From positions 1 through 52,118 of IMG/VR virus record IMGVR_UViG_3300043672_000030: 52,118 nt of DNA; one strand, written 5' to 3'. The position numbers and the translations under genes are program-made. Position 1 is the first letter of the stretch. Every line of letters starts with the position of its first letter. Source of the stretch: a virus. Below the pieces are notes generated by a model. It did not search any database. It was given only the letters and a program-made list of their open reading frames with translations, and was not told the origin of the DNA. Positions 1-52,118 of the stretch are shown here, in pieces.

Positions 1-21
1 CGCTGATGTCGCTGTCGGCGC
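1..21. repeat. 21-bp terminal direct repeat, identical to 52098..52118 (circular-assembly overlap)
   Basis: cgctgatgtcgctgtcggcgc occurs at both window ends. An open reading frame is continuous across the join. Confidence 0.9.
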
Positions 22-517
22 GCCCGACACCCCGACGGGTGCCCTGGTCATCACCGGCCGCCCGGGACCGGCCGGGAAAGCCGGGACCGCGTACACAACC
101 CAGGGGTTCGCTGAAGCACCCGGCATTTCCCCCACCATCCCGGTCGTCGTCCTTGCGCGGCCCCGGTACGGCGACGGGCGGGGCCGCACCCCGATCCTCG
201 GGGGGGCATTCGGAGATCCGCCGCCCCCGCAGGTCACCCCCACCCCGACAGCCGTCCGTGTCACCCACCCCACCCCGGCCGGCGGCCGGGTCCTGGTGGT
301 CCGGGCATGGGTCGACGCGCTACCGCCCCTGCTGCCACCTGGGGGCACCCTTACCGCAACCGACAGGACCACCCCCACCCTCTCGGCCACCGACCGGATT
401 ACGGGCGCCCTGGCAGGAGTAGGGCGCGTAACCGCAGGGTTGACGGTGGACGCCCGTACCCTGCCAGATATGACGACAACCGACCGGGGAACCCCGACGT
501 TGACGAAGGGGGGCTGA
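2..517 (+). CDS. C-terminal part of the junction-spanning repeat protein (about 408 aa in total)
   Basis: Frame 2 is open from nt 2 to TGA 515-517. The track shows only its tail (296..517). The listed ORF 6..422 is out of frame. Confidence 0.6.
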   Translation, partial: ADVAVGAPDTPTGALVITGRPGPAGKAGTAYTTQGFAEAPGISPTIPVVVLARPRYGDGRGRTPILGGAFGDPPPPQVTPTPTAVRVTHPTPAGGRVLVVRAWVDALPPLLPPGGTLTATDRTTPTLSATDRITGALAGVGRVTAGLTVDARTLPDMTTTDRGTPTLTKGG

Positions 518-520
518 GAC

Positions 521-1366
521 GTGCTGGAGCTCGGTGAAACGTTCTCGTCCGGGACCTTCAAAATCAAGGACTCCGCCGGGGCCCCCGGTATCGCCACGGT
601 GACGGTGGTGGTGACACTCCCGGACGGGACAACAGCCGTCCCGACCGTGACGACTCCGGCCCTCGGGGACTACGTGTTCGACTACACGACGACTGTGGTG
701 GGTCGGTTGCCGTATGTGGTGACGGCGACCGGGGGTGTCCTCGGGGCCCTGGTCCGGAAGTTCGCTGACGTCATCGTTGTCGGTGCGGCAACATCAACGG
801 GGGTGGTGTCGTTGGAGGAGGTAAAACGGCACCTGAACATTCCGTTGACGAACACCGGGTCTGATACGGAACTAGAAATGAAGATCGCCGCCGCCACCGA
901 AAAGATTGAACTGCGGTGCGGTCCGGTCGTCCCCCGTACCGTCGTCAACGAACGCCACGACGGGGGCGGGCGGGCGGTGTGGTTGGTGGAGGCACCCGGT
1001 GCCGGGGGTACCCCCTTCATCACCGTCACCGCTGTGACGTCCCTGTCGTCTCTGTTTCCCATCAGTGTTGGGGATCTCGATGTGGACCCGTCCGGGCGCA
1101 TCACCTACTTCCCTGGCCTGAGCCTGCGGTTCCCGTCGGGGGAATACCTGTGGTCCTACACAACGGGTCGGACAGTTGTCCCGGCGGGCCTGCGGGAAGC
1201 AGCACTGAACTTCGTGAAGGGCAGTTGGGAAACCCAGCGGGGCATGACCGGGTTGCCGTGGAAGGGGGCCGTCGACACCCCCACCGAACTCCCGGGTATG
1301 GGGCTGGTGTTGTGGCGTCTTGAACAGGATCTCCAACCGTTCCTCCGCCCCCCGGGGATGTCCTGA
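521..1366 (+). CDS. Head-tail connector/adaptor (gp6-like) with N-terminal extension
   Basis: 281 aa, with a GAAGGGGGG SD before the GTG. The motif SLEEVKRHLNIP..DTELE resembles the phage gp6-like connector family. Confidence 0.6.
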   Translation: MLELGETFSSGTFKIKDSAGAPGIATVTVVVTLPDGTTAVPTVTTPALGDYVFDYTTTVVGRLPYVVTATGGVLGALVRKFADVIVVGAATSTGVVSLEEVKRHLNIPLTNTGSDTELEMKIAAATEKIELRCGPVVPRTVVNERHDGGGRAVWLVEAPGAGGTPFITVTAVTSLSSLFPISVGDLDVDPSGRITYFPGLSLRFPSGEYLWSYTTGRTVVPAGLREAALNFVKGSWETQRGMTGLPWKGAVDTPTELPGMGLVLWRLEQDLQPFLRPPGMS

Positions 1367-1824
1367 TGATTGCGGGGGCGGTGATCGCGGCGTTGGTGAC
1401 GAAGTTCGCGGCGCTCCCCGCGCTGGCCGGGGTGCCGGTGTACGCGGCGCTGCCCGTCACCGATGCCGCTGACCCGGACTTCGTCGTCATCGGCCACGAC
1501 GGGCGCGTGGACTCCGAAACAGAACTCACCGTCACCTACGAATGGGCCAACCTCAACTGCACATCCCGGTACGAACTCGGGGAAATCCCGTGCGCTCTGG
1601 TCACCCAATCCGGAGACGACGACATGCAAGCCCGCTTCGACCGGTTCCAGATCCTCATGCAGGCAATGGAGAATGCTCTGGTGACCGACATGTCCACCGC
1701 TGGTGCGTTGTCCGGTTTGGTCATGGGTGTCACGATCACTTCGGGGGGTCCGTTGCCGTTGCAGAACGAAGACGGGTCTGGGGTTATCGGCCCATTCGTC
1801 GTCAGCTACCGCGCCCAAGTTTAG
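1366..1824 (+). CDS. Head-tail joining / tail-completion-like structural protein
   Basis: 152 aa, ATGA overlap with the upstream gene. Assignment rests on position and general resemblance to tail-completion proteins. Confidence 0.45.
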   Translation: MIAGAVIAALVTKFAALPALAGVPVYAALPVTDAADPDFVVIGHDGRVDSETELTVTYEWANLNCTSRYELGEIPCALVTQSGDDDMQARFDRFQILMQAMENALVTDMSTAGALSGLVMGVTITSGGPLPLQNEDGSGVIGPFVVSYRAQV

Positions 1825-1836
1825 GAAGGCAACCCG

Positions 1837-2166
1837 ATGGCTCTACTGACCCAGCAGGCACCGAGCATTCTTGGCGGCGCGATCACTTACGGCGCGTCCG
1901 CCGCGTCGGATACGTGTTTCCCTGGCGACGGGATTTACTACCACGTGAAGACGGGCGCAACGAACTCCGCCCCCATCCAGATCGTTGTCCCGGGAACCCT
2001 GTACGGGGTGGCCCGCCCGGACACCGCCATCGTCACCGTACCCATCAACTCTGACCGGATCTTCGGACCGCTGATCGGTGATCTCGCTGACCCGGTGACC
2101 GGTTTGGTGACGATCCTGAACAGCGGCACGCTGGCCGGGACGACCTGCGCCATTCTCCAGATGTGA
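1837..2166 (+). CDS. Hypothetical structural protein
   Basis: 109 aa, AGGAAGG SD, located in the head-tail module. Confidence 0.5.
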   Translation: MALLTQQAPSILGGAITYGASAASDTCFPGDGIYYHVKTGATNSAPIQIVVPGTLYGVARPDTAIVTVPINSDRIFGPLIGDLADPVTGLVTILNSGTLAGTTCAILQM

Positions 2167-2175
2167 GGGAACCTG

Positions 2176-2550
2176 ATGGACTGGATTTACTTCACGAACC
2201 CTGCGACGGGTGGGGTGTTCGAAGCCCCGGCCACGGAAGGTGTGCGGGAGCGGTATGAGGCGTTGGGGTGGGTGGAGACGGAGCGCCCGGCGGAAACACC
2301 GTTCGTTCCTTCCCCGATCAACGTCGACGCGTCGGCGGATACGGGGTGGGTGACGTTGTGGCACCCGGGCGTGAAGGCTTCGCACGCGTTCCCGAGCAAC
2401 GCCGATGCGATTGCGGGGGCCATGGAATCCGGGTGGGTGTACCCGCCCGTACCGGTCAAACCTGCACCGAAACCAGCCGAGTCGGACACGGCGAAGGCTA
2501 AGAAAGCCGCGAAGGTCAGCGAACCGCCGACCACGATTGAAGGAGAGTGA
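2176..2550 (+). CDS. Hypothetical structural protein
   Basis: 124 aa with a Lys/Ala/Pro-rich tail, immediately upstream of the major tail gene. Confidence 0.5.
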   Translation: MDWIYFTNPATGGVFEAPATEGVRERYEALGWVETERPAETPFVPSPINVDASADTGWVTLWHPGVKASHAFPSNADAIAGAMESGWVYPPVPVKPAPKPAESDTAKAKKAAKVSEPPTTIEGE

Positions 2551-2553
2551 CCC

Positions 2554-3033
2554 GTGGTTGATTCGCTGACCGATGGGCGGACCAGGGTTTACCAGGTCCC
2601 CACCATCGCCAACATTGCCGCACCAACGGTGGCGGAGCTGAACGCGGGGGTGGACCTTTCCTCGCTGATCACCGCTGACGGGATCAACGGGTTCCAGCCG
2701 GACACCGGGACCGTGGACACGTCGGCCCTGAACTCCACGTTCAACACGAAACTCCCTGGCCGCGCCGATTTCTCCGGGACCATGCTCCGGTTGAAGAAGC
2801 AAACCGGTACCGACACCGTTTACAACACTCTCGTCAACGGGTTCGCGACGAACATTGTGATCCGCCGCGACATCACCGCCTCCACCGCGTGGGCGACGTC
2901 GCAAGCGGTCGAGGTATACCCGGGCCAATGCGGGGAAGTCCGCAACATTGACCCCGCCCCCAACGAAGTCCACAAGTATGAGGTGCCGTTCTTCATCAGC
3001 CCTCAGCCGAACCTGCGGGCGACGACCGCGTAA
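2554..3033 (+). CDS. Major tail protein
   Basis: 159 aa, GTG start after a GGAGAG SD. It lies directly upstream of the chaperones and tape measure. The N-terminal region (TRVYQVPTIANIAAPTVAELNAG) resembles actinophage major tail proteins. Confidence 0.6.
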   Translation: MVDSLTDGRTRVYQVPTIANIAAPTVAELNAGVDLSSLITADGINGFQPDTGTVDTSALNSTFNTKLPGRADFSGTMLRLKKQTGTDTVYNTLVNGFATNIVIRRDITASTAWATSQAVEVYPGQCGEVRNIDPAPNEVHKYEVPFFISPQPNLRATTA

Positions 3034-3479
3034 TGGGGTCGGCGTACGAACGGGTTGCCTCCGATCCGGGATTGCGCCGGTTGCTGGAGGTGGCCCGTTC
3101 GTGGGGGGTGGCGCCGTCGGTGTTCGCCGGTCGGGAACTGTCCACCCGCCACGACCACGACGCGGCTGGCCGGTCGGTGCTGTCGGTTACGGGGGGGTGG
3201 ACGGAGGAAGACCGGGAACTCGCGGTGGCGCTCGCGGATTGGGAAGCAGACCTGTGCGGTGGGTGCGGTCACCCACTCGCCGAAACCACCGCCCCCGGCA
3301 ACGAAGAACGGTATGAGGTGAGGGTGGCGGCCCGCTGCCACTGCTGTACCGCCATCGACATCGCCGAGAAAGCCCTCCAAACCCGCGACCATCCGACCGC
3401 CCTGTTGTTGTCGGCGGTCCTGCGGTCTGACGATCCACCGAACCAGGGAGCCAATGATGCTGATCCGTTACCGGCCTGA
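3033..3479 (+). CDS. Hypothetical Cys4 protein in the tail-chaperone position
   Basis: 148 aa with CGGC...CHCC motifs, ATG overlapping the upstream stop. Confidence 0.5.
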   Translation: MGSAYERVASDPGLRRLLEVARSWGVAPSVFAGRELSTRHDHDAAGRSVLSVTGGWTEEDRELAVALADWEADLCGGCGHPLAETTAPGNEERYEVRVAARCHCCTAIDIAEKALQTRDHPTALLLSAVLRSDDPPNQGANDADPLPA

Positions 3480-3936
3480 TGAGGGGCCACCTATCGAATT
3501 CGATTTCGTCCCGGGCAAGCTCACCAGCGTTGACGCGGAAGCAGTGGAGCTGGTGGGGGGTGAGGCGTGGGGGACGTTTGAGGAGTTCGGGGCCCTGTTC
3601 TTCAGGGGTTCCGCCCGAGCCCGCCGGGCGGTCCTCTGGCTCCACCTTCGCACGGCTAACCCGCGTCTGAAATTCGCGGACGTCCGGTTGCGTCCGGAGC
3701 AAATCGACGTCGATTACTCCGCGATCGAACGGGAGCGGATCCTGGAGGTGATGCTCGCGGACCCGGACCTGGACGATGAGCAGCGGGACAACCTGCGCAC
3801 GATCATCGGTGACTCACTGGTGTCGGAAACCGAGACGGCGTTGGAGGAGGCGGGTGTCACCACGGACCGTGGGCTCCCAAAAGACCATCCGTCGTTCTTC
3901 GGGGGCGACGGTTCGACATTGCCGCCGCCGGGCTAG
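3454..3936 (+). CDS. Tail assembly chaperone (G-like)
   Basis: 160 aa, acidic, GGGAG SD, positioned before the tape measure. It contains a candidate slippery heptamer near its 3' end. Confidence 0.6.
   Translation: MMLIRYRPDEGPPIEFDFVPGKLTSVDAEAVELVGGEAWGTFEEFGALFFRGSARARRAVLWLHLRTANPRLKFADVRLRPEQIDVDYSAIERERILEVMLADPDLDDEQRDNLRTIIGDSLVSETETALEEAGVTTDRGLPKDHPSFFGGDGSTLPPPG
3876..3882 (+). promoter_or_regulatory. Candidate -1 programmed frameshift site C_CCA_AAA
   Basis: An X_XXY_YYZ heptamer sits in the zero frame of 3454..3936. The -1 frame is open from here to TAA 4089-4091. Confidence 0.35.
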
Positions 3937-4023
3937 CGTCCGGTTTGCGGGAGATGGATCGGTGGACACTGGTGGAGATGGACACCGCGTGTGACTGGAT
4001 GGACAACAGGAAGGCTGCGGCAG

Positions 4024-4494
4024 ATGGCAACGGATCCGGGTGCGGACCAGATGCGGGCCATCGCGAAAGCGTTGAAGGATCTGGGGGATAAATCCCTCAA
4101 ACGAGAATTCACGAAGGCCATCACGAAAACCCTTGACCCGTTGAAAACGGAGCTGGCCGCGTCAGCGTTGCGGACACTGCCCCGGCGGGGTGGGTTAGCG
4201 GCCAGGGTCGCGCGGACCCGAGTTCGTGTGGCGCGACGGGCGAACGGGGGGGTTCGGTTGGTGGGGCGGTCGACGGATCTGCGGGACCTGAAGCGGTTGG
4301 ATGATCCGGGGGCCGTCCGCCACCCCGTGTTCCAGCGGCCGGGTCAGTCCCGCCGGGATGTGCCGTGGGTGCGGCAGCAGGTCCCGGCGGGCTGGTTCTC
4401 GGGACCGTTGACGGAGGCTAAGCCTGAGCTTCAGCGGAACATGCTGGCGGTGGCGTCGGAGTTGGCGGCAAGGATCGAGCGGGGGCAAAGCTGA
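4024..4494 (+). CDS. HK97 gp10-like tail component
   Basis: ATG at 4024 follows an AGGAAGG SD (the track starts at GTG 3991). The pattern ..LPRRGGLAARV..VRLVG....HPVF...W..QQVPAGWF.. resembles the HK97 gp10 family. Confidence 0.5.
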   Translation: MATDPGADQMRAIAKALKDLGDKSLKREFTKAITKTLDPLKTELAASALRTLPRRGGLAARVARTRVRVARRANGGVRLVGRSTDLRDLKRLDDPGAVRHPVFQRPGQSRRDVPWVRQQVPAGWFSGPLTEAKPELQRNMLAVASELAARIERGQS

Positions 4495-7400
4495 TGGTCG
4501 CGTCAATCAACTTCGATGTGTTCTGGCGTGACCATGGGGCCCGCCGGGGGGCGGGTGAACTGGGGGGGGCGTTGGATGAGTCGGCGCAACGTGCCGACAA
4601 GATGAAAGACGCCGTGAAGGTTGGGGCGCTCGCGGCGGGGGTAGCGATCGCGGCGATGGGTAAGCAGTCCATCGACGTTGCTAACGACATCGCGGAATCC
4701 ACGTCGAAGATCAGTGTCGTTTTCGGTCAATCCTCGAAATCGGTCATGGATTTCGCGGACACGTCGGCGGAGTCGCTGGGCATTTCGAAGCGGTCGGCGT
4801 TGGAGGCGGCCGGAACGTTCGGGAACCTGCTGGTGTCGTTGAAACTTCCGCAGGCGGAAGCCGCGAAAATGTCCACCAAAATGATCACGCTTGCGGCGGA
4901 TATGGCGTCGTTCAACAACGCTTCCCCGGAGGAAGCGTTGGACGCGATCCGGTCGGGGCTGATGGGGGAAACCGAGCCGTTGCAGCGGTTCGGGGTGAAC
5001 ATGAACGACGCCACCCTGCGAACTCAGGCGTTGAAGATGGGGTTGGTGAAGTCGGTCAAGGAAGGTCTGAACCCGGCCGTCAAAGCGCAGGCCGCGTACG
5101 GGCTGATGCTCGCTCAAACCGGAACCGCCCAAGGAGATTTCGCTCGCACGTCCGGGGGGCTCGCGAACCAGACCCGGATAGCGAAGGCTCGGTTTGAGGA
5201 CCTGGAGGGCGAGTTGGGGGCGGCTCTGCTGCCGACGGTGAACAAGCTGATGCAGGGGTTGACGGGGCTGTTAGGGGTGCTTGCCGAAAACCAGAAAGTC
5301 ATCGTCCCCCTGGTTTTGGGTGTGACGGGGCTCGGTGCGGCGATCTGGACGATCAACAAAGCGGCTGCTGCTGCTGCCGCCGCCCACGCCGCGTGGACGG
5401 TGGTGATGGGGGCAAACACCGCTGCCGCTGGGCTGAACACGGTGGCGTTGATTCGGATGGTGTCGGTGGCTAAGTCAGCCGTCGCCACGTTCGGTGTGTT
5501 GGGTGTGGCGGTCGGAGCGGTGTGGGCGGATGAGAAACTCCGCCAGTGGTCAACGGCGTCGGTCAGTTTGAACGCCCTGTCGGAGGGCATGAAAGATGTT
5601 GCCGGTTCAGGGAAACTGTCGGCTGCTGAGTTGGAGTTGTTCGCGAACAAGGCCAAGTTCTTCGGCGACGGGGTGGGTACCTCAGCGGAGGCTTTGAAGA
5701 AGTTTGGTTTCCAAGCCCACGATGCCCTGGACCAGGGGTGGGGAGCCCGGATCGCCCGGATCGACGATATGGGTAAGGGGCAAAAGAATTTCGAGGAACG
5801 CACTCGGTCGTTGGATGGGGCGTTGTCGTCGATGGTGAGGGACGGGAACGTTGATAAAGCTGCCGCGCAGATGAAGTTGTATGAGGACGCGGCGGTGAAG
5901 GCGGGGGTGCCGTTGGCGTCTTTGCGGCACATGTTCCCGCAGTACGCGTCGGCGGTGAAGGCGTCGATTCCGCCGGTGATGGAAGCGGAAGCGGCCGTGA
6001 TCAAACACAACACGGCGGTGAAAAAGAACGTGGAGGCGCTGGCGGCCGACGCGGCTGCGCTGTTGAAGACGCGGGGGTCGGAAAACTCGTATGAGGCGGC
6101 CGTGGACGACGCCACGAAAGCAATCAAGGACAACGGGAAAACCCTGGACAAGCACACCGAGAAAGGACGCGCGAACCGGACCGCCCTGGATCAGATCGCA
6201 TCGTCCACCCTCGCTTGGCGGGACGCGGCGAAGGAGGCAGGCGCATCGCAGAAACGCCAAACCCAGATCACCGAACAGGGGCGGGCGGAACTGGTGAAGA
6301 TGGGCCAACGGTTTGGCCTGTCAAAGAAAGCCGCCCGCGAGTACGCGCGGGAAGTGTTGGGGATCCCTAAGCGGGTGTCCTCCGTTATCAGCTTGTCCCT
6401 GAAAAACGGGATCCCCAAAACGTTGTACGGGGTGCGGGTTGGCGGTGGGTCCGGATCCACTCGGGGTGGCATCACTTTCGGGATGGCCACGGGTGGGCCG
6501 GTGCGCGGGGGGTACGGGGGCCACGACGACATCCCAGCGATGCTGACGCGGGATGAGCATGTGTGGACGAAACAGGAAGTCGCTGCCGCCGGGGGGCATG
6601 GGGCGATGAAGGTGATGCGGCGGGGTGTCCTCGGTTTGGCTGAGGGGGGCCCGGTGTTCGCCGCGCAACTCGGGCGCGGCGAAGCACAGATCGCCGCCGG
6701 GACGTCGTCGCGGATCGCGGACCGCCTGTTGAAGATCGCCCAAGGGGCCATCGGTTTCAACCCGTCCCTGAACGGGGCGTTGAACTTCGCTCGCGCCCAG
6801 GTCGGGAAACCGTACATCTGGGGGGGTGTGGGGCCACGCGGGTACGACTGTTCGGGTGCGATGAGTGCCCTGTTGAACGTGGTCCAAGGACGCAACCCCT
6901 ACAGTCGCCGGTTCGCCACGGGTAACTTCCCGGCCGCCGGGTTCATCCCGGGCCCCGGATCGTTCATGATCGGATCCCGGCGCGGCAACCCGGGGCATAT
7001 GGCCGGAACGATCAACGGCGTCAACGTGGAGTCGTCCGGGTCCGTCGGGTTCCACATGGGCAAGTCCGCTCGCGGAGCCCGCAACAGCATGTTCACCGGC
7101 CTCTACCATTTGCGGGGGTACGCGAAGGGGGGCGCGGTCGAGGGGGACGCCCCGTTTGATCTGCTGGACCGGGGTGGGGATGACTACCTGGGGGACGCGA
7201 TCCGCCGGGTGTTCCTCGCGGACCGGGGTGGGATCCTCCGCACCGGGCGGGCGGCGGTGAACCTCTCCGGCCAGGACGAACGGGTCCTGACGGGGGCACA
7301 GACGAGACAGTTTGACCGGCTGGTCCGGGTGCATGAGCGGGGCGGCCCCGGCCCCGCAGCCACCAACACAGCGGTCGACTATGACCGGTTGGGGGTGTCC

Positions 7401-7505
7401 GTTGCAAAAGCCATCGCCCAATCCGGGTTGGCAGTGAAGATGGACGGCCAGGTTGTCGGCCGTATCCAGGGACGCCAAGCTGATCTGCTCGGAAGGGGCA
7501 ACTGA
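4494..7505 (+). CDS. Tail tape measure protein with C-terminal NlpC/P60 peptidase domain
   Basis: 1003 aa. Evidence is a TP901-type core (FGNLLVSL..ASFNNASPEEALDAIRSGLMGETEPLQRFG), a hydrophobic Ala-rich middle, and an NlpC/P60 motif (GKPYIWGGVGPRGYDCSG...GHMAG). Confidence 0.9.
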   Translation: MVASINFDVFWRDHGARRGAGELGGALDESAQRADKMKDAVKVGALAAGVAIAAMGKQSIDVANDIAESTSKISVVFGQSSKSVMDFADTSAESLGISKRSALEAAGTFGNLLVSLKLPQAEAAKMSTKMITLAADMASFNNASPEEALDAIRSGLMGETEPLQRFGVNMNDATLRTQALKMGLVKSVKEGLNPAVKAQAAYGLMLAQTGTAQGDFARTSGGLANQTRIAKARFEDLEGELGAALLPTVNKLMQGLTGLLGVLAENQKVIVPLVLGVTGLGAAIWTINKAAAAAAAAHAAWTVVMGANTAAAGLNTVALIRMVSVAKSAVATFGVLGVAVGAVWADEKLRQWSTASVSLNALSEGMKDVAGSGKLSAAELELFANKAKFFGDGVGTSAEALKKFGFQAHDALDQGWGARIARIDDMGKGQKNFEERTRSLDGALSSMVRDGNVDKAAAQMKLYEDAAVKAGVPLASLRHMFPQYASAVKASIPPVMEAEAAVIKHNTAVKKNVEALAADAAALLKTRGSENSYEAAVDDATKAIKDNGKTLDKHTEKGRANRTALDQIASSTLAWRDAAKEAGASQKRQTQITEQGRAELVKMGQRFGLSKKAAREYAREVLGIPKRVSSVISLSLKNGIPKTLYGVRVGGGSGSTRGGITFGMATGGPVRGGYGGHDDIPAMLTRDEHVWTKQEVAAAGGHGAMKVMRRGVLGLAEGGPVFAAQLGRGEAQIAAGTSSRIADRLLKIAQGAIGFNPSLNGALNFARAQVGKPYIWGGVGPRGYDCSGAMSALLNVVQGRNPYSRRFATGNFPAAGFIPGPGSFMIGSRRGNPGHMAGTINGVNVESSGSVGFHMGKSARGARNSMFTGLYHLRGYAKGGAVEGDAPFDLLDRGGDDYLGDAIRRVFLADRGGILRTGRAAVNLSGQDERVLTGAQTRQFDRLVRVHERGGPGPAATNTAVDYDRLGVSVAKAIAQSGLAVKMDGQVVGRIQGRQADLLGRGN

Positions 7506-7506
7506 C

Positions 7507-8898
7507 ATGGCTGGTGAGGTGATCGAATTCGTTGACAGTGTGTCTGCCAGCGCAACCGTTCGGCTGTCACTAACGACGTCTCCGTGGCGGGTGATCTTCG
7601 AGGGGACATCGGTTCCGCCGCCGCCTCTGCGCCGGTCGGTCGCGCAAACCCTGCTGGCGGATGGGGGGTACATTCCCGCGTCGGCGTACGACAACCGGGT
7701 GATCACCCTGCGATTGCAGTACCGGGGCACGGCCGGGCCCGCGTCAGCAACGGCGGTGCAGGCGCTGAACCGGGAACTGGACCGGGAGTCCAACATTCTG
7801 CGGTGGCAACCTGACTCGACGCTGCCTGCGGTGTACTTCCGAACGTTCCGTTCCCCCGACTACGACCCGCAAACCGATCACGCGCTGGACCTGTATCAGA
7901 TGACGGTGCAGATCGTTGCGGAACCGTTCGCTGTGGGGCTGATGGTGACGGTCACCCAAGTCGTCGTCAGCAACGACCCGGCCGCCGCGCAAGGCATGTT
8001 CTTCGATGTGACGTCGGTGCAGGGTGACGTCGAAACACCACTGCTGATCAAGGTCCCTGGTGCGTCGGTCACCAACCGGCAATCCCTCTTCGCCGTCCGC
8101 CGCCGTGGCACCCCCTCGGCGATGCCGTTCCTTCTCCAGGCGGAGGCGATGACGTTGGGTACCGACACCACCATCATCACCGGCGGATCGGATTGGTCAC
8201 CGTCCGCGACGAACTCGGACACCACAGACACGTCGTTCTCCACGGTGTCGACCATCGCCACCCGCCTATCGACGGCGACGTTCCCGGCCAGCCCATCGGT
8301 GGATGCCCGGGGCTTGTATCGGGTGTTCGCTCGGGTGGGTGCGAATACGTCCGCCGCGAACTTCGATTTCACCCTCCGCCACGGAATCCGCCTGATCGAC
8401 AACACGGCCACCCGGTTCCTGTCGACGGCGACCGGTATCCAAACCCACGTCGATCTGGGGTTGGTGCAGATCCCGGAAGGTTTCGACCCGGTCACGGACG
8501 GGCCGACGGGTGTGGCCGTGGCGGCGGTGGGTATTCCGTTGGCGTTGCGGACCGCCCGGATCAACGGGTCGAACCAGTACACCGACTACTTGTTGTTCGT
8601 GCCTGCTGACGACTGCCTGGCGATTGTGAAGTGGGGGTCCAGTTCCCCCACAAGTTTCGTGTTCAACGGGATCACCCGATCCGTGTACGGGTTGGACAAC
8701 TCCGGCCGGTTCACGGACATCCAGTCCGCCGGGTTCGTCGGCGGTCCGATCATGGTTTCACCGGGTGTGACGAACCGGGTGATCTTCATCAACGACGTGA
8801 ACCCCACCCCCGCCACGAATGATGGGCTGACGAAGACCATTGACCTCAGCCCGTTCTACTGGCCCCGGTACCTGTCGGTCCGGCCCACCTCAACCTAG
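7507..8898 (+). CDS. Minor tail protein (distal-tail position)
   Basis: ATG 1 nt after the tape measure stop. 463 aa. First gene after the tape measure. Confidence 0.6.
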   Translation: MAGEVIEFVDSVSASATVRLSLTTSPWRVIFEGTSVPPPPLRRSVAQTLLADGGYIPASAYDNRVITLRLQYRGTAGPASATAVQALNRELDRESNILRWQPDSTLPAVYFRTFRSPDYDPQTDHALDLYQMTVQIVAEPFAVGLMVTVTQVVVSNDPAAAQGMFFDVTSVQGDVETPLLIKVPGASVTNRQSLFAVRRRGTPSAMPFLLQAEAMTLGTDTTIITGGSDWSPSATNSDTTDTSFSTVSTIATRLSTATFPASPSVDARGLYRVFARVGANTSAANFDFTLRHGIRLIDNTATRFLSTATGIQTHVDLGLVQIPEGFDPVTDGPTGVAVAAVGIPLALRTARINGSNQYTDYLLFVPADDCLAIVKWGSSSPTSFVFNGITRSVYGLDNSGRFTDIQSAGFVGGPIMVSPGVTNRVIFINDVNPTPATNDGLTKTIDLSPFYWPRYLSVRPTST

Positions 8899-8905
8899 GA
8901 GCGTC

Positions 8906-9232
8906 ATGATTCCCGACGTCCACACGGTCACCGCAGCAGGGGTGGGTGTTCCGTACGAGTCGCTGGACGGGCCGTTGACGGTCCCCGCCAGCCGTACCGG
9001 AATCGCCCACTTCCGCAACCCCACCGACGCCGACGTAAGCGTGATAGTGGAGATCGCGGGCCCGTTCGGGCCGATGGACGCTGAACTAGTGATCCCTGCG
9101 GGGGCCACCCGGTTCGTGGCCCTGTCGGATCGGCTGGCCGCCGACGGCCGCACCATCACCTTCCGCCCGTACGCCACTCCGAACGGGGCGGACGTGGTTT
9201 TCCTGGTCCGGGACATTCTGGACCGGGCATGA
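8906..9232 (+). CDS. Hypothetical tail-region protein
   Basis: ATG at 8906 after an AGGAG SD. 108 aa. Confidence 0.5.
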   Translation: MIPDVHTVTAAGVGVPYESLDGPLTVPASRTGIAHFRNPTDADVSVIVEIAGPFGPMDAELVIPAGATRFVALSDRLAADGRTITFRPYATPNGADVVFLVRDILDRA

Positions 9233-11145
9233 GTCTCGTCCTGAACGGTGGCATAGCCACGTCTTTCAACACCGCAGCCACCCCGAACCTCTTGACCTGT
9301 ACCGACGCGGACGCGGTCGACATCCCCTTGGGATCCCTGGTGGTCCTGACGAACAGCGGTGGAACGTACAAGCAGCTCAAAGCTTTCACCGTCACCGACA
9401 AGGTTTCAGGGTTCGGATTCACGAATATCAGCTATGCCCCGGACTCAGCAGCCGTTGTTATCGCTGGTGACCTGATGAAAGGTGTGGCGGACGACTACGC
9501 CGTGCTGACGCGGCCGACGCCGCTGGCGGTGCGGTTGGTGACGTCCCGCACTGATGTCCACGTGGAGCACCAGGTCCGCGATATCGGTTTCCGGACCACG
9601 ATTCCTGGCGGGTATGCGTCGGCCACGTTCACCCTGGACCGGCCCCTGTCGATCGCCCCTGACGAGATCGCCTTGTTCGGCAAGGTTTTCGTGTACGACA
9701 CCCGGCACGGTGGGACGGTTTGGGAGGGGTTGCTGGAGGATCCGGGCCGGGGTGCGTCGGCGTCCGGGGAGATCTGGGATCTTACGGCTATCGGTCCCTC
9801 CACCCACGTCAGCGACCGGTTCGCCCCGTACATTCTCGTGGATCGGTCCCTGGAAAGGTGGCACAGGTCAAGGTATTCAACCGGGCAGGGCAAGACGTCT
9901 ATCGGTGAGTTGAACGACGGTTCAACCGGTTTCGACGAAACCCCCGCCATCATGTTGTATGCCGAACAGGGGTCAGCAATCACGACGTCCTGGGCGGCGG
10001 ACATGATCTACCGGTCAATCTTCTATTGCGGTCAGCTCATCGCCCGTATCCGCGCGGACGTCCTCGGAGAAGGCACATCAGCCAACTACAAGACGGGTAT
10101 CTGGGGTCGCGCCGGTAACGGCACCGCCCTGTACTCACAGCTCAACTCCTGGTCGACGTCACCGCAGGTGCTGGCCGCGAACCTGGGTTCGTCTGGGTGG
10201 AACAACACCATCAGCGTCGTCTCGTTCCGCTCCCAAAGAGACGTAAGTAGCACCACCGCTGATGAATTCACGAACAACTACTTTTACAACGTGTGTGTGC
10301 GGGCGGTGGTGAAGAACGCCGACGGCACCGACAACCTGTCGACGTCCGGGTACAACGTGAATAACGTTGACCCGGTGGAGGTTGTGGCGGATCTGCTGGG
10401 CCGGTTCCTGCCCCGGTACGACGGCGCAAACGCGATCCTCATCGGCTCCGGCGTCGACATCGACCAGTTGGCGTACCCCGACGGGGTCACCCCGGGTGAG
10501 GTTCTCGCGGACCTGGCGGTGTGGGACCCGGCGTTCTACTGGGCGGCGTGGGAGTCGAACGCGGCCGGGAAATACCGGTTCGAGTACATTCCGTGGCCCA
10601 CGTCGATCCGGTACGAAGCCACTACCGTTGACGGGTTCAGTTCCCCGGGGTCAGCGGTGGACCTGTACAACCGGGTCCACGTCCGCTGGCGGGACGAAAC
10701 CGGGCGGATCCGCAACACCATCCGCACCCAAACCGTCACCGAACTCAGCAACGCCGGGATCACCCGCCAGTTCTGGATCGACCTGTCCGACGAAACCGGC
10801 AGCGCCGTCAACGCACAGGTCGTGGGGGACAACTTCCTCCTCGAACACAAGTACCCGCCGAACGCGGGCACCCTCACCGTCAGCCGTCCGATCCTCGACA
10901 ACCTGACGGGGCGGATGGTGATGCCGTGGGAGATCCTTCCGGGGCATCTGATCCGGGTGGGGGGGGTGGTGCCTCGGGTGGACTCGCTGAACCCGACAAC
11001 CCGGGACGGGGTGACGATCTTCAAGCTGGTGTCGATGGAGTACTCATCTTCCAGCGCGAGTGCGACTCTGGAGTTGGACAGTTACAGCCGGACCGTGGCC
11101 CGTCAGCTTGCCAGCCTCAAGGCCAAACGGCTCCGGAAGCGCTAG
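9229..11145 (+). CDS. Minor tail protein (tail-tip position)
   Basis: 638 aa, ATGA overlap, third gene after the tape measure. Confidence 0.6.
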   Translation: MSLVLNGGIATSFNTAATPNLLTCTDADAVDIPLGSLVVLTNSGGTYKQLKAFTVTDKVSGFGFTNISYAPDSAAVVIAGDLMKGVADDYAVLTRPTPLAVRLVTSRTDVHVEHQVRDIGFRTTIPGGYASATFTLDRPLSIAPDEIALFGKVFVYDTRHGGTVWEGLLEDPGRGASASGEIWDLTAIGPSTHVSDRFAPYILVDRSLERWHRSRYSTGQGKTSIGELNDGSTGFDETPAIMLYAEQGSAITTSWAADMIYRSIFYCGQLIARIRADVLGEGTSANYKTGIWGRAGNGTALYSQLNSWSTSPQVLAANLGSSGWNNTISVVSFRSQRDVSSTTADEFTNNYFYNVCVRAVVKNADGTDNLSTSGYNVNNVDPVEVVADLLGRFLPRYDGANAILIGSGVDIDQLAYPDGVTPGEVLADLAVWDPAFYWAAWESNAAGKYRFEYIPWPTSIRYEATTVDGFSSPGSAVDLYNRVHVRWRDETGRIRNTIRTQTVTELSNAGITRQFWIDLSDETGSAVNAQVVGDNFLLEHKYPPNAGTLTVSRPILDNLTGRMVMPWEILPGHLIRVGGVVPRVDSLNPTTRDGVTIFKLVSMEYSSSSASATLELDSYSRTVARQLASLKAKRLRKR

Positions 11146-11160
11146 ACCAGGGAGGAAACA

Positions 11161-12015
11161 ATGGCTCGGTGGATGGGTGCGCAGTGGAAACCGTTGGGTC
11201 CGCAGACCCAACCACGGCTGTTCCACCATGATCTGGTGATCATCCACACCATGGTGGGGAGCCTGTCGTCGACGAACGCCATGTTCCGTGCTCACGGGTA
11301 CGGGGGTACGGACCCCCCTGTCGGGGTGGGGGGTAAGCGGGGCCCGGACGCGGACTCGGGGTTGGACGGGGTCGCGTACCAGTGGCAGGACACCGACTTT
11401 ACGGCGGACGCGAACCTGGACGCGAACCGGCGGGCGATCAGCATTGAGACCGCCGACAACGCCCCCCGGTCAGCGGATGATCTTCAGCCGTGGACGGACA
11501 AACAGGTCGAGACCATCTCCCAGATCACCGCGTGGGCATGTGAGCGGTACAGCATCCCGACGGTGTTGGTGGAGGATTCACGATCCGACCGGCGGGGTAT
11601 CGCCTACCACCGCCAAGGCATCGACCCGTGGCGGGAGGATGGGACGGAGCATTGGTCGACGTCCCGGGGGAAGGAATGCCCCGGCCAAGCCCGCATCCAA
11701 CAGATCAGCACCCAGATCATCCCCCGAGTCCGGTCGATCCTTGCGGACCGGGCCCCCACGGAACAGGAGCCGGACATGGACAACCTTGATCGATCGGGCA
11801 ACCACAAACTCACCGAAGCGGACGCGGCGGCGATGGGGGACCCAACCCGGGAGGGGGATGAGGTGTCGTGGTCGTCGTTGCTGCGGTTCCCCCCGGCGGT
11901 GGCTCGGGTGCGCCGTGAACAAGCCAACCGGCATGAGGAGTTGATGGGGAAGTTGGACGAGCTGATCGAAGCGGTTCAGGGACTCCGCCCGCCGGGGGGG
12001 TCTGACCTGCGGTAA
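11161..12015 (+). CDS. Endolysin, N-acetylmuramoyl-L-alanine amidase (PGRP/Amidase_2-like)
   Basis: 284 aa, GGGAGGAAA SD. Motifs seen: IIHTMVG, AISIETADN, IAYHRQG, GKECPG. Confidence 0.75.
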   Translation: MARWMGAQWKPLGPQTQPRLFHHDLVIIHTMVGSLSSTNAMFRAHGYGGTDPPVGVGGKRGPDADSGLDGVAYQWQDTDFTADANLDANRRAISIETADNAPRSADDLQPWTDKQVETISQITAWACERYSIPTVLVEDSRSDRRGIAYHRQGIDPWREDGTEHWSTSRGKECPGQARIQQISTQIIPRVRSILADRAPTEQEPDMDNLDRSGNHKLTEADAAAMGDPTREGDEVSWSSLLRFPPAVARVRREQANRHEELMGKLDELIEAVQGLRPPGGSDLR

Positions 12016-12079
12016 CAATGGTGTTCGGCCCCCAACGGCGCCCCTCCGGGTTGCTGTTGGTGATGGATGAGGGGGGCGA

Positions 12080-12412
12080 ATGCCGACGATCGACGCGGAA
12101 CTGTTGAAAGCGTTATCGCCGATGGCGGTACTCCTCCTCATTGACCTTCTGATCATCTGGGGGTTCATTTCCGGTCGGATCCGTACCGCCCTGTCGATCC
12201 GGGAGGTACGGGAAGACAGAGATGCCAGACTGGCCGACAAGGATAGGCAGATCGCCGAATGGCGTGAGGCGCACCGTGGGTCGGAAGATGCCCGTGAAGT
12301 CCAAGCAACAGCCCTCCGGGAGTCCCTCGACACGACTCGGGCCACCGTTGAGCTGATGCGAGCGTGGCGCTCAGCGGCCCAAATGTCGAGAGACGAGAGC
12401 GGGTCGACATGA
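12080..12412 (+). CDS. Membrane-anchored coiled-coil protein (lysis cassette)
   Basis: 110 aa with one N-terminal TM (MAVLLLIDLLIIWGFI) followed by a charged helical region. Confidence 0.55.
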   Translation: MPTIDAELLKALSPMAVLLLIDLLIIWGFISGRIRTALSIREVREDRDARLADKDRQIAEWREAHRGSEDAREVQATALRESLDTTRATVELMRAWRSAAQMSRDESGST

Positions 12413-12633
12413 GGTGGTGGTGGATCCTGAGGCGTAGCAGCACGACCGAGGGTGACCGGCGCGATGACACCACGGACGACGCGCGGGCGGCGATCCGGCG
12501 GGCCCGCCGGTCCCAGGTGGAGGCGGTGGGGGCGTTGACGGAAATGCGGATCCTGAATGGGGAACTCCGCCATGAAATCGGGATCAACCACCTAGCCCAA
12601 GACATTCACGATGTGATGCGGAGGAAACGATGA
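12409..12633 (+). CDS. Hypothetical small basic protein
   Basis: ATGA overlap at 12409. 74 aa. Confidence 0.4.
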   Translation: MRWWWILRRSSTTEGDRRDDTTDDARAAIRRARRSQVEAVGALTEMRILNGELRHEIGINHLAQDIHDVMRRKR

Positions 12634-12989
12634 CGGGTATCACCCATACCCTGCTGACGGCGTCGTTCGTTGTGGGTGCGGTGGTGGGGAATCTGCTGTT
12701 CTTCCAGTACCTGATCCGGTCGGCTTGGCGGGCGACGGTTACGGGGAAGGTGCTGCTGTCGTTGTTCTTCGTATTCGCGCTCGGGTACAACCTGACGGTG
12801 GTGGTGTTGCTGTGGCCGGACGTTTTCGGTGGTGATGGGTTGGTGGCGTGGCTACGGATCGGGTTGCGGTTCCTTATCGACGCCGTCCTTATCGCGATGT
12901 ACGTTCTTCTCGTCCGGGCCCAGCGACGGGACCGGGAGTTCACCCCGCCGGAGGGACTCCGGCAACCGTCAACAGATGAGGCACGATGA
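12630..12989 (+). CDS. Polytopic membrane protein (holin-like candidate)
   Basis: 119 aa with about 4 hydrophobic segments. ATGA overlap. Confidence 0.55.
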   Translation: MTGITHTLLTASFVVGAVVGNLLFFQYLIRSAWRATVTGKVLLSLFFVFALGYNLTVVVLLWPDVFGGDGLVAWLRIGLRFLIDAVLIAMYVLLVRAQRRDREFTPPEGLRQPSTDEAR

Positions 12990-13690
12990 GAACACGAACC
13001 AGGGTAGTCGCGGTGTTCGCCGCGCTCGCGCTTGTGTCGGGGTTGGCGGCGTGGTCAGCGCCGACGATCCTCGCGGACAAGGCCGATGACAGCATCAGCG
13101 TTCCTGCCCACTCCACCGTTTTCGTCGGATCCGACGGAACACCCACTGTAGTTGACCGGTTGCAGAACGTGGCGGTGTACGGGACGACGCGGACCCAGAT
13201 CTGCGAAATCGTGAAGTCCTGGAACGACTTCAACGGCACCCACCGCACCATGTCCGGCAACGTCGTCGTCCGGGTCGCGTGGATGCATGACCAACGGTCG
13301 TCCGGGTCCGATGACGACGTCGACTGGATTGACTGGGGGTACAACTGGCCCGGGACCGGCGCCGGTCAAGGCACCGGCCTGTCGTTCGAGAACAACACCA
13401 ACTACGTCCTGCGAATCGACAAGATCGATTACCGGAACATTGCGTCCGGGGAGATCGCGGCGGCCTGGTCGCCCATCGGCGACAACACCGGAATAGCCAA
13501 CGGCGAACGAGTGCACGTGTGGGGGGAAGGTTCCATCAACAACATCAATACGTGGGAGCAGTGGCACGCTCATTCGTATTGGCATAACGCCCCCCGAGTT
13601 CGCATGTTCTTCTCTTCCGCGAACTGGGACTTCAATTATGAGTCACAGTCCGTGTGTTCGGCGTACGTTCCCGGTCAGCCCAGCGCGTAA
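12986..13690 (+). CDS. Secreted protein of unknown function
   Basis: 234 aa. The signal-peptide-like N-terminus is MRTRTRVVAVFAALALVSGLAAWSAPTILA. The protein is rich in Trp, Asn and His. Confidence 0.6.
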   Translation: MRTRTRVVAVFAALALVSGLAAWSAPTILADKADDSISVPAHSTVFVGSDGTPTVVDRLQNVAVYGTTRTQICEIVKSWNDFNGTHRTMSGNVVVRVAWMHDQRSSGSDDDVDWIDWGYNWPGTGAGQGTGLSFENNTNYVLRIDKIDYRNIASGEIAAAWSPIGDNTGIANGERVHVWGEGSINNINTWEQWHAHSYWHNAPRVRMFFSSANWDFNYESQSVCSAYVPGQPSA

Positions 13691-13711
13691 CCCCTTTCAG
13701 GAGGTACCGCA

Positions 13712-14038
13712 ATGTTCACTGCCCAGTTCTGGATGAGTGCGGGTGAGCGGTCCGTGAAGACGGCCGCGCAGGTCCTCATCGTGTTCCTCGGCGCCGACCT
13801 AACTGATGTGTTCGGTGTGGACTGGCGGCGGGCGGCCGGGATCGCGGTAGGGGCGGCCCTGGTGTCGGTTCTGACGTCGCTCGCGTCGTCTCAGGTGGGC
13901 GAGTCCAAGGGCACCCCGTCTCTCGTCGGAGAAGGTGACCGGGGGGCTGGGGAGGTGACGTTGGTGTTGATCGCGGCGGCCGTGTGCATCGTCGTGATCA
14001 CCCTCGCGGTACTGCTGGGGGTGCTTCAGGGAGGGTAG
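13712..14038 (+). CDS. Holin (r1t/LL-H-like)
   Basis: 108 aa. The N-terminal motif W..AGERSVKTAAQVLI and two TM segments are typical of this holin family. AGGAGG SD. Confidence 0.65.
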   Translation: MFTAQFWMSAGERSVKTAAQVLIVFLGADLTDVFGVDWRRAAGIAVGAALVSVLTSLASSQVGESKGTPSLVGEGDRGAGEVTLVLIAAAVCIVVITLAVLLGVLQGG

Positions 14039-14077
14039 GCTAGGGGTTCTCCTTCGGGGAGATTCCGGCCCCTCATT

Positions 14078-14097
14078 CTCGGTTCTTCGGAACCGGG
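14078..14097 (+). terminator. Stem-loop with UUCG loop after the holin gene
   Basis: ctcggttc-ttcg-gaaccggg, nested inside an outer ggcccc/ggggcc pairing. No U tract. Confidence 0.4.
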
Positions 14098-14165
14098 GGT
14101 GGGGGGCCGTCCGCGTTGCGTTGACCTGCTATTTTGTCGTTTCCGGTACCGGGGAACACTCTTAG

Positions 14166-14195
14166 TAGACACCTTGTGTATATACGATATAAGGT
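14166..14195 (+). promoter_or_regulatory. Promoter A: TAGACA-N18-TAAGGT, leaderless for 14202
   Basis: Shares AGTAGACA and the spacing with sites at 27628 and 29593. The -10 element ends 6 nt before ATG 14202. The local region is AT-rich. Confidence 0.5.
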
Positions 14196-14201
14196 CCGGG
14201 C

Positions 14202-14468
14202 ATGATACGACCCCGGCCCCCCGGCAACCCCCCGTCCTCCCCGAACCTTCGCGCCGAACTCCTCCGCGCCGGAGTCAGCCAAGCCGACGTCGCCCGGATC
14301 CTGCGCACCACCCAACCCAACGTCAGCCAGAAAATGCGGACCGGCAACTGGCGGCCCGGTGATCTCGCCGCGATCGCCGCCTACCTCCAACTCCCCCTCC
14401 ACAAGATCCAAGACGACCCGGTGCCCCCTGGTCGGGTTCCCGGCCGGTACCCGGTCCGGCTGTCATGA
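14202..14468 (+). CDS. Cro/XRE-like helix-turn-helix protein
   Basis: 88 aa. The HTH is GVSQADVARILRTTQPNVSQKM. There is no SD, and the ATG lies directly downstream of the -10. Confidence 0.65.
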   Translation: MIRPRPPGNPPSSPNLRAELLRAGVSQADVARILRTTQPNVSQKMRTGNWRPGDLAAIAAYLQLPLHKIQDDPVPPGRVPGRYPVRLS

Positions 14469-14629
14469 AAACCTGTCCTCTCCCCTCGACCGCCGACGTT
14501 CCCGGCAATCACCTGTGGCGTTGCCCAGATCCCGGGTGCGGGTGGGTGTACCGCCTCAACCCCATCGTCCACCGCTGGTACCGGTACATCCCGTACGTCT
14601 CGGACCGGGATGTGACCCTCAACCGATGA
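14465..14629 (+). CDS. Small Cys-containing protein (54 aa)
   Basis: ATGA overlaps at both ends. Below the track size cutoff. Confidence 0.35.
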   Translation: MKTCPLPSTADVPGNHLWRCPDPGCGWVYRLNPIVHRWYRYIPYVSDRDVTLNR

Positions 14630-14649
14630 CCCTCCCCGAAGAGGAACCC

Positions 14650-14964
14650 ATGCACACCGACCTGTACGACCAGACCGACTGGGACGACGAAAGAGAGAAA
14701 GCCCGACAGGCCGCCGTCGACCACTACTTCCACCAGCCCCGCCGCGAACGTCACGCCCGCCGGGACAACTCCCGCAGCGTCCGACGTCTCTCGGCGATCC
14801 TCGCGGTGATCCTTTTACCCGCGTCGTACTTCGCTTACGCGGGTGCTTTCGGCGCCGAAAACCTGTGGTACCTGACGAAAGTCGGTGAACTTCTCGTAGC
14901 GACGTGGGCGGCCGTCAGCGGCTGGCTACTGGCGTTGACGGTGTGGAGGGGTCGGGACCGATGA
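14650..14964 (+). CDS. Membrane protein
   Basis: ATG follows CCCCGAAGAGGA. 104 aa with two C-terminal TM segments. Confidence 0.55.
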   Translation: MHTDLYDQTDWDDEREKARQAAVDHYFHQPRRERHARRDNSRSVRRLSAILAVILLPASYFAYAGAFGAENLWYLTKVGELLVATWAAVSGWLLALTVWRGRDR

Positions 14965-15365
14965 GTACCGCGTTCGACAGTCCTGACCCAGGGCCCCCCT
15001 GTTTCGCACCGATCGACGGGCACCCCAACCTGATCTCCGACACCCCCATGATCGCGGCGATGCTCATGGAACAGGACGGGCCGTGGCGGGACATCGCCGG
15101 GTTCCTGCTGCCCCGCGTCGACGTCCGGTTACGCGCCGAAACCGGGTCGATGCCGGTCGTCAACGCGGTCGGCCCGTCGGCGGTCATTGACCCCCCGACA
15201 CCACCGTGGGTGGCGATGCGCCGGGATTTCCTCGCCGCCCAAAAACGGCAACCCGGCACCACATTGGATCCGTGGCGGTCCGAACCCAGCCCAGCCCTGG
15301 CGCATACGAATGATTCCGGGGGGCTGCGGTTACCCGGCATGGCCCAAGGGGGCACCGATGAATGA
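14961..15365 (+). CDS. Hypothetical protein
   Basis: ATGA overlap. 134 aa. Confidence 0.5.
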   Translation: MSTAFDSPDPGPPCFAPIDGHPNLISDTPMIAAMLMEQDGPWRDIAGFLLPRVDVRLRAETGSMPVVNAVGPSAVIDPPTPPWVAMRRDFLAAQKRQPGTTLDPWRSEPSPALAHTNDSGGLRLPGMAQGGTDE

Positions 15366-15612
15366 GGACGACTACTGGGTTAATCCGCGCGGTGAAGGTT
15401 TCGTGGATCTGCCGGACGTATACGCGGCGATCGACGCGAAGACCCGTGATGGGATGTTCCCGACCTGCCGGACGGAACTCAAGGACGCCCCTTTCGGGTA
15501 CCGGTGTACCCGAGCGTATGAGCACACCGGCCGACACATCGCCCAAGGCCGCATCGGTGTCCTGTGCGCGTGGCCGGGGCGGCAGGCACCGTCGATGGCG
15601 GACGTCACGTGA
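15358..15612 (+). CDS. Hypothetical protein
   Basis: 84 aa, overlapping stop-start with its neighbours. Confidence 0.5.
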   Translation: MNEDDYWVNPRGEGFVDLPDVYAAIDAKTRDGMFPTCRTELKDAPFGYRCTRAYEHTGRHIAQGRIGVLCAWPGRQAPSMADVT

Positions 15613-15917
15613 GTACGTTCGTTCCGGCGCCCCCACCCGTCACGGTCGCCTACGGAACATCCCCCGAAATCCATTACGACTGGCGCCATTACGCGGCGTG
15701 CCTGCGATCGGATCCGGAACTGTTCTTCCCCCACCCCGGACAGGAAGACATCTCGGATGCGCTCGCCGTGTGCGAACGGTGTCCGGTGGACGCGGCGTGC
15801 CTGGCTCATGCCCTGAAACACCGCATCAACGATGGGGTGTGGGGTGGGAAAACCGAAGCGGAACGCCAAGGCATCATCCGACGCGCATCCCGAGCGAAAG
15901 GACGACACACCGCATGA
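15609..15917 (+). CDS. whiB: WhiB-family transcription factor
   Basis: Four Cys residues (C..C-x2-C-x5-C) and a GVWGG turn followed by a basic tail. Confidence 0.8.
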   Translation: MSTFVPAPPPVTVAYGTSPEIHYDWRHYAACLRSDPELFFPHPGQEDISDALAVCERCPVDAACLAHALKHRINDGVWGGKTEAERQGIIRRASRAKGRHTA

Positions 15918-16888
15918 CCGTTTTACGGGCGGAACTGTTGGGTTCCCCGAAACCCAACACCCCAGACTGGTACGCGCTCCGCCGGGCCGGGATCACCGCC
16001 ACCGACCTACCGCAGATCCTCGGCCTGTCCGCGTACGGCAACGCCCTCACCGTGTGGCACGACAAACAGGGTGACCTACCGCCCGGAGAACCCTCCGAAG
16101 CGGGATTGTGGGGGCATCTGCTGGAGGACCCGGTAGCTCAGGAATGGGCCCGCCGCACCGGTAACACCGTGTCTCAGGTGGGGGTACTCGCCCACCAGCA
16201 TGAGCCGTGGATGCGGGCTTCCTGTGACCGGCTGATCGACGGGACGAACGCCGCGTTGGAGGTGAAAACCCGGTCCGCGTACAAGGCTGGGTTGTGGCGG
16301 GATGACATCCCGGATGACGTCCTTGCCCAGGTCGCCTGGCAACGGGTGGTCGGTCAGTTCGATTACGTCGACGTCGCCTGTCTCATCGGCGGTCAATCCC
16401 TCACCACCTACCGGTACGAAAAGGACACCGAACTAGAGGATTACCTTCGTGAAGCCGCTGTGACCGTGTGGCACGCGGTCACCACGAAAATCCCTCCGCC
16501 GGTGGACATGGACGCGGTCCTGTTGAAACTCCTCGACCGGCTGTACCCCGACCGGTCCGGTATCCGCACCATACCCCCGGACCAGGGGTTCGCCCTGGTC
16601 AACGCCTACCAGACCGCCTGCACAGAGGTGAAATTCGCTGAAGAACGCAAAGATGCCGCGAAAGCCGCCGCCGTCCTCGCGCTCGGAGACGCCGACGTAT
16701 TGCAGATCGACGGGTGGGACGACGAAGGCCCAGTGTTCACCTACCGGCAGCAGGAAAAAAACTCGGTCAGCGTCCGCGATCTCGAAGCGAACGACCCGGA
16801 ACTGTACCTGAAAGTCCTTGAAGGCGGCCACATTAACACCACAACCAGCCGGGTCCTGCGAACCGGCAAAGGAGCCACACATGTCTGA
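15914..16888 (+). CDS. YqaJ/lambda-Exo-like recombination exonuclease
   Basis: 324 aa. Motifs seen: ITATDLPQILGLSAYGNALTVWHDK and ALEVKT. It lies immediately upstream of RecT. Confidence 0.7.
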   Translation: MTVLRAELLGSPKPNTPDWYALRRAGITATDLPQILGLSAYGNALTVWHDKQGDLPPGEPSEAGLWGHLLEDPVAQEWARRTGNTVSQVGVLAHQHEPWMRASCDRLIDGTNAALEVKTRSAYKAGLWRDDIPDDVLAQVAWQRVVGQFDYVDVACLIGGQSLTTYRYEKDTELEDYLREAAVTVWHAVTTKIPPPVDMDAVLLKLLDRLYPDRSGIRTIPPDQGFALVNAYQTACTEVKFAEERKDAAKAAAVLALGDADVLQIDGWDDEGPVFTYRQQEKNSVSVRDLEANDPELYLKVLEGGHINTTTSRVLRTGKGATHV

Positions 16889-17798
16889 CCTTCGTAACAC
16901 GGCCCGGGGTCGCGCGTCAGCGGGTAAGGATGTCGCCAAACGGGGTTCTGAGGTGGAGTTGAAGGACAAGCTGCGGAAGATGGAAGCGCAGTTTCAGTTG
17001 GCGATGCCGAAGGGGATGGAAGCGAAACAGTTGATCCGGGACTTCATGACGGTGTTGTCGACGACGCCGAAACTGTATGAGTGTGACCCGACGTCGATCC
17101 TTGGGGCGTTGATGACGTGTTCGCAGTTGGGGTTGCGGCCGGGGGTTCTCGGGCAGGCGTGGGTGTTGCCGTTCGCCGGTAAAGGGCAACTGATCATCGG
17201 GTACAAGGGGTACGCGGCGCTAGCGCAGCGGACAGCAGCGATCGCGGACATCAGCGCCCGGATCGTCCGTGAAAACGATTACCTGGACTACGAATTCGGG
17301 TTGGATGAGCGGTTGGTACACCGGCCTGCCATGGACCGGCCCCGGGGCGAAGCGACCGCTTTCTACAGTGTGGCCCGTACCAGCACGGGTGGGCGGTACT
17401 GGGAACTCATGTCGAAGATCGAAGTCGAAGATCACCGGGACCGGTTCGCGATGGCCCGGAAGTTCGGGACGATCGGGAAGTCCGGACCGTACAAGAAAGG
17501 CATCGTGATTGGGCCGTGGGTTGACGATTTCAACGCGATGGCGAAGAAAACCCTAGTCATCAAAACGTTGAACCTGGCTCCGGCGTCCACCGAACTCCAG
17601 AAAGCGTTCGACGTTGACGGGTCCACCCGCTTCGACCTGTCACCCACCGCTGACGTGGGGGAGGTATCGGTGATCGAGGACGACGGGCGGGACGCCGACG
17701 AGGGGGTTATTGACCCCCCCGACGGCCCACCCCGGGACCCGGCGGAACCCTCCGATGAGGAATGGGCGCGGATCCAGGCGGGTGAGACGAATGGCTGA
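16881..17798 (+). CDS. recT: RecT-family single-strand annealing protein
   Basis: 305 aa, GGAG SD. Motifs seen: SILGALMTCSQLGLRPG and IIGYKGY. Confidence 0.75.
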   Translation: MSDLRNTARGRASAGKDVAKRGSEVELKDKLRKMEAQFQLAMPKGMEAKQLIRDFMTVLSTTPKLYECDPTSILGALMTCSQLGLRPGVLGQAWVLPFAGKGQLIIGYKGYAALAQRTAAIADISARIVRENDYLDYEFGLDERLVHRPAMDRPRGEATAFYSVARTSTGGRYWELMSKIEVEDHRDRFAMARKFGTIGKSGPYKKGIVIGPWVDDFNAMAKKTLVIKTLNLAPASTELQKAFDVDGSTRFDLSPTADVGEVSVIEDDGRDADEGVIDPPDGPPRDPAEPSDEEWARIQAGETNG

Positions 17799-18087
17799 AC
17801 TCCTCACCATTGACGGGCCGAGAGAAGCCACCATCAACCTGTACTGCTGGGCGTGCCAGAAACTCCACCCGATTGACGTGGCTGATGTGGAGCGGCTGAT
17901 CTACGCGTTGTCGGCCGGGGAAGTTGAAGCGTATGACGCCGGGTACGCGAACGGCACCCACGGCGTCACCATCGACGAAACCTTCACCGAGATTTCCTGC
18001 CTGTTCGTTCCCCTCCAAAGATCCATCAGTAGTACTGGTTTCCTCGAACACGTGGAAGCCCGGATCGCCGTAAGGATGGGCTCATGA
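17791..18087 (+). CDS. Hypothetical protein
   Basis: 98 aa, overlapping the RecT stop. Confidence 0.5.
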   Translation: MAELLTIDGPREATINLYCWACQKLHPIDVADVERLIYALSAGEVEAYDAGYANGTHGVTIDETFTEISCLFVPLQRSISSTGFLEHVEARIAVRMGS

Positions 18088-18875
18088 CCTGGTTTGATCG
18101 TTTGGTGTTTTTCCCGCCCGTCGTGGCCCTGTTGGCGATTATCGGGTTGGTGGTGGGGGTGATCGGTCCGGCCCCGGCAACAGCGACAGCCCCCGCCAAC
18201 GTCACGTGTATCGCCCACCGGGGCGGTGACCACTGGTCGCCCGCGCATACGGAAGAGACGGCCGCGACGTACGCGGCGGCGATTACGGCGGGGGTACCTG
18301 AGGTGGAGGGGGACGCCCGGTTCACCTCGACCGGGTACCCGTACCTGTTGCATGATGCGACGCTCGGTCTGTTCGGGCACTCCTCGACTACTCTCGCGGC
18401 TGTGTCCGGAACCGTTGCGACGGGGCCGACGTACGTTTCGGCGACCGGTGATCAGTTGCTCAGCTTGTATTCGTTGCGGGAGATGTTGAAGGTGGTCCCG
18501 ACCCGGTTGCAGTTGGAGTTGAAAACAACACTGACGGAACCGAATTGGGTGATGCTGGCGTCCCGTCTGGACCCGATCAAAGACAAGGTCACGATCACCA
18601 GTTTCAACCCGGACACCGTCCAGGCCGCCCAGGAACACGGGTACCGGACCGGGTACCTGTCGTCGACGTTCTCCGAATCAACGGAAGCCCCGACCTGGGT
18701 TCAGGACTTCGCCACCCTCGAACCGGACGACGTCGCATTGCACGCCGCCCGTGGTGTGGCCACTCAGACGTGGACGATTGACACGGCCAACGACTGGGAT
18801 GCGGCGGCGGCGGCCGGAGTCACCGGGATCATCACCAACGATCCGGCGGCGTGCATGGTGTGGGCCGCGTCATGA
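18084..18875 (+). CDS. Membrane-anchored glycerophosphodiester phosphodiesterase (GDPD) family protein
   Basis: 263 aa. It has an N-terminal TM and the GDPD-like motifs IAHRGG, EET, EVEGDARFT and LLHDATL. Confidence 0.65.
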   Translation: MTWFDRLVFFPPVVALLAIIGLVVGVIGPAPATATAPANVTCIAHRGGDHWSPAHTEETAATYAAAITAGVPEVEGDARFTSTGYPYLLHDATLGLFGHSSTTLAAVSGTVATGPTYVSATGDQLLSLYSLREMLKVVPTRLQLELKTTLTEPNWVMLASRLDPIKDKVTITSFNPDTVQAAQEHGYRTGYLSSTFSESTEAPTWVQDFATLEPDDVALHAARGVATQTWTIDTANDWDAAAAAGVTGIITNDPAACMVWAAS

Positions 18876-19168
18876 CCGATCCGTGGTTCTGGGTTGTGCT
18901 CATGTGGTGGGCGCTGATCTGCGGGTGGAATCGGGCGGTCCCCCTGGATTACCGGATCTGTATCGCACTGGGTATCAACTACACCGTGGTAGCTGCAGCC
19001 ATGCTGATCCGGGACGGGATCACCCCGGGCGGGGTGCTGGAGTCGTTCATCGCTGGTTGGTGTTGGCATCGGGCGTGGGTCAACCGGCCACCGCGCCGCC
19101 GTAAACCCTCGAAAGTGTTGGCTCGGGTTCGGGACCTGGGGCACCGGTTGGCGGTGGAACCGTCATGA
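18872..19168 (+). CDS. Membrane protein
   Basis: 98 aa with 2-3 TM segments. ATGA overlap. Confidence 0.5.
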   Translation: MTDPWFWVVLMWWALICGWNRAVPLDYRICIALGINYTVVAAAMLIRDGITPGGVLESFIAGWCWHRAWVNRPPRRRKPSKVLARVRDLGHRLAVEPS

Positions 19169-19575
19169 CGTACGGGGTTCAAGCCCAAGGCTTCACCCCC
19201 CGAGAACGGAAGATCGCCGATCTGGTGTCGACCGGCCACACCAACGCGGGTATCGGGGTCCAACTGCAAATCTCACATCACACCGTGAAAACCCACCTAC
19301 AGCGGATGTTTCGGAAAACCGGGACCGTGAACCGGGCGGACCTGGTGCGGTTCCTCGCGGAAGGGTTAGAACCCGGAACCCCCATGATCCGCACCACCGA
19401 AGAGGTGGTGGAAACCCTGAAAGCGATGCGAACGCAACGGGCATCATTCACAGCGGAGTGGAACACCCCGGCGTTCTACCGGCAGGAAGGCGAAGTGATG
19501 ATCTTGGATGCGTTGATTCGCCGGTTGATGCCTGCCCCCGTTCGAGCCCGACCACGATCAACGGAGACCCGGTGA
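19165..19575 (+). CDS. LuxR/GerE-type HTH regulator
   Basis: The motif ERKIADLVSTGHTNAGIGVQLQISHHTVKTHLQRMFRK is typical of this family. Confidence 0.7.
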   Translation: MTYGVQAQGFTPRERKIADLVSTGHTNAGIGVQLQISHHTVKTHLQRMFRKTGTVNRADLVRFLAEGLEPGTPMIRTTEEVVETLKAMRTQRASFTAEWNTPAFYRQEGEVMILDALIRRLMPAPVRARPRSTETR

Positions 19576-19757
19576 GCGCGAACACGGTAGCGGTGGTGTG
19601 GATCGGGGTAGTCCTGGCCGTCTTTTTCCTGATCGGGTCCTGTATCAGCGCAGCCAACCACCCCCCCGAAAAACCCACACGATGCGTCGCCTACCAGAAC
19701 CCGGGCGGAACGCCGGGGGACTCCTGTCAGGATCTCGGGGAGGAGTGGTCGCCGTGA
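19572..19757 (+). CDS. Small membrane protein
   Basis: GTGA overlap. 61 aa with one TM. Confidence 0.4.
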   Translation: MSANTVAVVWIGVVLAVFFLIGSCISAANHPPEKPTRCVAYQNPGGTPGDSCQDLGEEWSP

Positions 19758-19975
19758 ACATGATCCGGTTGTCCCGGCCGTGCCCCGGGTGCGGCAGGAA
19801 GATCAACCCATCCCGGTATGCGTGCTGGACATGTTGGCGGAGGCTACCCCCGGATCTACGGACGTTGGTACTGCGGGCGTGGGGTAGACGCACCCACGGT
19901 GAACCTGGTGCCGCTACCGAGCACCAGGCCGCCAAAGGGAAGGCATCAGCATGGTTCACGGACCACCCCCGGTGA
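19754..19975 (+). CDS. Small zinc-finger-like protein
   Basis: CPGC...CWTC motif. 73 aa. GTGA overlap. Confidence 0.45.
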   Translation: MNMIRLSRPCPGCGRKINPSRYACWTCWRRLPPDLRTLVLRAWGRRTHGEPGAATEHQAAKGKASAWFTDHPR

Positions 19976-20045
19976 CACCGTGCCCGTTCCGCCGCTGGTG
20001 CTACTGCACCGCCGGAGCCTGCGAAGCGACGAAGGAGAAAACCTG

Positions 20046-20480
20046 ATGACCGGTCCGTTCGGGCAACCGAGACAGTGGGTGGTGGAGTTGCCGTTCACAG
20101 TCCCGTTGTCGATGAACGATTCACCGCCGATGTCGGCGGGGGCGCGGATGGCTCGGGCGCGGATTGTCCGGACGTGGCGGGACACGTCGTGCACTCTCGC
20201 CCGGCGGGCGGGGGTGCCCCGGCTGGAAAGGTTTACCGCCGTCCTCAACTGGCAACCCGGACGCAACGCCCGCCGGGACCCGGAAAACTATTTCGCGGCG
20301 GTGAAACCGTTGGTGGATGGGCTGATTGATGCGGGGGTGGCCCGGGACGACACAGGTGTCTACTACGTGTCGTCCACCCCGATCATCCACCCAGCAGTGA
20401 AGGGGGAAAAGCCCCAAATGTGGTTGACGGTGGTGGATCTTTCAGACCAGCCCGGCGCACAGCAAACACTGAACATCTAA
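20046..20480 (+). CDS. rusA: RusA-like Holliday junction resolvase
   Basis: 144 aa, GAAGGAG SD. Motif seen: RRDPENYFAAVKPLVDGLIDAGVARDD. Confidence 0.65.
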   Translation: MTGPFGQPRQWVVELPFTVPLSMNDSPPMSAGARMARARIVRTWRDTSCTLARRAGVPRLERFTAVLNWQPGRNARRDPENYFAAVKPLVDGLIDAGVARDDTGVYYVSSTPIIHPAVKGEKPQMWLTVVDLSDQPGAQQTLNI

Positions 20481-20499
20481 CCAGGGAAGGTAACTAATT

Positions 20500-21021
20500 G
20501 TGACCGATTTGAAGATCGATGGGAAACCGAACGCCGGATCGACGTCGGCACTCGAACCCCACATCACCCGCCTATACGACAAGCCCGGGTTGAGCATCAT
20601 GGCGGTGGTGGAGTTCCGGCACGACCAGCGAACCCAGGTCGCCGCCGGGTCCGACAAGAAACAATCCGTCACCGTAAAGATCATCGGGTGTGAGGTGGCG
20701 AACCCGGAACAGGAAGGAGCGCTGCGGGAAGCCCAGCGGGCCCTCTACCTCCAACGCACCGCCGCCGGGACGATCGATGAAGACGGGGCCGTCACCCTCA
20801 ACGACGACACCATCCGCCGCACCGGTGGCCTGTTGACGGCGATCGAGGTGGCCCGGCTACGGGCCGGGTTGTTGTCGTGGACGGCGTACACCCGTCAAGT
20901 CGTTGGCACCGCCCACAACTTTTCCGCCACCGAAATCGCCCACGAACTTCAGGCCATCGCGGACGGCCTCACCGCCGTCCTGACGACGGCCGCCCTCCCG
21001 ATCGGAGACGACGATGCCTGA
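20500..21021 (+). CDS. Hypothetical protein
   Basis: 173 aa, GTG start after a GGGAAGG SD. Confidence 0.5.
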   Translation: MTDLKIDGKPNAGSTSALEPHITRLYDKPGLSIMAVVEFRHDQRTQVAAGSDKKQSVTVKIIGCEVANPEQEGALREAQRALYLQRTAAGTIDEDGAVTLNDDTIRRTGGLLTAIEVARLRAGLLSWTAYTRQVVGTAHNFSATEIAHELQAIADGLTAVLTTAALPIGDDDA

Positions 21022-21358
21022 TGACGAACTGACGGACGGGCCGACCTACGCCCAACACCGGGCACGGCTGAACACGCTCGAAGCGGAACAACGGCTCCGG
21101 GAGAAGATCGCCGCGTCCGAACAGTCCGCCCCCGCCCGCCCGGTAGAGGACCGTAACGACGTCCGTCCGCCGGTGCCCGATCTGCCGCCGGTGACGTGGG
21201 ATGAGGACTGGAGGGAAGCGCTCCGCCTCGCCGTCGGCCTGTACGCCGGATGCCCGTCAACGGTGACCGTCGACGCATCCCAGCGAGAGTTTCTCCGGAC
21301 GGCGGCCTGGTTCTACACCGTCGTCTCCACCCCACCCGTTCCGGGAGATTGGGGGTGA
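21014..21358 (+). CDS. Hypothetical protein
   Basis: 114 aa. Confidence 0.5.
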   Translation: MPDDELTDGPTYAQHRARLNTLEAEQRLREKIAASEQSAPARPVEDRNDVRPPVPDLPPVTWDEDWREALRLAVGLYAGCPSTVTVDASQREFLRTAAWFYTVVSTPPVPGDWG

Positions 21359-21714
21359 CCGGGGTACAGGTGGCACCGGACGCCCGGGACGCCGTCCTGC
21401 GACTCCTGTACGACCACACCGTGGCGAAGTCCCCCACCCTCATCTGGGAAGCCCTCGCTGAGGCGCTGATCAGTGCGGCGATTACGGACCCCCCCGTCAC
21501 CGCCCACCAACTCGAAATCGACGGCGAGTACGTGGCGTCGCTGCGGGCCCAACGCCGGGCGGCCGAACTCCAAGCCGAACACTCCCAACGACTCGCCGCC
21601 CTGGTCGAACGGTCCGAAGTACTCGCCGAGATGCAAATCGAGTTGGCCCGACGCCAACTCGAAGAGACGCCCCAGCCGTTCGTCGTGGATGACCCGGATC
21701 CGGGTGGAACATGA
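21355..21714 (+). CDS. Hypothetical protein
   Basis: GTGA overlap. 119 aa. Confidence 0.45.
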   Translation: MTGVQVAPDARDAVLRLLYDHTVAKSPTLIWEALAEALISAAITDPPVTAHQLEIDGEYVASLRAQRRAAELQAEHSQRLAALVERSEVLAEMQIELARRQLEETPQPFVVDDPDPGGT

Positions 21715-21751
21715 AGGATCCGCAGACATGCGTAGACCAGGGGAGACAGCG

Positions 21752-22573
21752 ATGGCCGTAACTCAGCGCATCCGGTATGAGGTTCTGCGGCGGGACGGGT
21801 ACCGGTGTCGGTATTGCCGGACGTCGGAGGAATCGGCCACTCTGACTGTTGATCATGTCCTGCCGACGGCTCTGGGTGGAACGGATGACCCGGCCAACCT
21901 GGTAGCCGCGTGTGTCGACTGCAACGCGGGTAAAACGTCCACGGCCCCGGACGGGCCGTTGGTGGACGACGTCGCGGCGGACGCGGTGCGGTGGGCTCGG
22001 GCCATCACCCAAGCCGCCGAAGAGGCTGCCTTGGACCGCTCGGCCCGGGAGAAAAAACTCACCGAATTCACCGACGTGTGGGATCGGTGGAAATACCCGG
22101 ACGGTCAGTCGGAGCCGCGTCCGACTAATTGGGCCGCGTCGGTGGAGTCCTGGATGAAAGCAGGGTTGACGATCCCGGACCTCAAGGAGCTCGCCGATAT
22201 AGCGCTCGGAAACTCGAGGATTACCGACTCGTGGAGGTACTTCGCGGGGTGCTGCTGGAAACGAGTGAAACAACGGCAGGCCAGGGCCAAGGAAATACTC
22301 GCGGCGCAGGACTGTGACCGCTGCGAGGGGGTCTGTGAATTCGGCGATGTGGGCGAATGTGCTCGGAGTGCGGCGGAGGACGCGGCGTGGGGGGAGGGGT
22401 TCAAGGCAGGATGTCCGCCGCCGTCCGCCGCCGACACAGCGGCGTACCTCTTAGAGATCGTCGTCGATCTGGCGCCGATCATGCGTCCGGCATCACCGAT
22501 AGTGTTTGACCACCCGAGTTCGTCACCGATTCCGTTCGAAGTTCGTGCCGTTCCGGAATGGTTGGCGTCCTGA
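21752..22573 (+). CDS. HNH endonuclease with C-terminal extension
   Basis: N-terminal HNH motif: YRCRYC..LTVDHVLPTALGGTDDPANLVAACVDCNAGK. The start could instead be 21728. Confidence 0.75.
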   Translation: MAVTQRIRYEVLRRDGYRCRYCRTSEESATLTVDHVLPTALGGTDDPANLVAACVDCNAGKTSTAPDGPLVDDVAADAVRWARAITQAAEEAALDRSAREKKLTEFTDVWDRWKYPDGQSEPRPTNWAASVESWMKAGLTIPDLKELADIALGNSRITDSWRYFAGCCWKRVKQRQARAKEILAAQDCDRCEGVCEFGDVGECARSAAEDAAWGEGFKAGCPPPSAADTAAYLLEIVVDLAPIMRPASPIVFDHPSSSPIPFEVRAVPEWLAS

Positions 22574-23115
22574 TGGCCCGGGATTACGCGCGGATCCTGA
22601 CCCGGATTTGGGCGGACCCAGACTTCCGGACGTTGGCTGTCACCGAGCAACATGCGTACCTGATGGTGTTCTCCGATCCAGCGCTGACGTACTGCGGGGC
22701 GGGGCCGCTGACGGTGAAGCGGTGGGCGAACCAGTCGGCCGGGGGTACGGTCCGCAAGATCCAGACGGCGATCGAAGGACTCGCGGCGCGCCGGTATCTG
22801 ATCATCGATGGGGACACGGACGAGATCATGGTTCGGTCGCTGATGCGCAATGACCAGGTGTTTCGTCTTCCGAACGTCGCTAAGTCCGCGTATGCGTCTT
22901 GGCGGGCGGTGCAGTCACCAGTCATCCGGGCCGAGTGTCTTTTCGAGGTTCACCGGGTCCACGACGGACCGGCGTCCGAGTGGCATCCGAGGACGTTTTC
23001 CGATGAAGGGGTGGCCGAATGGTTGAAGGAACCCTTACCTGAAGGGTTACCTGGAGGGTTCCTGAAGCGGTTCCCTGAACCCTTGCCTAGAGGGTTCGAG
23101 GAAGGGATCCGGTAA
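22573..23115 (+). CDS. Replication-organiser-like DNA-binding protein (tentative)
   Basis: 180 aa. Its 3' end contains about seven 12-bp tandem units and abuts the AT-rich island. The function is inferred from context. Confidence 0.4.
   Translation: MARDYARILTRIWADPDFRTLAVTEQHAYLMVFSDPALTYCGAGPLTVKRWANQSAGGTVRKIQTAIEGLAARRYLIIDGDTDEIMVRSLMRNDQVFRLPNVAKSAYASWRAVQSPVIRAECLFEVHRVHDGPASEWHPRTFSDEGVAEWLKEPLPEGLPGGFLKRFPEPLPRGFEEGIR
23029..23112. repeat. About seven degenerate 12-bp tandem units (GAAGGGTTACCT-like, both orientations): iteron candidates
   Basis: The units read gaacccttacct, gaagggttacct, ggagggttcct, gaagcggttccct, gaacccttgcct, agagggttcgag, gaagggatccgg. Confidence 0.6.
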
Positions 23116-23140
23116 CCCATGCCCTATCGCGCGCGGGCGG

Positions 23141-23182
23141 CCCCTGCCCCTTCCCCTTCCCCTGCCCCTTCCCCTTCCCCTC
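23141..23182. repeat. (CCCCTK)x7 hexamer tract. The minus strand has 7 GGGG runs (G-quadruplex / i-motif potential).
   Basis: cccctg cccctt cccctt cccctg cccctt cccctt cccctc, which is two full 18-mers plus one further unit. Confidence 0.85.
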
Positions 23183-23184
23183 CG

Positions 23185-23300
23185 CACAGTCACCTAGGAG
23201 GTACTATGGTTTTTTAAAAACAGCGATTAATCGCCAAATCCAAAACGTCACTTTAGTAACGCGAGGCTTGAAAACGATTGGAATTGGAAAATTAAATGGC
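23185..23300. other. AT-rich island (candidate DNA-unwinding element or origin)
   Basis: Contains T6A5, the palindrome GCGATTAATCGC (23223..23234), and attggaattggaaaattaaa. It contrasts sharply with the GC-rich surroundings. Confidence 0.5.
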
Positions 23301-23934
23301 AACCAGGGACCAAATTCAAAAACTGGCTGGGGCAACTAATGCCCTTCGCCCTGATTGGCCGGTGAAGTCATTGGTCACCTACCTCGAGAAGAATCACGCC
23401 GCCAGGGCGTACAAGGATTTGGCGCTAGCTTTAGCGTGGTTAGCGACGGACGAGGAGACCCAGAATCCGGCGCGCCTTGCAGAATCCGGGCCTTGGTGGA
23501 CGGCGACCCGTGGATCAACCCTCCGAGGAACGCCCCGGGTTGGTCCGGAACCGGGCGAAGAGCGCTGCGGGTACGCCGGTCACGAGCATGAGTCGGCGGC
23601 CCGTTGTCGACTGTGTGCGGCCGAACGGGCGGCCGGAGATGTCCCGGAGCGGCCCTCAGAGCCCGCTCCGGCGCCCGAAAGCATCGTCCGGGTAGCCAAC
23701 GCCCACCGCACCCGTTCTGGGCCGCCTACGGGCCGCACAGGGCTTCGCGACTTCGCTCAGACCGAGGAGCTCCGCGAACCCGACCCGGCCGCCGTGGCTC
23801 GCTGCGAGCGGACCGGCTGCGGCGGGTACGTCGTCCGCGACGCTGCTGGGCTCGCGGCCCACCAGGCCGTGTTCGGGCATCTGCCCGAGCTGGCCGACAA
23901 TCCCCCGAAACCCGTCGCGGATCCTCCGCGATGA
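23296..23934 (+). CDS. Hypothetical protein
   Basis: 212 aa. The first ~150 nt use AT-richer codons than the rest of the genome. Confidence 0.55.
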   Translation: MATRDQIQKLAGATNALRPDWPVKSLVTYLEKNHAARAYKDLALALAWLATDEETQNPARLAESGPWWTATRGSTLRGTPRVGPEPGEERCGYAGHEHESAARCRLCAAERAAGDVPERPSEPAPAPESIVRVANAHRTRSGPPTGRTGLRDFAQTEELREPDPAAVARCERTGCGGYVVRDAAGLAAHQAVFGHLPELADNPPKPVADPPR

Positions 23935-23969
23935 GCACCACCCCATCCCCCGAAGGGAACGAAAGCACC

Positions 23970-24848
23970 ATGAGCACCAAAACCACCAATACCCCCACGG
24001 TCTCTCCCCCCGTGCTGACTTTGGTCACCCCGGACATGGCTCGGGACTGGCTCGCGGCGAACACGGACGGTAACCGCAACCGGAACTACACCCGGGTTCG
24101 GAACCTCGCGGCGATCATCACCGACGGCGGGTGGAAGGTCACCCACCAGGGCATCGCATTCGACAGCACCGGGAAACTCACCGACGGCCAACACCGTCTC
24201 GCCGCGATCGTCGCAGCGAATGTCCCGGTGCAGATGTTCGTCACTTTCGGTATCGACGCGTTCGCCGTCATCGACACCGGAACCCCCCGCACCGCCGCTG
24301 ACGTTCTCCACATCGGCGTCCACCCGCAAGCGTCCGCCGCCGCCGCCGCACTGAAGCTGCTCATCAAGTACGAGCGCGGGGGCGACCGGCCGTGGGACCG
24401 CAGCTCAAACACCGGCCCCGCCGTGATCTCCGCAACCGCCGCAACCGCCCAAACGGAAATCCTCCGGTCCGCGATCATCTCCTCGAAAAAGGTGGCGTAC
24501 CGGACCAAGGGCGCCCCATCCGGGTTCACCGCCGCCCTGTACGTGTGCGAGCAGTGGGCCACTCGCCGGTTCGCTCACCCCGAATACCAGGGATGGGTGG
24601 ACGGTTTGGCGTCCGGGGTGGGGCTGGGCGACAACGACGCCCGGTTGGCGTTGGCGTCGTGGGTGAACGGGGCCGGACGCCTCATGTCCCACTCCCAGCG
24701 CAACGAACTCCAAATGCAGCTCACCATCAAGGCTTTCCACCTGCACACGCTGGGGAAGACGATGAGCCGGATGCAGGTCGTCAACCCCCGCGTGTTCGTG
24801 TACCGGTTGCCCGGACCGGACTTCCGGATCGACGGTGTGTACGCATGA
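23970..24848 (+). CDS. ParB-like / DGQHR-motif domain protein
   Basis: ATG follows CCCCCGAAGGGA. Motif seen: TDGQHRLAAI. 292 aa. The start could instead be 23931. Confidence 0.6.
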   Translation: MSTKTTNTPTVSPPVLTLVTPDMARDWLAANTDGNRNRNYTRVRNLAAIITDGGWKVTHQGIAFDSTGKLTDGQHRLAAIVAANVPVQMFVTFGIDAFAVIDTGTPRTAADVLHIGVHPQASAAAAALKLLIKYERGGDRPWDRSSNTGPAVISATAATAQTEILRSAIISSKKVAYRTKGAPSGFTAALYVCEQWATRRFAHPEYQGWVDGLASGVGLGDNDARLALASWVNGAGRLMSHSQRNELQMQLTIKAFHLHTLGKTMSRMQVVNPRVFVYRLPGPDFRIDGVYA

Positions 24849-25198
24849 TGCCGAAGGAAGACCTGGTGACAGTCATCCTTAGCGTCCTGGAAAGGGAAGC
24901 CGGGATGGAAACGGCGATTGTTCCGGTGCAGCAGTTGGCGGTGACGATGGCGGTGCGGATCCTGGCCCGGGACCAGGAGTTAGCCACCGCCTATCAGCCG
25001 CTGACGATGACCCGGGCCCAGTTCGCGGAAATGGTGGAGCTGGAACGCCACCGGCCCACCCGCCGCCGCGAAATGCCTGTCTCACTGCCGAACCTCGACA
25101 CCCCCGAGATCATCGCCGAACGGTTGCGGATCCTCGCGGAAATCCCCATCGGCGGGTCGGACGCCGTCGACCCGGACGTCGACGGGTGCCCCACATGA
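24845..25198 (+). CDS. Hypothetical protein
   Basis: ATGA overlap. 117 aa. Confidence 0.5.
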   Translation: MMPKEDLVTVILSVLEREAGMETAIVPVQQLAVTMAVRILARDQELATAYQPLTMTRAQFAEMVELERHRPTRRREMPVSLPNLDTPEIIAERLRILAEIPIGGSDAVDPDVDGCPT

Positions 25199-25362
25199 GC
25201 CGGGTCCTCCCGGTCGCGATTGTCGTCCTGGCTGGGGCCTTCGGGGCCCTGGCCGGGGCGGCATCCCCCGACCGGCCGACCGGGATGGTGTGGATCGTGG
25301 TGTGCGGGGTGTTCCTCGGGGTGTGCTTGTCCGCCGCCTACCAGATCGGCCACCTCACATGA
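25195..25362 (+). CDS. Small membrane protein (55 aa)
   Basis: ATGA overlaps at both ends. Two hydrophobic segments. Confidence 0.4.
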   Translation: MSRVLPVAIVVLAGAFGALAGAASPDRPTGMVWIVVCGVFLGVCLSAAYQIGHLT

Positions 25363-25802
25363 ACGACCGCCCGACCGACGAACTGGGCCGCGAAGCGACG
25401 GATCCGGTGGCCGCGATGACCCAGATGTACCGGCTCCGCTGGGAAGGCGTGAAAACCATTGACCTGTACCGGTTTATGTCGGGGGATCCGATGGAGGTTC
25501 CGTTGACCGCCGTTCACCAGACCGTTCCGAATTCCCGTATCCCTAGCCGGTTCTGGCACCAGGTCATCGGGGAGCCCACCGAAGACCCCCTCGGCCAGTA
25601 CGAACAGTTCAAACAGTGGGAAGCAGAAGATCGGGGGTTCGTCCGGGAGATACGTCTGAACATCTGGGTGGGTCACCCCGGTGACGACGCCGGGCATTGG
25701 TCACCGCTGATCACGTTTCACATGCCTAACGATGAAGCCCAGCGGATCATCGAAACGATTCGAACTGTCTGGGCCGAAGAACACCGAAAGGAACGACGAT
25801 GA
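25359..25802 (+). CDS. Hypothetical protein
   Basis: 147 aa. Confidence 0.5.
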   Translation: MNDRPTDELGREATDPVAAMTQMYRLRWEGVKTIDLYRFMSGDPMEVPLTAVHQTVPNSRIPSRFWHQVIGEPTEDPLGQYEQFKQWEAEDRGFVREIRLNIWVGHPGDDAGHWSPLITFHMPNDEAQRIIETIRTVWAEEHRKERR

Positions 25803-26836
25803 CGGACAAAATCCTCACCAACGCTGCCCTCTCCGCCCTGCAAGCCCGACAGGACTCTTTACTGTTGGAGTGGTGGGCGGGCCTGAAAGACGCCGAAACC
25901 ACCCCCATGCCACCCCCCGACCCGAAACCCACCGGGCGGGGGTGGTTGTCGGGTGTCGCGGACGGTGTCGACATCATCACCGGGTGGCCTGCGTTCCGGG
26001 GCTCCCCCACCACGTACGCCCGGGTGTGGGCGGACTCCGACCGCTCAAACATGGACAACCTGTGGGCTTTACAGGACCTGTCGAAAACCGGGTACTCGGG
26101 TGTCCTCGACCTAGCTGTGGGTGGGCCTACCGACTGGGCGTCCGCCGCGACCGGCGGATACGACAGTGTGTGGGCGGGGCAGTGCCGTAAAGCGTTCCAG
26201 TTCTACGGCAACCTCAAACAACTCCACCTGTCCATGGCCCACGAATTCAACGGCAACTGGTACCCGTGGTCGGTGTCCCCCGGCCAACAGGCCAACTTCC
26301 GGACCGCGTACGCCCGCTGGTACCGGATTGTCCAGGCCGAACTCGTCGCCAAAGGCAAGAACGTCAAGGTGGTGTTGCCGTGTAACTCCGACACCACCCA
26401 AGGGTGGACCCTGGCGGACGGGCTCCCCGCCCCGACGTCGTTCGACATCCTGGGCTGCGATTTCTACTCGATGTGGCCACCGCTTGCGAACCAGAAAGAC
26501 TGGGACGCCAACTATTACAGCATGAAAGGGGATGTCCCCCGAGGCATCGGGTCGTGGATGTGGTTGGCGAAAGACCTGAAGAAACCCCTCCAGTTTGGGG
26601 AGTGGGGGCTCAACCCCAACCAACCCAACAACACCGTCGATAACCCGTACTTCATCCAGAAAATGCGGGCCCTGTTCGCGTCGATCGCCCCCACCGACCC
26701 GTACAACCCGGGGCCGGGGGAGTTGGCCGGGGAAGCGTACTTCAACAACTACCCCACCAACGGTCGCCTGTTCCCCACCACCACCGCCCCCCAATCCCGC
26801 ACCGCCTACCTAGGTTTGAAGTGGGGGACGGTATGA
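25799..26836 (+). CDS. Clan GH-A glycoside hydrolase, GH26-like
   Basis: 345 aa. Motifs seen: LSMAHEFNGNWYPW (acid/base Glu context) and LQFGEWGLN (nucleophile Glu context). No signal peptide is visible. Confidence 0.55.
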   Translation: MTDKILTNAALSALQARQDSLLLEWWAGLKDAETTPMPPPDPKPTGRGWLSGVADGVDIITGWPAFRGSPTTYARVWADSDRSNMDNLWALQDLSKTGYSGVLDLAVGGPTDWASAATGGYDSVWAGQCRKAFQFYGNLKQLHLSMAHEFNGNWYPWSVSPGQQANFRTAYARWYRIVQAELVAKGKNVKVVLPCNSDTTQGWTLADGLPAPTSFDILGCDFYSMWPPLANQKDWDANYYSMKGDVPRGIGSWMWLAKDLKKPLQFGEWGLNPNQPNNTVDNPYFIQKMRALFASIAPTDPYNPGPGELAGEAYFNNYPTNGRLFPTTTAPQSRTAYLGLKWGTV

Positions 26837-27051
26837 GCCGGTGGATTGATCGGGCCCACATCGGCGACGGAATCGTGATTCACCGGAACGATCCGGCCAC
26901 CGGAAACCAGGAGTCCATCACCGGAATCATCACCGGGATACGGACATCCGACCACCTCATCGACGAAGCCACGTACGGGTGGATTTTCGATCTCAGCCCG
27001 TGGGGGGTCAGCGTCGAGATCCACCCGAACGATGAGGTGGAGTTCGGATGA
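26833..27051 (+). CDS. Hypothetical protein
   Basis: 72 aa. ATGA overlap. Confidence 0.45.
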   Translation: MSRWIDRAHIGDGIVIHRNDPATGNQESITGIITGIRTSDHLIDEATYGWIFDLSPWGVSVEIHPNDEVEFG

Positions 27052-27164
27052 GTGAGATCACCCTGCTCCACGTCATCCTGTGCGCGGTTGGTGGGGTGGC
27101 CGCCGGTCAAACCCTCATCGCCGGTGCCCTTTTGGTGCTGAAACGGCGAGAACGCCAACGGTAG
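27048..27164 (+). CDS. Small membrane protein (38 aa)
   Basis: ATGA overlap. One TM followed by KRRERQR. It is the last + gene before the terminator. Confidence 0.35.
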   Translation: MSEITLLHVILCAVGGVAAGQTLIAGALLVLKRRERQR

Positions 27165-27173
27165 ACGACAAAA

Positions 27174-27210
27174 CAGCGGGCCCCCGGCTACTCCGACCGG
27201 GGGCCCGCTG
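27174..27210. terminator. Bidirectional terminator hairpin (14-bp perfect stem)
   Basis: cagcgggcccccgg-ctactccga-ccgggggcccgctg, located between convergent genes. Confidence 0.7.
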
Positions 27211-27226
27211 CGGGAATGAAGGAAAG

Positions 27227-27598
27227 TTAGCCGACCGGCGGGCGGGGCCCCTCGACCGGCGGCACCGGAACCCGCCCGGACGACCGCCGGGTGACCGGGT
27301 CTGTACGGTGCGAGGTTGGGTTCTGCGGGCCTAACCCCCCCTCCCCAACGGGTTGGCTGGGGATGTGTCCGTTCGTTGGGGAGACGGAATCGTCGCTGGT
27401 CCGGGGGGTGTCGATACGGCGGCGGCGCTGGTTCGGGCGGACTCGGGCGTAGTGGCGGAGGACGTCTTCACGCCAGATCGTTCCGCAGTCCAGAACGTCC
27501 TCCGGCGCCGGGAACCCGGGTTCTTGAACCAGCCGGTACCAGCGGGCGGCGCTGACTCCGAGGATCCGTTGTCCTTCAGCGGCTCCGGCGAGTTTCAT
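27227..27598 (-). CDS. Excisionase/MerR-like (HTH_17) DNA-binding protein with disordered tail, the only minus-strand gene
   Basis: Start taken at ATG 27598. The HTH region is QRILGVSAARWYRLVQEPGFPAP. The C-terminal half is Pro/Arg/Ser-rich. Confidence 0.65.
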   Translation of the reverse strand: MKLAGAAEGQRILGVSAARWYRLVQEPGFPAPEDVLDCGTIWREDVLRHYARVRPNQRRRRIDTPRTSDDSVSPTNGHIPSQPVGEGGLGPQNPTSHRTDPVTRRSSGRVPVPPVEGPRPPVG

Positions 27599-27605
27599 GG
27601 GTCTA

Positions 27606-27634
27606 AGGCTAGGTCCGGGTAGACGAGTAGACAA
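27606..27634 (-). promoter_or_regulatory. Minus-strand promoter TTGTCT-N17-TAGCCT, leaderless for 27598
   Basis: Read on the reverse complement. The -10 ends 7 nt before the ATG. It overlaps promoter B back to back. Confidence 0.4.
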
Positions 27635-27642
27635 GTAGAGGG
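27619..27642. repeat. Three tandem 8-mers GTAGACGA GTAGACAA GTAGAGGG (operator-like)
   Basis: Seen directly in the sequence. It lies within the divergent promoter region. Confidence 0.6.
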
Positions 27643-27657
27643 ATTATCTCCTAAGGT
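27628..27657 (+). promoter_or_regulatory. Promoter B: TAGACA-N18-TAAGGT
   Basis: Same octamer, spacing and -10 hexamer as site A. It lies upstream of 27712. Confidence 0.5.
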
Positions 27658-27711
27658 CGTGTTGTTATCCGAAACGGACTACCGCCCGCCTCCCCCCGAA
27701 GGGACCCGATC

Positions 27712-27870
27712 ATGAACGGTCAGCCACGCAAACGCGGTGCCGCCGCGAAAGTCCTCGACTACCTCATCACCCACCCCGACACCACCCTCACCATTGACCT
27801 CCTGGTCCGCGAACTCCGCCTCCAGCGCTCCACTGTCACCGCCAGTGTCGCCCGCTTCGTGAACACGTGA
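27712..27870 (+). CDS. Small winged-helix-like protein (52 aa)
   Basis: ATG follows CCCCCCGAAGGGA. It is the first gene of the right-hand early block. Confidence 0.5.
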   Translation: MNGQPRKRGAAAKVLDYLITHPDTTLTIDLLVRELRLQRSTVTASVARFVNT

Positions 27871-28136
27871 ACACGTACCCCGAATTCGAACGCCGCGCCC
27901 AAGGTGTCTACCGGTGGAACACCGTCACCACCGAAAACGGGGCCGTCCCCGCCTTGAACAACGCTGTGGGCGGCGTCCTGCGGGACTTCGTCGACGTCCC
28001 CCGATCCCCCGCCCTGCCCACCAACCCGGACGATGAAGAAATCCTCATCACCGTCGTCTCCAGGCGCGGAGACGCACGACTGGTCCGCGACACCGCCGAC
28101 GGAACCCTGTACACCCTCACCCCCTTCGAGTTCTGA
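27867..28136 (+). CDS. Hypothetical protein
   Basis: 89 aa. GTGA overlap. Confidence 0.5.
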   Translation: MNTYPEFERRAQGVYRWNTVTTENGAVPALNNAVGGVLRDFVDVPRSPALPTNPDDEEILITVVSRRGDARLVRDTADGTLYTLTPFEF

Positions 28137-28441
28137 TGAGCGAATTCTGGTACCGGGTCAACGTTTTCGTTGCCCAGTACACCGCCCCCGAACCCCCACC
28201 CCCCGCCGATGCCCCGGTGACGTTCTGGTACCGGATCAACAGCGTCTCCGCCGTCGTGGCCGGGTTGTTCCGCCGCAACCTTGTCCCCGGCCCCGGCGCC
28301 ACCGCCATGACCGACCCGGACTACTTCCGCACCCCCCGCCCCTGGTGGGACCAACGCGGCATCCCCAACGCCACCGAACCCGAACAACCCGAACACCTTG
28401 ACCTGACCGACTTGGATCTCCTCCACCGAAGGGAATGGTGA
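28136..28441 (+). CDS. Hypothetical protein
   Basis: 101 aa. Confidence 0.5.
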   Translation: MSEFWYRVNVFVAQYTAPEPPPPADAPVTFWYRINSVSAVVAGLFRRNLVPGPGATAMTDPDYFRTPRPWWDQRGIPNATEPEQPEHLDLTDLDLLHRREW

Positions 28442-28752
28442 CCATGCTGAAGTTCCAGCCCGCCCCCCACACCGACCACATCACCGCCGACGGAACCGAA
28501 CTCACGAAACTCCCCTACCCGGTGTACGCCGATAAGGACGGCATAGGCCAACTCGGAACCGAACCCATCGCCGTCATCGGTTTCGTTGCCGATCTCTCCC
28601 GTCAACAAGTTGACCTACGGTGGGCCGACATGGCTGACCCGCAGCAAGCCGTCGGCCAATACATCATCATCCGTAAGGACACGCTCGGTGACGAGTGTGG
28701 CCGTTGGGCCACACTCGCCCCCGCGATCGCGTCCGTGACAGAGGTGAACTGA
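28435..28752 (+). CDS. Hypothetical protein
   Basis: 105 aa. An alternative ATG is at 28445. Confidence 0.5.
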   Translation: MVTMLKFQPAPHTDHITADGTELTKLPYPVYADKDGIGQLGTEPIAVIGFVADLSRQQVDLRWADMADPQQAVGQYIIIRKDTLGDECGRWATLAPAIASVTEVN

Positions 28753-28931
28753 TGTTCATCCGGGTCACCACCGGCGCGGACCACACCGAACGCTGGGTTA
28801 ACGTCGACCGGATCCAGCTCATGGATCCGGGATCGTTCGCGCATCCCGGGGCCGTCCTCACCCTTACCGCCGGCTCACGTATCCACTGCCACGAAACTCC
28901 CTCCGAACTGATCGAGGGGGGTCTGTCGTGA
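28752..28931 (+). CDS. Hypothetical protein (59 aa)
   Basis: Start overlaps the upstream stop. Confidence 0.4.
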   Translation: MFIRVTTGADHTERWVNVDRIQLMDPGSFAHPGAVLTLTAGSRIHCHETPSELIEGGLS

Positions 28932-29272
28932 ACGCCCTGCCGCACGCCCAGCGTCCGTGTGCGGAGTGTCCGTGGCGTAAGGACGTCCCGGTCGGGAAGT
29001 TCGCTCCGGCCCGGTACGAGGCGCTGCGGGAAACTGCCGGGCACCCCGGCGCGGAAGCCGGGTTGGACGCGCCGGTGTTCGCGTGTCACATCAGCGAAGC
29101 CGGGAAGGACCGGGCGTGCGCGGGGTGGCTTGCACAAGCCGGTATCGAGCATCTCGGGATCCGCTTCGCCGTCGCAACCGGTCGGCTTCCCGCGCACATG
29201 CTGGCCCCGAAACCGGGGTGGCCGGACTTGTACGACGATTACGAGGCGATGGCCGAAGCGAACGAGGAGTAA
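28928..29272 (+). CDS. Cys-rich hypothetical protein (CAECPW motif)
   Basis: 114 aa. Resembles a family seen in actinomycetes, from recollection only. Confidence 0.5.
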   Translation: MNALPHAQRPCAECPWRKDVPVGKFAPARYEALRETAGHPGAEAGLDAPVFACHISEAGKDRACAGWLAQAGIEHLGIRFAVATGRLPAHMLAPKPGWPDLYDDYEAMAEANEE

Positions 29273-29285
29273 AGGAGTCGAGAGA

Positions 29286-29519
29286 GTGAGCGATCTGGTG
29301 TGGGTGAAGTCGTCGTTTTCGAACGCTAGTTGTGTGGAGGTTGCCGCCGACAACGGTCGGGTGGCGGTGCGGGATTCGAAGGACCCGGACGGGGGGACGC
29401 TGCTGTACACGGGGGCGGAGTGGCGGGCGTTTTTGGCGGGAGTGCGTAACGGCGAGTTCGATCACCTTCCCGATGGGGGGGGGTTGACCTGCGGTTATGC
29501 CCCGTTTCCGGCCTGGTGA
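29286..29519 (+). CDS. DUF397-like protein
   Basis: The motif WVKSSFSN..CVEVA...VAVRDSKDPDG..L.....W.AF is typical of Streptomyces DUF397. AAAGGAG SD. Confidence 0.65.
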   Translation: MSDLVWVKSSFSNASCVEVAADNGRVAVRDSKDPDGGTLLYTGAEWRAFLAGVRNGEFDHLPDGGGLTCGYAPFPAW

Positions 29520-29572
29520 GATCGGGGTCGGAAACGGGGCCTCCCGGGGAGCTGTAGTCCCGGAATTTTCTG

Positions 29573-29588
29573 AAACCGGTACCGGTTT
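29573..29588. repeat. Perfect 16-bp palindrome AAACCGGTACCGGTTT
   Basis: Lies immediately upstream of promoter C. It could be an operator or a hairpin. Confidence 0.6.
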
Positions 29589-29592
29589 ACAG

Positions 29593-29622
29593 TAGACAGG
29601 AAGACAAGTCATCTACTACAGT
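29593..29622 (+). promoter_or_regulatory. Promoter C: TAGACA-N18-TACAGT
   Basis: Shares AGTAGACA and the spacing with sites A and B. It lies upstream of 29662. Confidence 0.45.
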
Positions 29623-29661
29623 AAGTCCTGTAAGTAAGACATACCGACCGGAGGCCCCGCC

Positions 29662-29859
29662 ATGAACTTCCCCACCGCCACCCGCACCGCCGCCAGCAAC
29701 TACACCCGAGGCACCACCACCAACCAGACCAAAGCGGCGGCCGTCCAAACCACCGCCAACCAGGTCCTTCACCCCGCCGCCGACACCGACCTGTGGACCG
29801 CCGCGATGAACGCTCTCCTGTTCCTCACCGCCGATCTCGGCCCCTCCATCAACGCCTAA
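29662..29859 (+). CDS. Hypothetical protein
   Basis: 65 aa, GGAGG SD. Confidence 0.5.
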   Translation: MNFPTATRTAASNYTRGTTTNQTKAAAVQTTANQVLHPAADTDLWTAAMNALLFLTADLGPSINA

Positions 29860-29865
29860 CCCCCC

Positions 29866-29891
29866 GGGCCGGGGGCGGTTGCCCCCGGCCC
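29866..29891 (+). terminator. GC hairpin (11-bp stem, GGUU loop)
   Basis: gggccgggggc-ggtt-gcccccggccc. No U tract. Confidence 0.45.
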
Positions 29892-29916
29892 CACCCTCCC
29901 CGAAGGAGCAATCGAG

Positions 29917-30126
29917 ATGGTCACCAAGCAGGTAGCCCGCAGGTTCCGTGCGCAGCTCCGTCAGCTGGGTCTGTTCGTTGAAGCTCCCGCGTGGGGCGAG
30001 GGCCTCGCAGCGATCGAAGTGCGCAGCGATAGCGATGTCGATGCCGCTCTCGAAATCCTGGGCCAGGTCCAGCACCTGGACATCGTCAAGATCACGGCTA
30101 CCCGCATTTTCGTCGACGCCGTTTAG
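29917..30126 (+). CDS. Hypothetical protein
   Basis: 69 aa. ATG follows CCCCGAAGGAG. Confidence 0.5.
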   Translation: MVTKQVARRFRAQLRQLGLFVEAPAWGEGLAAIEVRSDSDVDAALEILGQVQHLDIVKITATRIFVDAV

Positions 30127-30197
30127 TTCCTGCCCGTCGCAAGTCCACCTCATCCCCCGTGCAGCGCGCAAAGCCCGCCGCCCCGAAGGAGCCCGCC

Positions 30198-30491
30198 ATG
30201 ACCACCTCAGCCCTCACCGTCGTCGACGTCCTGTACTCCGTCCCGGTCCCGGGACTCGACGTCCGGGCACTCGCCAGCACCCGCGTCACCCTCGGCCGGT
30301 ACACGTTCGGCGACCCGTCCGTCAGAACCACCACCGTCGACGACATCCCGACCATCATCGAACTCCGACGCGGATACCAGCCCGGAACCGTCAAGGTCGT
30401 CAAGGTCGTCAAGGTCGCCAGTCTCGACCCGACCGGCCGCTACGAAGACGACACGGCCGACGCCGAAATGAACGACCGCCCAGCTCTATAA
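30198..30491 (+). CDS. Hypothetical protein with VKVVKVVKV repeat
   Basis: ATG follows CCCCGAAGGAG. 97 aa. Confidence 0.5.
   Translation: MTTSALTVVDVLYSVPVPGLDVRALASTRVTLGRYTFGDPSVRTTTVDDIPTIIELRRGYQPGTVKVVKVVKVASLDPTGRYEDDTADAEMNDRPAL
30391..30417 (+). repeat. 9-bp tandem repeat x3 (tcaaggtcg), in frame
   Basis: Seen directly in the sequence. Confidence 0.85.
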
Positions 30492-30498
30492 CCCGCCC

Positions 30499-30526
30499 CG
30501 GCGGCCGGTCACCCGACCGGCCGCCG
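30499..30526 (+). terminator. GC hairpin (12-bp perfect stem)
   Basis: cggcggccggtc-accc-gaccggccgccg. Confidence 0.45.
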
Positions 30527-30555
30527 ACCTCCCCCCGAAGGGAAAACCCACCGCC

Positions 30556-30954
30556 ATGAGCCTCGACTACGACCTCACCGCCACATCCCTCCCTACCGAC
30601 GACGACGGCGGGCGAATCTGGACTCTCGCCACCGAATACCTGATCTTCGCGACCATAAGTGTCGGCATCGGTGACCTGTCCGCAAAGAACGCCCCCGAGT
30701 TCTACGCCCGGTTGCAGATCATCCAAGACATGGACCAGGTCATCCCGGCCCGGCGTGTCAACGCCGCCGACATCACCCAACACATCGGCCTGAAAACCAA
30801 CGTCACCGGCGAAACCCGGGCCCACTGGTTGAAGCGGGTTGTCGGGTCGCAGATGGACCGAGAAGCAGCGAACTTCACCGCCGCCGCCGACCGCGAAGAC
30901 CCCCGCCCCCCGCTCCTCCGGGGCACCGACCGCACCCCCGAAGGGAAGTACTGA
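30556..30954 (+). CDS. Hypothetical protein
   Basis: 132 aa. ATG follows CCCCCCGAAGGGA. Confidence 0.5.
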   Translation: MSLDYDLTATSLPTDDDGGRIWTLATEYLIFATISVGIGDLSAKNAPEFYARLQIIQDMDQVIPARRVNAADITQHIGLKTNVTGETRAHWLKRVVGSQMDREAANFTAAADREDPRPPLLRGTDRTPEGKY

Positions 30955-30956
30955 CC

Positions 30957-31559
30957 ATGAGCAAGCCCAAGGAAGTCGCCTACAACCGGGCCCACGGCCT
31001 CCCCGGCATGTACCCCGGCCGCCGGTTCACCGGCCAAGACGGAATCCTTACCGCCGCCGACAAGGAAGGCATCTACGGCACCCCCCGCGATCTGGATCAG
31101 TCCGACTACGAAGCGTCCGGTCGTGACGCCGAACAGGACGCCGAACAGCAGTCCTACAACCAGGGCGAGTTCGACTCCACCCACAACGAAATCGACGTCG
31201 CCCGACTCGCAACCGAACAGGCATACCGGGAAGGCGTCGCCTCCACCCTCACCGACCAAACCCCCCAAGAACCGGCCGCGATCGCCCGAAGGAGCTACTT
31301 CCCCGGTATCCCTAGCCCCGACGCCCCCACCCCCGCCCACGTCAGCCTCCAGGAGGTTTTAGCCCCGTACTACCGCACCCCCGAACAGGTCACCGCTGAC
31401 ACCGCCCGGGACGCCGTCGCCGCCCACGTCGCCCGGTTCGGTCCGGCCAGCGGCCGGGCGTTCGCGTTCGGGTACCTCTCCCAAGAGATCCTCACCTCCA
31501 CCACCACCACCGAAGCCCGAACCATCCACACCGGGCTAGAACAGGGACTCCGCCGATAG
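30957..31559 (+). CDS. Hypothetical protein
   Basis: 200 aa. ATG follows CCCCGAAGGGA. Confidence 0.5.
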   Translation: MSKPKEVAYNRAHGLPGMYPGRRFTGQDGILTAADKEGIYGTPRDLDQSDYEASGRDAEQDAEQQSYNQGEFDSTHNEIDVARLATEQAYREGVASTLTDQTPQEPAAIARRSYFPGIPSPDAPTPAHVSLQEVLAPYYRTPEQVTADTARDAVAAHVARFGPASGRAFAFGYLSQEILTSTTTTEARTIHTGLEQGLRR

Positions 31560-31568
31560 TCTCGACCG

Positions 31569-31590
31569 CCCCCCCGCCCCGGCGGGGGGG
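31569..31590 (+). terminator. GC hairpin (C7GCC / GGCG7)
   Basis: The arms 31569-31576 and 31583-31590 are complementary. Confidence 0.4.
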
Positions 31591-31596
31591 CCTTAC

Positions 31597-31697
31597 GCCC
31601 GGTTAGCTCAATGGTGGAGCGCCGTTTGCCGACGGCGGTGTTGGTGTCCTGGCGGGCCACTACCAACACTCACCAGGTTCGATTCCTGGACCGGGCA
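31597..31697 (+). tRNA. tRNA-like gene, non-canonical (aberrant anticodon loop, 34-nt extra arm)
   Basis: - Acceptor: gcccggt/accgggc, 7 bp, perfect.
- D arm: gctc-aatggtg-gagc.
- T arm: ccagg-ttcgatt-cctgg.
- Anticodon hairpin: gccgt-ttgccg-acggc, a 6-nt loop, or CCG with G33.
- Extra arm: 8-bp stem with a 14-nt loop. Confidence 0.5.
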
Positions 31698-31718
31698 CGC
31701 AACCCCCCACTCCCGAAG

Positions 31719-31916
31719 GTGTGTGTGCGATCTGCGCGAATCCACCCCAAGCGGAACCGACTGCATGTCGACCATGATCACGAGACAGGAAAGGTGCGAG
31801 GCATTCTGTGTGGCCCCTGTAACGGTGCCCTGCACTATCTCGAACGGAAAGACTGGCTAGACAACGCCAATCAGTACCTCGACCGCTTCCCGAAGGAGCA
31901 AAGACACCATGAGTAA
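31719..31916 (+). CDS. Endonuclease VII (core frame). The upstream CAIC knuckle is in another frame, so this may be a pseudogene or a recoded gene.
   Basis: The core motif is LHVDHDHETGKVRGILCGPCN. Frame 2 from GTG 31721 encodes VCAICANPP, which would join in frame if one C of CCCC (31745-31748) were skipped. Confidence 0.6.
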   Translation: MCVRSARIHPKRNRLHVDHDHETGKVRGILCGPCNGALHYLERKDWLDNANQYLDRFPKEQRHHE

Positions 31917-32967
31917 AGAAACTCTCAAGGCGCTAAATAGCAGCACGCTGATCGGGTTCACCGACCAGCGCGGCAACGCCTGGCACTACCGCAAGGCCGA
32001 ACAGGGCGCAGAGTCCAACCACTACCCGGGCGAGATCCCGGTGGAGGACGTCCGCCGCCGCCTGTTCGACTTCACCGTCGAACCGTGGGACGTGGCGGTG
32101 TCCCCGAAACTCCCCACCGACGCCGACCCCGCCGACCGGGAGTTCCGGCAGTGGTCCGCCGACCCGGACCGGGTGGCTTGGGTGCGTAGCGACACCGGTA
32201 AACCGATGGGGTACTTCAAATCCGGGTACCAAGGCCACCAGTACGGGGCGTGGCTGCTGGACACGATGGCGAAACTCGACCTTCCCGTCGGGTCAGCGGG
32301 TCTGCTGCGGGACGGAGCGATCGCCTGGGTTCAGGCCGAACTCCCCGAAAACGTGTCCGCCGGGGGAACCGGAATCAGCTTCCGCCCCAATCTTCTCAAC
32401 ACCACCTCGTTCGACGGGTCCGTGAAAACCACGTTCAAGAAAACGTTCACCGTCGTCGTCTGCGACAACACGTGGCGGATGGCGTTGGACGGGTCCGGCG
32501 CCGAGTTCGCCGTGTCCCACTCCCGGTACAGCCTCGACCGGTTGTCCGGCGCCGGTAGCGCACTCGGCCTCCTCGACAAAGCGGCCGTCGAGTTCACCGC
32601 CCACCTCGAAAACCTCACCCAGCAAGCCGTCAGCGACCGCCAGTGGGCCCGGTTCCTCGACCGGTGGGTACCCGTCACCAACGCCCACGGAACCGCGTTA
32701 ACGGGGCAAGCGTTGACGCACGCCACCAACAAACGGGACACCCTCAACACCCTGTGGAAGGACGACCCGCGCGTGGCCCCCTGGACCGGGACCGCGTTCG
32801 GTGTCGCCCAAGCCATCAACACCTTCACCCACCACAAAACCCGCGTCCACAAAGGCAACGACCGGGGCGAACGCAACACCCTCGCTACCGTCCTCGGCGA
32901 CACCGCCCGCGTTGACAACGACGCCCGCCGCGTCCTCACCGCCGTCCTCCAGGAGACATCATCATGA
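31909..32967 (+). CDS. DUF932-like phage/plasmid protein
   Basis: 352 aa. ATG follows CCCGAAGGAG. The overall resemblance is from recollection. Confidence 0.5.
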   Translation: MSKETLKALNSSTLIGFTDQRGNAWHYRKAEQGAESNHYPGEIPVEDVRRRLFDFTVEPWDVAVSPKLPTDADPADREFRQWSADPDRVAWVRSDTGKPMGYFKSGYQGHQYGAWLLDTMAKLDLPVGSAGLLRDGAIAWVQAELPENVSAGGTGISFRPNLLNTTSFDGSVKTTFKKTFTVVVCDNTWRMALDGSGAEFAVSHSRYSLDRLSGAGSALGLLDKAAVEFTAHLENLTQQAVSDRQWARFLDRWVPVTNAHGTALTGQALTHATNKRDTLNTLWKDDPRVAPWTGTAFGVAQAINTFTHHKTRVHKGNDRGERNTLATVLGDTARVDNDARRVLTAVLQETSS

Positions 32968-33245
32968 TCCACACCGAACCGCATCCACTCGCCGGTCAAA
33001 CCGTCACCGTCACCTTCCGCACCTACTACCCCGTAGCCGTCCGCACCGCAGAGTTCAAGGTCGAAGACTGGTGGGATCGGGTAGCCGGGAAAAGCTGGAT
33101 GAACTCCGACGGGAACCCGGCCGCCCTCCTGTACGCCGTCCGCTCCGCCGACGAAAACCTGCCCCTCGATGACGCCGTCGTATACGGGAAAATTGGGTGG
33201 CAAGGCGTCCTCTTCCACATCAGCGAAATCGCGGATCCCGCCTAA
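32964..33245 (+). CDS. Hypothetical protein
   Basis: 93 aa. ATGA overlap. Confidence 0.5.
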   Translation: MIHTEPHPLAGQTVTVTFRTYYPVAVRTAEFKVEDWWDRVAGKSWMNSDGNPAALLYAVRSADENLPLDDAVVYGKIGWQGVLFHISEIADPA

Positions 33246-33251
33246 CAAGTC

Positions 33252-49604: not shown

Positions 49605-51373
49605 TGCCGATCATGCCGCAGGCCCCCCGGTTGCGGGTCGACTTCTGGCGAGCGTTTGGGCATTCCTGGTTGCAGTACCAGACCGGCCCGTCGGGGGATC
49701 AGACGGGCCGGTTCGATGCCCTTTTCCGGTCCGCGATGGATGTGGAGTACAACTCCTGGCGGAACTATGGGTCTTCGGGTGCGCGGGCGATCGGGGCGTC
49801 CCGGGCGCTGGGTGGGTGGACAAAGATTTTCCAGCGGGTCAAATCCCCCGTGGGTCGGGTCGGCCCGTACGCCCCGGACGGCGGCGGAACCCTGCTGGTG
49901 TACGGGATCAACGACGCCAGCATTTACGGGCTGAACCTGACGAATACCCAAACGTCGCTGGTCCACGCGCACCGGTCGATGATCAGTTGGGCTCGGGCTT
50001 CCCGGTATTACCTGACCACGGACGCGGTGTTCGCGTACGGGGCGAGTTGGACGTCCAACGGTTCCGGTCTTGACCTGGGGATGGGGACGGTTGACCGGTT
50101 GTGTTCGGCAACCACAACGTCCACGATCACCATGACCCTGCCTGCCGATTACAAGGGCGAACCGGTGTGCTTCGGTTTCCTCCAGAACGCGGACGCGACC
50201 GGCGCGACGATGACATGGTCGGGAACAGCGCTTGCCTCCCACGCACTGAACGGAACCACGTTCTCCACCAGCGCAGGGATTGAGGCTGCTTTTTCGACGT
50301 TCGGGTACATCGCGAAACGGGTGACGGGGCTGACGTCCGCGAACGCGTCACAGACGATCATCATCACGATGACCGCCCGTGACGGGGGCACCGGTTCCGC
50401 GTTCTTCGATGGGGCGTGGTTGGAGTCCCTCACCCCACCCCCGGTGATCGTCTGTAACGTGTCCCGCCCGACCACCGCCGGGTACGCGGCACTCGCCTCG
50501 TTCTCGACGAAGTGGACGTCGGCGGACTCAGCATCGGAAGCCGCCCACGACGCAAACGTTGTCGCGTACAACGCCCTGTTGTTGGCGATGACGCAAGAGT
50601 TCGACGGCATGGTCCAGATCGCTGACTGTGACTCTCTTGTGGGGAAAGACGCCGCGTCGTTCTCCGACGGCATCCACCCCAACGAATACGGGTCCGGCCG
50701 GTTGGTGGATGCGGCGATGGCGGCGTGGGGGCGGATGACCCCCCCGATCACCGCGTCGTCCTCCAGCATCTGCTTCAACCCCCCCTCGCCCCGGGTTGCC
50801 GCCCGTCGTCTCCCCCGTGTTGTCAACAACTGGTACACGTCGGATTTCACCACCAACAGTGCGACGTACACACCGGTCGTGGGGCATTTCATGGCGATTC
50901 CGATGGAGGTGACGGAGTCTAGGGATCAGTGGAATCAGTTGGCGTTGGAGGTGACGACGGCCGGGTCAACCACGTCAACGATCCGTTGGGGGATCTACGA
51001 AGATGTGAACTTCGATGGGTATCCGGGGGAGTTGCTGGCTGGGATGGACATTTCGTCGGCGGGCGCGTTTACGGTCGCGAACTCCACCGGGGTCAAAACG
51101 TCGTCCACGTTCACCACGGCTTTCGTCCCGGATCCCGGGTTGTACTGGTTGGCGTTGAAGGTGGACACGGTCGGCACGGCGCAGATCCTCCGGGCGTTGA
51201 CCGGGCCGTCTCCGTTGCTGCCGAACGTGACGACGACGGGTTTGCCGACGGCGAACGGGTACACCGGTTGGCAGGCGACCGGGCTCGCTACGGGTGTGCT
51301 ACCCGGATCGTTCCCCACGGGGGCGGCGCTGATGGTGAACGCCCCGTACGTAGGGATCAAGAAATCTAAGTAG
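49604..51373 (+). CDS. SGNH/GDSL-like hydrolase domain protein with large insertion and C-terminal beta-rich domain
   Basis: 589 aa. The four blocks seen are FGHSW (I), NYGSSG (II), VYGINDA (III) and DGIHPN (V). Confidence 0.55.
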   Translation: MPIMPQAPRLRVDFWRAFGHSWLQYQTGPSGDQTGRFDALFRSAMDVEYNSWRNYGSSGARAIGASRALGGWTKIFQRVKSPVGRVGPYAPDGGGTLLVYGINDASIYGLNLTNTQTSLVHAHRSMISWARASRYYLTTDAVFAYGASWTSNGSGLDLGMGTVDRLCSATTTSTITMTLPADYKGEPVCFGFLQNADATGATMTWSGTALASHALNGTTFSTSAGIEAAFSTFGYIAKRVTGLTSANASQTIIITMTARDGGTGSAFFDGAWLESLTPPPVIVCNVSRPTTAGYAALASFSTKWTSADSASEAAHDANVVAYNALLLAMTQEFDGMVQIADCDSLVGKDAASFSDGIHPNEYGSGRLVDAAMAAWGRMTPPITASSSSICFNPPSPRVAARRLPRVVNNWYTSDFTTNSATYTPVVGHFMAIPMEVTESRDQWNQLALEVTTAGSTTSTIRWGIYEDVNFDGYPGELLAGMDISSAGAFTVANSTGVKTSSTFTTAFVPDPGLYWLALKVDTVGTAQILRALTGPSPLLPNVTTTGLPTANGYTGWQATGLATGVLPGSFPTGAALMVNAPYVGIKKSK

Positions 51374-51387
51374 GGGAGGCTTCACCC

Positions 51388-52118
51388 GTGAGCCTGCTGC
51401 TGCTGTTCAACTCGACCACCAGCGTCACCGGACCGGCGCTGGTGGTCGACCCGGTCCGGGTCCGTACCCCGGGCCGGGTCATCGTCCTCACCCCCCGGGC
51501 GGATCCGGTGGCGGCCGGGGTGCAGTACCCGGTGTTTCCGCTGGTGTCGGCGGCCGGGCATGTTCCGTCGCCCGGCCGGGCGATCGTCGTCCAACAGCAA
51601 ACAGACACCCCGATCGCGGTCGGGACCGCCCCCACGGCCCCCGTGTTTGTCGCGGACCTGTCCCGGACCCGGTACCCGGCCGGTGTTGTCCGGGTTGTCG
51701 CCCCGGCCGCTGACCCCCCGGTGGTGGATGTTCCGCCAACGCCTACCCTCGTTTCCGCGACCGGTCGGCCTCCCGCGACCGGTCGCACCATCGTCCCGAC
51801 CGCTGGCACCGCGGACGCGACCCCGAACGTCCCGATCGTCGCCGACGCCCCCCACCCGCCGCCGGGCGGGCGGTCCATCGTCGTCGCGGCGTACGCTGAT
51901 CCGCCCCCCCCGACCGGTGACACCCCCACCCCGCCCATCGTCATCGCCACGCCCCGGTACCCGACCCCCGGGTACACCGGGATAACTCGCCCGCTCACGG
52001 ACACTCCCCCGGCGGTCGGTGACACCCCCACCGACCCGGTCGTGTTCGCCGGGGACCGGCCCCGCCCAGGCGGGGTGTGCATCGTGGCTGTCGGGCGCGC
52101 TGATGTCGCTGTCGGCGC
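51388..52118 (+). CDS. Pro/Val/Thr-rich degenerate-repeat protein, N-terminal part (open to the window end, continues at 2..517)
   Basis: GTG at 51388 lies 8 nt after a GGGGAGG SD. There is no stop to the window end. 52099 is in phase with position 2 through the 21-bp overlap. Confidence 0.65.
   Translation, partial: MSLLLLFNSTTSVTGPALVVDPVRVRTPGRVIVLTPRADPVAAGVQYPVFPLVSAAGHVPSPGRAIVVQQQTDTPIAVGTAPTAPVFVADLSRTRYPAGVVRVVAPAADPPVVDVPPTPTLVSATGRPPATGRTIVPTAGTADATPNVPIVADAPHPPPGGRSIVVAAYADPPPPTGDTPTPPIVIATPRYPTPGYTGITRPLTDTPPAVGDTPTDPVVFAGDRPRPGGVCIVAVGRADVAVG
52098..52118. repeat. 21-bp terminal direct repeat, second copy
   Basis: Identical to 1..21. Confidence 0.9.

Follow-up and report, generated by a model that had tools for sequence, protein, structure and literature searches.

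A tRNA-like element with an aberrant decoding half in a phage operon: a possible transcript-processing signal and its analogues

In several well-described systems, tRNA-shaped modules within longer transcripts recruit RNase P and RNase Z and set mRNA ends. These include the tRNAs that punctuate mitochondrial transcripts, the t-elements of plant mitochondria, and the mascRNA of MALAT1 (RF01684). For recognition by RNase P, RNase Z, and the CCA-adding enzyme, the acceptor/T-arm minihelix is sufficient. Like the phage element described here, these modules have an anticodon domain that is reduced or absent; they are eukaryotic or organellar, whereas the processing of the phage element is something we infer from its sequence. 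In bacterial and phage operons, the definition of mRNA ends has so far been credited mostly to terminators and RNase E. Phages do encode non-decoding RNAs that have tRNA-like ends and are matured by RNase P, namely species 1 and 2 of T4 (rnaC and rnaD), C4 of P1/P7, and CI of P4; the T4 stable RNAs lie in a tRNA cluster, and the P1 and P4 RNAs act as antisense or immunity RNAs. Murine gammaherpesvirus 68 produces non-aminoacylated tRNA-like RNAs, and tRNase Z frees hairpin RNAs adjacent to them. In tmRNA, the tRNA-like domain resembles the phage element in that an acceptor stem and a T arm surround a large non-tRNA insert. Lastly, YrlA and the mycobacteriophage Y RNAs carry a tRNA-mimicking domain with equivalents of the D and T arms, and this domain is a substrate of tRNA enzymes (PMC4201824).

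The element lies at 31597-31697 (+) of the window, by which we mean the whole stretch of 52,118 nucleotides that was analysed. The window resembles a complete siphovirus-type genome with 65% G+C, in which Pfam matches include portal, capsid, connector, amidase, RecT, HNH, and AAA ATPase proteins. The element is ~100 nt long; its top half is that of a textbook tRNA, and its decoding half is swapped for two odd hairpins. The features of the locus are the following.

31568-31591 (+): hairpin of 10 bp, all G-C, with loop CCCG, 9 nt past the upstream stop codon (sequence and fold)
31597-31603 with 31690-31696 (+): acceptor stem, GCCCGGU with ACCGGGC, 7 Watson-Crick pairs (sequence and fold)
31604-31605 (+): U8 and A9 (sequence)
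31606-31620 (+): D arm, GCUC-AAUGGUG-GAGC, with the elbow residues G18 and G19 (high posterior probability against RF00005)
31621-31636 (+): hairpin 1, in the position of the anticodon arm, GCCGU-UUGCCG-ACGGC, with a stem of 5-6 bp and a loop of 4-6 nt
31637-31670 (+): hairpin 2, in the position of the variable arm, 34 nt, with a 10-bp stem, GGUGUUGGUG/UACCAACACU, and a 14-nt loop
31673-31689 (+): T arm, CCAGG-UUCGAUU-CCUGG, with G53-C61, U54, U55, C56, and A58
31690-31699 (+): 3' strand of the acceptor, ACCGGGC, with the discriminator A at 31697 and the trailer CG (sequence)
31700-31916 (+): leader and endonuclease VII gene (Pfam PF02945, frame translations, GC3)
33252-33376 (+): parallel module in the same operon, with a GC hairpin (33252-33286), a tRNA (33298-33375), and an A-CG trailer (ARAGORN, Rfam, fold)

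All canonical pairs of the acceptor, D, and T stems (16/16) and both extra hairpins are intact, and the tertiary residues of the tRNA elbow are all there (U8, A14, G18 G19, U54 U55 C56, A58, and G53-C61). A20 is absent from the element, position 3-70 is C-G, CCA is not encoded, and the nucleotides CA lie between hairpin 2 and the T arm. Hairpin 1 fits RF00005 weakly, with low cmscan posterior probabilities in this arm. It can alternatively be drawn as CCGTT-TGCCGAC-GGCGG, with two G-U pairs and a 7-nt loop, UGCCGAC, in which G33 is followed by the 'anticodon' CCG; the minimum free energy (MFE) fold prefers a 6-bp stem with a tetraloop over this 7-nt loop reading. Hairpin 2 is placed by cmscan as a 32-nt insertion in the variable region of RF00005; two of the 10 bp of its stem are terminal G-U pairs, and its 14-nt loop has an optional apical 4-bp helix, GUCC/GGGC (GUCC-UGGC-GGGC). 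A shared apical motif, YCCUGGCGGGCC, was set aside as probably due to chance, since CTGGCGGG is common in these GC-rich DNAs. Sequence and fold bear out the structure that a first-pass annotation of this DNA had described, with every stem at its stated position, including the acceptor, D, and T arms, the two hairpins and the aberrant form of the one in the anticodon position, the 34-nt extra arm beyond the class II range, and the GC hairpin just upstream at 31568-31591. Its proposal that hairpin 1 is a tRNA-Gly(GCC) arm that has lost 3 nt found no support, as the discriminator is A, ARAGORN reads tRNA-Arg(CCG) after shortening of the extra arm, and the sole genome match of the 5' half is to a tRNA-Thr.

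When 401 nt were scanned permissively against RF00005, the element reached 41.1 bits with E = 1.8e-7, above the gathering score of 29 bits; it thus passed the covariance-model check that the first-pass annotation had suggested. ARAGORN at default settings misses the element, as does a gathering-mode Rfam scan of the whole window with fast filters. The same two default scans do report the tRNAs at 33298-33375 and 39014-39086, and it is genes of the kind described here that standard tRNA finders and filtered Rfam scans overlook. No other Rfam family gave a meaningful score for the element, and the mitochondrial-type tRNA mode of ARAGORN was negative. The tRNA shape is beyond chance: the MFE fold is a five-arm cloverleaf of -52 kcal/mol (z = -4.6), none of 200 shuffles folded equally well, and a strict scanner for acceptor plus T arm found 2 sites in the window vs 0.1 expected from dinucleotide shuffles. 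The anticodon arm departs from that of a tRNA (7-nt loop, U33, purine 37, 5-bp stem), as do overall size and variable region, and ARAGORN calls the element only with its intron option or after 12-40 nt have been deleted. The call made with the intron option, tRNA-Asp(GUC) with a 17-nt insert at 31/32, was rejected as an artefact, because the insert position is non-canonical, C would occupy position 37, and many other deletions also yield calls. Among in-silico deletion variants, tRNA-Arg(CCG) with a shortened extra arm accounts for 277 of the 666 tRNA calls.

When compared with the known systems, the element shares with class II tRNAs the five-arm cloverleaf, the 7-bp acceptor, the 4-bp D stem, the 5-bp T stem, and the canonical elbow residues, but it has no 7-nt U33 anticodon loop, and its extra arm of 34 nt exceeds the variable arms of Leu, Ser, and Tyr tRNAs, which measure roughly 13-23 nt. 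From T4 species 1 and 2, P1/P7 C4, and P4 CI it differs in both sequence and architecture. In murine gammaherpesvirus 68, a eukaryotic virus whose units depend on RNA polymerase III, the hairpins lie outside the tRNA-like body, whereas those of the element lie inside it. YrlA ends in a Ro60-binding stem, and its gene lies beside Ro60/TROVE; identity with YrlA or a Y RNA was rejected, as the element ends in an acceptor stem and a scan of 35 window ORFs detected no TROVE protein. Identity with tmRNA was likewise rejected, given the length of ~100 nt, C-G rather than G3-U70 at position 3-70, no tag frame, and a negative result in the tmRNA mode of ARAGORN.

The element is intergenic and on the coding strand. 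The upstream ORF (200 aa) has its stop codon at 31557-31559, and the GC hairpin that follows it ends 5 nt before the element and has no U tract. Neither a sigma-70-type promoter nor a U-tract terminator consensus was predicted near the element, which is therefore probably internal to a transcript. On the other side, a ribosome-binding site, GAAGG (31715-31719), lies 18 bases past the discriminator and leads into the endonuclease VII gene, and a DUF932 gene is located 3' of the latter at 31909. The ATG at 31611 of the long endonuclease VII ORF falls in the D loop of the element, and the first-pass annotation had reported that the two overlap. Since Pfam homology of this ORF begins only at residue 38 (~31722), the overlap is probably a formal one, and real overlap is unlikely. 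Judging from its translations, the endonuclease VII gene seems to be frameshifted: the 31724 frame encodes the CAIC zinc motif and the 31719 frame VDHDH, the two can be joined through a +1 shift at CCA CCC C AAG (~31741-31750), and the repaired protein scores 56.7 bits vs 51.3. Its GC3 is 0.65 vs ~0.82 in neighbouring genes. Homologues of the 200-aa protein and of endonuclease VII were absent from a set of 5.8 billion proteins, and the tRNA-like element was not found upstream of the endonuclease VII of prophiT46-3. No integrase, Ro60/TROVE, or tRNA-processing enzyme was present among the 35 window ORFs scanned, a set that includes only part of the small ORFs. The tRNA of the parallel module (33298-33375) has a non-standard anticodon loop of 8-10 nt, and the A-C-G ending is common to all three tRNA or tRNA-like genes of the window.

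Among 50,697 phage records there is no close relative of the phage, and megablast and blastn searches of these records with the element returned nothing but short matches to its 5' or 3' half. The 22-nt 3' half had no exact match (0) in 185,579 species genomes, and the single genome match of the 5' half, a Sphingobium tRNA-Thr, is uninformative. Pattern scans of IMG/VR and a scan of one metagenome yielded analogues and no orthologue. Using homologues of DUF932 with 67-75% identity, we obtained five related contigs, in all of which a homologue of the window's 132-aa gene lies directly or almost directly 5' of DUF932. The block formed by the hairpin, the tRNA-like element, and endonuclease VII is absent from these closest relatives; it is thus an insertion/deletion difference, and there is no orthologue for covariation analysis. 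The comparison of homologous loci that the first-pass annotation had recommended found no orthologue in the closest relatives, and analogues of the same design elsewhere. One relative encodes an AbiEi_4-domain protein.

Directly 3' of DUF932, four relatives (DUF932 protein 67-75% identical) have a strong GC hairpin and then an element that consists of an acceptor and a T arm around a body of variable length, counted from the 5' strand of the acceptor to the T arm.

L050, 5167-5279: 113 nt, body 82 nt
L054, 4276-4380: 105 nt, body 74 nt
L055, 2164-2242: 79 nt, body 48 nt
L056, 5093-5145: 53 nt, body 22 nt, a D arm only

These four elements have a 7-bp acceptor and a 5-bp T arm with the loop UUCGAGU or UUCGACC, are without an anticodon arm, and in each case follow the strong hairpin at a distance of a few nucleotides. 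They end in the trailer (A/G)CGCAA, after which comes a leader with a ribosome-binding site. The equivalent slot of the window is occupied by the tRNA at 33298, with a hairpin before it and ACGCA after it. The elements lie at mosaic junctions, where DUF932 is conserved and the downstream genes differ.

The five-arm layout of the window's element was recovered in three unrelated contigs by pattern scans of metagenomes and IMG/VR, and the sequences of the hairpins in these contigs are unrelated. Bit scores in the following lines are against RF00005, and hairpins are given as stem/loop.

Window, 31597-31697: ~100 nt, 41.1 bits, hairpin 1 of 5 bp/6 nt, hairpin 2 of 10 bp/14 nt
L081, 1080-1178: 98 nt, 45.5 bits, hairpin 1 of 5 bp/5 nt, hairpin 2 of 7 bp/14 nt
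L215, 3609-3701: 92 nt, 47.1 bits, hairpin 1 of 7 bp/5 nt or with a 7-nt loop and G33, hairpin 2 of 8 bp/7 nt
L225, 315-206: 109 nt, 50.3 bits, hairpin 1 of 9 bp/16 nt, hairpin 2 of 8 bp/8 nt

In all three analogues, a strong hairpin ends 4-7 nt upstream (that of L215 includes a U tract), and the element ends in A-C-G, with a ribosome-binding site and a start codon 20-35 nt downstream. The elements of L215 and L225 sit in replication/recombination gene modules, the neighbours being an SNF2 helicase and a PD-(D/E)XK nuclease in L215 and AAA_24 and DUF669 in L225.

The 3' part of the window's element also matched unannotated intergenic spots in two cultured phages, Mycobacterium phage Cuke and Gordonia phage Cafasso. 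The elements of these genomes are 41-95 nt long, unannotated, all on the coding strand, and located between consecutive genes of one operon. A typical small element ('mini') has 41-44 nt: a 6-bp acceptor and a T arm are joined by a ~11-nt linker with the pattern ACGGUnnnn, and the trailer is ACG. Most minis start 8-11 nt past the upstream stop codon and end 43-53 nt before the next start codon. Cafasso has 7 elements, all on the minus strand and each in an intergenic gap of the operon formed by genes 143-154. In Cuke, at least 6 lie between genes 46 and 58, with probably two more between genes 38 and 42; two of the Cuke elements are longer, at 65 and 95 nt, and have a hairpin body. The minis were not recognised by Rfam, and a regular-expression scanner with a shuffle null was used in place of a covariance model for them, as MAFFT misaligned their 5' ends.

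Over the whole set of loci, the strict scanner found 1-4 elements per locus vs 0.00-0.10 expected from dinucleotide shuffles. In a core alignment of 20 elements, G1-C72, G53-C61, and C74 are invariant (20/20), A73 is shared by 18 and G75 by 15 of the 20, and 10 of the 12 stem pairs have double changes; the elements were selected for pairing, so this covariation is partly circular and describes the set rather than proving its structure. The independent evidence consists of the excess over shuffles, the position in intergenic gaps, and the strand. Common to the set are the acceptor and T arms, a trailer of the form A73-C74-(G75), and a ribosome-binding site in the leader, and the larger elements additionally have a strong hairpin a few bases upstream. 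The A-C-G trailer, the ribosome-binding-site leader, and the upstream hairpin of the larger elements form a consensus of the phage elements' own, which distinguishes them from mitochondrial tRNAs, t-elements, and mascRNA. A full-text search of the literature found no description of these phage elements.

The explanation that we favour, tentatively and with slightly less than even confidence, is that the window's element is a non-decoding tRNA mimic that is excised by RNase P together with RNase Z or RNase E and thereby punctuates a polycistronic transcript. The element would be transcribed within a rightward early/middle operon. The part recognised by RNase P, RNase Z, and the CCA-adding enzyme would be the 12-bp coaxial helix of acceptor and T arm together with the D-loop/T-loop elbow, and the lower half would be two hairpins unable to present a normal anticodon. 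RNase P would cut between C31596 and G31597, and the upstream mRNA would then end in the 10-bp GC hairpin, which could serve as 3'-end protection. RNase Z or RNase E would cut after A31697 or before C31698, and this cut past the discriminator would create the 5' end of an endonuclease VII/DUF932 mRNA with a ~20-nt leader that includes the ribosome-binding site. An RNA of ~100 nt would be released, possibly with CCA added, and through the punctuation the flanking cistrons would become independent of each other in stability and translation, in the manner known for tRNAs of mitochondrial transcripts. We infer these cleavage, CCA-addition, and stability steps from established substrate rules.

Punctuation through RNase P and RNase Z is, on comparative evidence, the best supported of the three roles that the first-pass annotation had put forward, with the cleavage itself predicted from sequence. 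In the analogues, the acceptor, the T arm, and the A-C-G trailer are retained, as is any D arm, whereas the lower half varies or is absent; they sit between co-oriented genes, and all of this favours punctuation. The half of the tRNA that is read by RNase P, RNase Z, and the CCA-adding enzyme is conserved and the anticodon half is variable or absent, a pattern that fits a processing-signal mimic; the acceptor/T-arm coaxial helix and the elbow are intact in the element, and the anticodon domain appears dispensable in the analogues. The second of those roles, a decoy or resistant variant against anticodon nucleases, is disfavoured because it is precisely the anticodon loop that lacks conservation, both in the element and among its analogues. 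Several observations count against a processing signal. Elsewhere, 41-nt minis appear to suffice, so that the D arm and the two stable hairpins exceed the need. The closest relatives are without the element at this junction, which indicates that it is dispensable or recently acquired, and the C before G1 and the very stable hairpin 5 nt upstream may make a suboptimal RNase P leader. Genomic context fails to separate a tRNA from a mimic, because real tRNAs in these phages have the same context and trailer.

Elaboration beyond what a cutting signal requires hints at a separate function for the released RNA, and we considered a stable mimic that acts in trans, which we judge unlikely but take seriously as a rival. 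Here, the excised ~100-nt RNA, perhaps with CCA, would be a decoy or sponge for factors that bind the acceptor end or the elbow, or a scaffold that delivers a two-hairpin payload; candidate targets would be defence toxins of the MenT/AbiEii nucleotidyltransferase, CapRel, or HepT type. Such an RNA would account for a perfect D arm and two stable hairpins in excess of the 41-nt minis, and for the return of the five-arm layout in L081, L215, and L225. It would also agree with the AbiEi_4-domain protein of a phage relative, with the tRNA-mimicking Y RNAs known in mycobacteriophages (PMC4201824), and with the documented precedent of phage tRNAs as counter-defence (PMC10264068). The hairpins, however, are not conserved among the analogues, so no binding motif for a common ligand stands out, the scan of window ORFs revealed neither a toxin nor a partner gene, and the element is present in a single copy per genome. 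If the element instead worked as an unorthodox decoding tRNA, it would most likely be a charged tRNA-Arg(CCG) with the loop UGCCGAC, G33, and a giant variable arm, a reading that we hold to be quite improbable. It is consistent with an RF00005 score above threshold, with the 277 of 666 ARAGORN calls on deletion variants, with the non-standard loop of the neighbouring tRNA at 33298, and with C35, G36, and A73, which we take to match arginine identity. Yet it would have G33 in place of the near-universal U33, would need two G-U pairs where the MFE fold prefers a 6-bp stem and a 4-nt loop, and would combine the absence of A20 with an arm longer than class II variable arms; the three five-arm analogues carry 5-nt, G33, or 16-nt loops in this position, and CGG is not a rare codon in GC-rich hosts.

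The remaining alternatives give the element no role as an RNA. Phage tRNA genes are often adjoined by free-standing nuclease genes, and a disrupted or decaying tRNA gene that arrived with a mobile endonuclease VII gene and is now functionless would be in keeping with the absence of the hairpin, tRNA-like, and endonuclease VII block from the closest relatives and with the foreign composition (GC3) and apparent frameshift of endonuclease VII. Decay was the third role listed in the first-pass annotation; we find it improbable, as decay would be expected to strike stems randomly and yet none of the 16 canonical pairs is broken and neither extra hairpin is disrupted, three other contigs have the layout with unrelated sequences, and non-functional DNA is quickly lost from phage genomes. 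We attach very little probability to a signal at the DNA level, whether a recombination boundary between modules, a homing site of endonuclease VII, or an attP core from a host tRNA. The location of the elements at mosaic junctions and their common GGTTCGAnTCC core, a possible recombination microhomology, are what would be expected of such a signal, but compensatory changes maintain stems of the RNA type, with G-U pairs among them, on a single strand, and the orientation is always that of the coding strand. An attP core copied from the 3' end of a host tRNA was rejected in particular, since the 3' half is without a match in the 185,579 species genomes and no integrase was found in the scanned ORFs.

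Returning to the excised mimic as a processing signal, the wider set of elements raises the prospect, which we regard as possible but on the unlikely side, that phages harbour a widespread undescribed class of 'top-half tRNAs' that punctuate operons through RNase P and RNase Z, and whose CCA-tailed members could also decoy acceptor-end toxins. The plan of such a class may be an acceptor/T-arm mimic with a free-form body, ranging from the 41-nt minis of Cuke and Cafasso, which separate nearly all genes of an operon, to the 100-nt five-arm forms. Should RNase P and RNase Z cut these elements, tRNA mimicry would be a means by which phages of actinobacteria and of other hosts set mRNA ends. This would account for intergenic repeats that occur by the dozen, regularly spaced and unannotated, in the genomes of cultured SEA-PHAGES isolates, would provide annotators with a new feature class, and would make compact natural tRNA scaffolds or processing signals available for mycobacterial engineering. 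The hypothesis is directly testable, since Cuke is cultured with M. smegmatis mc2155 as its host and Cafasso with Gordonia rubripertincta. A further element, at 3535-3608 of L055, has mascRNA-menRNA as its best Rfam match, with 31.6 bits and thus below the threshold of 42.5.

The relatives of the window phage represented by four contigs, whose DUF932 proteins are 67-75% identical to its own, carry syntenic tRNA-like elements 3′ of DUF932:
L050, 5167-5279
L054, 4276-4380
L055, 2164-2242
L056, 5093-5145
The bodies of these elements range from 22 to 82 nt; 5′ of each element lies a long GC hairpin, and (A/G)CGCAA closes the element itself. Among these relatives, L055 also codes for an antitoxin-like protein with an AbiEi_4 domain (4515-4904), and Lipoprotein_Ltp proteins of the superinfection-exclusion type are encoded in L055 (5870-6112) and L056 (7047-7619).

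The motif YCCUGGCGGGCC occurs repeatedly at hairpin apices inside or adjoining tRNA-like elements, at the following sites:
window, 31647-31658
L050, about 5128-5145
L033 (a further locus), 9347-9360
This recurrence is probably due to chance, because CTGGCGGG is common in these GC-rich DNAs.

The endonuclease VII gene 3′ of the window element (31719-31916) is apparently split over two frames, with the CAIC zinc motif in one and VDHDH...CGPCN in the +1 frame. The frames can be joined at CCA CCC C AAG, which places the shift site at about 31741-31750, and the repaired protein scores 56.7 bits versus 51.3. GC3 of the gene is only 0.65. The split may stem from an error in sequencing, mark a pseudogene, or reflect programmed +1 frameshifting.

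Two other tRNA genes are found in the window:
33298-33375 (+), tRNA, RF00005 score 52.3 bits, anticodon loop of 8-10 nt, AUAUAGCG
39014-39086 (+), tRNA-Met(CAU), mismatched at A1-C72 and followed by an A-CG trailer
ARAGORN labels the former 'tRNA-??? (atag)', and a similar loop, GGCG-UAUAG-CGCC, is present in a tRNA-like element of a relative (L055 3535-3608). The tRNA at 33298-33375 could read the rare codons AUA or CUA, or decode a quadruplet. The tRNA-Met gene is preceded by an ORF at about 38700-38999 that appears HNH-like by eye (CWRCGKPI...WDLGHDD), such that two of the three tRNA or tRNA-like genes of the window adjoin genes for HNH or endonuclease VII-type nucleases.

Unannotated mini tRNA-like elements were detected in two cultured phages:
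Gordonia phage Cafasso (MZ322021; L178), record 75.5-80.4 kb, seven elements
Mycobacterium phage Cuke (MG757156; L179), record about 31-38 kb, at least six elements
These are of the acceptor/T-arm type, 41-95 nt in length, and occupy consecutive intergenic gaps of one operon, with very regular distances to stop and start codons.

Other unusual tRNA or tRNA-like genes were also observed. A widespread class-II-like phage tRNA, found at many IMG/VR and metagenome loci (e.g., L187, L190, L196, and L208), combines the anticodon loop CUUAUAC/A (anticodon UAU) with a long variable arm and a genomically encoded CCA, features not usually seen together with an Ile-type anticodon. Elsewhere (L095/L142, L218, L105, and L103), one long hairpin replaces the anticodon arm of tRNA-like genes in which the acceptor, D, and T arms are canonical; in L095 this hairpin pairs perfectly over as many as 22 bp. 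Lastly, a 498 kb IMG/VR contig (L001) bears a jumbo-phage array of 24 tRNA genes in 11 kb; among its odd members, one is called with an 'anticodon' of 2 nt and another is a tRNA-like element of 88 nt (5778-5865).
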